Shown: one piece after another, positions 1 to 64,000 of the stretch | Numbering within the stretch: the first letter of the stretch is position 1 | Layout of the letters: every line of letters begins with the position of its first letter | Assembly (NCBI RefSeq): GCF_004010195.1 | Contig: NC_057718.1 | Location: 76,407,642 to 76,471,641, forward strand | Origin: Chiloscyllium plagiosum | Lineage: Eukaryota | Direction: 5' to 3' | DNA: 64,000 nt | The notes under the pieces: generated by a model | The model's database searches: none | What the model was told of the DNA's origin: nothing | What the model saw: the letters and a program-made list of their open reading frames with translations, nothing else | Made by a program: the position numbers and the translations under genes

Positions 1-375
1 AGGGGTGACCTTATAGAGGTTTACAAAATTATGAGGGGCATGGATAGGATAAATAGACAAAGTATTTTCCCTGGGGTCGGGGAGTTCAGAACTTGAGGGC
101 ATAGGTTTAGGGTGAGAGGGGAAAGATATAAAAGAGGCAACTTTTTCATGCAGAGGGTGGTACGTGTATGGAATGAGCTGCCAGAGGATGTGGTGGAGGT
201 TGGTACAGTTGCAACATTTAAGGGGCATTTGGATGGGTATATGAATAGGAAGGGTTTGGAGGGATATGGGCTGGGCGCTGGCAGGTGGGACTAGATTGGG
301 TTGGGATATCTGGTCGGCATGGACAGGTTGGACCGAAGGGTCTGTTTCCATGCTGTACATCTCTATGACTCTATA
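1..375 (+). mobile_element. CR1 LINE 3' end (ORF2 C-terminus, 3' UTR and tail)
   Basis: Reads RGDLIEVYKIMRG...RGHRFRVRG...FFMQRVVRVWNELPEDVVE, ends in a CTCTATGACTCTAT tail. Near-identical to the CR1 copies ending at 39387 and 52091. Confidence 0.95.
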
Positions 376-1299
376 CTTACTCATTTTTATTTGCATTCTC
401 AGTTCATCCATTTTGTTTCAAATGCCATGTACATTCAGACTTAATTTTATCCTTTTACTCCCTTCATAAATTCTAGTCCTATCTGTTGTTTGACTATTCG
501 ATTCATTATCTCCATTCCTTTATGTCATGTTTATCATTATGTTTATCCTTCCCCATATTAATACATTTTTCTTTGACCTTCACGCTATTTTTTGATTTAC
601 CAGTCTTCCCTCTTGACAAAATTGATGTTCAAGTTATCCTATATGCAACAGTGACACATCACCTGTCCTGCCATCCTTAATATGTTCTAAGAAACTACTT
701 AATTGTTGTATTCAACTTTATATTTAGTAGTAGTTTTACATATTTTATTAGCATTTTCACCAGCTGCTATGCAAATTTGAAACTTAGAAATAGAATAAAT
801 CTGAAATACAAACCAGATACTTCTCAATTTAGTAGCCTCTTCTCCTTTAGCACAGTAAAAATCAATTCCTGGAGGGTGGAAATGTTTAGGCAAAAGCAAA
901 AACAACAGACCACCAATTTTCTTTTCCCTGTTTAATCTTTGAATCAATTCATTCCAATACTCTGTTAGAAGTTGCACTCAAGTGCTAAGCCACATAAAGT
1001 TGGCTAGTTTTATATACTCCTAACACAAAGGGCCTATCTAACTCACTTAATGAAGACCTAGCTTCACCTAATTGTTAATTAAGCTGCTGGTTCACTGGAA
1101 CCCTTGGAAAATCATTGCTTAAGGTTTTCAGCTACAGAGTTTAAACTGTAGTTTTCAGCTTATTGCCAACTACAAACTAAATTAGATTTGTATAAAATAA
1201 AAATTGAGACTTCCTTATTTGACAACTGCATGCACTCTGTTCTGGTTTGCAGAGTAGTAGTGACCTAATACATCTTAGAAGAGGACCTTCTCCTCAATC

Positions 1300-2480
1300 T
1301 TCTGAAAAGCTGAAGTCTGTTCCTCACTCTAGTGCCATTGTTGGAGCTCTTTTTAAGACCGCACTTGTGGATTGAATGGGACTAGCATGATTAGGAATGA
1401 ATTTTCTACTTGTTTACCTTTTCTGTGAAGTATTGGATGCCATTTATGCAATTTGATTACAGAAATTCACTTGCAGCCCTTGTCTATTTGGTATCTGTTT
1501 CTATGAATCCTTGGTTCCATATTGTATCTGAAAGATATAATTCTTGTAATTTTGTATTGACACTTCTTGATGAATGTAAGGCCTGCACATTAATGCTTTT
1601 CTCTAACTCTATGAGTCTGCTCCTTTTGGGTCTGATCCTGTACCAGGATATTGGGCATAGGACAATCGATGTCTTATTTACCTTCAAGAATCCTCAAAAT
1701 TGTTTTTTGAAAGGTTTTGGTGTGGGTGAAATTCTACAGATTGGAACAGAATTGTCCAAATGGTGTGATGAACATAGTCAGCAACCTTGACTTGTATTCT
1801 ATGGGTTCCTGTCAAAAACCCCTGTTTTCTAATTTTGTAAAAAAAATAAGCTGCTTCTAGCTAATTTGGGAAAACTTTCATCATCTGACAAAATTGATTA
1901 AAATCCTGTTTTACTCCTTCATTCAATTGAATGAGATCCATGCACAATCTTAGGTCTCTGCAGTGTTTATGAATTGTTACCAGTCCTGAGCACCATTGTG
2001 GGCTCAATCACTAGTGACATTATCCTGTTTTTTATCATGCTCTAATGAGCCTTCATATTTTCTAATAGTGAGTGAGGTAGGTTTTAGGAGTAATTGCTTG
2101 AACATTTTCTCTTCTTTAGTCAATGTCTTCTGATTAGCTGCTTGCTCTCCAGAGTCTTCCCATTGTGTTGTTTTGTTGTCCAAGGTCCTACTTTGCCATT
2201 TGTAGTCTTAACTTTTTTCCTCAGGCTTTGTAAAATATGGTCTGACTTTAATATGATCATTCTGAGATCTCCTACGCTGCCATCATGGTTTAACATGATC
2301 TTGTTTCTGTATGCTTTATGTTATCATCACTTTTCAAGCTTTGTGAGCACATTGGATCACTTCTTGTTTCTCTGGGCATTGGGAATCCGCATGCATTCAT
2401 TAAGGCTACTTCCTTCACTCTAGGCTGCCAGTCTTCTTGACCTCTAGCATGTCTAGTTCATCCTTATCCAAGAGTAAGGC
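1300..2480 (-). mobile_element. Highly decayed LINE RT fragment, possibly L1/Tx1-like
   Basis: Minus-strand peptide MPNILVQDQT (about 1660-1630) resembles the L1/Tx1 LPxIIxxDQTGF block. Many frameshifts; boundaries approximate. Confidence 0.35.
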
Positions 2481-2835
2481 TGTCTGTCTGTTCATTATTG
2501 TAACTCACTTTATTTGCTCTAAAATACAACTCACCAGTATATGTCTTAAATTTGCTCCATTCCATGTTTCTATTTGATTTGATGTACTGGTGACCGGCTA
2601 AGGGCCTCAATCAAGTCATTGTATCTGCATTTTCATATTCTGTTATGCAACAAAGATTATCAGGACAACAATCATACTCAGAAATGAACTGTGGCCATAT
2701 GAACAAGGTGCCCGTGATTGACCAATACCATGGAATCTATAACCCAGCAAAAAGGCAGCAGAGGAGAAAATTAGTGGGAAATAAATTTCTTTCTATTAAG
2801 AGAACAGCTCTAAGCCAGGTACAATTGTTTTCCAG

Positions 2836-3042
2836 AAGAAGGTGTGGACTGCAGATGCTGGAGATCAGTGTCGAGAGTGTGGTGCTGGAAAAGCACAGCA
2901 GGTCAGGCAGCATCTGCGGAGCAGGAGAATCGACATTTCGGGCATAAGCCCTTCCTGATGAAGGGCTTATGCCCAAAACATCGATTCTCCTTTTCCTCAG
3001 ATGCTGCCTGACCTGCTGTGCTTTTCCAGCACCACACTCTCA
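2836..3042. mobile_element. Fold-back PLE-derived mini-element with degenerate hammerhead core
   Basis: Long inverted repeat centred near 2950. CTGATGAAGGGCTTATGCCCAAAAC starts at 2955 (GAAA mutated). Flanks are an imperfect TSD, ACAATTGTTTTCCAG / ACAATTAGTTTTCAG. Confidence 0.85.
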
Positions 3043-4193
3043 ACAATTAGTTTTCAGGCACTGAATGAAGTGTGCATACTTTATAAAGCTCATAGGTGTT
3101 ATGTCAATAGTTGAGAACTTAGGGAAATCAATCTGACAAGATACAATCTATGCATTTAATGTCAAATAGAGAGAGCAGTAGACATTTCATTTTTGTCCTT
3201 CTGTTCATAATTTATTCTAAATTAAGGTGACCTGCACTTTGCAAAGTATTGTCATTATTTGAATCCTGAAATATTCATAATTCTTCAATTTCTTTATTCC
3301 TTATTTTAATTTTAATAATTGTTTCTGGCAATGTCATGGGTCATAATTACTTGTCTATTTAAATCACCATCACAGTTCAGCACCTGCAGTCATGGTGACT
3401 TCTTAATAAACCAATTATCATGTGTTCCCACTGCAATTTTCTATTTCATGCCTTTGTATGATTGAGTTGTGTAGCAGCTTAAGTTACAAAATAAATCAAC
3501 CAGCAGATGTCACTATATTTTTCTGAATTATTTACATTCATTCATCTGAATACTTCTTGCACTTTTTTCATATTGATGTTTCAAATATGTTACATCAATA
3601 GAATGTTTGTAAGTTGCACATGTAATTGTTTAAAAGGAAAACTTGGAAGTCTTCTCAACTCTAGCACAACGAAGCAATACAATTGAATTTCAGTGGCATT
3701 AAATCGTTGATGTGACTGATTTATACCTTTACAGAAGTCAGAGTAGACTCATAAAGCTAATTGTCCACTCCTGCAACATAGCTCTCTGTCTGCAATTGAA
3801 ACTAATGTGCAGAAATGAAAATTAACCAACAGATAACTACATATTTTAAATAAGTTTAGTTGAGAATTCTGATAACAGACATGGTAAACTGTAAAAAGGA
3901 AACTGCACCTTTATTCAATAAGCCAACATCATTTCATTGGCAAAAGGAAAGGTTGTAATGGAACCATTAGCTTAGCCAGAGACCACATTATGACCTAGTG
4001 CTAATCAGCTTTTCAAGTATCCAACTTTGCTTTCCTCCTGTGATAATAGAATGCAGCATTGTTAACAAGAAACTTTAACTTAAAAAATTCTTAAATGTAA
4101 TACATCAGCAAGAAAAGCAATTGCAAGAATGTATCGTTTACTTGCTTTGTCTTGAAAATATTTTACTTCAATTAATTGCACTCCTTGTGCCAG

Positions 4194-4236
4194 GATCACG
4201 TTGTTGAAATGGGATATGATGTTCCGTATGGACATC
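4194..4236 (+). CDS. Candidate 43-nt internal exon of an unidentified host gene
   Basis: Acceptor CTCCTTGTGCCAG and donor GTAAGA. Two open frames (DHVVEMGYDVPYGH or ITLLKWDMMFRMDI). CpGs retained; flank looks non-repetitive. Confidence 0.3.
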
Positions 4237-4264
4237 GTAAGAATTGCAGTGTGGTTATTTGATT

Positions 4265-5670
4265 CTATAATCACAGAATCGCAGAATATGATGATGCAGA
4301 AGAAGACCATTCAGCCCATCATGTCTGCACTGGTTCACCAAAAGAGCATCATGTCTTATCAAAATTCTCCCACCTTTTACCCATAATCTTGCACATTATC
4401 TTATGCAACCTCGAATGTCTCCATTGAACCTGCTTCCACCATACGTCCAGGCCATGTATCCCAGAAGTAAAACCACTCACTTTACATTTAGGTTTTTTTC
4501 TCACATTGCATTTACTTCTTTAGCAAACACTTTAATTCTGTACCTAGGATTTAAATAAAGTCTTAGATATAGTATGCTTTATTAATTGATCTTTTCACTT
4601 GTTCCAGGACATTTAATGATCTATGCACATACATACCCAGGTTTTGCTGCCCCTGCACACTTTTTCACGTTAGTGAAACAACATAAGATAAAGTGTACTA
4701 TGTTCTTTTTGCTAAAATGTATCACCTCACTCTTATCTGTGTACGTCACTAACTTGTGAATATCCTTCTGAAGTATTACACTGTTCACAATGCTTCCAAG
4801 TTTTGTATTGCCTGCCAGCAGTGAAACTGTTACTTGCGCAGCGAGATCTAGATTGATTGATTGTATATATATCTCAGGAAGGGTGCCTTACTGACCCCCG
4901 GGGAACTCCACTACAAATTTTCCTCCAGCCTGAAGGATATCCATTAACCATTACTTTCTTTTTCCATTCACTCTGTCGATTCCTGAAAGTTAGTTAAGCA
5001 TAATTTTCCTTGATGAAAACCATGCTTTTTTCCAATTAGTCATATTTGTCCATGTGACTATTAATTTTATCCCAAATGGTTATTTCTAGACATTTCCCCA
5101 CCACTGAAGTTAAATTGTAATTGCTGGATTTACCTTTACAACCATTTTTGACCAAAGGCATAATGCTTGCAATGATTCAGTCCACCGTTACCCTTTCAAG
5201 TTCAGCTAAAATTATGGCCAGTGTCTGTGCAAATTCCACTCTTACTTCCTTCAAATTCCTTGGATGTATTTCATCTGGTCCAGGTTCAAGGTCAATTCTG
5301 TGTATCAACAGACTATTCAAAACTTCCATATCAGTTTGAACCCTTCTAGAGACTGAGCTTCCTCCTCTGTTACAATTGTTTGGATAACATCTGCATCCTT
5401 GGTTTAAAAACAACACTGATGCAAAATATTGATTTACCACTCTTGCCTCCAAGTATAAATTTCCTTTTGATACCTAATCAACCGTACTCCTTCTTTTACC
5501 ACTCTTCTGCTATTTATCTGTCTATGGAACACTTTGGGATTCACCTTTAGGTTAGCTGCCAATCTTTTCTCATAATCCCTCTTTGAATCTCTTATTGCTG
5601 CTTCAACTCACTTCTGAACATTTTGTATTCAGCTTGATTCTCATTTGCATTTTCTCCCTGAATCCTGTCA
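4265..5670 (-). mobile_element. Old CR1 LINE fragment
   Basis: Minus-strand NQYFASV...PGPDEIHPRxLKEV (ORF 5177-5452). CR1-type tail near 4270. Confidence 0.75.
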
Positions 5671-5884
5671 GTAAGTGAGGGAGTGTTTGTGCCCTGCTCA
5701 GTGTTAAGCTTCTTGGGTGTCAGTGAACTACATTCATTCAAGCAACTGGAGAGTATTACACTACATGTTTGACTTTTGCCTTGTAAATGATGGAGGCTGG
5801 AGGTGAGGTACCCACCTTGAAATTCCCAGTCTCTGACAGCTCTTACAACCATAGTTTCAAATGGCTGGTACATTTCAGTTTTTG

Positions 5885-6017
5885 GATCAGTGGTGCTGGA
5901 AGAGCACAGCAGTTCAGGCAGCATCCAACGAGCAGCGTTGCTGCCTGAACTGCTGTGCTCTTCCAGCACCACTGATCCAGAATCTGGTTTCCAGCATCTG
6001 CAGTCATTGTTTTTACC
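5885..6017. mobile_element. Fold-back PLE-derived mini-element inserted in an L2-like fragment
   Basis: Inverted repeat GGATCAGTGGTGCTGGAAGAGCACAGCAGTTCAGGCAGCA and its reverse complement. Exact 15-bp TSD ACATTTCAGTTTTTG at 5870-5884 and 6018-6032. Confidence 0.9.
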
Positions 6018-7009
6018 ACATTTCAGTTTTTGCTCAAAGTAGACTGATTTTTAACCTTGAAGCAATACAGTAAAGAGAACTTGTAATTTCTTTAAAATAC
6101 CTGTGGAATCTGTAATTGTTTTAAAGAATGTTTCAAAGGACAATTAAAAGTTTATGCCAATTGTAAAGGGATGATTGATAATCTTATTGAAGAATAAGAA
6201 ACACTGGCCCATGTGACCAGATGACACTTGATATTCCTTTGAAAATGGGAACAGGCCAAGTTCAAACAGAAATCATGTGGCCAGATACAAGTAGGATAGG
6301 CAACAAAGCTACTTTTGTAAAGGACAAATTAGAGCTAAAGCACTGAAGAGTAAAGAAGGCACTTTTACAAAGAGGTGAGTGATGGTTTAAAAGGACAGGA
6401 ACAAAAGACAGGGTTAAAGCAGTAATTGTGAATTGGACAATTCAAACGCTATGCTTTAATTTTGCCACAGCCGACCAGACCATTTAATCAGGTTCTTGCA
6501 AGGGTAGGCCATGTGGGTGACAATTGTCTCCAAAGGTCTCTAATAAAGTGGAGTTACCATTGCAGGTGACCTTAGGACCAAATCGATTGAATAAGGAAAG
6601 TGAGAAATCTTATGTCCTGAAGGCCAAATTAGAAACACCGTGAGAATGCACATCGTATGAAGAGTGATATGAAAGCTTACAACCACATGACCTAGTCTTT
6701 GTTATATCTGCTATTTTACGTGGAATTTATTTTTTGTGCAGATCATAATTTACGCTCAAATGTTCATCAGTCATCAAAAGCATTTGTTAGCTTTGCAACC
6801 TCTATTTTCCTTTTGCCATCCCTTTGTATCTTTGGCAGTCTAGTAATTGAATTCTCCAGGGCTTTTTGAGGGCTTTTGTAGAATAAATTTATCAGCCACT
6901 TCTGTGTATTTTGAATGTTGAACCAAATTGCTTGTAACAGAAAATTTAAAGTCTTTGAACATTGTTATAATCACAGCTGATGTTACAGACAGGCAAGTCA
7001 GATCCCAGG

Positions 7010-7680
7010 ATTTTTTTTTATTCTCTTGTGGGACATAGGCCTCTCTGGCTGGTCAGCATTTATTGCCTATCCCTAGTTACCATAGGACCATAAGATATAG
7101 GAGCACAGTTAGACCATTTGGCCCATGAGGTCCGTTCCATAATTTGATCATGGCTGACATGTTTCTCAATCCCCTTGTCCTGCCTTCTCCCTGTAACCTT
7201 TGATCTCCTAATCAATCAAGAACCTATCTTTCTCTGTCTTAAATACACTCAATGATTTAGCCTCCACAGCCTTCGGCGGCATTGAGTTCCACAGATTCAC
7301 TACTCTCTGGCTAACGAAATTCCTCCTTATCTCCATTCTAAAGGGCTGTCTCTTCACTCTGAGGCTGTGCCTTCAGGTCCTAGTCTCTTTTACTAGTAGA
7401 AACATCTTCTGTTAAATCTATCTAGGCCTCTGAATGTTCTTTAAGATTCAATGAGATCTACCATCATCCTTCGAAAATCCTCTTCATAAGACGAGCTTTT
7501 CATTTCCATGATCATTTTTGTAAACTCCTCTGGATCCGCTGCAAGGTCAGCGCATCCTTTCTTAGATACTGGCTCCAAAACTGCTCAGAATATTTCAAAT
7601 ACCTTTGAGAAGGTGGTGGTGAACTGCCTTCTTGAACCACTGAAGTCCATGTGCTGTAGTTTGACCCACAATGTTTTTCA
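7010..7680 (-). mobile_element. L2-like 3' tail interrupted by a CR1 3' fragment (about 7081-7595)
   Basis: CAGCATTTATTGCC...CCTTTGAGAAGGTGGTGGTGAACTGCCTTCTTGAACC is the reverse complement of the tail at 52100-52240. The CR1 tail CATAGGACCATAAGATATAGGAGC lies inside. Confidence 0.7.
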
Positions 7681-7699
7681 CAACTGACACGTTGATCTC

Positions 7700-9970
7700 A
7701 TTGGCCAGCTGCAATTTGAGAGCTAAGGTGCTTTCTTGCTCGTTAAACTTTGTCGATAGTTCAACTTGTCCCAGCTTTATGTTCAGCTTTCGGATCTTGT
7801 CAAACTTGCCAAACACAACAGATGTACTGAAATCTCAGAAATCCTTGCAGGTACCTGAGGGTGCAAGAACTGGCTCTCCATTGCAGCCATCAACCTGTCT
7901 ATGGAAGTAAATAGATGGTCACGTGACTGTTGCATCTCCAGGGCAATAAGGGCCATGGCTTCCCACATGCCTATTTGCCACTCCTGTTCCTTCCTGTGCA
8001 TTTGGACAAAGTTCCTGATTGCCCCACCATAGGGTCCTCTCCAGCCTGCGGCTGAACGAGCACCTGGTCTCTGGAAATCCTCCAAGTGCCAGTGACCTGG
8101 GCATTCCTACATCCACCAGCTGTGGAGCAGTGAGGTGCTTACTAGATTCTGCTCTCACAGTCTCAAAGCCTTACACACCCACTGAGCTGTGAGTATCTGA
8201 GCTAGTGGGTGTGCCGGAAGCAGCCTTACCAATGCTCTCTCTAAAGCTTTGGCATTTTTATTGCTAGAAGTTCAGGAGGTAGTTTTAGGGAAAAACGGAC
8301 ATTCACTTTTTCATTCTCACTTTTTCTGACTGGAGGTCTGTGGCCAGTATTGTTTGGCAGGGATCAGTGCTGGGCCCTCTGTTGATTGTAATATATATAA
8401 ATGATCTGGAGGAGAATGTAGGTGGCCTGATTAGTAAGTTTGCAGATAATACAGAGATTGGGCGAACTGCAGTTAGTGAGAAGGACTGCCAGAGAATAGA
8501 GCAGAATATAGATAGGTTCGAGTCTTGGGCAGGGAAATGTCAGATGGAATTTAATCCAGATGGATGAGAGGTGATGCATTTTGGAAGGTCTAGTGCAGAA
8601 GGGAAGTATACAGTAAAAACTATACAGAACCCTTAGAAGGTGTTCCACGCACACAGATTCACAGCTCCCTGAAAGTGGCAACACAAGTAGATAGGGTGAT
8701 CTAGAAGACGTATAGCATGCTTGCCTTCATTGGTTGGAGCATAGAGTCTAAAAATTGGAAAGTCATGTTGCAGCTGTATAGAACTGAGCTCACATTTAGA
8801 ATATTGTGTATAGTTCTGGTTGCCACACTATCAGAACAATTTGGAGGCTTTGAGAGAGTATAGAAGAGGGAGGGAGAGATTGCACAAACTTGGTTTGTTT
8901 TCACTTGAATGTCGAAGAATGAGGGAAAGACCTGATAGAAATTTACAAAATTATGAGAAGCATGGCATTGAATGGATAGTTGGAGTCACTTCCGCTGAGT
9001 CAAAATCTCAATTGCCAGGGCTATAAGTTTTGGGTAAAAAGAGGAAAATTTAAAGGAGATGTGAGAGTCAAGTTTTTTACATAGCGGGTGATAAGTGTAT
9101 GGAATGTGCTGGCAAGGGAATAGTAGAAACAGGTATAATAGTAGTATTTAAGAGGCATCTTGACAGGTACATGACCAGGTAGGGAATAAAAGGGTAAGGA
9201 CCTGATTGTGAGAAAAAGCTTTTTAGTTTGGAAAGGCATTATGTGTCAGCGCAATCTTGGTGAGCTGAAAACTGTGTTCCTGTGTTGTACTCTTGTGTTC
9301 TTGTGTTGTACTCTTCTTTGTTCTTTTTCTCTGCGGAGGTTTTGCGGGGCTGGCTGAACCTACAAGACATGAGAGAGAAGCTATCGTGACAATTGGTTTG
9401 AAGTGATGTGCAAAGAATGCTCTGATCATGGGGTTGATGTTATGTCTGAGGGGAATGAAGAATGGTATTTGCTCAGTTGATCTTTTCCAGCAAGGCCCAA
9501 GGTTTTTTCCTCATCGGGGCTGAGGATCCTAAGGTTGGGGTCACTCACTCACGGACTTTCATGTTTGGTCTGGCCTGCAATAGGCTGTCTTCCCCTGTAA
9601 TATGACAAAGGAAGAAATTGAGTTAGGTGAACGTGGATGGCACAGCCGTTGTACTGGTGCAAGTAGTTGAAAGGTGGTGATGTGTTCTGAGGAAGTGAGG
9701 AGGCAGTGCAGACAGTATATAAGGTTAGTGGTACCAGAGTTTGGATGGGGGGTGTACGTTCATGAGAATGAATGAAGGAATATGTTGCAGTCCATTGTGA
9801 GAGGGACAGAGCATAAGTCTAGATGGAAAGTGGGTGCAAACAGAAATGGAAGTTGAATGGGTTTGAGGTGGTGAAGAGAAGAATGTGGCACTCACTCTGA
9901 GAAGATCATTGTCCTTCTTTCAACACTGCTGGCTGTTATTCCACGCCCTGGAGACTGCAGTGACCTGGAT
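7700..9970 (-). mobile_element. Possible decayed Harbinger/PIF-type Myb/SANT accessory ORF remnant, split by a CR1
   Basis: GC-richer, coding-like minus-strand peptide (SIDRLMAAMESQ, ORF 7783-8085). Family assignment rests on resemblance only. Confidence 0.25.
8320..9300 (+). mobile_element. 5'-truncated CR1 LINE (RT C-terminal half and 3' end)
   Basis: QGSVLGPLLIVIYINDL...ISKFADNT...QMEFNPD (ORF 8340-8567). Confidence 0.9.
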
Positions 9971-9984
9971 GACTACCTTGGACC

Positions 9985-10085
9985 AGGCTGAGGAAGAAAC
10001 ACTTGACCTGAAATGTTAACTCTGACTTCTCTCCACAGATGCTGCCAGACCTGCTGCGCTTTTCCAGCAATTTCTGTTTTTTTTT
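9985..10085 (+). mobile_element. PLE 3'-end fragment with degenerate hammerhead core
   Basis: CTGAGGAAG...TGAAATGTTAACTCTG...CAGATGCTGCCAGACCTGCTG. Same family as 59158-59366. Confidence 0.7.
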
Positions 10086-11404
10086 TCTCATCCTAGCTTC
10101 TGCTAAGCCAATGGCTTAAATTTTAAGATAAGAAAAAAAGGGTTTTCTCTTATTTCTTGTAAAACCCCACAGTATAAGCAAACTTCAAGTTTCTATTCAC
10201 CCTATGTAGCTTAGGCTTACATATATGTTGGTCCTAATCAGTGAAACCTTACAAGGGCCTAAACAACTTGGGCTAAAGTGAAATTTCTGGTAGAATTGTG
10301 AGAGATTTTGGCAGAGGCTATCATGAAGTCAGGAGCAACCCACTACATCTTTTATGTATCTACCAGGTGATCAGGTGAGCTTCTCTGCATGTTACCAGTT
10401 GAGGGGGATCATTATTCATTAAGTGCATTATAAATGGCACAACATTGCCATACGTTCAGCTTCTTGTTTTACTGAGAACACCGAAAAACGTAGATATGGA
10501 GAGTTCTTGACATGGTCATCAAAGCAGGTAGCTGAAGAATTCAGCTTGGCTGCTTGCTCCAAATGACCCTAATGTTGAATCCTGGGCATCAATGCCTCAG
10601 GGCACATCTCTGATTCACTCTTAAAGGAACTTCCTGCACTTCAGTACTGCACCTCTGGCTGCACCAGCAACATCATTGTAATGCTGCAGCTATGCAGTCA
10701 GCTAAGAGAGCAGACCGGGCTCTGTGTTTGGCCTGTTCTTTTGCCATCATAGTATTCACTCACTCTGAGCTGGCCTGGACACTCACAACATTCCTGCCTT
10801 CCATTACCCTGCTGTTTTGTGTCTTACCTTCTCCAACAGAGATTACTGCTATATTGTCGTGCTGCTTACATTACTGCTATATTGTCGTGCTGCTTAGCAC
10901 GGACACAAAAGCCTGTCATGATCATCAGTAGGCTTCAATCAAATTGAGGGACACAGCCTTCACTCAGGGGTCCCCAGCCTCTGCTACAAGTCCACTGGCT
11001 TGATTCCAGTTACTCAGGCTGTCAGAATCACTCTCTCTGCATAGGGAGCAAGGAACTGAATATTGAGTAGCATGTCACTTGACTTGATCATTTCTGCCCT
11101 AGTTGGGACTGTTTCTCCCATGGCATGAGACTGAGACAGATATTAAGGAAGATGAAAGTGGATGGCACAGCTACTACTGTTAGTGTGAATATTTCACCAA
11201 GTGAGTGAGTTGGCAGAGCTGAGGGCAAAGCAGGGTTAGTGTTTCCAAGGGATAGATTGGATGAAGGAAGATGTTGGAGGCAACAGTAAGGGAGATAAAG
11301 CATAACCCTTGGTGGGAACTGGATGCAGTAACAAAGGTAGAGTGAATGTAAAACTGTGGACAGAAGAGTGTGTCACTTGACTTAGTAGAATGGAGGAGAC
11401 AATA

Positions 11405-12540
11405 AAGCCATAAGAAATAGGAACAGGAGTAAGCTGTTCAGTCCCTGGAGCCTGTTCTACCATTCAATAGGTTGATGGCTGATCCAGCATTCCTCATGTC
11501 CCCTTTCCTGCACTTTCCCTACAGCCCTTGATTTTCCTATGGATCAAGACTGTATCTATCAGAGCCTTAAATATACACAAGAACTCTGCCCAAGGACTCT
11601 CTGTGACAAGGAGTTCAAAAGAAGAAGAAATTCCTCCTCATCTCAGTCTTAAATTGATGTCCCTTTATTATTAGAGTATGCTTCTGGTCCTAGTCTTTCC
11701 CATGTGGGGAAACACCCTTTCAGCATTTACCCTGTCAAGCTCCTTAAGAATCCTACATGTTTCAATAAGATAAGCTCTTATTCTTCCAAATTCCAATGAG
11801 TAGAGTCCCAAACTGCTTTGCTTTTGCTGCTAAGACAATGCCACCATAGCAGGGATAACTCTAGTGAACCTCCTCTGAACTGCCTCTAATGATTTCCTTA
11901 AATAAGGGGATTAAAACTGCTCACAGTACTATAGATGTGATCTCATCTGTACCTTGTATAATTCCAGTAAGACTTCCTTAGTCTTATATTTAACCTTTTT
12001 GAAATAAGACCAACATTCCATTAGCCTTCCTGATTACTTGCTGCACCCGTGTGCTAGCCTTTTGTGTTTCATATAAAAGTACTGCCAGGTCACTTTGTGT
12101 TGCAACTTTCTGCAGTTTTTCTCCATTTAAAAAGTATTCTGTTCTTTTGTTCTGCCTTCCAAAATGAACAACTTTGCATTTTCCCCAATTATGCGTCATT
12201 TGCCAACTTCTTGCCCACTTACATAATCTATCAGTATCTCTCTGTAAACTGTTGATATCCCTCTCACAACCTGCCTTTCTATCTATTTTAATGTTATCTG
12301 CAAATTTGGCTATAGCATATTCCCTTTCTTCCTCCAAGTCATCAATATATTGTAAACACTTACAGTCCCAGCACTGATCGCTGTGGCATTCCACTGGTCA
12401 CAGGTCACCAACCTAAAGAAGAGCCCCTTATCCCCACTTACTGTTTCCTGCACATGAACCAATTCTGTATTCATCCCAATATACCACTTCCAACATCATG
12501 AACTCTTCTGTTTTGATTTAACATTTTATGAGGTACTGAG
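11405..12540 (-). mobile_element. 5'-truncated CR1 LINE
   Basis: YIDDL...AKFADNIKI...KCKVVHFG (ORF 11990-12394). Tail CCATAAGAAATAGGAACAGGAG. Confidence 0.9.
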
Positions 12541-12889
12541 CTTTCTAATCGCACTGTTGGCATTCCTCTGGACTGTGAAAACTGTACTGACCCAGCTGGT
12601 GACCTCAGACCTGATTACCAGGACTGGTGACATGGCCTTCTCTTATGATTCTCTGTGAAGAGGACATCCAATTTTCCTCCACCTGAACCAGCACTAATAG
12701 CTGTACCAGCCATTTTCATTTCACTCAATCCCTCCCTTTGGAAGAGAAAACGGCTCACAACTGGCCGGACAGATTGAAGGTGGGTGCTGGGATGCTTGAC
12801 ATTCATCTCCTCACCTCCTACAAGGAAAAGATTTTTCAGTTCGCGGGAGAAAATCAAGATTGCTTATATGGAATGCCAAGACCTCCATT

Positions 12890-13125
12890 TGCTGGTGAAA
12901 TAACTCCACAGAGGCAGGTATTCCACACCAAGTCATCCTTTATTTACACATGGAAAGTCCTTGATGCTGATAGAGCCTCATCAGAGTCAACTCCCAGAGT
13001 GTCACTCCTGACACTCCTGTTTTAATCTGTCAGCCAAAGATCCCTAATTGGACCAGGTTAACTGCTCAGTCAGGGGACTCATAATCTATGAGGCCAATCT
13101 GGTTGACTTTGTTACAATCACTGCA
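12890..13125 (-). repeat. 3' LTR of the Gypsy element
   Basis: TG...CA boundaries. Minus-strand polypurine tract AAAAGGGAGGGA (13126-13137) lies immediately upstream. Confidence 0.7.
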
Positions 13126-15457
13126 TCCCTCCCTTTTAAGTCGGCAGACATAGAGCAGTTCCTTTTCTTGTAGCTCCTTCTGTGGCATTTTGGCAACAGG
13201 TCATGTCCTTCTGTCACTGCCTTGGATACAGGCAAATATAATAGCTCGCCTTTTGTGCCTGGAGTATCTCGGAAGAAATTCTGCAAATCCCATGCCCATC
13301 TCAAATTCCGAGATCTCTTCAACACTTGATAGAGAGAGAGAACCCAATGGTTCTGCAGTCTTTCCAACTATTCCGAGGAGCTGGGCCCATTTTGCTCCCA
13401 GACAGTTTGCAGCTTTCATGTGGTCCACGTGCTTGTTCAGCATCATTGCGCATACCCAAACTTTATATGTCACTGGACCAGGCATCATATCGTCCATGCC
13501 TCCTAACCATACAGGGCCATTCTCATGGTTCCTACATCAAACTTCTTCCCTTGAGGTAAACTGTTCTCTCTCAGTTAGTGGAGTCTTCTGGCCGGCACTG
13601 GCGTTCCTGCTGCTGTTTCATTCACCTCCTCCAGGACTGGGAAGATCAGATTTAATCCGGTGCAGAGTCTTCTCCTCATTAGCAACATTGCTGGAGCTAA
13701 TTCTTTAGTGGTATGAGTGGCAATCTTATAATCAAATAGGAACCAGGACAGTTCAGTATCTAGTGAAGCTGTAGGCTGTTTCTTTAAGCTTGCCTTCAAA
13801 AGTTTAGACTGCTCTTTTTGCCAGGCCATTGGATGATGAATGGTATGGAGCTGTCTTTATATGTCAAATGTCATTGGGCTTTAGGAAATACTCAAATTCC
13901 CTGCTGATAAACGATGGCCTATTATCTGAGACCAACATTCCAGGGAGCCCATGAATTGCAAAGGATGCATGCAGTTTTTTTTTATCATCGTCTCCGTGTT
14001 TGACAAATGAACTTTATGCATATCCAACCACTTTGAGCAGGTGTCCACAGTAACAAAGAACATTGAGCCCAAGATGGACCTGCATGGTCGATGTGTAACC
14101 AAATCCAGGGTTTATCTGGCCATTCCCACAAATGTTGGAGAGTTGCTGGTGGTAACTATTGTCCTTGTTGATACTCTGGGCTATGCCCCACCAATATGGC
14201 TGTGTCTGCATCCACCTGTGGCCACCAGGCATAATTTCTCACCAACATCTTCATTTTGGAAACCTTGGATGACCCTAGTAGAGTTGAGCCAGTATCTGAG
14301 TGGTAACATGTGCTCAGAACAACTACTCTTCCTCTCCACAATAATATGCACTCCTCTATTGTGATCTGGTCTCTCCTGTTCAAAAGGCTTCAGTTCTAGT
14401 TATGACCGTCTTTTAGTTTTCCCCATCAACACCAACCATATCAGTTTTACCAGGACTGGATCTTTCTGTGTCCATAGTCTGATATTGTCGGCTGTGACTG
14501 GAAGTGTGTCCAGAACATATAAAACTATTACAAACTCTTCCAATGGCAGTACCACTTGCAGTGTATCTGCCAGTGGAAGGTAGCTTAATGCAAAGGCATT
14601 CATTACTTGGCCTCCGGGACAGCTACAACTTGTAATTATACACACTTGGTATCAGAGTCCACTGCTGAATTCAGCCTGAAGCTATGGATGGCACTACCTT
14701 TCCTCTTCAAGTAGACGTAGTAGGGATTTGTGGTCCATTATAATGACAAATTTTCATCTGTAAAGGTATTGGGGGAACTTCCTGACTTCAAATATGACCA
14801 CCAAACCTTTCTTCTTTATCTGTATTTACTCTCTGCACTAGCCTAAGTCTCGGATGCATACCCTATTGGACACTCCTCCCCATTGGGTCACCTATGAACT
14901 AATACTACCCTGATGGCATACAGGGAGGTATCACATGTCAATACCAGATCATTGTGTATCAATACCTTAGAGGATGACAGATGTTTCTTCACTTCCCTGG
15001 AAGCTATGGCTTGGCTGCATGACCATTTCCATTGCTGATCCTTTTTTAGGGGTTGATGTGAAGTTTCCAGGATGGAAAGTATGAACTTTTCATAATAATT
15101 CACATGCTCAAGGAAAGACCTAAGCTCCGATGTAGGCGTGGGAGCTGGGGCACTTTTGATCGTCTTCACGTTATCTTTTAATGGGTCTAACCCAGTCTTG
15201 TTGACTTTGTAGCCCAAGCACTTGGGATGCCTGTAACAGACATTGTTCCCTTCTTAGGCATATGTCTGCTTGGGAGAATACATCTAAGGACTACATCCAA
15301 GTTTTCTAAATGCTCGTTATTGATCTTCCCAGTTATTGGCACGTGATCTAGATAAATGGTGACCTGGGGTAGACCCTGAAAAATGTTCTCCATCACCCGA
15401 TGAAAAAGTGTATAGGCTGACAATATTCCAAATGGCAGTCTCATATATTGATACAAA

Positions 15458-15552
15458 TTCTGGATTAGAGTTGCTGGAAAAGCACAGCAGTTCAGGCAGC
15501 ATCCGAGGAGCAGTAAAATCGACGTTTTGGGCAAAAGCCCTTCATCAGGAAT
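15458..15552 (-). mobile_element. PLE 3'-end piece with hammerhead core, inserted in the Gypsy RT
   Basis: Splits INTHKGL|YQYMRLPFG. Minus strand reads CCTGATGAAGGGCTTTTGCCCAAAACGTCGA. Confidence 0.85.
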
Positions 15553-16576
15553 GCAAACCTTTATGGGTATTAATTATAGCATACTTATGGGAATCCTCAT
15601 CTAACTGCAATTGTAATGACACATGGCTCATATCCAGCTTTGTGAAGGACAACTCTCCTGCTAGCTTTGCATATAAATCTTCTATGCGAGAGATTGAATA
15701 TTTATCCAGCTGGAAAAAGCAGTTTGCTGTTTGTTTAGTATCCCTACAAAGACAAACTGACCTGTGGGCTTCAAAATTGGTATGATGGGTACTGCCCATT
15801 GCACGAACTAGACTGATTTGATGATTCCTTTGCTTTCCAACTTTTTGATTTCTGCCTCTACTTTTGCCCAAAAGGCAAATGGCACTGGGCACGCCTTGCA
15901 GAATTATGGAATTGCGTCTTAGTCAATACCTTTGATAGTCCCTAGACCTTCCTGGAACACTTCCGGGTATTTAATTAGGATTTCACTAAGGCAATCATTT
16001 TCTAATCGAAAAATGTTGAGCCAATTTAAGTGAATCTCACTCAACCAATTTCGCCCCATCAAACCTGGTTAAAGCCTTTTACTATAGTCACTGGTAATGG
16101 AACTAGCTGCTTTCCATAAAAGAGTGGAACTGAACTGTAAAGGTTCCCCAGTATAGGTTCTCAGTCTAGCCCAGGTCTTACATAAGTTAAAGGGTTTGAG
16201 TTCAGAACGAGTTTTGTTCAAGATTGATTCTGCAATCACTGATACAGCCACCCGGAATTGACCTCCATTAGAACCAGATGACCATTGAACCAAACATTTA
16301 TTTTGATTGGACCTGATTTGGATGTTGTTAAACAACTTATGTAGGTGAACTTCCTGGTGTGTGCACACTCCTGGATACTGACCTATGTGTTCTCTTAATC
16401 CATTTAGGTTTGGCAGGACTCCTTTGCTGTCATGAGTCTGCCTACCGGCAGCAACTACAATGACTTGCCACCCTGGACCCTAAAGAAAATTTTAACCTTT
16501 TGGCCAAGGCTTGGTTTTGTTTTAGGGTTTTACTTGGGCTGACCTAGAGTCCCTTTGTTCAGAATATATCCTGAGT

Positions 16577-16695
16577 TCTGCAAAAGCCCTTCGTTGTTTT
16601 TCCTGCTCCTTGGATGGTGCCTGACCTGCTGTGCTTTTCCAGCACCACTCTAATCTAGACTTTGATCTCCAGCATCTGCAGTCCTCACTTTCGTC
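16577..16695 (+). mobile_element. PLE-derived mini-element in the Gypsy gag region
   Basis: GGATGGTGCCTGACCTGCTGTGCTTTTCCAGC...CATCTGCAGTCCTCACTTT, flanked by ATCCTGAG direct repeats. Confidence 0.8.
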
Positions 16696-19094
16696 TACAT
16701 CCTGAGCGAGGCTATTCAATTACCTGCACTCAAATGGTGCTTCCCAAGCTCAGTCGACCTGACGAGGGTGTCCACTTCCATCAGAATACCCTGCAGCTCA
16801 TATGCTCCACTTGCTGTACATTCCAATGACTTTGTGCCTGTCTGAAGTCCAGTGATGGTTTTACATGGCTATACCATTAATCCCAGATAGCAATTGGTTT
16901 CTCAGCATCTCATTAAGGGTTAAACCAAAGTCACATGCCTCTGCCAGTCATCTTAACCTTATCAAAAATCCCAACATGATTCCCCGGTTCTTGAATTGCG
17001 AGTGAAAATGATAGAGCCTCAGATTTAGATGAGGCTTGAGGTTGTAATATTCCTTAACTAAATCTGTCAACTTAGGCCCCACTCCTAGGGGAACCACCAC
17101 CTTCATCAAAAATGGAATACAGATTAGCAACAGTATAGACTCAGGGGACTTCTGCAGAAGGATCTATGTCCCCATGACTGCGAATACGATAAGCAGACAT
17201 AAGCAGCTTGCTGACCCTGTGCATTAGTCTGATTCTCTGAGACTCATGCTGTAACGTTATCACTCTCCAGTTGGGGTCTGTGATGGCCCTGGGACATCTC
17301 TTGCCTTGTTCACCAAGGACAAGCCTTGTAATGTTGTAGAGCTTACAGTAAAAGTGAAGATAATGCATACATTGAAAACATTTCACTAAAGGCAGGAAAT
17401 TCACTCTGACTGGAGGCCAAAGACCAAATCTTCAGTTGCATGCTTGCTATATGTGGTCAAGACATGGCTAGAAGATTGTCTGGCCTTTTAAAGAGGGAGG
17501 TCTTAATTACTAAAGTTTACCTCAATGACAAGAATCTGATTTTTGGTTCTCTTGCCAGTTTAAATCTTTACACTCACCTTGGAGGTGAGGCAGGAAGATC
17601 ACGCAAGGCCTTCCCATCTAGCATTTAATTTGAATGGCGACAGGAAACGGTGGGGTTCTGGAAGGCCAAAAGCAACCTATTTAGGTTGTATTCCTACCAT
17701 TCTAATGGAATATTCAGTTTGACAGGTATCCGATCAAAAAAAACATATCATATTCCTTTTCCACCCAGTGAAAGTGTAAAAAGCCTGTTACTCCATTGGA
17801 ATTGTCAATAATCCATACAATGCTGCTAAGGATATCATTATCTCTTAACGCATTACAGTGTTTCAAATACATGTGTTGGCCTCTAAATAAACATTGTGTT
17901 CAGCACACAATGTTGCTGGTGAACAATTTCACTCATGTCATTGAACACTAACTCTAATACCTCTGATTTTGTTTGGATTATATTGGTTGCAGTTGTACAT
18001 TTATTTTTCGGTAGTAGTAGCAATAACAAAACAGCAACCTACTGAACATTTGTGGAGGTGCCGGTGTTGGACTGGGTGGACAAAGACAGAAGTCACACGA
18101 CACCAGGTTATAGTCTAACAGGTTTATTTGAAATCACAAGCTTTCGGAGAACTGCTCTTGTATCAGTTGAAGTGGAGGGAAGCGCATAGGCACAGGATTT
18201 ATAGGTGCAGATCATTGCAAGATAATTCCAGGTGATTAGGAGTGTCAAAAGATAGTACAAGTGGTGTGAGTGGAGTGTCAACAGACTGAATAACAAGTGT
18301 CTGCAGGTGATCAAAGGTGTCAAACGGCGTGAGTAAAGTGTCTACAGCTGAATAGTAAGTGAAGGGATGATCTATGATCCGATTAATTAAGGCAGAGAGC
18401 TAATTACAAAAAAATCAAAAAATAAGCTGGTGCTAGAGACAAACCAAATGGCTGGAATAACATGATGAGGGTCTAACCAAAGTAAGATGTAATCCAAAAC
18501 TGTACAGACTACTTGAGGTAGAGAAGTAACAACAAGTTATCAAGCTGAAAACAACAGTAAGGAATGTTTTGCAAACACAGAACAGTGTGGTGGAGACATA
18601 TATAGCAAGACATGAACCCAAGACCATAGTTGAGGCCGTCCTCATGGGTAGAGAATTTGACTATCTATTTCTGCATCTGTTGTGTATTTTGAAGGCCGCC
18701 TTGGAGGAAGCTTACCAGAAGCGAGGAGACTGAACATCCCTGACCGCTGAAGAGACCTCCCGACTGTGAGGGAACATTCCTGTCTGGTGATAGTTGCACA
18801 GAGTCCATTCATCTGTTGTCATAACATCTGCATGGTCTTGCCGATATACCATGCCTCGGTGCATCCTTTCCTGCAGTGTATGAGATAGACAACATTGGCT
18901 GAATCATATGAGTACCCTATCGCATATGTGGTAGGTGGTGTTCCCACATGTGATAATAGTATCCATGTTGATGATCTGGCATGTCTTGCAGAGGTTGCTG
19001 TGGCAGGGTTGTGTGATGCCTTCTCGCTGCTTTCCTGATGTTTACTATAAACGATGGTTTGTTTGAGCTTCAGCAGTTGTTTGAAGTCAAGAAG

Positions 19095-20830
19095 AGAGGG
19101 ACAGATAGAGAAAGGGAGAGAGAGAGAGAGAGAGACAGACAACGGGAGGAAGAGAGAGACACACACAAACAGAGGGATGGAGGGAGAGAGAGAGGGACAG
19201 CCAGAGGGAGAGAGAGAGAGAGGGACAGAGGGAGGGACAGAGAGAGAGAGAGAGACAGTCGGAGGAGGGAGAAAGAGATGAACAGAGAGAGGGAAAGTGG
19301 GAGAGAGAGAAAGAGAAAAGGACAGACAAGGAGAGAGAGGGAGATAAATGGTTGTGGGGTAGAGAGTGGGAGAGAGACAGTGACAAATGGGGGAGGAAGA
19401 AAGGGAGGGACACACAGGAGGGAGAGAGAATTCAAGAGGAGAAATGAGAGAAAAAGCCATGGGGACAGAAAGAGACAGAGTAAAGATCATACTGCAATAA
19501 TTACTAAGCAGCACTCTACCCCCTCTCCCCGGCACTGAATTCAAATCTGCCCCCAGGGAGAGACAAAGGAATAAAGAGATACACAGGCAGACAAAGAGTG
19601 CAACCCCCAGAGAGAGATACAGAGGGATAGAGAGAGAGACACATAGGCGGACAGAGAGTGCAACCCCAGGAGAGAGATACAGAGGGATAGAGAGAGACAC
19701 AGGTGGTCAGAGAGTGCAACCACCATAGAAAGACAGAGGGATAGAGAGACACAAGCAGACAGAGAGTGCAACCCCCAGAGAGAGAGAGAGAGAGAGAGAG
19801 AGACAAAGGAATAAAGAGATACACAGGCAGAGAAAGAGTGCAACTCCCAGAGAGAGATACAGAGGGGTAGAGAGAGACAGGCGGACAGAGAGTGCAACCC
19901 CCAGAGAGAGATACAGAGGGATAGAGAGAGACACACACAGGCGGACAGAGAGTGCAACCCCCAGAGAGAGATACAGAGAGATAGAGAGAGAGACACAGGT
20001 GGTCAGAGAGTGCAACCACCAGAGAAAGACAGAGGGATAGAGAGACACAGGCAGATGGAGAGTAAAACTCCCAGGGAGAGACACAGAGGAATAGAGAGCA
20101 AGTAACTCAGGTAGAGACAGACAGAGACAGGGAGAAATCCCAGGGAGAGAAACAGTGCAAGACAGAGACAGAGAGAGAGAAACACAGAGAGATGTGTAGA
20201 GGGGAACAGAAAGATCCCAGAGAGAAATAGAAGGACAGACAAAAGAGAAAGAAACAGGGACAGTGAGAGTGTGAAACCCAGGGTGGGGAAAGAGGACAGA
20301 AAGAGACAAAGAAAGATAAAGAAAGAGAGTGAGAGAAAAACAGTCAGGGAGAGAGACAAAGGGAGGAGAGAGAATTATCCCAAGGAGAGTGACAGAGAGA
20401 GAGAAGACAAAAACACAATGGAGAGATATAGAAGGACAGACAGAGGAAGGGAGAGAAATCCCATTGTGAACAAGGAAAAGGGCAGAGAGGGAAAGGGAGA
20501 AATAAACCCAGGGAGGGACAAATAGAGAGAAGGACGAAGAGGGAGAGAGAAATCCCAGGGAGAGAACGGGAAAGGACAGATAGAGAGAGAAATCTCAGAG
20601 AGCGAGCGAGAAAGGACAGTAGAGAGAGAGAAAACCCAAGGAGAGAACGGGAAAGGACAGATAAGAGACTGGGAGGAGAGACACAAGGACAGAGAGGAAT
20701 CAAGGGAGAGAAGAGCAGACAAGGAGATGTCATCGAGAGCAAGTGATGGAGGGACAAAGAGTGGGGATGCTGATAGATTGACCCTCTGGCAGGAACAGCA
20801 AAATCCCACAAGGCAGAGCGAGAAACGTGT
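19095..20830 (+). repeat. GA-rich low-complexity tract with an embedded 52-72-bp minisatellite (about 19545-20100)
   Basis: (GA)n and (GAGACA)n runs. Anchor AGAGTGCAACCCCCAGAGAGAGATACAGAGGGATAG recurs about 9 times. Confidence 0.95.
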
Positions 20831-21164
20831 GGAGAGAGGTGTTTGGGAAATCTTAGAGATCAGAAAGACTGGATGACGGAACAGTTCCACAAAAACCCGG
20901 GGAGGGGTGAGAGAGTTGGAGGTTGGGCTCTGCAGGGAGGCGGGGGGGTGGATGTGGAGAGTGAACAGAGGGGAGATGTGTGGGAGACAGGGATTTATAG
21001 AACGCTGTGGGAGGGTTAGGCAACTGGAAATATGGAGGCAGAGAGAGAGAGAGACAGGGATGCAGTGAAATCTGTAGGATTAGACTGTGCAGCAGCCCAT
21101 TTTTGTCCCTTTGTTCACACCCCTGCAGCCCAGAGCTCACTCCCTTATGGTACAAACCCCAGAG

Positions 21165-21590
21165 AGAATAGGTTGGGGCTGTTTTCCCTGTAGCATCAGA
21201 GGCTGAGGAGTGGCCTTATAGAGGTTTATAAAGTCATGAGGAGCCTGGATAGGATAAATAGATAAGTCTTTTCTCTGGGGTGAGGGAGTCCAGAACTAGA
21301 GGGCATAGGTTTGAGGTGAGAAGGGAAAGATTTAAAAAGGACCTAAGGGGCAACTTTTTCATGCACAGGGTGGTGCATGTATGGAATGAGCTGCCGAGGA
21401 AGTGATGGAAGCTGGTATAATTGCAACATTTAAAAAGGCACCCGAATGGGTACAGGAATAGGAACAGTTTGGAGAGATATGGGCCAAATGTTGGGAAATG
21501 GGACTAAATTAATTTAGGCTATCTGGTCGGCATGGATGAGTTGGACCGAAGGGTCTGCTTCCATGTTGTACGTCTCTATGACTCTCTGAT
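21165..21590 (+). mobile_element. CR1 3' end
   Basis: GGCTGTTTTCCCTG...CTTATAGAGGTTTATAAA...CTCTATGACTCT tail. Confidence 0.92.
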
Positions 21591-21655
21591 AAGTGGAGGC
21601 ATAGGAATGACTTTGGAGAGATGTTCGTCTTCATCTATGACGTGTTGAAGGCTAC

Positions 21656-21879
21656 TGAAAAATGTGTTGCTGGAAAAGCGCAGCAGGTCAGGCAGCATCC
21701 CAGGAGTAGGAGAATCGACGTTTCGGGCATAAGCCCTTCTTCAGGAATCTTCAGGAATCTTCAGGCTTATGCCCAAAACGTCGATTCTCCTGCTCCTGGG
21801 ATGTTGCCTGACCTGCTGCGTTTTTCCAGCAACACATTTTTCAGCTCTGATCTCCAGCATCTGCAGTCCTCACTTTCTC
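21656..21879. mobile_element. Fold-back PLE-derived mini-element with intact hammerhead core
   Basis: Inverted repeat. Minus strand CCTGAAGAAGGGCTTATGCCCGAAACGTCGA (about 21715-21745). Exact 15-bp TSD CGTGTTGAAGGCTAC at 21641-21655 and 21880-21894. Confidence 0.92.
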
Positions 21880-22329
21880 CGTGTTGAAGGCTACGACGAA
21901 CATGGCGTAGTTTATTCACTCTGAGGAAGTACTGTATCTGTTGTGTCCCGTATCTGTCTTCTGAGGAGGTCATTGTACTTTTTCGCTGTGGCACATCGAT
22001 GTACTGGTGATCGATAAGTTGAACATCACATCCTGTTCTTATGAGGACAGCTTTCAGCATCTTTAGGTGTCCGTCGCATTCCTCCTCATCTGAGCTGATT
22101 CTGTGTGTACGCAGGGCTTGTCTGTAGGGGTTGGCTTCTTTAATACGTTTAGGGTGGAAGCTAGAGAAGTGAAGCATCGTGAAGTTATCCCTTGGCTTGT
22201 GGGAGAGTGAAATTTGGCAATGTTTGGGTACAAAATCTTATCTAATCAATAGATTTCATTTGACCACATCCGTCACCCTGCCAACGTGCTACTCCCATTG
22301 TTCAGTGATAAAAGTTCAGAAATGTTATG

Positions 22330-22470
22330 ATGAGGTAAAAAAAGAACTGCAGATTCTGGACGTCTGAAACAAATAAAAACAGAAATTATTGGAGAAACAT
22401 GATAGATCTGGCAGCATCTGCAAAGAGAAAACACCAATAATGTTTCGAGTCAAGTGACAAATTTCAGAAT
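22330..22470 (-). mobile_element. Old PLE 3'-end fragment
   Basis: AACTGCAGATTCTGG...ACAGAAATTATTGGAG...CTGGCAGCATCTG...AATGTTTCGAGTC...TTCAGAA matches the other PLE tails in the window. Confidence 0.65.
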
Positions 22471-23611
22471 GAAAGGAGTGTCAATGAATCCTGGGACTCT
22501 CCACTTTGATATTGCTTTTTGATGATTATTCCTATCCTACCTTATTTTCACTGTCAGCAGCAAGACCTCTCACAAACAAGCTATTCCGTTTGCACTTTAT
22601 TGTATTTTGCAATTGTTCCCAGAATATTCTTCCCCGTTTCCCTTGGCAACTTCTGCTACTGATTTTTATTTTCAGAACTGGAAGCTTGAACTTTCATTGT
22701 GTAGCCTAACTACAACCTCTGATCTATTGTCTTTTGTTTTTCTATCCATATATTCTGCAATCAGTATATCCAAAACCTTTATTGTATGGAAGCAAATGAA
22801 AGATCTCTTTGACAATCTTCGCTTACAACTCCTGATATATATGTAACTTTTTTGCTGTATTCCATTTCTGGATCTCCAGTTTTAGACAATTTGTTACTGT
22901 TATATTGTTTCCCATATTATTATTATTAATCTCATATTATAACAGTATCTCAGTATTGGGCATGTCCTATGATAGGTGACAATCTTCCTCATTGGTCATT
23001 TATCACAACTGCATATAGGGCCTTCCTATAGGGCCACACTTTGGTTGTCACGTTTTTGCTTTACCACAGTGACTATATTCCCTCTGCTTCAACTTCTTTT
23101 GGTTTAGTTGTGTCAGTATGACAGATGACTATTCAGAATCTGTCAATATTTATATGGGTGACTTTAGCTAAACCTCTGGGCATAATTTAGTGAAATTGCA
23201 GCACTGGTAATGAAAACTGTTAAGTAGAAGGAATCTAAACATGGTTCTTGGTTATTTCAAATGATGGGAGTTTGATTATTTCCTTTGGCAGCTTGTTCCA
23301 TTATGGGATTGCCTTCAGAAGGAAGGATTGTTGATACACTGTTTTGGAAACAAATGCAGATTACTTAATGTTTTCTCATTGCCATAGGAAACCAGATCTT
23401 ATGTCGGTTCTGAATAGTCCATTCCATATTTTATGGAACCTGGTCAGTTTACTTTTCTCCCAATGGTTCCTGGTAATGATTTCCATTCCAAATCTTTGAT
23501 CAAGGATGTGACATGATTACAAAATTGTGCAGCATGTCTTTAGATCACTTCAATCTTATTTGTATCATTAGCCATATCGGGAGCCTTCACACAACTTACA
23601 TACTCTGGGAC

Positions 23612-23813
23612 TTGGAGGTGCCTGTGTTGGACTGGGGTGGAAAAAGTTTAAAATCATACAACACCAGGTTGTAGTCCAACAGGTTTAATTGGAAGCACTA
23701 ACTTTCAGAGCGCCGCTCCTTTGTCAGATGGTCAGATGATCAACTACCTGATGAGAGCTAGTGCTTCCAAATAAACCTGTTGGACTATAACCTGGTGTTG
23801 TGTGATTTTTAAC
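23612..23813. mobile_element. Fold-back mini-element of the second PLE family
   Basis: Inverted repeat ACACCAGGTTGTAGTCCAACAGGTTTAATTGGAAGCACTA / TAGTGCTTCCAAATAAACCTGTTGGACTATAACCTGGTGT. Imperfect TSD TACATAC(T/A)CTGGG. Confidence 0.85.
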
Positions 23814-24000
23814 TACATACACTGGGTTTGGCAAGCAAATGTTTGGTGAGTTATAACTCTGATACTTTTGTAGCAATACCAAAGATTCTTCCTCAGAAAT
23901 CTATGAACCCTGTTTGTTTTGATGTTATTTGCTAAATATAGAATCCCCATTGAAGATTGTTTACTAGATGAACTGTCAGGTATAGTTATGTATTCTGCCT

Positions 24001-24133
24001 CATAGAGTCATAGAGATGTACAGCATGGAAACAGACCCTTCGGTCCAACTCGTCCATGCTGACCAGGTATCCTAACCCAATCTAGTCCTACCTGCCAGCA
24101 CCCAGCCCATATCCCTCCAAACTCTTCCTATTC
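24001..24133 (-). mobile_element. CR1 3' tail
   Basis: CATAGAGTCATAGAGATGTACAGCATGGAAACAGACC. Confidence 0.92.
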
Positions 24134-24784
24134 AAATAAACATCCTGTTAGAAAATTTGCTTGTAGAACTGAAAAGTTACCTGTTGGTGAATCCTTTTTG
24201 TTGTTGATGCACATAATATAGCAATTTTTTGCATTGAATGCCATCTCCTATTGGTCCTGGCCTTTTTGAAATTTCAGAAGATAATCTTGTGCCAATTCAT
24301 ATGATCTTACATGTTTCCTGATATGTAGACCACACATTCATCTACAAGTAGCTTAACTTTTGTTTTTAACTTGGAAAGTTGCTAATGTAAAATCAAGAAA
24401 GCAAAGGCTCCAACATAGTTCCCCGGGGCAATTTGAGCAGGACATCACAAGTAGATAATGATTCCTATCTCATACCACTAATGGGCTTTTTGTTAGTTAA
24501 GAGTTGCCGGATCCAATTTAATAATACCCTTCTGATCCCAAAGTAGTGGACTTTGTACAAGATTTTGGATGAGGAAATTTTTCAAAGTCTTCTGCGAAAT
24601 CTTGTAATGCCATTACAATAGTTTAATCTCTTTCAAGACTTGAATTTAGGTTATTGAGAGTCTGTAAAGGTTGTGTTTCAATAGCTCTTTTTAGCTAAGA
24701 AATATTGTGACTATTTATGAGGATTTTATGAGCTTCAAAATGCCCATGAATGATTTATTCAAACAATTTCCAATTCTTATGTAC

Positions 24785-26240
24785 TCATAGAGTCAGAGAA
24801 ATGTATAATATGGAAACAGACCCTTCAGTCCAACTTGTCCATGCTGACCACACATCCTAAATTAATCTAGTCCCATTTGCGAGCATTTGGCCCATATCCT
24901 TCTCAACCTTTCTTATACCCATCCAGATTCCTTTTAAATGTTGTAATTGTACCAGCCTCCTCCACTTCCTCTGGAAGTTAATTCCATTCATGCACCACCC
25001 TCTGTGTGAAACAATTGTCCATTAGATCCCTTTTAAATCTTTTCCCTCTCACCTTAAACCTATGCCCTCTAGTTTTGAATTCCCCTACCCTAGGAAAAAG
25101 AATTTGACTATTCACTTCGTCCATGTCCCTCATGTTTTTATAAGGTCACGCTCAGCCTCCAGTGCTCCAAGAGAAATAGCCCCAGCCTATTCAGCTTCTC
25201 TTTCTAGATCAAATCCTCCAACTTTGGCAACATCCTTGCAAATCTTTGCTAGACCCTATCAAGTTAAATGACATCTTTCCTGTACTAGAGAGACCAGAAT
25301 TAAACACAATACTCCAAAAGTAGTCTAACCAATGTCCGGTACAGTCACAACATGACCTTCCAACTCCTACATTCAATGCACTGACCAATAAAGGAAAGCA
25401 TACCAAATGCCTTCTTCTCTATCCTAACTACTTGTGTCTCCACTTTCAAGGAACTATGAACTTGCACTCCAAAGTTTCTTTGTTTGGCAACACTCCCCAG
25501 ACCTTATCATTAAGTATATAAGTCCTGCCCTGATTTGCCCTATCAAAATGTAGTACATCGCATTTTTCTAGATTAAACTCCATCCATTGGCCCATCTAGT
25601 TGAGATAACCTTCTTCGCTGTCCAATACACTTCCAATTTTGGTGTCATCTGTAAATTTACTAAGCAGACCTCCTATATTTACATCCAAATCATTTATATA
25701 AATGACAAAAAGCACCAATCCTTGCAGCACACTGCTGATCACAGGCTTCCAGTCCAAAAACCAAGCCTCTACCTTCACCCTCTGTCCTGTCTTTGAACCG
25801 GTTCTGTATCCAAATGGCTGGTTCTCTCTGTATTTCATGTGATCTCACCTTGTTAACCAGTCACAGGAGGATTAAATGGATTGTCAAATGGGCAGATCTG
25901 TGGCAGAAGGAATTTAGTCCTGATACATGTGACATAATGCACTTTGGAAGAAGGGACAAAACAAGGGAACCTCATCGAATGCCTTACTGAAGTCCATATA
26001 GACAACATCTACCACTCTGCCTTCATCAATCCTCTTCATCACTTCTACAAAAAACTCAATCAAGTTACTGAGACACAATTGCTCATGCACAAAGCCATGT
26101 TGACTGTTCCTAATCAGTCCTTGCCTTTCCAAATACATGTAAATCCTGTCCCTCAGAATCGCCTCTAATAACTTGCCCACCACCGATGTCAGGCTCACCG
26201 GTTTCAAGGTCCCTGGCTTTCTTTAACCCATTTCTTCAGT
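24785..26240 (-). mobile_element. 5'-truncated CR1 LINE
   Basis: PVSLTSVVGKLLE...QHGF...DVVYMDFSKAFD (25914-26207) and SKFTDDTKIG. Confidence 0.93.
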
Positions 26241-26479
26241 TTAGCTTCAAGTTTTCTTTTACTCCACTGATTGTAAAATGCTTTGGAATATCTTGGCATC
26301 ATGAAATATGCAATATAATTAACAAAAAAAGGTAAGTTAATTCATTCATCAATAACATTGACAGCGTCAACAGTTTTACATCTGTCATGAAATTCTCAGC
26401 ATCTGTTACTCAAGGTCATCATATTCTGTATATGCAATAATCAATGTGAAGGAAATTAGCAGAAGTTTTGTTCAGAGAT

Positions 26480-27725
26480 AGTTAGCATGGCTTTGATATA
26501 GAGGAGGTCATGCCTAAAAAACTGATTGAAATTTTGAGGAAGTGACCAAATGTCAGGATGAGGGTAGTGCAGTTGATGTCATTTACGTAGTTTTCAGCAT
26601 GGGCTTTGACTCCCACATTCAGAAGTGATGAAAAAGGTGAACACTCATTGTATCCAGGTAACTTGGCAAGATAGATATAAAATTGACTTAGTGGCAGGAG
26701 ACAAAGGGTGGTGGTAGAAGGCTGTTAGCATGACTGGAGGTTCGTGTCCAGTAGCGTACCATAGGGATCAGCGCTGCATCCCTTATTGTTTGTGACATAT
26801 AGTTATAAACGATATGGATGACAATGTGGGGTATGATAAGTAAGTTTGTGAATGACACAAAGTTTGGCCAGGTGGTTAGTGAGGAAGAAGGTATTAGGCT
26901 ATAGATGGTTATAAATGCATCAGTCAGGTGGGCAGATTGAATTTAATCCTGATACATGCAACATGATGCACTTTGGAAGAAGGGACAAATCAAGGGAATA
27001 TTCAATAAATGTCAGGACAATAGAAAACTCAGAAGAACAGAGGAAACTTGGGGTGTTTTTCTACAGATTCCTGAAGGTAGCAGGGCAGGTTAATAGTGTA
27101 GTTAAGAAGGCAGAAAGGGTACTTGTATGTTGAGGCATAGATTATAAGAGTAGGGAGGACATGTTAGAGCTGTACATAACTTTGGTTAGGCCCAGTTGGA
27201 ATTCTGTGTGCAGACTGGTCACCGCATTGCAGGGTGTGCACAACGAGATCCACAAGGATGGTGTCTGAGATGGCGTACTTTAGCTATGAACAAAAGCCAA
27301 ATAAACTTGGCTCGTTTACTTTTGAGCAGAGAGGATGGGGGGCGGGGGGGAGTGCAGGTTGGGGGGTGCCTTACTAGAGGTACATAAGATTATAAGGGGT
27401 ATGAACAGGGTGCATAGGAAGAAGCTGTTCCTTGGAATTGAAAGGCTAATAACAAGCAGGCACACTTCTAGGCGAAAGAGTAAGAAGTTTAGAGGGGATT
27501 TGAGATAAAAAGCATTTCACCTAGAGATGGTGGGTGTCTGGAGGGTAATAGAGGCAAGAAACCTCAGTTTTAAAAATGTATCTGGATGAGCACTTGCAAT
27601 GTCATAACATTCAAGACTGTGGGCTCAGTGCTGAAAAGTGGGTCCAGTGTACATTTAATGTAGTTTTGGCAATACTGTTTCAGTTGGCCAAAGAAGGCCT
27701 CTTCTGTACTGTATGATCCTGTGAT
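26480..27725 (+). mobile_element. 5'-truncated CR1 LINE (older subfamily)
   Basis: Degenerate RT blocks (GVPxGSALxP, SKFVNDTK, FNPDxCxMMHFG) and a CR1-type 3' end. Confidence 0.85.
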
Positions 27726-27759
27726 TTTGGTCTTTTTTGCATCCGTCCCTCAATGTGAA

Positions 27760-28510
27760 ATCATTTGCTTGAGTTAAGAGCATTCTCAGATGTATTACTC
27801 AAAACAAGGGTGACCTTAGCACTTATAGCCCAATTGAAGCCATTCTCAAGATACATTCTTCAGTGTCAGGGCAGTTTGAGGATGTATTATTCAGCGTCAA
27901 TATGAGCCAAGCATCTATTTTTCAACAGCATGGCATTCTCAGCATCTTCTGTTCAATTGCTTAATATAATGGTATCCTCAGCATCAATGAGTAACTCCTG
28001 GTTGTCATCTTTGTTTTAAATCCTTCTATGCCCTCCCTGTTCTCTAACCCTGTATTTGCTAGAACTATCCAAGATGTCAGAACCTCTATAATTCTAGCTT
28101 CTTGAACATCTCAGACTTTAATTGTCCCAGCTTTGGTGACTGTGCACTGGAATACCCACCTTGTACCCCTCTGCTGTACTTTATTTTCCTTCTTTAATGC
28201 ATTCTTTAAAACTATCTCTCTGTCCAAGCTTTTGGTTACTTACTCAATATCTCCTTTATGTGGAGTCCTGTTATATTTTGTTTTGCTGTGAAGCATCTTG
28301 GAACATTTTATTATGTTAAACGTCTGTATAAAAGTAAGTTATTGTTGTTACATTCTCAGTATCAGTTGCTTAATAACATTATATTCTCAGGATATGCTAT
28401 CAATGGTGATGCAAAATCTCTATTTATTGCTCAACGTAAGGACATTCTAAGGCTCTCTTGTTCTATGTCAGAACACTCTCAACTTTTGCTCCCCAATATC
28501 AAGACATTCA
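27760..28510 (+). repeat. Degenerate 31-bp tandem array, segment 1 (with a short unrelated insert)
   Basis: Recurring CATTCTCAG...TATT(A/G)CTCAA(T/C)(A/G)TCA. Confidence 0.6.
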
Positions 28511-28539
28511 CATAAACCCATTGTTCAAAATCATATTTA

Positions 28540-29000
28540 ATTAATTAGATTTTTTTTGATAAAGTAACAGGTAAAAGATTGAGGAAGATGATACAGTTGA
28601 TGTGATATGCATAGACTTCCAAAAAGCATTTGTGAAATACTGCATAAAAGGCTAATAAGTAGGAAAGGAACAGTAGCTACGAAAGTTCAAAATTGACCAA
28701 CTGACAGCAAAAGTATGTAATGGAAAATAGCTATTTTTTGGACAGGAGCTTTCATGAGCAAAGTTTGGGTGTGCAAGGCACTGTTTCAAAATTCGCCGAT
28801 GACATAATACTGGGAAGTATTATGAACTGTGAGAAGAACAGTAATGAATTTCCAGAAGACATTGACAGGCAGGTGAAACAGGCAGAGAAGGAATAAATTA
28901 ATTTAATGAACAGAAAGAATAAATTATACATTTTGGTAAAATAAATGTCAGAGAGGCAATATAAAATAAAAGAGACAACTTTAAAGAGGGAAGGGGAGCA
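28540..29000 (+). mobile_element. Old CR1 RT fragment
   Basis: DVICIDFQKAF and SKFADD blocks. Confidence 0.75.
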
Positions 29001-29009
29001 AAGATGCTG

Positions 29010-29620
29010 AGGATATTGAACTCTTCTTATATTGCCTTTGCCTCCATGCCAACCTTTTTGGACAGGCATCTTCCCTCTGCTCCAAGGACTCTTTCACTTA
29101 ACTCAAATATTTTCCGTCGACCTCGAAATCTCCCTTTGGCTGCATGTCCACATTTGATCCTTGCATTGAGAATTGTCAACCTGACATAGGCCACCAAAAT
29201 TTCACTGCTCCCTTGCCTTCCTCTGAAATTGTCATTCTCCATTTTCTCAGGCCCAATCCTGACTTTGTAATTAAATGTGCCAGTAAGGGTGGCGCTGTTG
29301 TTTGGCAGGCTGACCTCTAACTGCAGGGGCTCAATGCTAACTAGTAAACACTTCTTCCCATCTTCTGGACCATGACCTCACCATTGAAAATCAAGCTGTT
29401 GTTCCCAGAACTATTGTAGACCTCGTCTTCTCTGGAGATCTCTCTTCCTCAGCTTCCCACCTCATAGTCTCACAAGCATGCGCAGCCTGCTTCCCATCTT
29501 CTTCTCAAAATCCACAAACTGGACTTCCCTGGAAGACCCAAGACTTTAATTTGCTCCTGCTCCAATGAACTTATTCTTTCCGATCCTTACTTCATTTTCT
29601 CTCCCTTCATTCAGTCTCTT
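29010..29620 (+). mobile_element. Old Penelope-like RT fragment
   Basis: KIHKLDFPGRP (about 29507-29540) parallels NIHKPDHPGRP of the PLE at 31832-32429. Confidence 0.7.
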
Positions 29621-29814
29621 GTCATCCAATATATTCTTGGTCTGTCCTAAAATTTTGTGGGAACAAATTCCAAAGAAATTGGAATTATTTAAGTTGAAAA
29701 GTTTTCTAGGTCGAGGGTAATGAGACTAGGCGAATTGCCTTTGAGATAGCTAGCATCAGCATAATAGGCCAAGTGGTCTCCTTCTCTATTATAACCATTC
29801 TTCAGTTTCAAACT

Positions 29815-30490
29815 TTATTTTTTCATGGATGTGGATTTTGCCAGCAAGGCCTGTAATTCACTGCCCCTAATTTTATACTTTTAATCATTCACAGGATATG
29901 GGCATTGCTACCTTGGCCAGCATTTATTGCCCATTCCTAGTTTCTCTTGGCAAAGTGGATGTGAGCTGCCTTCTTGAACCATTGCAGTCCATGTATTGTA
30001 GGTAAACCCCAATGCTGCTGAAAAAGACTTCCAGGATTTTGACCCAGTGATCTTTCAGTGGTGGTGTTCCCATGTATGTGCTATACTTGTCCTTCTAGAT
30101 GGAAGTGGTTGTAGGCTTGGAAGGTGCTATCTAAGGAGCCTTGGTGAATTTCTGTAGTACATCTTATAGATGGTACACACTGCTGCTAATGAGCATTTGT
30201 TGTGGAGAAGATGGATGTTTGTGGAGTTGTGGAATTGCCCTTGAACTGACTGCCCTGATTGGCCATTAGAGCCGGCCACATTTTGGTAGATCTATAGGCT
30301 AAGTAAGGATGGCAGATTTTCTTCTGTAAGGGGCATTAATGAACCAATTAGATTATTTTAGCTCACCAATACTGAGACCAGCTTTTGATTCCAGATTTAT
30401 TAATTGAATTTCAATTCCACCAGCTGCCACTGTGAGATTTGAACCATATCTCCAGAGCATTAGCCTGGTGCTAGTCCAGTTACACCACTG
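29815..30490 (-). mobile_element. L2-type 3' tails and L2-tailed SINE remnant
   Basis: Reverse complement of the sequence at 50510-50930 and 52100-52240 (CAGCATTTATTGCCCA; GATGGCAGATTT...AATTTCAATTCCACCAGCTGCC). Confidence 0.7.
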
Positions 30491-30686
30491 TTACTTTTCC
30501 TTTCCTTTTTTTCCAAACCATTGCTCAATATCAAGGGAATCAGCATCTATTTGTCAATATTGGGGAGTGTCAACATTGGTTTCTCAATGGGGTAAAAACA
30601 ATGACTGCAGATGCTGGAAACCAGATTCTGGATTAGTGGTGCTGGAAGAGCACAGCAATTCAGGCAGCATCCGAGGACAGGCAAAA

Positions 30687-30718
30687 TCGACGTTTCGGGC
30701 AAAAGCCCTTCATCAGGA
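30687..30718 (-). ncRNA. Minimal type I hammerhead ribozyme motif
   Basis: Minus strand TC-CTGATGA-A-GGGC-TTTT-GCCC-GAAACGTC-GA: both core boxes, 4-bp stem II, palindromic ACGT in place of stem III, GUC cleavage triplet. Confidence 0.75.
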
Positions 30719-31026
30719 ATAAAGGCAGAGAGCCTGAAGCGTGGAGAGATAAGCTAGAGGAGGGTAGGGGTGGGGAGAGAGTGGCATAGAGTACAATAGG
30801 TAAGTGGGGAAGGAGATGAAGGTGATAGGTCAGGGAAGAGAGGGTGGAGTGGATAGGTGGAAAAGGAGCTGGGCAGGTCGGACAAGTCCGGACAGGTCAG
30901 GGGACCGAGTTTCTGGAGGTTAGAAGCTAGGATGAGGTGGGGGAAGGGGAAATGAGGAAACTGTTAAAATCCACATTGATGCCCTGGGGTTGAAGTGTTC
31001 CGAGGCGGAAGATGAGACGTTCTTCC

Positions 31027-31831
31027 NNNNNNNNNNNNNNNNNNNNNNNNNNNNNNNNNNNNNNNNNNNNNNNNNNNNNNNNNNNNNNNNNNNNNNNNNN
31101 NNNNNNNNNNNNNNNNNNNNNNNNNNNNNNNNNNNNNNNNNNNNNNNNNNNNNNNNNNNNNNNNNNNNNNNNNNNNNNNNNNNNNNNNNNNNNNNNNNNN
31201 NNNNNNNNNNNNNNNNNNNNNNNNNNNNNNNNNNNNNNNNNNNNNNNNNNNNNNNNNNNNNNNNNNNNNNNNNNNNNNNNNNNNNNNNNNNNNNNNNNNN
31301 NNNNNNNNNNNNNNNNNNNNNNNNNNNNNNNNNNNNNNNNNNNNNNNNNNNNNNNNNNNNNNNNNNNNNNNNNNNNNNNNNNNNNNNNNNNNNNNNNNNN
31401 NNNNNNNNNNNNNNNNNNNNNNNNNNNNNNNNNNNNNNNNNNNNNNNNNNNNNNNNNNNNNNNNNNNNNNNNNNNNNNNNNNNNNNNNNNNNNNNNNNNN
31501 NNNNNNNNNNNNNNNNNNNNNNNNNNNNNNNNNNNNNNNNNNNNNNNNNNNNNNNNNNNNNNNNNNNNNNNNNNNNNNNNNNNNNNNNNNNNNNNNNNNN
31601 NNNNNNNNNNNNNNNNNNNNNNNNNNNNNNNNNNNNNNNNNNNNNNNNNNNNNNNNNNNNNNNNNNNNNNNNNNNNNNNNNNNNNNNNNNNNNNNNNNNN
31701 NNNNNNNNNNNNNNNNNNNNNNNNNNNNNNNNNNNNNNNNNNNNNNNNNNNNNNNNNNNNNNNNNNNNNNNNNNNNNNNNNNNNNNNNNNNNNNNNNNNN
31801 NNNNNNNNNNNNNNNNNNNNNNNNNNNNNNN
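31027..31831. other. Assembly gap (others at 36191-36541, 37641-38101, 48176-48192, 49917-50202)
   Basis: Runs of N, all inside young PLE or CR1 copies. Confidence 0.99.
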
Positions 31832-32429
31832 CCCCTTTGGTCTGGAGGAATTGGGAGGATTCAAAGGAGAAATTGTTAAGGGTGAGGACCAGTTCGGCCA
31901 AACGAATGAGAGTGTCGGTGGAGGGGTACTGTTGGGAACGTCTGGAGAGGAAAAAACGGAGGGCTTGGAGGCCCTGGTCATGGCGGATGGAGGTGTAGAG
32001 GGATTGGATATCCATGGTGAAGATGAGGTGTTGGGGGCCGGGGAAACGGAAGTCTTGGAGGAGGTGGAGGGCGTGGGTGGTGTCTCGGACGTATGTGGGG
32101 AGTTCCTGGACTAGGGGGGATAGGACAGTGTCGAGGTAGGTAGAGATGAGTTCAGTGGGGCAGGAGCATGCTGAGACAATGGGTCGGCCAGGGTGGTCAG
32201 GCTTGTGGATGTTGGGAAGGAGGTAGAACCGGGCAGTGCGGGGTTCCCGGACTATGAGGTTGGAAGCTGTGGGTGGGAGATCTCCTGAGGTGATGAGGTT
32301 GTGTATGGTCTGGGAGATGATGGTTTGGTGATGGGGGGTGGGGTCATGGTCAAGGGGGCGGTAGGAAGAGGTGTCCTCGAGTTGGCGTTTGGCTTCAGCG
32401 ATGTAGAGGTCAGTGCGCCAGACTACCAC
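31832..32429 (-). CDS. Penelope-like reverse transcriptase (partial; continues into the N gap)
   Basis: Uninterrupted frame of about 199 codons with PLE RT motifs. Confidence 0.85.
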
Positions 32430-32444
32430 TGCGCCCCCTTTGAT

Positions 32445-33060
32445 ACTTTCTCAGCATCTAATGCTCAATATCATTGCATTCTTGGGACCTGTTCCTAAAT
32501 GTCTGGGTATTTGCATAATGTATTACTCAATATCAGAGAATTCTCAGCATCAGTTATTCAATCTTAACACATTCTCAAGATACAGTGCTGAATGTGAGCA
32601 GTATTGTAACATCAGTTGTTGAATTCAGGCCATTTCAGCACCTGTTATTCAAGGTCTGATCATTCTGAGGATATAATGTCCTGGTCAGACATTCTGAGAA
32701 TGTATATAGATCAATGCACTATCAGTATCTATTACTTAATGTTAAAAATTATCTCAGGATATACTGTTCTACATCAGGTCAATCAAAGCATCAATTATTA
32801 AAAACAAAGCGTGATAAGTATCAATTGCTCAGTGTCAAAATATTTTCATTATCTATTGATCTATCTCTGGATAGATTAAGACATATAGTTTGATGCCAGG
32901 ACAATCTCTGTACCTGTGGCTCTACTTTGATAAGCTGCATCACTCAATATCAGTGCATTATCAGGATGCATATCTCAATATTCAATTTGCAGGATGATTT
33001 CTCAACATCATTGCATTCTAAGGATACATTCCTCAATATGAGCACAGTTTCCAGCACATT
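32445..33060 (+). repeat. Degenerate 31-bp tandem array, segment 2
   Basis: Repeated CTCAATATCA(G/T)TGCATT(C/A)T(C/A)AGGAT(G/A)CAT. Confidence 0.75.
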
Positions 33061-34669
33061 GACACCTATACTTTGGGCACTTTGACCAGTTTACATACTG
33101 AAAATGCATTATCCAAACACTCTTGTTGATGAGACGGACAAAAGGACACAGAATTTGGTGTTCCACTCAATAAAATATTCTTTATCAAAACTCCATATGG
33201 GCACTTCCCAAATTCCTACACTTGTTCTATCCAGCTTTATTCATCTGCAAAGTGATATTACAAGCAATGATCCAAGTCTTTGAGCTGGTCCGTTAGAATC
33301 TCCTTCCTTTCTGAGGTAGAGCTGGCTTTCTTCCACAAAGGCCTGTCTCTCAGATTAGGGCAGATCCTCTCGTGGGTCTTCTTGTGTGTCACACAGTATT
33401 CTACCATGGGTCTTGCTGTGGGTCTTCACTGAAGTAGTGGCATCCAGGTGTGTGTTTTTATGCCCCCTCACCCTGGACTTTCATGAATGTTCTGTGGCTT
33501 TTCGCCAATGGGGTCATGAGCATGGTTCAAAGCATCCAATGGGGTTGTGCCCATAACCTTCACTGTTGCATTCTCGGCACTGTTGCATTCTCTTGGGCAG
33601 GTCTTGGCCAGTGAGATTGAGGATGGTGGCAATGAAACTGGTGAACAGGGGATGCAGCTCTGCTTGATTCCTATCTCCATGGTGAAAGGCTCAGACTCCA
33701 ACTCACAGTTGCTAAGCACTGTCACGGACATTTCAACATGCAGCCGCCTCAGCAACCTGAACTTATCAGGGCAGCCACATCATGACGGTATCTGCCAGAC
33801 CACCTGGCTGTTAACTGTGTCAAAGGCCTTAGGGTGATGAAGGCCACGTAAAGCCGTTGTTTCTTTTCCTGACATTTTTTTTGTAATTGAGATACTGTGA
33901 AGATCATGTCTGTTATTCCTCTGGATGGATGGAAGTCACACTGTGATTCAAGGAGTATTTCCTCAGGTAATGGCTGAAGTCTATTGGCAAGGGTACATGC
34001 AAGTACTTTGCCAGCGGTTAACAGAAGGGAGATAACAGAAGGCTTCTGTAATTCGCACAGTCAGCCTTGTCACCCTTTTTGAATATAGTCACAATCAGAA
34101 CATCCCTGGGCTCCAAGGGGAATTCTTCTTTGAGCCAAATCTTCAATAGCAAAGCATATATGTATTCGTACAGAGTTGGGCCACCCTCCTTTCAGATCTC
34201 TGCAGGAATCCCTTCAGGACCAGCAACCTTGTTGCTTTTTAGGCTCTTTGTGATTCTTGTACTTTGGTCACACTGGGAGGTTCTTCCATGTCATCATGCA
34301 TGGATCACTGGGTGATTTCATTGGTGATTTCCAAGTTAACATTGGTATTATAATTGAGGACCTCTTGAAAATGCTCTTTACAATGGGTGTTTTTTGCTTC
34401 ATTGTCCTTGAACAGTTGTGGTCCATCTTTAAAGTGCAGAGGGTTAGACTACAGTACCTTTGACTGTGTACTGCCTTGGTGGTGCTGAAGAAGTCTCTTG
34501 TGTCACTGGCATCTGCCATTTGCTGGATTTATAAGGCCTTATCAGTCCACCATTTGTTTTTGACCTCCCGTACCTTCTTTTGGACATCAGCCTTAACTTA
34601 GATATCAGCCTTCTTATGGTGTTGCAATTGGTGCCACTCTGCTCGTCACAGGAGGCTGTCCTTTGTTTT

Positions 34670-34850
34670 GGAGAATGTGAGTACTAGAGATGCTGGAGAT
34701 CTGAGTCAAGAATGTGGTGCTGGAAAAGCGCAGCATATCAGGCAGCATCCAAGGAGCAGGAGAATCGAATGAGGCCTCACTCCTGATGAAGGACTTTTGC
34801 CCAAACATCAATTCTCCTGCTCCTCAGATGCTGCCTGATCTGCTGTCCTT
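34670..34850. mobile_element. Fold-back PLE-derived mini-element inside the RTE
   Basis: Inverted repeat GGCAGCATCCAAGGAGCAGGAGAAT / ATTCTCCTGCTCCTCAGATGCTGCC. Degenerate CTGATGA core at 34783. Confidence 0.85.
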
Positions 34851-35343
34851 TTTTCAAAGGTGAGCTTTCTGCGCCATTCTCATTGTATCAGTCCTGATGG
34901 TTTCTGAACTTGTAGCAGAGGATTATGTTGGGCACTGAGAGTGATTGATTTAAGTATTCTCCTAGACATAGGTCTCCTATGTCCTCTGGGTATTCCTGAG
35001 GTAGGTTTTTAGCAAGTGTGGCCAGTAGGTGTTGCGTAGTGACCATGTCACCTAGGCTCTCGATGTTGAATCTTGGCTGGGTCTGCTTCTTCTGAATCTT
35101 CATATTTCTATGTAGTCAGCTGGACATGATGGAACAGATAAGGTGGTGATCAGTCCAACAGTCATCTGAGCCAATCATAACTCTAGTGATATTCACGCCC
35201 TGAAGCAAACAATGACATGGTCAATGAAGTGCCATTGTTTGGAGCATGGATGCCTCCAAGATGCTTTGAATTTATTTTTCTGATGGAAGAGTGCATTTGT
35301 ACTCAGCACATTTTCTCTTCTTTTAGTGCTATTCCAAATGCTG

Positions 35344-38300
35344 GGTAATCCAAGTTGGAGGACGGGAAAAATATCTGGCTGTAAGAGCTGCTCCTTTTTT
35401 TGAGATATTTTAGGTATTGGAAGTGATTCCCTTGAATTCCAGGAGCAGCAATTACTGTTTTATATGCTGTTGTATTGTTTTGGAACTTTGGAAAAAAAAG
35501 TAAAAACAACAGCAGTTTAAAAGGGAGAAGAGCAGAAAAAGGAAGCACATGGTGAGGACAGTGCAGGAGAGAGAGAGAGAGAGAACCTGCACAGTTACTG
35601 CCTTTGCTGTTTGAATTCATGTATCGCTGGACATCAGAGTGCATCTGGGAAAACTAACAAACAGTGAAATTCACAACTTGGAGGAACTGTTGGGCGAAGT
35701 TCACAGCACAGAATCAGATAAGTTAATTGTTGTTTTAAGTCTGTCCAAGAGAAAGGCTGCAGTAGTGAGTATAGTGGATTCTTTCTTGATTATATGTTTT
35801 TGGAGATAAGTCTCTTGATTAAACTTAAAATATATGCCATAACTATTAATTTAACCTGCGGCAGTATTTGTGGAGGAATAAGACGGTGTTATTTCTGGGT
35901 CTGTAGATTGTGAAGGAGCAAAAATGGCCTTTGCAGTGATATGTACTTCTTGTCAGATGTGGGAATTCAAGGAGAGTTTAAGAGTTACAGTGGATTATAT
36001 CAACCATAAATACTGTTGGATGCGAATCTTATCAGATTGAGTGGATCGGTTGGAGAGACAGATAGAAGCGATGAGGAATTTGCAACAGCAACAATATGTG
36101 ATGGATGGCAGTTATAGGAAGGGGGGAAGTCTCGGATGCAGTCACATAGTTGGGTTAACTGCAGGAAGGGTAAGAGAGGTAGGCAGCTAGNNNNNNNNNN
36201 NNNNNNNNNNNNNNNNNNNNNNNNNNNNNNNNNNNNNNNNNNNNNNNNNNNNNNNNNNNNNNNNNNNNNNNNNNNNNNNNNNNNNNNNNNNNNNNNNNNN
36301 NNNNNNNNNNNNNNNNNNNNNNNNNNNNNNNNNNNNNNNNNNNNNNNNNNNNNNNNNNNNNNNNNNNNNNNNNNNNNNNNNNNNNNNNNNNNNNNNNNNN
36401 NNNNNNNNNNNNNNNNNNNNNNNNNNNNNNNNNNNNNNNNNNNNNNNNNNNNNNNNNNNNNNNNNNNNNNNNNNNNNNNNNNNNNNNNNNNNNNNNNNNN
36501 NNNNNNNNNNNNNNNNNNNNNNNNNNNNNNNNNNNNNNNNNGAGGAGCTGGTATACGGGAGAAGGATTCACATTTTTGGATCATTGGAATCTCTTTTGGG
36601 GTAGAAGTGACCTGTACAAGAAGGATGGATTGCACCTAAATTGGATGGGGACTAATATACTGGCAGGGAGATTGCTACAACTGCTTGGGAGGATTTAAAC
36701 TAGTAAGGTTTAAACTAGTAAGATGGGGGTGGGACCCAGGGAGATAGTGAGGGAAGAGATCGATCTGAGACGGGTACAGCTGAGAACAGAAGTGAGAAAA
36801 AAGGCAGGGCAGGCAGGGACAAGGTAGGACTAATAAATTAAACTGCATATATTTCAATGCAAGGGGCCTAACAGGGAAGGCAGATGAACTCAGGGCATGG
36901 TTAGCAACATGGGACTGGGATATCATAGCAATTACAGAAACATGGCTCAGGGATGGGCAGGACTTGCAGCTTAATGTTCCAGGATGCTACAGGAAGGATA
37001 GAAAGGGAGGCAAGAGAGGAGGAGGAGTGGCATTTTTGATAAGGGATAGCATTACATCTGTGCTGAGAGAAGATATTCCTGGAAATACATCCAGGGAAGT
37101 TATTTGGGTGGAACTGAGAAATAAGAAAAGGATGATTACCTTATTGGGATTGTAATATATACTCCACAATAGTCAGAGGGAAATTGAGAAACAAACTTGT
37201 AAGGAGATCTCAGCTATCTGTAAGAATAATAGGATAGTTATGGTAGGGGATTTTAACTTTCCAAATATCGACTGGGACTGCCATAGTGTTAAAGGTTTAG
37301 ATAGAGAGGAATTCTTAAGTGTGTACAAGACAATTTTCTGATGCAGTATGTGGATGTACCTACTGGAGAAGGTGCAAAACTTGACCTACCCTTGGGAAAT
37401 AAGGCAGGGCAGGTGACTGAAGTGTCAAAGGGGGAGCACTTTGGGGCCAGCGACCATAATTCTATTTATTTTAAAATCGTAATGGAAAAGATAGACTAGA
37501 TCTAAAAGTTGAAGTTCTAAATTGAACAAAGGCCAATTTTGATGGTATTAGTCAACAACTTTTGAAAGCTGATTGGAGGCAGATGTTTGCAGGTAAAGGG
37601 ACGGCTGGAAAATGGGAAGCCTTCAGAAATGAGATAACAANNNNNNNNNNNNNNNNNNNNNNNNNNNNNNNNNNNNNNNNNNNNNNNNNNNNNNNNNNNN
37701 NNNNNNNNNNNNNNNNNNNNNNNNNNNNNNNNNNNNNNNNNNNNNNNNNNNNNNNNNNNNNNNNNNNNNNNNNNNNNNNNNNNNNNNNNNNNNNNNNNNN
37801 NNNNNNNNNNNNNNNNNNNNNNNNNNNNNNNNNNNNNNNNNNNNNNNNNNNNNNNNNNNNNNNNNNNNNNNNNNNNNNNNNNNNNNNNNNNNNNNNNNNN
37901 NNNNNNNNNNNNNNNNNNNNNNNNNNNNNNNNNNNNNNNNNNNNNNNNNNNNNNNNNNNNNNNNNNNNNNNNNNNNNNNNNNNNNNNNNNNNNNNNNNNN
38001 NNNNNNNNNNNNNNNNNNNNNNNNNNNNNNNNNNNNNNNNNNNNNNNNNNNNNNNNNNNNNNNNNNNNNNNNNNNNNNNNNNNNNNNNNNNNNNNNNNNN
38101 NAGGATGTACATGTATTTGGAAAGGCAAGGATTAATTCAGGATAGTCAACATGGCTTTGTGCATTGGAAATCATGTCTCATAAACTTGATTGAGTTTTTT
38201 GAAGAAGTAACAAAGAAGATTGATGAGGGCAGAGCAGTAGATGTGATCTATATGGACTTCAGTAAGGCGTTCGACAAGGTTCCCCATGGGAGACTGATTA

Positions 38301-39387
38301 ACGAGATTAGATCTCATGGAGTACAGGGAGAACTAGCCATTTGGATACAGAACTGGCTCAAAAGTAGAAGACAGGGTGGTGGTGGAGGGTTGTTTTTCAG
38401 ACTGGAGGCCTGTGACCAATGGATTGCCACAACGATCGGTGCTGGGCCCTCTACATTTTGTCATTTACATAAATGATTTGGATGTGAGCATAAGAGGTAC
38501 AGTTAGTAAGTTTGCAGATGATACCAAAATTGGAGGTGTAGTGAACAGCGAAGAGGGTTACCTCAGATTACAACAGGATGGGCCAATGAGCTGAAAAGAG
38601 TTTAATTCAGATAAATGTGAGGTGCTGCATTTTGGGAAAGCAAATCTTAGCAAGACTTATACACTTAATGGTGATGTCCTTGGGAGTGTTACTGAACAAA
38701 GAGACCTTGGAGTGCAGGTTCATAGCTCCTTGAAAGTGGACTCGCAGGTAGATAGGATAGCGAAGCGTTTGCTATGCTTTCCTTTATTGGTCAGAGTATT
38801 GAGTACCAGGAGCTGGGAGGTCATGTTGTGGCTGTACAGGACATTGGTTAGGCCACTGTTGGAATATTGCGTGCAATTCTGGTCTCCTTCCTATCGGAAA
38901 GATGTTGTGAAACTTGAAAGGGTTCAGAAACAATTTACAAGGATGTTGGTAGGGTTGGAGGATCTGAGCTACAGAGGGAGGCTGAACAGGCTGGGGTTGT
39001 TTTCCCTGGAGTGTCGGAGGCTGAGGGGTGACCTTATAGAGGTTTACAAAATTGTGAGGGGTATGAATAGGATAAATAGACAAACTCTTTTCCCTGGGGT
39101 TGGGGAGTCCAGAACTAGAGCGCATAGGTTTAGGGTGAGAGGGGAAAGGTATAAAAGACACCTAAGGGGCAACGCTTTCATGCAGAGGGTGGATACGTGT
39201 ATGGAATGAGCTGCCAGAGGATGTGGTGGAGGCTGGTACAATTGCAACATTTAAGAGGCATTTGGATGGGTATATGAATTGGAAGGGTTTGGAGGGCAGG
39301 GGAGACTAGGTTGGGTTGGGATATCTGGTTGGCATGGACGGGTTGGACTGAAAGGTCTGTTTCCATGCTGTACATCTCTATGACTAT
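35344..39387 (+). mobile_element. Full-length CR1 LINE (5' UTR, ORF1, ORF2 EN-RT, tail), inactivated
   Basis: ORF1 start MAFAVICTSCQMWE at 35923. Endonuclease YFNARG..., IIAITETWL, VGDFNFP. RT MDFSKAFDKVPH and SKFADDTK. 8-bp TSD AAATGCTG at 35336-35343 and 39388-39395. Stops and frameshifts present. Confidence 0.93.
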
Positions 39388-39402
39388 AAATGCTGTGGTC
39401 TC

Positions 39403-40161
39403 ATGGGAAAGTGTGAGGTCATGCAATTTGGTAGAAAAAATAGAATCATCGACTTTTCTCAAAATAGGGAGAAAATTCAGAACTCTGAGATGCAAAGGGA
39501 CTTGGGAGTCCCAGTCCAGGATTCTCTTAAGGTAAACTTGCACGTTGAGTTGGTAGTTAGGAAGGCAAACACAATGTTGACATTTATATCAAGAGGACTA
39601 GAATATAAATCTGGGATGTACTTCTGAGGCTCTATAAGGCTCCGGTCAGTCCATATTTAGAGTACTGTGAACAATTTTGGACCCATATCTCAGGAAGGAT
39701 GTACTAGCTCTGGAGGCGGTTCACAGGAATGATCCCAGCAATGAAAGGCTTAACACATGAGGAATATTTGAGAAATCTGGGTTTATACTCAGTGGAATTT
39801 AGAAAGGTGTGGAGGCTCTAATTGAAACTTACAGAATACTGAAAGGCCTGGATACAGTGGAAGTTGGGAAGATGTTTCCATTGGCAGGAGAGATTACTCT
39901 AAGGGCACAGCCTTAGAGTAAAAGGAATACCCTTTAGAGTGAAGATAAGGAGAAACCTCTTCAGCTAGAGAGTGGTGAATCTATGGAATTAATTGCCACA
40001 GAAGGCTTTGGAGACCAGGTCATTAAGTATATTTAAGACAGAGATAGATTCTTAATTGTTAAGAGGATCAAAGGTTACAGGGAGAAGGTTAAGACAGGAA
40101 TGAATGGCACTGCCAAATGGGCAGGATGGCCTAATTTCTGCTCCTATGCCTTATGGTCTTA
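39403..40161 (+). mobile_element. 5'-truncated CR1 of a second subfamily
   Basis: KCEVMQFG...RDLGVPV. Tail CCTATGCCTTATGGTCTTAT. Confidence 0.9.
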
Positions 40162-41234
40162 TAGCATTGAAGTCTCCAGAAGAATGATCTTGTCCTCCTT
40201 GGGGAAACTTGACAATGTGTGGCAAGGTTGGCATAGAAAGTGTTAGTTATTTCCTCCTCCAAGTCAATGGTAGGGGCATTCAGAACTGTAGCCATCTGGT
40301 TGTGGTGAGCAATAAGCAGATGGTTATGAGTTTGTCATTGATTCCCACAATAAGTTCAAAGAGAAAACTGTTTCTTAATTGTGAGTCCAATGCCATGAAT
40401 TCAGGGCTCATCAGCAGCCTTCCTTTCCAGAAGATGGTGTAACTACTTTTTAACCTCCTTCAGTTTCCCTTCATCTGCAAGCTGGGTTTTGGAAAGAGCA
40501 ATGAGGTCGATCGAGCATCTCTTTAGTTCTCTAGCTATGATTGCAGTTCTTCTCTCATGTTGGTCACTGTTGGCTGGGTACCTCAGGGTTCTTACATTCC
40601 AGGCTCCAACGTTTATTATTCTTCATTTCTAACTGCATGTGGGTGATCCTTCTCGACGTAGTAATTCAGTCAGGAGTTTTGATGGAGGCTACTTTTAGAG
40701 AAGCTTTTCCAGCTGCCTCCCCTACTGGGATGAGCAGAGCAGATCTTAAACAGAATGCTAGGTTGTGGATGCAGCTGCCGAAATTCTCTGTCTCATCCAG
40801 GAGCAAGATAAATGAATCTGACACCACCATCTAATATGTCAGTTTGTGACTAGGGGCTTCCAGGTATCACAAGTTCTGCCCCCTCTGCCACCTGCTGATC
40901 ACCATAGGATGTTTGTATGGGATGTAAGTAGGTTGGATACCTCTCGGGTGGACGCCTGTGTGTTACTCTTTAATGTCAGGAGGCTGGTGCATAGGCCCTC
41001 AAGAGATCCCATGCACCTTGGTTGATAGGGGTCGAAACCCAGAGGCATTGAGACCAAGAGGGCTGACGGTCCTTCTCTTTAGCAGCCTTCATTTACATTT
41101 GCAACTGTTACGATGCTCTAATTTAAGTTCAACTATCATCCTCCGCCTGCTCCACCATTGAGATCTTCATGGAAACTCCCCCCTGTTTGGAACCTCCCCC
41201 TTGACCTTACCTTCATTGGTGACTAGGGTGCTAA

Positions 41235-41656
41235 CTATAAAGAGTGGTTGAGTAGATTAGGATTGTTTTTATTAGAAAGACAGAGGTTGAATGGGGACCT
41301 GATTGAGGTCTGCAAAACCATGAGAGGTATAGACAGGGTGGATAGCAAGAAGCTTTTTCCCTGAGTGGGAACTCAATTACTAGGGGTCACGAGTTCAAAG
41401 TGAGTGGTGAAATGTTTAGGGGGAGATACACGTGGAAAGTTCCTTACACAGAGGGTGGAGGGTGCCTGGAACACATTACCAGCAGAGGTAGTAGAGATGG
41501 GCATGATAGCATCATTTAAGAAGAATCTAGACGGATACATGAATGGGCAGGGAGCGGAGAGATACAGACCCTTAGAAAATAGGCGATAGGTTTAGATAGA
41601 GGATCTGGATTGGTGCAGGCTTAGAGGGCCTAAAAGCTGTAATTTTCTTTGTTCTT
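41235..41656 (+). mobile_element. CR1 3' fragment inserted in the RTE 5' UTR
   Basis: GDLIEV...FLTQRVEGAWNTLPAEVVE. Tail TTCTTTGTTCTTTG. Confidence 0.88.
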
Positions 41657-41749
41657 TGACCCTGTCAGGAGCTATACTTCAGACAGTTTAGCTCATTGTT
41701 CCTAGGCACGCACAAGCCTCGCCACCACAACAAGGTCACTATCAATGCT

Positions 41750-42499
41750 CAGGCAGGATGCATTGCTTAGTATTGGTGCATTTTCCAGATGTATTACTCA
41801 ATATCAGTAGATTGTTAGTATCCTTTGCTCAATAACAGTCATTCTCTAGACAAATTGTTCAATATCGTTGTATTATCTGTGTACATTACTCAAAATCAAT
41901 GCATTCTTGAGATGCATTTCTCAATTTCAGTCAATTATTTAGATGTAATCCTCAATATGATGCCTTTACTGGAACATTTGCTCAACACTGGTGCATTCAT
42001 AGGATTAATTGCTCAATATTGACACATTTTTAGGATGTATTGCTCAATATCAGTATTCATTGTTTCATATCAGTGTGATTGCAGGATGCATTACTTAATA
42101 TCGATAATTTCTCTGAATGCATTTTTCAACATTAGTATATTCTCAGCTTCCATTGGTCCACTTCATTCTCTGGATGCATTGTCCATTATCAGTCTGCAGA
42201 TGCATTGCTGATTTTCAAGGTAACGTGATGTGTTGTTCAATATCAGCCATTCTCCAGATACATTGTTTAATATCATTTGTTGCTGAATATTGCTTAATAT
42301 TCACACGGTGCATGAATCCCTTGGTCAATATCAGTGCATTTGGAGAATGCATAACTTAATAACTGCATTCTCAGGTTGCATTCCTCAATGTCAATGTATT
42401 TGCACTATGCATTGCTCTGTATTAGTACATTTTCCTGATGTATCAATCAACATCAATGCATTCTCAGGATCCACTGTTCCATAGTGGTGCATTTGCAGA
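41750..42499 (+). repeat. Degenerate 31-bp tandem array, segment 3
   Basis: Consensus about CTCAATATCAGTGCATTCTCAGGATGCATTG. Confidence 0.85.
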
Positions 42500-42957
42500 T
42501 ATCTTGGATCACAGAGTGTATCCAAGCGATTCTTTTGGATTTGGTTAAATGCAAATAAGACGTGACAACAGAAATTGCTTAAATATGAATGATTATTAAG
42601 TAATAATAAAAGATGTAAAAGGAAAGAGAACACAATAATAAATTATGATAAAGGAAGGAGAAGAAACAATAGGCCTCACACACATCTGCATGTCAGGGAT
42701 GCCATAATCGATGCCTGGTTTGAAAAGTCAGGTTTGTTCCTGGCACCGCTAGCGATCCCGGTCCAAAGTGAAGTCCAGCCACTTGGAGCAAAACTCTCTC
42801 TCTCTCTCTCTTAGACAGTGTAACAAACAGCCTGCACAGAAAAAACAAGCTGCTGGCGCTGTCTGCGGCCCACAAAGGAGGGTTCACAGGACTCATTCAA
42901 GGTCATGCAGCTGTCAAATATCATCAACAATTTTCACTCTTCAGCCCATCCTATACA
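42500..42957 (-). repeat. ERV 3' LTR (458 bp)
   Basis: Plus strand TATCTTGGATCACAGAGTGT...GCCCATCCTATACA, homologous to 45951-46340. Confidence 0.9.
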
Positions 42958-43199
42958 ATCCACCCTGAAGATATTTGACAGCAAGTGTTACAATTACAAA
43001 TGCAGGCGCAAAGCAGCGATAGCCACACGAGAATGCAGAACAAGCATATGTAACCTACAACAGAAAATTAAAACTAGAATGAAAATGACCATCACCAATT
43101 TGAATAATACAACAATAGGGCGTATCATCAAAGTAATGAAATTAAGTACAGCAGCTGCCAACTGCAGTATCTGTCCATAATAAATTAATATGGTTCATG

Positions 43200-43500
43200 T
43201 CATATAGGTGGGCAATCTTTGACAACTCATTCTCTTTAAGTTAACTTCACTTTGGTACTGCCTGCCCCAATATCAGTAGCCAATAGGTATCATGGACAAT
43301 TATCTCATCAGGTTTTGGAGGGTTTTGTGGGTGGCCCCCTGCGCAAAGGCCTTTGGATGTTGTAAGTTTACTGGGAGGATGTAACTGGTCACCTCCTTTA
43401 AACATTCGGCTCATGAGTGTCCCACCTTTCAGAATATTCAGATTATACAATGCCTATGGCAACACTTTGAGCCACAGCTGTAATTTATGGTTAGGTGGAC
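43200..43500 (-). pseudogene. Probable integrase C-terminal remnant
   Basis: PQNPPKPDEIIVHDTYW resembles the class III integrase C-terminus. Position fits the end of pol. Confidence 0.5.
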
Positions 43501-43502
43501 TT

Positions 43503-43704
43503 CAGGTGGCTAGATTTTACCTCGGACCGGGATCGCTAGCGGTGCCGGGAACAAACCTGACTTTCCAAACTGGCCATCGATTATGGCATCCCTGACATGC
43601 AGACGTGTGTGAGGCCTATTGTTTCTTTTCCTTCCTTTATCATCATTTATTATTGTGTTCTCTTTCCTTTTACATCTTTTATTATTACTTAATAATCATT
43701 CATA
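43503..43704 (+). repeat. Inverted internal copy of an LTR segment
   Basis: Reverse complement of 42584-42785. The shared peptide GPGSLAVPGTNLTFQT appears in opposite-strand ORFs 42693-42896 and 43353-43595. Confidence 0.92.
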
Positions 43705-44042
43705 ACAGTCACAGCTGGCATACCAAAAGGGAATTTGCCTAATGGGGTTTGCAAGGTGGTCCCTCTTAATAAGTCCATACCGATAATATTTTCTGGTATG
43801 TTGGATATCAATACTGGGACCACTAGTGGGGCCCATCCCCCAAAACTACTCTAATATTTATTCTAATTGCCAGTGTTACTGCCCCACCAAATCCCTTAAT
43901 AGTCATTTTAAGCCCTATATATCTATGTGGATTGCTGTGTATAATAGTAACTTCTACCCCAGTGTCTAGTAGTGCAATATCTCTTGTACATTGCCTTTCC
44001 TCTGATAAACGGTGGTAGGGACATGAGGCGTTGGGTCTCCAG
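43705..44042 (-). pseudogene. pro: Retroviral aspartic protease pseudogene (ERV-L-like)
   Basis: GDPTPHVPTTVY...KGNVQ-IALLDTGVEVTIIHSNP...IKGFGG...PVLISNIPENIIGMDLL. LLDTG at 43958-43972; two frameshifts. Confidence 0.88.
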
Positions 44043-44049
44043 TCTTACT

Positions 44050-45920
44050 CAGACCCCAGAATCCCTCCTCACCCTTAATTGATTGGCTGGCTGGTTCAAC
44101 ACAACTGCCCACCCTCCCCCATGCTCGGGCAGAGTGATGTTGTGGGAGATGTAGTCGCTTTGGTTTCCTTTCCTCCCTCCACATCTGAAGAGCAGTGCAT
44201 CCTCCACATATTGTACATAGGTATTCTATGTATCTTACTCCTCTCTATTCCTGCTTTCAATAATTCTGCGAACATTTCTCTTCTGGTTATCTTTTCACCT
44301 TCAAAACCACCCCACCTCTACCTTGTTGTCCCTGTTTGTGCTTGCTCGAGTGGGCCTCACTCTTTGCTTACCAGCCTCCATATCCTCTAACTGTCCCAAC
44401 AACAAGCATATTTGTCCCACTGCCTGTCCATGGGCTGGTCCTAATTGAGCTAATAGGGCACTTCTCATCCAGCCCAGACCATGTCACATTAGCCCGGTTC
44501 CTCATTCCGGCTGTGAAAGCTTCCTGGTCAGGACCCTGAAACTGTCAAGATTACATACCCCGCTTATGTAGCCAAATCCTTCAAACATTTTATACCTCTG
44601 GAATGCTCTCTCTCATTTTACAACATCACCTTCCCAATCTATCAGAGAAGGGAACTTGTTTGCTACTGCTTGTGTCAGTGCATTACATAACAATCCAGTC
44701 TGCCCTACTTTTCTAAAATCACTACTCACATGTGAACCAACACTTAATGCTCCCAGATTTCCTTACTCTGTAGAACTCAACATAACGTGGTGACACACCG
44801 GTCCCATAACCACATCAACCAAGAGGCCAAGGGTTCACTGGGGATTTTTGCTTAAAGCGTGACCCCAAGTCCTGCAACTCAGACATAGACTGATCTCTCA
44901 CTATTCTCGAATTTTGTGGGTATTGTCCTCCTATTTGTTTTGCCTTATTTGTTATTAGGGGTCATGCTGTTAGTCCCTTTCCTGAGGATGGCTCCGGAGG
45001 TGCAGCATCCCCTCCCCCATCTGTCCATTTATACTCTGAATCAGACAAATACCAAATTGGGGCGGCACGGTGGCACAGTGGTCAGCACTGCTGCTTCACA
45101 GCACCAGAGACCCGGGTTCAATTCCCGACTCAGGCGACTGACTGTGTGGAGTTTGCACATTCTCCCTGTGTCTGCGTGGGTTTCCTCCGGGTGCTCCAGT
45201 TTCCTCCCACAGTCCAAAGATGTGCAGGTTAGGTGAATTGGCCATGCTAAATTGCCCGTAGTGTTAGGTAAAGGGGTAAATTAGGGGAATGGGTGGGTTG
45301 CGCTTCGGCGGGTCGGTGTGGACTTGTTGGGCCGAAGGGCCTGTTTCCACACTGTAAGTAATCTAATCTAATCTAATCTCCATCCCAATGGTCAGGGTCC
45401 CACTGTGATGTTAATAATGTGCACACTTTGACTGGGTCAAATTTCCAAATGCACGTTTTGTTCTCTCTTTCTGTTGTACCATTGCCAAATGACATACTAC
45501 CTGGTTCTGTTTCTCCTCCCACCTTCTCAGCTCTCTCCTGCGCTGAGCAAACTGTGTCTGTTAGAGCGATGTTACGCTGGTTTACCATCATCAATACGGC
45601 TCAAGCTGCCTGTTCTTGGTCTAACACTGTTCCAATTTCCTACACATAGAACACAAAGCTTTTAACAATATCCATCCTATTTGCAGCACACTGTCCTTGC
45701 TTTTGGGGAAGCCCGCTTCCTGCAAACACTCATGTATGGCAGCAAGTATAAATAACCTTCCTTTCTCTCTTTCTCCAGTTATTATTGTCCCCCACTCTTC
45801 CAAGGATCCTAACTGTGCTAACAGATTAGCTACAGACCCAAATGCAGAGTTTGTCACATTTCATCCTGGAACATGGAAGGTCTCCAGAGCATTAGGCTGC
45901 CTTTCCCTTCTCTTAAACAT
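44050..45920 (-). pseudogene. gag: ERV-L/Fv1-type gag pseudogene, split by a SINE
   Basis: VKVCTLLTSQWDPDHWDGD|IW; ELQDLGSRFKQK-PSEPLASWLMWLWD (MHR-like); QGPDQEAFTAGMRN; ITRREMFAELLKAGIERSKIHRIP. No CCHC knuckle seen. Confidence 0.82.
45058..45372 (+). mobile_element. tRNA-derived SINE (HE1/V-SINE type), full length
   Basis: A box TGGCACAGTGG, B box GGTTCAATTCC, central TGTGTGGAGTTTGCACATTCTCCC, CR1-like 3' part and (AATCT)n tail. Confidence 0.93.
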
Positions 45921-45928
45921 TTTCCCAA

Positions 45929-45946
45929 ATCCCATCGTCATCGTGA
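45929..45946 (-). promoter_or_regulatory. Degenerate primer-binding site, tRNA-Ser(GCU)-like
   Basis: TCACGATGACGATGGGAT matches TGGCGACGAGGATGGGAT (complement of the vertebrate tRNA-Ser-GCU 3' end, from memory) at 14/18 positions, 4 nt from the 5' LTR. Confidence 0.5.
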
Positions 45947-45950
45947 AGAA

Positions 45951-46340
45951 TGTCTTGGATCACAGAGTGTTTCCAACTGGTTCTTTGGTTAAATGTAATT
46001 AAGAGAAGGCTCGACATCAGCAATTTGCTTCGATATGAACATTTATTAAGTAATAATAAAAAATGGAAGAGAAAGGAAAAACACAATAATAAAATTGTTG
46101 ATGACTGGTCTAGAGGGTTAGGCTCAGTCCTGGGACCATTCATGATCCTAGTCCAAGGTGAAGTCCCGCCACTTGTAATGAAGCTCTCTCTCTCTTAGAC
46201 AGTGTGACAAACAGCCTGTATAGAAAAACAAGCTGCTGGTGCTGTCTGTGGCCCACAAAAGAATGTTCACTGGACTTATTCATGGTCATGCAGCTGTCGA
46301 ATATCATCCACAATTTTCTTCCTTCGGCCCATCCTATACA
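45951..46340 (-). repeat. ERV 5' LTR (390 bp)
   Basis: Plus strand TGTCTTGGATCACAGAGTGT...GCCCATCCTATACA. Minus-strand AATAAA at 46042-46047. Confidence 0.9.
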
Positions 46341-46345
46341 GCAGA

Positions 46346-46725
46346 ATGAACGCTCAATATCAGTGCATTCCCTGGATAGATTGCTCCGCATTCATTGTTT
46401 CTGGATATATTGCTCAATATCAGTGCATTTTCCAAGTCCGTTGCTCAGAATCAATGCGTTCTTAAGATGCATTGCTTAATATCGGTGTATTCTCTAAATG
46501 TATTACTCAATATTACTGTACTATTAGAATGTAGTAGTCAATGATAGTGCATTCTCCACATGAGTTACTCAATATTAGTGGATTCACTGCACACACTGCA
46601 CAATTTCAATACAATGTGCTGCTCAATATCAGTACAATCTCTGAATGTATTGTTCAATGTCATTGCATTCACTAAATCTGCTGGTCAATGTCAATGCATT
46701 CATTAGGACCATTGCTTAATATTAG
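46346..46725 (+). repeat. Degenerate 31-bp tandem array, segment 4
   Basis: T(G/A)CT(C/T)A anchors at 46411, 46442, 46473 and 46504 (period 31). Confidence 0.9.
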
Positions 46726-48390
46726 TGGGAAGGAAAAGCCAGAGAACTATAGACCAGTGAGTCTGATGTCAATGCTGGGCAAGCTGTTGGAGGGGATCCT
46801 GAGGGATAGTATTTATGTACATTTGGAAAGGCAAGGACAGATTAGGATTAGTTGACATGGCTTTTTTGCATGGGAACTCATGTCTCACAAACTTGATTGA
46901 GGTTTTGAAGAAGTTACAACAAGAATTAATGAGGGCAGAGTGATGGATGCGACCTTCAGTAAGTCGTTCAACAAAGTTCCTCATGGTAGACTCGTTAGCA
47001 AGATTAGATCTCATGGAATACAGGCAGAACTAGCCATTTTGAAACAGAACTGGCTTGAAGGTGGAAGACAAAAGGTGATGATGGAGGGTTATTTTTCAGA
47101 CTGGAGGCCTGTGGCCAGTGGTGTGCCACAAGAATTGGTGCTGGGTCCACTGCTTTTCATCATCTTATATAAGTGATTTGGATGTGAATATAGGAGGTAT
47201 GGTTAATAAGTTTGCAGATGACACCAAGATTGGAGGTGTAGTGGACCAGCAAAGAAGGTTATCTCAGAGTATAACAGGACCTTGATCAGATGGGCCAATT
47301 GGCCGAAGAGTGGCAGGAGTTTAGATTAGATTAGATTACTTAGAGTGTGGAAACAGGCCCTTCAGCCCGACAAGTCCACATCGACCCTCCGAAGAGTAAC
47401 CCACCCAGACCCATTCCCCTACATTTACCCCTTACCTAACATTATGGGCAATTTAGCATGGCCAATTCACCTAACCTGCACATTTATGGACTATGGGAGG
47501 AAACCAGAGCAACCGGAGGAAATCCACACAGACACGGGGAGAATGTGCAAACTCCACACAGACAGTTGCGTGGAGGCGGGAATTGAACCCGGACCTCTGG
47601 CGCTGTGAAGCAACTGTGCTAACCACTGTGCCACCGTGCTGCCAAATTTAGATTAAATGTGACTTGCTGCATTTTGGAAAGGCAAATTATGGCAGGACTT
47701 ATACACTTAATGGTGAGATACTGGGGAATGTTGCTGAACAAAGAGACCTTGGAGTGCAGATTCATAGCTCCTTGAAAGTGGAGTCACAGGTAGATAGGAT
47801 AGTGAAGAAGGCGTTTGGTATGGTTGCCTCTATTGGTCAGTGCATTGCATATCAATTTTAGGAGGTCGTGTTGCGGCTGTACAGGACATTGGTTAGGTAA
47901 CGTTTGGAATACTGCATGCAATTCTGGCCTCCTGCTGTAGGAAGGATGTTGTGAAACTTGAAAAGAGTTCAGAAAAGATTTACAAGAATTTTGTCAGGAT
48001 TGAAGGGTTTGAACTATAGGATGAGCTGAATAAGCTAGGACTATTTTTTCTGGAGGATTGACGGCTGAGGAGATGTTAATAAAATCATGAGGGCATGGAT
48101 AGGGTGAATAGCCAAGGTCTTTTCTCCAGGGTAGGGGAGTCCAAAACTAGAGGGTATAGGTTTAGGGTAAGAGGGNNNNNNNNNNNNNNNNNGCTGCCAG
48201 AGGAAGTGGTGGAGGTTGGTACAATTGCAACATTTCAAAGGCATCTGGATGGGTATATAAATAGGAAGGGTTTAGAGGGATATGGACCAAATGCTGGCAA
48301 ATGGGACTAGGTTAACTTAGGCTATCTGTTTGGCATGCACGATTTCGACCGAAGGATCTGTTTCCATGCTGTACATCTCTGTAACTCTAC
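46726..48390 (+). mobile_element. 5'-truncated CR1 LINE containing a SINE
   Basis: NYRPVSL...FSKSFNKVPH...GVPQELVLGP...KFADDTK, with CR1 tail. Confidence 0.92.
47322..47644 (-). mobile_element. HE1-type tRNA SINE
   Basis: Reverse complement of 45058-45372, with (TTAGA)n tail. Confidence 0.92.
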
Positions 48391-48610
48391 AATGCGTTCA
48401 CAGGATGCTTTACTCAATATCAATGCATTGCTGCTATATGCAGTGCTGATATCAGTGAATTTGCTGGAGGTATTGCTCAATATCAATGCATTCTCCGGCT
48501 ATATGGTTGAGTTTCTGTACATTGTCCTATTGCATTGCTCAATATTATATTCTCTGGATGCATTGTTCAATATCGGTACTTTCACAGGATATATTGCTCA
48601 ATGATAGTTA
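48391..48610 (+). repeat. Degenerate 31-bp tandem array, segment 5
   Basis: CTCAATATCAATGCATT repeats resume directly after the CR1 tail. Confidence 0.85.
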
Positions 48611-49479
48611 GTTTTGTAGAAGTTGTACTAAAGGTGCCTTAAAAATAAAAAGATAAAGCTTTTAGCTAAAAATTACAGGTGTTACTTGATTCAAACAAGT
48701 ACAGATAAGACAGAAGAGTACTTATATGAAGCAAATCCAAATAAGCTTCTGTGGCATATTAATTGGACCCTTTTTTTGAGTTCCTTATTGCTGAAGTGAG
48801 GAGGTAAATCTTGAAGCAGCTGCATTGGTTCCTGTAGTTTATATAGTTGGTATCTCATTGTACAGGTAGTAACAATTTCCGAGTGGGAGGGAACAATCCT
48901 GGTTTCTGGTTCTGTGGGCTTACCAGTTTTAGCTGCCTTTTGTTGCTTTCTACAACAGACCATTAACTAGATCAAGATATCTCTCTCTTTCATTCTGGAG
49001 ATGAGTTTCTTACAAATTCTTCAAGGTGGAATCTCTCATTGTCGCAGCACCTTGACTTTTTTATATCACTTAATGCTTGCAAGCTAAGATGAACATTGTT
49101 ACCAGGTACCTTTGCAAAAAGTTAACTCACAGGCTTTGAAAGCATTCCAGAAACAGCCTTTCTTCCACCTGTTGTTCTTAGCTTTTGCTGTGGTTAATGC
49201 CCAACTTACATTCCAATAATGTGTCATGAATTAAGGTGGTGTTACCTAAATAAAAGCAAAATACTCTGGATGCTGACAATTTGAAATAAAAATATTATCT
49301 TCTGGAGAGAATATTTTACATATCTGGGCATGTCTCAGTAATCCACTTCGAGCTTGGATTTGAGTAGTGTTTTTATTTTCTGGTGTCCAATTACAGTCAG
49401 ATCAACATTTTTCCTAAATTTTGCAGTATTTAAAATCTCTTTTTTCCTAAAATTTATCACATAATCACACAATCATTAC

Positions 49480-49720
49480 AATGGCATTCTCAGCATCTAT
49501 TGTTAAATAACAAGCCATTTTTTAACAATAATTGCTGAATAACAGGGCATACTCAGAATCCATTGCTCATGTCAGGGCAATTACAATCCCTATTGGTTGA
49601 GATTGTGGCAATCCAGTCATTATAGCTGAATGTCAGTGTTTCTCAGCATCTAGTACTCAAAGTCAAGGCCTTCTCAAAATATGTCGCTGAATTTCTCACC
49701 ATTTTAAGCATCCATTGCAA
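49480..49720 (+). repeat. Degenerate 31-bp tandem array, segment 6
   Basis: GGCATTCTCAGCATCTATTG-like units. Confidence 0.6.
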
Positions 49721-49764
49721 AAGTGGTATTATCGCGAGATTAATGACCCTGAGACACAGATAAT

Positions 49765-50498
49765 AGATTGGAGTGGTGCTGGAAAAGCTCAGCAGTTCAG
49801 GCAGCATCCGAGGAGCAGTAAAATCGACGTTTCAGGCAAAAGCCCTTCGTCAGGAATACAGGCAGAGAGCCTGAAGGGTGGAGAGATAAATGAGAGGAGG
49901 ATGGGGGTGGGGAGAANNNNNNNNNNNNNNNNNNNNNNNNNNNNNNNNNNNNNNNNNNNNNNNNNNNNNNNNNNNNNNNNNNNNNNNNNNNNNNNNNNNN
50001 NNNNNNNNNNNNNNNNNNNNNNNNNNNNNNNNNNNNNNNNNNNNNNNNNNNNNNNNNNNNNNNNNNNNNNNNNNNNNNNNNNNNNNNNNNNNNNNNNNNN
50101 NNNNNNNNNNNNNNNNNNNNNNNNNNNNNNNNNNNNNNNNNNNNNNNNNNNNNNNNNNNNNNNNNNNNNNNNNNNNNNNNNNNNNNNNNNNNNNNNNNNN
50201 NNNCAGATACGGCGGAGGCGGAGGAATTGGGAATACGGGATGGCATTTTTGCAGGAGGTAGGGTGGGAAGAGGTATAATCCAGGTAGCTGTGGGAGTCAG
50301 TGGGTTTGTAAAAAATGTCGGTGTCAAGTCGGTTAATGGAGATGGAGAGGTCCAGGAAGGGGAGGGACGTGTCAGAGATGGTCCAGGTAAATTTAAGGTC
50401 AGGATGGAATGTGTTAGTGAAGTTGATGAATTGCTCAACCTCCTCGCGGGAGCACGAGGTGGCGCCAATGCAGTCATCTGCGGTCATTGTTTTTACTT
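49765..50498 (-). mobile_element. Penelope-like fragment with inverted terminus, spanning a gap
   Basis: RT peptide DDCIG...FHPDLKFTW...LPFLDL...FYKPTDSHSYLDYTSSHP. Hammerhead CTGACGAAGGGCTTTTGCCTGAAACGTC. 11-bp TSD ACACAGATAAT at 49754-49764 and 50499-50509. Confidence 0.92.
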
Positions 50499-50509
50499 AC
50501 ACAGATAAT

Positions 50510-52240
50510 GTCCTGGGAACTCAGGTTTGAATCCCGCCATGACAGATGGTGGAATTTGAATTCAATTTTTAAAAAAAGTTTGGAATTAAGAATGTACCGG
50601 TTAAAAATTCATCTGATTCAGTAATGTCCTTCAGGGAAGGAAATCTGCTATCTTCACCTGGTCTGGCTGACATGTGACTCCAGATACACAGCAATGTGGT
50701 TGACCCTCAATTGCCCTCTGAAATATTTGGCCTAACAAGCCATTCAGTTGTATGAATTGTTACAAAGTCTCTCCAAACCCAATACCACTTCCATGTAGAA
50801 GGACAAGGGCAGCAGATATATGGAAAACACCACCACCATCAAGTTTCTCTCCAAGTCAATCACCATCCTGACTTTGAAATATATTGTTGTTCCTTCACTT
50901 TTGCTGGGTCAAAATCCTAGAATTCCCCCCTAATGGCGTTCGACAAGATTCTCCATGGGAGACTGATCTCATGGAATATAGGGAGAAATAGCCATTTGGA
51001 TACAGAACTGACTCAAAGGTAGAAGACAGAGAGTGGTGGTGGAGGGTTGTTTTTCAGACTGGAGGCCTATGACCAGTGGAGTGCCACAAGGATCGGTGTT
51101 GGGTCCTCTACTTTTTGTCATTTACATAAATGATTTGGATGCGAGCATAGGAGGTACAGTTAGTAAGTTTGCAGATGACACCAAAATTGGAGGTGTAGTG
51201 GACAGCGAAGAGGGTTACCTCAGATTACAACAGGGTCTTGACCAGATGGGCCAATGGGCTGAGAAGTGGCAGTTGATGTTTAATTCAGATAAATGTGAGG
51301 TGCTGCATTTTGGGAAAGCAAATCTTAGCAGGACTTATACACTTAATGGTAAGGTCCTAGGGAGTGTTGCTGAACAAAGAGACCTTGGCATGCAGGTTCA
51401 TAGCTCCTTAAAAGTGAAGTCACAGGTAGATAGGATAGTAAAGAAGGCGTTTGGTATGCTTTCTTTTATTGGTCAGAGTATTGAGTACAGGAGTTGGGAG
51501 ATCATATTGCGGCTGTACAGGATATTGGTTAGACCACTGTTGGAATATTGTGTGCAATTCTGGTCTCCTTCCTATCGGAAAGATGTTGTGAAACTTGAAA
51601 GGGTTCGGAAAAGATTTACAAGGATGTTGCCAGGGTTGGAGGATTTGAACTGTAGGGAGAGGCTGAACAGGCTGGGGTTATTTTCCCTGGAGCGTCGGAG
51701 GCTGAGGGGTGACCTTATAGAGGTTTACAAAATTATGAGGGGCATGGATAGGGTAAATAGACAAAGTCTTTTCCCTGGGTTCGGGGAGTCCAGAACTAGA
51801 GGGCATAGGTTTAGGGTGAGAGGGAAAGATAGAATAAAGACCTAAGGGGCACCTTTTTCACACAGAGGGTGGTACAGCTATGGAATGAGCTGCCAGAGGA
51901 AGTGGTGGAGGCTGGTATAATTGCAACATTTAAGAGGCATTTGGATGGGTATGAATAGGAAGGGTTTGGAGGGATATGGGCCGGGTGCTGGCAGATGGGA
52001 CTAGATTGGGTTGGGATATCTGGTCGTCATGGACGGATTGGACTGAAGGGTCTGTTTCCATGCTGTACATCTCTATGACTCTATGACTCTATAATGGCAT
52101 TATGGGTCAACCCAGAGCAGGTGGACTGCAGCAGTTCAAGAAAGCAGCTCACCATCATCTTCTCAAGGGCAAGAAGGGACAGGCTATAAATGCTGGCCAC
52201 CAGTGATGCCCATGTCCCACAAAATGAATAAATATAAAAA
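50510..52240 (+). mobile_element. L2-tailed SINE / L2 3' fragment split by a CR1
   Basis: B-box-like GGTTTGAATCC; CTTCAGGGAAGGAAATCTGC; tail ATAAATGCTGGCC...GAATAAA. Confidence 0.7.
50938..52091 (+). mobile_element. Young 5'-truncated CR1 with a 270-aa open RT frame (51033-51845)
   Basis: GVPQGSVLGPLLFVIYINDL...SKFADDTK...LEYCVQFWSP. (CTATGACT)n tail. 7-bp TSD TAATGGC at 50931-50937 and 52092-52098. Confidence 0.96.
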
Positions 52241-52244
52241 ATGT

Positions 52245-53040
52245 CAAAGCATGTCATTGCACAATGTCAGTGCATGTCCTGCATCTGTTACTTGAGGGGA
52301 GGGCATTCAGTTTTATCTGCTCAATGTCTGGCCATTGTCAGATTATGTTGCTCAACAACAAAACACTTTTTCTTTCTCAACAAAAGGTCATTCTCAAGTG
52401 TTAGGGCATTTTAGTGGCTTCCGCTCAGACTAACATCATTCTAACTCTTGGAAGTTCAACATTGATGAATTCTCATTGATGAAATATCAACGTATCATCA
52501 GCATCTAATTCTTCAATGTTGTGGTACCTTGCACAGTGACTGGCATGGACACAATGGGCTGTAGGGCCTTTTTCCCTGCTGTAAAACTTATGATTCTATT
52601 GACCTATTTATCGTTCAATGTCACTACAGTATCAGCATCAATTGCTTAATATGCTAATTCATTCTCATCACATTTCCTCAAGGGCACTGTACTAACAGCT
52701 CTGTTTCCACAATGTGACTGCATTCTTTCCATTGCATCACTGCATTCTCTGTGTCACTCCTTTCTTAACAGCATTTCCTCAAGGTTATAGCCCTTGCAGC
52801 TTTTTGTTCCTCACTGTCATCACTTTCTCCACCCTATTTCCTCAATGATACTGCATTCATTGGAACATTTCCTCATTGTCATTGCATTCTCCACACCATT
52901 TCCTCAATGTCACCACATTCTCAGCTCCATTTCCTCAATGTCACCACATTCTCCACACCATTTCCTCAATGTCACCACATTTGCAGCAACACTTGCTCAT
53001 TGTCACTGCATTCTCAGCAGTGTTTCCTCAATATGTTCTG
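52245..53040 (+). repeat. 31-bp tandem array, segment 7 (variant unit, best conserved at 52860-53030)
   Basis: TTCCTCAATGTCACCACATTCTCCACACCAT repeated with period 31. Confidence 0.88.
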
Positions 53041-53245
53041 ACCCCAGCTGCTAGTAAGTCTGGACAAATCAGATCCCAGAACAATACCTGACTTAATAAA
53101 TTATATATTTAATTTTTTGCAGTTGGTAACATTGTGGGTTGTCTCTGAAAGCAGATGTTCTTTAACAGCAGAACAAACATTTATTATACAAAAAGAAGAC
53201 AACGAACAGACTATTACAGTTACAACAATCAGATATGACTTCTAA

Positions 53246-53604
53246 GGAGAAAGTGAGGACTGCAGATGCTGGAGATCAGAGCTGAAAATGTATTGCTGGA
53301 AAAGCGCAGCAGGTCAGGCAGCATCCAAGGAGCAGGAGAATCGACATTTCGAGCATGAGCCCTTCTTCAGGAATGAGGAAAGTGCGCCCAGCAGCCTAAG
53401 ATAAAAGGTAGGGAGGAGGGACTTGGGGGAGGGGTGTTGGAAATGCAATAGGTGGAAGGAGCTTAAGGTGACGGTGATAGGCCGGAGTAGGGGTGGGGGC
53501 GGAGAGGTCAGGAAGAAGATTGCAGGTTAGGAAGGTGGTGTTGAGTTCGAGGGTTGGGACTGAGACAAGGTGGGGGGAGGGGAAATGAGGAAACTGGAGA
53601 AATC
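53246..53604 (-). mobile_element. PLE 3' end with hammerhead core
   Basis: Minus strand CCTGAAGAAGGGCTCATGCTCGAAATGTCGA. 10-bp TSD TGACTTCTAA at 53236-53245 and 53605-53614. Confidence 0.9.
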
Positions 53605-53955
53605 TGACTTCTAACTCAACTTTTAAGTTGCTACTTAATTGAGTCCTTCCAGTTTCTTTTCCTTGAATTAAAGACACAATTTTATGATTCTTTCCAAGTC
53701 AGATAGCATGAACCGCTCACAATCCTGAGAACCCAAATTTTTTCAGTTCAAAAACCGAGATGATTTTTATCCAAACTGTCCTGGCTTGGAAATTGCACTG
53801 ACGAAAAAATACTTTTGCTGAGGCAAGTTGTTTCCTGAACTGAACTGGACTGCGTGAAACCTCTGCTAAGAAAGAATCCTTTCACTTTTGAAGTATGTTC
53901 TAATTTTCTTCTGAACTGAAGTCTAAGCAAAAGTAATGGCTTTGTTCTGTTTACT

Positions 53956-54153
53956 TGGTTAGAGACAAAAAAAAACTGCAGATGCTGGAATCCAAAGTAG
54001 ACAAACAGGAGGCTGGAAGAAGACAGGAAGCAGCATCAGGAGGGGGAGAAGTCAACACTTCAGTCCTTAAGAAGGGTTACACCCAAAACAATGACTTCTC
54101 CCCCTCCTGATGCTGCCTGATTTGCTGTGTTCTTTCAGCCTCCTGCTTGTCTA
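53956..54153. mobile_element. Fold-back PLE-derived mini-element
   Basis: Inverted repeat GCAGCATCAGGAGGGGGAGAAGTCA / TGACTTCTCCCCCTCCTGATGCTGC. 16-bp TSD CTTTGTTCTGTTTACT at 53940-53955 and 54154-54169. Confidence 0.88.
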
Positions 54154-54359
54154 CTTTGTTCTGTTTACTGTCTGTCATAAATTCATAAGTATTTTCTCTG
54201 TTAACAATAAGGCATAAGTCATATGTCTTCTTTGAATGATCCATTTGACTCTAACCTGGCTGTTAAAAGAAAAAGCTTCACAGAACTAACCCACATCAAT
54301 CTGCCTCTGTTTTGAAATCAAAATATACTACATTATAAGCATTTAATCATAATTGTCTT

Positions 54360-54755
54360 AATTTTCTCAATTGTTATTGCATTCTCAGAACCATTTTCTG
54401 AATGGCGCTGAATTCTCAGCATTTTTTGCAATACATTCCTGCATTCTCATTCACTGCTATTGAATTCTCCATTAATGTTTCAAGTCTGGTTACTCTTCAT
54501 CAGAACAATTCTGATGAAGAGTCCCTGGACGTGAAAGCTTAACTCCATTTTGTACCCATACATGCTGCCAGACATGCTGAATTTCTTTCAGATCGCCAAC
54601 ATTTGTAGCTTTTCATTTTAGATTATTGCATTTGTATTGTTTCCACAATGTTAGTGCATTTTTGTCACCATTTCATCATTGTCACTTCATTCCCTGCAGC
54701 ATTTCCTTATGTTCAGTGCATCGTCAGCACTATCTCTTCAATGCCAATGCAGTCC
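54360..54755 (+). repeat. 31-bp array, segment 8, with an old PLE mini-element (about 54472-54620)
   Basis: TTCTCAATTGTTATTGCATTCTCAGAACCAT-like units. CTGATGAAGAGTC core at 54511. Confidence 0.6.
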
Positions 54756-54763
54756 ATTTAGTG

Positions 54764-55040
54764 TATCGTACAACTTTGAGTATCCGAACATCAATTTTCC
54801 GAATTTTGGATTATCTGAACAAGATCTCAAGGTCCTGTAAAAATAGCATTAGGCAACTCAGCATTCAGCTATCAGTTAAACAGCATTATGGTTTGCATTG
54901 CCGGAGAACTGAGAAATGTTCAGATAACTGGCACTCATAAATTACCGCTTGTTTACCATCAGATCAATTATCCGAGTGATCAATTATCCGAACACAATGC
55001 TCCCCGTCTGTCTCGTTTGGATAATCGAGGTTCTACTGTA
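54764..55040. mobile_element. Tc1/mariner (pogo/Tigger-like) MITE
   Basis: Right TIR GTTTGGATAATCGAGGTTCTACTG followed by TA. Degenerate left TIR TA-TCGTACAACTTTGAGTATCCGAAC. Internal ATTATCCGA repeats. Confidence 0.7.
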
Positions 55041-55444
55041 GTTGTTAAAAGCAAGATTTAGGATTTTCGCTAACTAATAGTGAAGGAATGGTAATATAGT
55101 TTTAACTCTGGATGTTGTGTGGCTTGAAGTTAAATTTGCAGGTAATGGTGTTCCCTTTTGCTGCATTGGTTCCTCTCGGAGGTAGAGGTTGTGGGTTCAG
55201 TAGATTTTATTGAAGAAGCATTCTGAGATGATTTGGGAACTTTCTGCAGTTTCACAGAGGAGCCCGGTACTCTTTAATACTTACTGTCCAGCATAATCTG
55301 TTGATAAATGGTACACCAGTTGTCTCTCATACCCTTTACAGTTTCCAACCCATAGATTTCTGGGAAGAGGGATGAAACACACAATAGAGGCTATTTATTA
55401 AGGCAAGAGAAAAATAATTTTAATAGCGAGGACATGAGACTGTA

Positions 55445-55616
55445 ATCAAAAAGTGTGAAGCTGGTAAAGCACAGCAGATCAGGCAGCATCCAACAAGCAG
55501 AAGAATCAACGTTTCGGGCATGAGCCTCCTCCTCAAATGCTGCCTGACCTGCTGTGCTTTTCCAGCTCCACATTTTTCAACTCTGATCTCCAGCATCTGC
55601 AGTCCTCACTTTCTCT
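55445..55616. mobile_element. Fold-back PLE-derived mini-element
   Basis: Inverted repeat with imperfect 12-bp TSD CATGAGA(C/A)TGTA. Confidence 0.85.
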
Positions 55617-56026
55617 CATGAGAATGTAGATGAGTAAATCTACAGAAGCAAAAATGTTATGAATGGAGAGCCAAATACAAGACAGCAGGAAAATTGAAAG
55701 GAATAAATGAAATTGGGAACTGTGGATTCTGCAAATCTGAAACAAAAATAAAAATGTTTATTGAAACACAGCAGGTCTAGCAGAGTTAACATATTGAAGC
55801 CAGTTTCTCTTCATCAGAACTGATGAAAGTTGAAAGGGCTATTTTAAGTTAATTATAAGAGAGAAATATATACATATGTACTGAGAGGGAGAAATCAATA
55901 TTGAAAGGAAGATACACAAAAAAGGAGAACATAAATCATGTTTTGTGTTCCCTCTCTATAGTTTCTGCAGCACCAAATACTGATGTCAAGGTAAATACAG
56001 TTAAGTAAACTACACAGCTACTGTGC

Positions 56027-56144
56027 TGAAAATGTGTTGCTGGAAAAGCGCAGCAAGGCAGGCAGCATCCAAGGAACAGGAGAATCGACGTTTCGGGCAT
56101 AAGCCCTTCTTCAGGAATCGAGCATCTGCAGTCCTCACTTTCTC
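56027..56144. mobile_element. PLE-derived mini-element: inverted hammerhead arm plus forward 3' terminus
   Basis: Minus strand CCTGAAGAAGGGCTTATGCCCGAAACGTCGA (56085-56115). Exact 17-bp TSD CTACACAGCTACTGTGC at 56010-56026 and 56145-56161. Confidence 0.92.
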
Positions 56145-56225
56145 CTACACAGCTACTGTGCCTACAATAAAACGGGGTAAATGTCTGAGAAAAGTGGGAA
56201 TTAGCCAATAATTCATGATCTTATA

Positions 56226-56400
56226 AAGTCATAGAGATGTACAACATGGAAACAATCTCTTCGGTCCAACATGTCCATGCCGACCGGATATCCCAACCCA
56301 ATCTAGTCCCACCTATATCCCTGCCCATATCCCTCCAAACCCTTCCTATTCATGTACCCATCTAAATGCCTTTTAAATGTTGCAATTGTACCAGACTCCC
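56226..56400 (-). mobile_element. CR1 3' tail
   Basis: AGTCATAGAGATGTAC..., IATFKRHLDGYMNRKG on the minus strand. Confidence 0.92.
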
Positions 56401-59157
56401 CTATGTGTCTATCTAGCCTAATATTTTCAACCTTTGCATTCCTTTCATGGTCAGATTTTCTGGATGTCTCCTCCAACATGGACAGGCAGAATAGTTTATT
56501 TTTCTGTGCATTAGAATTATTGAATGGAATAACGTGATTCTCTGATATGTTCAGTGGATCAGGTTCCCCAATGGTGAGGCATATTCGGGAAATTACCCTT
56601 AACAAGTAGTTGTAATGCGCATGTTTGTATAAAGCTAAGGGTCTTCTCATTATCTTATTTAATGCAAGATTAATCACTGGTGATAGCTGAGAGGCACACT
56701 AGAATAAATTCAAATTTGTACATGCCATTCTAAAAAGTTTCAGAAATATAAAGTAAACTAAACTATAACATGCAATTCCAGTGAATGTTCTTGCTTGTTG
56801 TTTCTTATAGAATTCCCGACGTTGTTGATCTCTGAAAGCATAGCAATCATTGCACACAGCTCTGTGTCAACCAAAACTATGCCTTTTTTTCATGCAAAGT
56901 GCTCAAATTTTGTCACTCAAATTTTTTGCTCACTGTCTATTGATGTCATATGCAAAGAGCCAGGGGCTCTGCATTTGTGGACAATGTCGATCTTCACTGA
57001 TCAAATAGGAGCTGGCATGAAGAGGAAAGCTGCACAACCTAAAATAGTGCCTGTATGCAGATGAAATATTTGGCCAGAGGCCACAGAAGGAGTTGATGGT
57101 TTCACTCCTTCTTTCCTCAGTATGTGGCAGTTTGGCTGTAACTCCTCATAAGTCAGAACAGCTCAGCTGTTCTATAGCAAAGAGAACTGCTACAAAGTTT
57201 TCAGCTGTTGACAGGCTTGACTTGCTGAGAACACGGGTTAAATATAACTCAGGGGAACTGATTGCTACATAGCCACTAGTGTCACAGTATCTGAGGGCTG
57301 TATCAGCACCGACAGAGGAAACACAGCAGTGAGACATTAAACAGGAGAGCAACAGATTTATTTTCCAAACACTAACAGTTTCTAATCGGGAGCCTGTGTG
57401 GACTTTTTATGCTGGCCAGCCTGTCTAAAAGAAGAAACATACTCTCATCCTGTTTTCCACTATTTCCTGCATGATCTCAGCAGATGGTGGGTAGAGAGCA
57501 TAAAGGAACTCATCTTCATCTGTTCTATACTGTAGCAATGTTTGCCTGATCTATACTTACCCAAAGATTGTGGAACAATCTCTAATCACTGAACCTGTGC
57601 TCGATTTAGATCTGTTCTGTGTCTGATAACATCAGGTAAGAGAAGTTTCTTGTTATCTTTTCCCTCTAAGTTATCAAAATGAAATGAAAAGTAAAATAAA
57701 ATCACAGGTTCTACCATTAACAGCCTCTATTGTTTACAGATAGTGAAACATACATTGTCCATTTATCTCAAGTAGTGATGTGTATCCTTTAAACTGTAAA
57801 AAGGTTGATACAGTACTTTCCTTTCGAAACTGGAGGTATGAACAGAAATGGCCAATTTTTTTCTAATAGTGTTCTAATTGTATTATATCTATTATAATAT
57901 AGCACACATAAACTCGATCAAAGTAGCCTCAATCAACATTAGAGTCCAGAATTTGTTTTGTAACAACACAACAAAAAATGTTAATTAAATTGAGAACTCT
58001 TATTCTGCTCTTCCTCACTGTCTTCTCAATACAATAACATAAGCTTTTGAGTATTGGACTGGGACTTCTTTAAAAAATGTAATGGCAATATTATATTTTA
58101 AAAATGTTGTGTATTTCAGTCAAATGGTTCATATCTTTAAAGAAGCCAAACAATGCAAAACAAATTCTCATAATGAAAAATTAGCTATTGGAAATCTTTG
58201 CAATTTACTTCATTGTAATTTGGATATTTCATGGGTCATGATCGACAGCACTGTAGCTCAAGCAACTACCATCTGTTTAATGTTTTGTTCTGCTTTGCTG
58301 TGAATATCCAAGACAGACATAATGGATGTGATTGGTTATACAGACCACATAGATCCTTTTTTCACTCACAGCCTTATGTAAAGGCCAGTTACGGAGCAAT
58401 AGAAATACTAGCCTGAGCAGATGCAACTTCAGTCATTGGCCTATTCCTTGAGACAGTAAAGAAGTCTGTTACTTTCAAATAAGAGTCATGTAAATTATGT
58501 CTGGAATTGAATCCACAAATGTACTATGTATAGATGTTATAATACAAAATTTTGAGTCAGTTCATCATTTCTAAGATCCTTTTATGAGGCTGTGAATTTT
58601 CCGTTATTCTGAAACAATCAAGAGTACAGTATTCCCATGATTTATTCTTTTCCTTTTGGAATGATTCATTTTATTGGTGTTGTTGACTGCCATTTTAACA
58701 CCATTGTGTCATTGTTGCAGATTCTTCAGCAGTTATTTGGCAGTAACTAGCCATCATTTACCAGAAGGAATGTCTTACAAATGTTAACCCTTTGAAAACC
58801 ATATTGAAGTTTTTATATGTTAGGAATTAAAGCAAATAATTATTTTTTTAAATCTTTCAATTGGCTAAATAAAATGAAAAGTTGTTGTTTTGGAAGTTTG
58901 AGTTCATTATCTGAATTCTAAAGAAAATCAATTATGTATATATTTTACTATGAAGACCATGGGTACATTTTGAAAGCTTTGTCATTGAAAGAAAGATTAA
59001 TTCTGAGAAGTAAAAAAATTATTAGCTATGGTGACATCACTTCAAGTGGCATAGAAGAATAAACTCTAGAGAATGTTTAGAAAATCTGTTAGACACTAAC
59101 TTCAGTATGACATTAAGCCATTTAGAAGTTCATGTTCTTCATCCTACAAAGATGGAA

Positions 59158-59366
59158 ACAAAAACAGAAATTGCTGGAAAAGCTCAGCTAGTCTGGCAGC
59201 ATCTTTAGCAAGAAATCAGAGTTAATGTTTCAGATCCAGTGATTCTTCCTCAGAATCTGAAACGTTAACTCTGATTTCTCTCCATAGATGCTGCCAGATC
59301 TGCTAAGCCTTTCTCGCAATTTCTGTTTTTGTTTCTGATTTCCCGCATTCGCTGTTCTCTCAGTTT
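59158..59366. mobile_element. Fold-back PLE-derived mini-element (third variant)
   Basis: Inverted repeat ACAAAAACAGAAATTGC...AGAAATCAGAGTTAA / TTAACTCTGATTTCT...GCAATTTCTGTTTTTGT. 13-bp TSD TACAAAGATGGAA at 59145-59157 and 59367-59379. Confidence 0.88.
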
Positions 59367-61331
59367 TACAAAGATGGAAGATGGTTTCTATTGTAGAATG
59401 CGTGACAGGCTTTATACTATGCTAGAAAATACAAACTAACTTATAGGTAAGGACTTAAAGTCACGTGATATTTATTTGCTGAATTTCCACTATTTTATCC
59501 CACATATCTGTAAGATATTTTTTAAAAATACAAAAATTCTTTCATTATCCATTAATTCAACCTTTGTTTGACCACATTCCAACCATCTGACCCCAGTTAG
59601 TGCCGATAAATGTTAGTGATGTGCTAATTACTTACATTCTGGAATACATAGATCTTTCCATGTCCTAAATTTGCATGGTGCTTGGAACTGCCAGAAAACA
59701 TATGGAAGTGACTGAACATAACACAATTTCATTAAAGGTATTCACAACAAATAGAAACTCTGAATGAGTATTGAGACTGCCTCAGTACAGAGCAAGGTAA
59801 AAGCTAACCCTATTCATTCTTCACACAGGTTCCTGTTTACCAGCAGATGTGTCCACACCAGTTGATCTTTACTCAGATTGCATTGTAAAGTTATAAATAA
59901 CAACAAACAAATCCATGGCCTCAGTTCTTTAACATTGTCATCCTACGTCTTTTGGAAATGAAACCCATTAGGTAGTTGCATTACCATGAATGGGATTGGA
60001 ATGATCTGGCACTGACCCCTATAGAAAAGTTATTTGGCTTCAGAAGTATGTCTCTCTAAAACCTGTTCTGGCAAAGATGTTAAGTCAACAAGCGAAGTGA
60101 AACTAAGTAGTGGTTGAAATGTACATCTGCATGAGCCATCAAGTAGGATCTGGGACACACAGTAGCATTGAGTGAGTCATCTTGTATTTTAGTAACATGT
60201 TGTTATGGATGAAGAAGCGAAATAGCTCAGTTTGAGATGAGAAGTGAAGCCATTGCAATCTTTGCTCAGGAAAAGTCTGGAACCTCTCATCATTTTGCAG
60301 AGGAATTTCACTGGTTTCTTTTTTTTTGTTCCCTATCAATAACCAAACTTTAATCAGATTGCATTTAGAGCCTTTTTTTTTTGAAAAAAAGAATAGTCTT
60401 GCTTGCAGAGAGGCTTTATCTTAGAGTTGTAATTTATTGGACAACAGGACTAGTTTGTGGAACATGAGAAATTAAATTACACAGTACAAAAGATCAAAAC
60501 GTTTTTTTATATTTGTATATAGATGTAATGCACTTTTACAATCCATGCTTATGTACAAAAACTGTTTCCAGTAGTAATTTTGGGGAGTTATAAAGAAAAT
60601 AAATCAATGCTAGTATAGTTCGTGTTCAGGTTCATTTATTGACAACAGTTCTGCTGGAAATTCAACACTCTTGCCATTTTGAGACAAAAGAGGTGACCTT
60701 CACTTCTATCCCAGAATGATGGTTCATCTTAAAGTAATGTTAACATTTTGGTGGCCATATTGTTTTGCAAACATGTTGTATCTTTCCCCATGATTTTCTT
60801 TGTCAATTACTTCCCTCTACTCTCAGAACTGTGAGATGCTTTGCCTCCTCTTAGTTCACAACAATTGACACACTTGTCAAAAACCTGAAATCATATGGGA
60901 GCAACTTGAATTCCTGCTCTCAGCAACAGGACATCTACCTAGCTCTGCAATCTAGGCTGGCACATGATGTACCTTCACTTCTGCCATTTTTGGGAACATT
61001 GACAGCAAAAACAATTATTTGATATGTTTCCAAACCAGTTTGTAGGCCCTCTTCTGAATTTGGAGCTAAGACAGTTTACTGGCTACTGCAAAAACTCACT
61101 CTCCAGATAACTACAGAAAATGTGTACTAGACACTTGATGTTTATACAAGGAAGGTGTAGGAAAACATCATTTGGAAAACATTCAATTCTTCAATTCTTT
61201 ATGTTCCTTCCTTTGATGAACAAACAAAGGCAATCACCATTCTCCTGACCTGCCTCCCCTGTCTTGGGATAGACTGTTGAAGCACAATGAGCAATATGTG
61301 GTGTCAGAATTCATCTGGCTTTAAAGACATT

Positions 61332-61366
61332 CACCTGATGAAGGAGCGGCGCTCCGAAAGCTAGTG
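61332..61366 (+). ncRNA. Minimal hammerhead ribozyme motif (second PLE family; fragment extends to about 61412)
   Basis: CAC-CTGATGA-A-GGAGC-GGC-GCTCC-GAAAGCTA-GTG: stem I CAC/GTG, 5-bp stem II, palindromic AGCT, CUA triplet. Confidence 0.75.
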
Positions 61367-61544
61367 CTTCCAAATAAACCTGTTGAACTATAACCTGGTG
61401 TGATTTTTAACTTAGAAAAATTGTACCTTCTTCCAAGTTTAATTTAGTCCCGATATCCCATCAATCAGGATAATCTTGATACTAGTGTTTGGGGGAAAAA
61501 AATACTTATACTGACTTGTAAAGAAAGAAGAACCTTTTTTTTCA

Positions 61545-61648
61545 AAACAAACAAAAGTAGAGATTGCTGGAAATGCTCAACAGGTCTGGCAGCATCTGTG
61601 GACAGAAATCAGGGTTAACGCTTTTTGTCAAGTGACCCTTCCTCAGAA
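61545..61648 (-). mobile_element. PLE 3'-end fragment
   Basis: TTGCTGGAAATGCTCAACAGGTCTGGCAGCATCTGTGG...GACCCTTCCTCAGAA. Confidence 0.75.
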
Positions 61649-62047
61649 CTTTTAACAATGAGATTATTGCACAATATCCAAGGGATTTGTTGGTGTTTAA
61701 TAATAATTTGTTATTGAGTTATGGATTTCTGAACACAATGAAGAGTAATGCAGTTGTTGCCTTGTGTTATGCCGGAGGCCCTATTGACATCCCAAAAAAC
61801 ATGTGTGGGAGATGGAGGTTGTTTATCACATTCGGAAAGCATGAGTGCACCTTTTCAGTCAGTTAATGATACATGTTCCATCCAGGTCTGAAAAACCTGT
61901 AAGAATATAAATAAAGGACCAATTATTTCTTTAGCCAGCAAGTGTTTGAAATGAGGATCACGCTAACACATAGAGAGATTTGTATGTAAAATAATGATCA
62001 ACAGATTAGATGGACCCAGCATCCTATTTCTGGGCTATAATTTCAAT

Positions 62048-62350
62048 TTTAGATTAGGTTACTTACAGTGTGGAAACAGGCCCTTCGGCCCAACAAGTCC
62101 ACACCGACCCGTCAAAGCGCAACCCACCCAGACCCATTCCCCTACATTTACCCCTTCGCCTAACACTACGGACAATTTAGCGTGGTCAATTCACCTGACC
62201 TGCACATTTGTGGACTGTGGGAGGAAACCGGAGCACCCGGAGGAAACCCACACAGACACGGGGAGAATTTGCAAGCTCCACACAGTCAGTCGCCTGAGGT
62301 GGGAATTGAACCCAGGTCTCTGGCGCTGTGAGGCAGCAGTGCTAATCACT
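62048..62350 (-). mobile_element. HE1-type tRNA SINE
   Basis: Reverse complement of 45058-45372. Confidence 0.92.
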
Positions 62351-62399
62351 GTTTCTCTTCATCATGCTGTTGTGTGTGGTGATTAGGAACCAATTTATG

Positions 62400-62570
62400 A
62401 ACGATCAGTTTGGTTCTAGGGAAGAGGATTGAGATGAACATGTGAAGATAATGAGTGAAGTAGGAAACAGTAAGTGGCTTCATGTATCTGGGGTCAGTGC
62501 TCGCAGAAGATGGAAATATGGGAATTGAAATTAAGCAAAAGATTAGCTTGATTTAGAATAATTGGAGGGT
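62400..62570 (+). mobile_element. Short RTE-like RT fragment
   Basis: FMYLGSVLAEDGN...EIKQKI. Confidence 0.55.
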
Positions 62571-63631
62571 ATAAGGTAATGGCTTTGAAAGGGTTAAGTT
62601 TGGAGACCTCATTAGTCCACACCTAATCTGATGATGTTACACATTTTGTCTCATTCAATGTCACAATGTCATTAGATGCATCCTTGCCAGTTCCTGATAG
62701 ACTGAGTAATGATGGCTTACTAGTCAATGTAACTTGCACCTAACATGTATGCAATTAACCGTATCATGTTGTTAAGACAAGTACCTCTTCTGTTAAGACT
62801 TACTAATGGTTGATCTGCTAATGTTTTGTCACAAGGAAGATTGGTGGTAGTACTCTAAACCTGGTAGTGGTTACTTCTGCGAACATTTGACTGAGTGTTA
62901 TGTTTCAGGGGTGTTCAGCAAAGATTGCAGAAGCATTGACGGAGGTAGCTCTGAGGAACTTGAAATGATATGGTCAGCTAGTGTAGGGGGAGAGAGGTAG
63001 AGAAATAAGTAACTGACAAGAGAAGTTGGAGAAGGATGATCAACCAATATTGTGGTGATCCCAAGTGAAATCGGAGAAGCTGACGGGAGAACAGTAATAC
63101 AAAGTATGCAAGTTTCATCTGGCAACAGTGGGTTGGAGGAGGAGTTAACTGCTATCAATGAGAATGGGACTTACAGAAACAGAGGGGTGTGGTTATGGCT
63201 AACACACACGATATCACAGTTAACGTAATGATTGCCAGTTTAGTACTGTGTTTATGAATGCTGAAACTATGTTTCAAATTGCCAGGAACCATTAGGTCAT
63301 ATTTTTAAATAATGTTCTGATATGTTTTGACAATGCAGTGAAATGCTTTGCAGAGTCCTGTGTAATTGCCAAGCTTCCTAATTTGTTCCGAAGTTTCTAG
63401 AGCATGTACTGTGTCCCACATTGCACTCACTTGTAAGGCCAAATATGTCATAGTTTTTGTCTTTATCACAGTTCTCAGCCCTACTGCTGCATTTAAGAGG
63501 TACTGAATTTCTGGGAGCTACATTACAGAGTGGGAAAGAGGAATTTAAAAAAAAACACATGATGTGAGATTAAAACACTACTTCAGTACATGCTCCATGA
63601 TGCATAACATTGGGAGCTGAAGAAATATTAG

Positions 63632-63898
63632 AATAGATTCCCTACAGTATTGAAACAGGCCCTTTGGCCCAACAAGTCCACACCAACCCTCCAAATAGTA
63701 GCCCACCCAGACTCATTCCCCTACATTTACCCCGACTAACACACCTAACGCTATGGGCAATTTAACATGGCCAATCCACCCTAACCAGCACATCTTTGAA
63801 TTATGGGAGGAAACCCACACAGACACAGGGAGAATGTGCAAACTCCACACAGATAGTCACCCAGTGCAGGCATTGAACCAGGGTCCCTTGTGCTGTGA
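63632..63898 (-). mobile_element. HE1-type tRNA SINE, cut by a CR1 tail insertion
   Basis: Homologous to the other SINE copies. Confidence 0.88.
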
Positions 63899-64000
63899 AC
63901 ATAGAACATAGAACATAGAAAAATACAGCGCAGTACTGGCCCTTTGGCCCTCGATGTTGCGCCGATCCAAGCCCACCTAACCTACACTAGCCCACTATCC
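63899..64000 (-). mobile_element. CR1 3' tail running off the window
   Basis: (CATAGAA)n tail followed by TACAGCGCAGTACTGGCCCTTTGGCCC. Confidence 0.8.

What the first reader, a model, noticed from the sequence alone, without database searches (positions are those of the whole stretch)
42500..46340. Class III (ERV-L/ERV-S-like) endogenous retrovirus in a shark-like genome, largely hidden from the ORF track
Seen: two LTRs, an exact 5-bp TSD (GCAGA), and, after stitching frameshifts and removing a SINE, four collinear Gag blocks (VKVxxLxxxxWDPxxWDGDIW; ELxxxxxxFKQKxxExxxxWLxxLWD; GPDxxxFTxxMRN; TRxEMFxxLLxxGIxRxxIxxxP) plus a protease (KGNxQ-xALLDTGxExTIIxxNP...PVLISxIPExIIGMDLL). Established: these blocks, the lack of a Gag zinc knuckle and the 5-bp TSD are typical of MuERV-L/HERV-L and Fv1. 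Inference: this lineage is best known from amniotes, so a cartilaginous-fish member could be an undescribed family and an outgroup for ERV-L/Fv1 Gag.
Basis: partly seen in the sequence, partly recalled or inferred. Interest (0 to 1): 0.85.

Follow-up and report, generated by a model that had tools for sequence, protein, structure and literature searches.

The report
Dead shark ERV-L-like retrovirus copy
This is a real but long-dead, gutted copy of an ERV-L/ERV-S-like retrovirus in a shark genome, and its family was already reconstructed from the whale shark in 2018, so the identification is right but the lineage is not new.

Summary
Observation confirmed: two LTRs (about 83% identical), a 5-bp TSD, and all Gag and protease motifs in order on the minus strand. 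This copy has lost RT, RNase H and most of IN and env. Sibling copies carry RT(YIDD)-tether-RNase H-IN, closest to foamy/MLV and far from Ty3. The family has a tRNA-Ser(GCT) PBS, no dUTPase match, no zinc knuckle in the gag frames, and a broken env. It is a class III (clade Huo) ERV. Novelty is refuted: whale-shark Rh_ty_ERV3 (Xu et al. 2018, PMC6001957) shares an exact 26-mer with this copy and is listed beside HERV-L, MuERV-L and HERV-S in their tree (labels only). Related Gags occur in rays, teleosts, amphibians, reptiles, birds and a marsupial; an outgroup position is not shown. Two extras that my paper searches did not find described: an Env without gamma-type TM motifs, and a more abundant non-autonomous chimera using the same LTRs. 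Two sequence look-ups in this scan's notes found nothing similar.

The parts
42495..42499 (.). target-site duplication, left copy (5 bp)
42500..42957 (-). 3' LTR (458 bp)
   Evidence: 408 first-look candidates in the genome, 40 scored
42958..42970 (-). short G-rich tract at the polypurine-tract position (weak)
   Evidence: sequence just before the 3' LTR; PPT role inferred from position
42967..43139 (-). env 3' stub: membrane anchor and tail, broken
   Evidence: 75% identical to the env end of env-bearing sibling L018; hydrophobic anchor at 43128
43140..43228 (-). env 5' stub and deletion junction (about 1.6 kb of env missing); junction shared with siblings L014 and L016; limits approximate
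43229..43495 (-). end of the integrase core and IN C-terminal piece, broken
   Evidence: DNA match to the IN 3' end of siblings, whose IN has Pfam rve hits
43500..43704 (+). inverted copy of part of this locus's 3' LTR, sitting where RT, RNase H and most of IN are deleted
   Evidence: 93% to the 3' LTR (K2P 0.078), 75% to the 5' LTR
43701..44040 (-). aspartic protease (DTG), frameshifted; upstream limit approximate
   Evidence: tblastn with P0001 and P0004, E 1.5e-6 to 4.5e-16; motifs
44050..45057 (-). gag 3' part (capsid-like region and C-terminal block), frameshifted and with stops
   Evidence: tblastn with P0007 E 3.6e-39 and P0008 E 1e-25; exact 26-mer shared with Rh_ty_ERV3
45059..45379 (+). 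tRNA-like SINE inserted into gag (host repeat; limits approximate)
   Evidence: three other copies in the window, 76-90% identical; 'tRNA-like' is read by eye
45376..45920 (-). gag 5' part, starting about 10 nt after the PBS
   Evidence: tblastn: P0004 residues 3-85 at 45920-45654; P0007 residues 23-97
45929..45946 (-). primer-binding site for tRNA-Ser(GCT)
   Evidence: 14/18 match here, 18/18 in sibling L023, against the host's own tRNA-Ser(GCT) gene
45951..46340 (-). 5' LTR (390 bp; lacks a stretch of about 57 bp present in the 3' LTR)
46341..46345 (.). target-site duplication, right copy

Best explanation
A fixed, non-functional provirus of an old class III (clade Huo, ERV-L/ERV-S-like) retrovirus family of carpet sharks, the same family as whale-shark Rh_ty_ERV3. 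Shown: the family layout is LTR, tRNA-Ser(GCT) PBS, gag without a zinc knuckle, pro, RT, tether, RNase H, IN without dUTPase, env, LTR, with a 5-bp TSD. Inferred: an enveloped ancestor entered the germ line, was primed by tRNA-Ser and integrated by its IN. One env-deleted form kept spreading, since this copy, L014 and L016 share one deletion junction; this could be retrotransposition or complementation in trans. This copy inserted into a 31-bp tandem repeat. Later it lost about 2.4 kb of pol, the gap being filled by an inverted copy of part of its own 3' LTR. It also gained a SINE in gag and decayed. It encodes nothing intact.
For: LTRs, TSD and motifs. Gag-pro search: 46 matches from 35 candidates scored; non-self hits 68-86% identical. 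Pol domains in 7 of 7 sibling loci scanned; RVT_1 of the element itself in 3 of the 7 (L014, L021, L027; the L016 hit lies in an inserted LINE); both a tether-type and a true RNase H. RT against PDB: foamy E 1e-17, MLV-type 2e-16, Ty3 3e-4 to 2e-3. IN best matches PFV, E 2e-15. RT relatives: P0001 57%, stingray models 50% and 46%, a mole model 46%, a Gypsy-like protein 25%. A single-frame sibling Gag gave 98 hits, none with a Pfam retrotransposon-gag domain; 4 of the 30 looked up are named Fv1-like. PBS: 8 of 13 copies match at 13/18 or better with 0 of 500 shuffles reaching it. Rh_ty_ERV3: exact 26-mer; by eye 44/51 and 36/49 identical residues in two Gag blocks. LTR pairs with over 200 aligned columns give K2P 0.19-0.21 in 5 of 5 elements, consistent with one old wave.
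Against: The window copy has no RT, so its placement rests on siblings. My RT and IN trees had no supported branch and lacked foamy, SnRV, MLV and HERV-L rows. I saw only the label order of Xu et al.'s S2 Fig, not its branches, and only the first 400 letters of Rh_ty_ERV3. No Pfam family hit any window frame. The Fv1-associated model PF17687 found nothing in the genome, but its control also failed to ring. The PBS match was at chance level in 3 of 13 copies and weak in 2. The three LTR pairs with short alignments gave K2P 0.12-0.24.
Confidence: 0.93

Rival explanations
1. An undescribed family that is the outgroup of all ERV-L/ERV-S/Fv1 Gags.
For: Rh_ty_ERV3 is the first label of the ERV-L/S group in the S2 Fig text. 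Shark and ray Gags group weakly together, 84/67.
Against: The family is published. The top-scoring non-shark Gags are an unnamed ENA protein and a snake model, ahead of the ray models. The unnamed ENA RT is closer (57%) than the stingray RTs. Xu et al. state that cartilaginous-fish ERVs are not basal in any major clade.
Confidence: 0.12
2. A Ty3/Gypsy LTR retrotransposon (these also make 5-bp TSDs and may lack a zinc knuckle; recalled).
For: 5-bp TSD; no env body in this copy; weak Ty3 RT hits; Retrotrans_gag clusters among the Atlas leads for the stingray relative, 0.85-0.86.
Against: Tether plus a second RNase H. RT and IN score far better with retroviruses. 25% identity to the Gypsy-like RT against 46-57% to class III-like RTs. 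Env body in 5 of 14 tails compared.
Confidence: 0.02
3. A co-opted, Fv1-like host gag gene at this locus.
For: Gag relatives carry automatic Fv1-like names. A whale-shark gene model begins with a Gag-derived piece of this family (P0007).
Against: Gag here is split by a SINE, by frameshifts and by stops. The longest stop-free Gag-homologous pieces are under 100 codons. The LTRs and TSD are those of an ordinary provirus.
Confidence: 0.01

Closest known systems
Rh_ty_ERV3, whale shark (Xu et al. 2018, PMC6001957, S2 Data and S2 Fig)
   Same: Same family: exact 26-mer, about 73-86% Gag identity by eye in two blocks, same gag-pro motifs; listed in clade Huo next to HERVL, Murine_ERVL, HERVS, No_fu_ERV1 and Nan_par_ERV9.
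   Different: Their entry is a reconstruction of about 5.3-5.7 kb that begins inside gag; the main text does not name it. LTR, PBS, env type and derivatives are not described in what I could read. Only its first 400 letters were visible.
HERV-S / AviERVIII-type class III ERVs, and XtERV-S (PMC8278194, PMC4724089)
   Same: Ser tRNA PBS, no Gag zinc finger, YIDD and 5-bp TSD as in XtERV-S; env present and no dUTPase as in HERV-S.
   Different: PBS is Ser(GCT), whereas XtERV-S uses Ser(AGA/TGA). XtERV-S has a dUTPase. HERV-S and XtERV-S carry class I (gamma-type) Env, whereas this Env lacks ISD, CWxC and a TM-position CX6CC.
HERV-L / MuERV-L and Fv1
   Same: Class III gag-pol, no zinc finger, 5-bp TSD, YIDD. 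Gag relatives are auto-named Fv1-like.
   Different: ERV-L has a dUTPase and no env. This family shows no dUTPase match in 20 stretches and has an env. Direct Gag comparison with rodent Fv1 or MuERV-L was not possible: no such sequence was fetched.
Batoid class III ERVs (Hemitrygon P0002/P0004; Narcine P0014/P0105)
   Same: Same Gag blocks and Pol architecture.
   Different: A separate lineage: RT 46-50% identical; grouping with the shark family is weak (84/67).

Membership tests
Retroviridae (versus Ty3/Gypsy) | Pol order PR-RT-tether-RNase H-IN, with two RNase H-like domains | tested here: met
   On siblings: L027 has RVT_1, RT_RNaseH_2, RNase_H and rve. The window copy lacks this region.
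Retroviridae (versus Ty3/Gypsy) | env gene between IN and the 3' LTR | tested here: met
   Shared ~1.5-kb region with a fusion-peptide-like stretch and a membrane anchor in L012, L018, L020, L013, L026. Identified by position and motifs; no Pfam or PDB hit.
Class III ERV / clade Huo (ERV-L/ERV-S-like) | RT groups with ERV-L/ERV-S in a tree with named references | tested here: inconclusive
   Own tree unresolved and lacking references. Similarity ranks fit. The published tree lists the same family beside HERVL and HERVS, labels only.
Class III ERV / clade Huo (ERV-L/ERV-S-like) | Gag without CCHC zinc knuckle | tested here: met
   0 hits in the window; 1 stop-containing hit in 12 siblings. Decay could hide a motif, but the intact relatives P0004 and P0008 show none by eye.
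Class III ERV / clade Huo (ERV-L/ERV-S-like) | 5-bp TSD; LTR ends TGT...ACA; YIDD | tested here: met
   TSD and ends; L014 flanks match 4 of 5; YIDD read in L012, L014, L021, L027.
Class III ERV / clade Huo (ERV-L/ERV-S-like) | Gag homologous to ERV-L Gag / Fv1 | tested here: inconclusive
   Indirect only: 4 of 30 looked-up hits named Fv1-like; stingray relative gives an Atlas Fv1 cluster at 0.88, a lead only, and PF17687 at E 0.0039, below cut-off; PF17687 found nothing in the genome.
ERV-L sensu stricto (HERV-L/MuERV-L) | dUTPase at the 3' end of pol | tested here: not met
   P0001 dUTPase found nothing in 20 sibling stretches, while the P0001 IN tail matched 8 of them.
ERV-L sensu stricto (HERV-L/MuERV-L) | no env; tRNA-Leu PBS (the latter recalled) | tested here: not met
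   env present; PBS is Ser(GCT).
HERV-S / XtERV-S type | tRNA-Ser PBS | tested here: met
HERV-S / XtERV-S type | class I (gamma-type) Env with ISD, CWxC and TM CX6CC | tested here: not met
   0 of 5 env-bearing copies have ISD or CWxC; a CX6CC pattern occurs in 3 of 5 but upstream of the fusion peptide. Copies are decayed.
Rh_ty_ERV3 family | high DNA identity over the element | tested here: met
   Only for the visible first 400 letters: exact 26-mer and by-eye identity. The rest was cut from the supplement.
Dfam/Repbase named family | match to a library consensus | not testable with these tools
   Neither library is offered.

The most novel reading that the evidence does not exclude
The family is known, but its Env may be a native class III envelope, not a captured gamma-type one. 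It has a short N-terminal subunit (at most about 230 codons) and about 350-365 codons from fusion peptide to anchor, with no ISD or TM CX6CC, a layout more like foamy Env or paramyxovirus/pneumovirus F (comparison recalled, untested). Vargiu et al. 2016 found only class I Envs on class III ERVs and called the original HERV-L env unidentified. If shark and ray lineages also prove sisters (84/67), this could be an ERV-L/S lineage that has stayed in elasmobranchs since sharks and rays split and keeps the ancestral Env type.
Probability: 0.3. Interest if true: 0.6.

Novelty: already known. Interest (0 to 1): 0.25.

Why it matters
As it stands, little: one more decayed copy of a published shark ERV family. 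It confirms that ERV-L/S-like viruses with Fv1-type Gag are not confined to amniotes, which is in print. It would matter more if the Env proved to be a distinct, ancestral class III envelope, since the original ERV-L envelope is described as unidentified. The abundant chimeric passenger element would be a shark parallel to MaLR or recKoRV.

Tried and rejected
Pfam on nine window frames: no family. Word-index protein searches for Gag: 0 of 4140 candidates for the L011 frame; 1 of 7999 for the stingray Gag. Two scans of viral contigs found no relative, so no foamy, SnRV, MLV or lokiretrovirus sequences were available for a tree. RT and IN trees were unresolved; the RNase H tree only grouped the two shark rows. 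Env: no Pfam family, no meaningful PDB hit, and a single-sequence fold failed with mean pLDDT 31.6, so no fold search was run. No Atlas result exists for the family's own Gag or Env. A PDB search with the intact Gag P0008 gave only antibody noise. I first read the hydrophobic stretch before the 3' LTR as a small accessory ORF; rejected, it is the env anchor. I suspected that the non-autonomous derivative was the RBPMS2-carrying element of note e1-8025832; Pfam found no RRM in 3 loci scanned. Dating: K2P 0.19-0.20 gives about 45 My at 2.2e-9 and about 450 My at 2.2e-10 per site per year (rates quoted in PMC4422223). The epaulette-shark rate is per generation and I found no generation time, so no date is claimed. 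Expression and orthology with the whale shark were not tested. Supplement search of PMC8278194 for shark names: 0 hits in 9 files.
Full report
Observation. The element is on the minus strand between two copies of GCAGA at 42495-42499 and 46341-46345 (chance about 8e-4). The LTRs are 46340-45951 and 42957-42500, 82.5-83.2% identical, K2P 0.19-0.20. The insertion sits in a 31-bp tandem repeat whose period continues across the empty site (0.42 at period 31 against 0.19-0.28 at other periods).

After the 5' LTR lies a PBS for tRNA-Ser(GCT). I found 4 genomic matches to a tRNA 3'-end pattern, all called tRNA-Ser(gct) by ARAGORN. The window matches 14 of 18 bases and sibling L023 18 of 18. Eight of 13 copies reach 13/18 or better with 0 of 500 shuffles as good; 2 are weak and 3 at chance level. 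After the protease, RT, RNase H and most of IN are missing. In their place is a 205-bp inverted copy of this locus's 3' LTR, 93% identical to it and 75% to the 5' LTR, so the rearrangement came well after integration (inference). Then follow the IN C-terminal piece and the two ends of env.

The family. The genome (3.56 Gb) gave 46 gag-pro matches from 35 candidates scored, a lower bound, and 408 LTR candidates of which 40 were scored. I fetched 20 stretches. None showed a long intact retroviral ORF in the list of frames of 150 codons or more. Seven with a pol-sized interval were scanned and all 7 gave Pol domains; L027 shows RT, tether, RNase H and IN. RT scores best with foamy virus (E 1e-17), then MLV-type (2e-16), and Ty3 only at 3e-4 or worse. 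IN scores best with PFV. The P0001 dUTPase found nothing in the 20 stretches, although the P0001 IN tail matched 8. Five of 14 tails compared hold an env body. The window, L014 and L016 share one env deletion junction, L011 has similar break positions, and L017 and L021 have different ones. One env-less form therefore multiplied after the deletion (inference). Five of 5 LTR pairs with over 200 aligned columns give K2P 0.19-0.21; three short alignments gave 0.12-0.24. No date is claimed, because the available rates span tenfold.

Relatives. The RT search gave 5 hits among 264 candidates: an unnamed ENA Pol with dUTPase (57%), two stingray models (50%, 46%), a mole model (46%) and a Gypsy-like protein (25%). 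One natural Gag frame of L011 gave 98 hits among 1.84 billion representatives; none carries a Pfam retrotransposon-gag domain. I looked up 30 of the 98: whale shark, electric ray, snake, turtles, axolotl, frogs, birds, pipefishes, mudskipper and possum, with 8 lacking an organism name. Four are named 'Friend virus susceptibility protein 1-like'; none is a rodent Fv1 or a named placental ERV-L Gag. In a 32-row Gag tree (31 of the proteins held plus L011; midpoint root for drawing only) the shark rows group at 100/99, the two ray rows at 100/99, and the four together only at 84/67. RT and IN trees were unresolved. The link to Fv1 is thus indirect: automatic names, an Atlas lead of 0.88 and a sub-threshold PF17687 hit, the last two on the stingray relative; PF17687 found nothing in this genome.

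What is in print. Xu et al. 2018 (PMC6001957; I read parts 1-2 of 5, passages, the S2 Fig label text, rows of S1 Table, and part 16 of 40 plus searches of S2 Data, where sequences are cut at 400 letters) reconstructed Rh_ty_ERV3 from the whale shark. A 26-nt word of this window occurs once in the held text of that file, in Rh_ty_ERV3. Two Gag blocks are 44/51 and 36/49 identical by eye. In their tree its label stands with No_fu_ERV1, HERVL, Nan_par_ERV9, Murine_ERVL and HERVS at the head of clade Huo; branches were not visible. They state that cartilaginous-fish ERVs are not basal in any major clade. Blanco-Melo et al. (PMC11089739, passages) count 2843 clade III RT loci in 6 chondrichthyan genomes. 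Yedavalli et al. (PMC8278194, passages and section 11; author name recalled) describe a frog class III ERV with Ser PBS, no zinc finger and 5-bp TSD. Vargiu et al. (PMC4724089, passages; author name recalled) give the dUTPase and Env contrasts between HERV-L and HERV-S. Also seen: PMC4422223 (part 1 of 2), PMC4977317, PMC8922424 and PMC13709493 (passages), PMC10587355 (abstract and passages).

How it worked. Shown: anatomy, PBS, domain order, decay. Inferred from general retrovirology: germ-line infection by an enveloped class III virus, tRNA-Ser priming, IN-made 5-bp duplication, further spread of env-deleted genomes, then locus-level damage. It works like ERV-S/ERV-L. It is not ERV-L in the strict sense (no dUTPase, has env, Ser PBS), and it differs from HERV-S and XtERV-S in Env type.

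What may still be new. First, the Env. In L018 the fusion-peptide-like stretch lies about 700 nt after the end of pol, and 1043 nt (L018) or 1093 nt (L012) before the anchor. None of 5 copies has an ISD or CWxC motif, and the CX6CC pattern seen in 3 of 5 lies upstream of the fusion peptide. That is not a gamma-type layout (recalled: gamma TM ectodomains are much shorter). Pfam, PDB and a single-sequence fold gave nothing, so its type is open. Second, 21 of 51 env matches begin at nearly one point near the env end. I fetched 12 of those 21. All 12 have the env tail and LTR, 9 also show the first 40-180 bases of gag after an upstream LTR, and none matches the family's gag-pro or pol; instead they share a different internal sequence. 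In 2 of 3 loci scanned it holds a tether and an RNase H, the latter weakly closest to MLV/XMRV (E 4e-4; protein names read as MLV/XMRV from recall of the entries). It had 648 first-look candidates against 35 for gag-pro and 47 for pol, and LTR K2P 0.15-0.26 in 8 pairs. It looks like a non-autonomous chimera of a known kind (MaLR or recKoRV-like, recalled). Paper searches listed nothing that describes either feature for sharks, but the library lacks most subscription papers, and Dfam and Repbase could not be searched.

Verdict. A correct and skilful identification of an ordinary fossil: real, class III, family already published. Interest 0.25.

Noticed in passing
L035-L046 (e.g. L041:415-5530, L045:440-4509): Abundant non-autonomous chimera: this family's LTRs, gag start and env tail around an unrelated internal sequence with a tether and RNase H fragment weakly closest to gammaretroviral RNase H; 648 first-look candidates. 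L022 seems to hold this internal sequence after its gag piece (C10:15949928-15951941).
   Followed up: partly
L012:5850-8155, L018:2270-4200: Broken env of non-gamma layout with a long TM ectodomain; more env-bearing pieces cluster on contig C20 at 8.0-8.6 Mb.
   Followed up: partly
P0007 (whale-shark RefSeq model named SDCCAG8 homolog): Its first ~250 residues are Gag of this family joined to a CCCAP domain; probably a gene-model artefact, but an exonised Gag piece is not excluded.
   Followed up: no
P0001 and P0008 (unnamed ENA proteins, each on a 6537-bp contig): Intact Pol and Gag of a close class III relative; the dUTPase sits between the IN core and the IN C-terminal piece.
   Followed up: partly
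window 43500-43704: Inverted copy of part of the locus's own 3' LTR fills the pol deletion, with a short locally repeated filler at one junction; looks like templated insertion during break repair.
   Followed up: partly
window 41734-42494, 46346-46727, 48393-48633, 49486-49703: Degenerate 31-bp tandem repeat interrupted by the provirus and by LINE and SINE insertions.
   Followed up: partly
window 14727-15706 (minus): Decayed Gypsy-like RT fragment, tblastn E 3e-10 with P0005.
   Followed up: no
window 30927-32450, 38595-39209, 49789-50496, 51012-51845: ORF pieces that look by eye like Penelope-like and CR1-like LINE reverse transcriptases, several with assembly gaps.
   Followed up: no
P0039, P0070, P0075, P0097, P0101: Database gene models that join this Gag type to unrelated host domains (MACPF, RING, HALZ, RNase H2 subunit); likely mis-predicted, organisms not looked up.
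   Followed up: no
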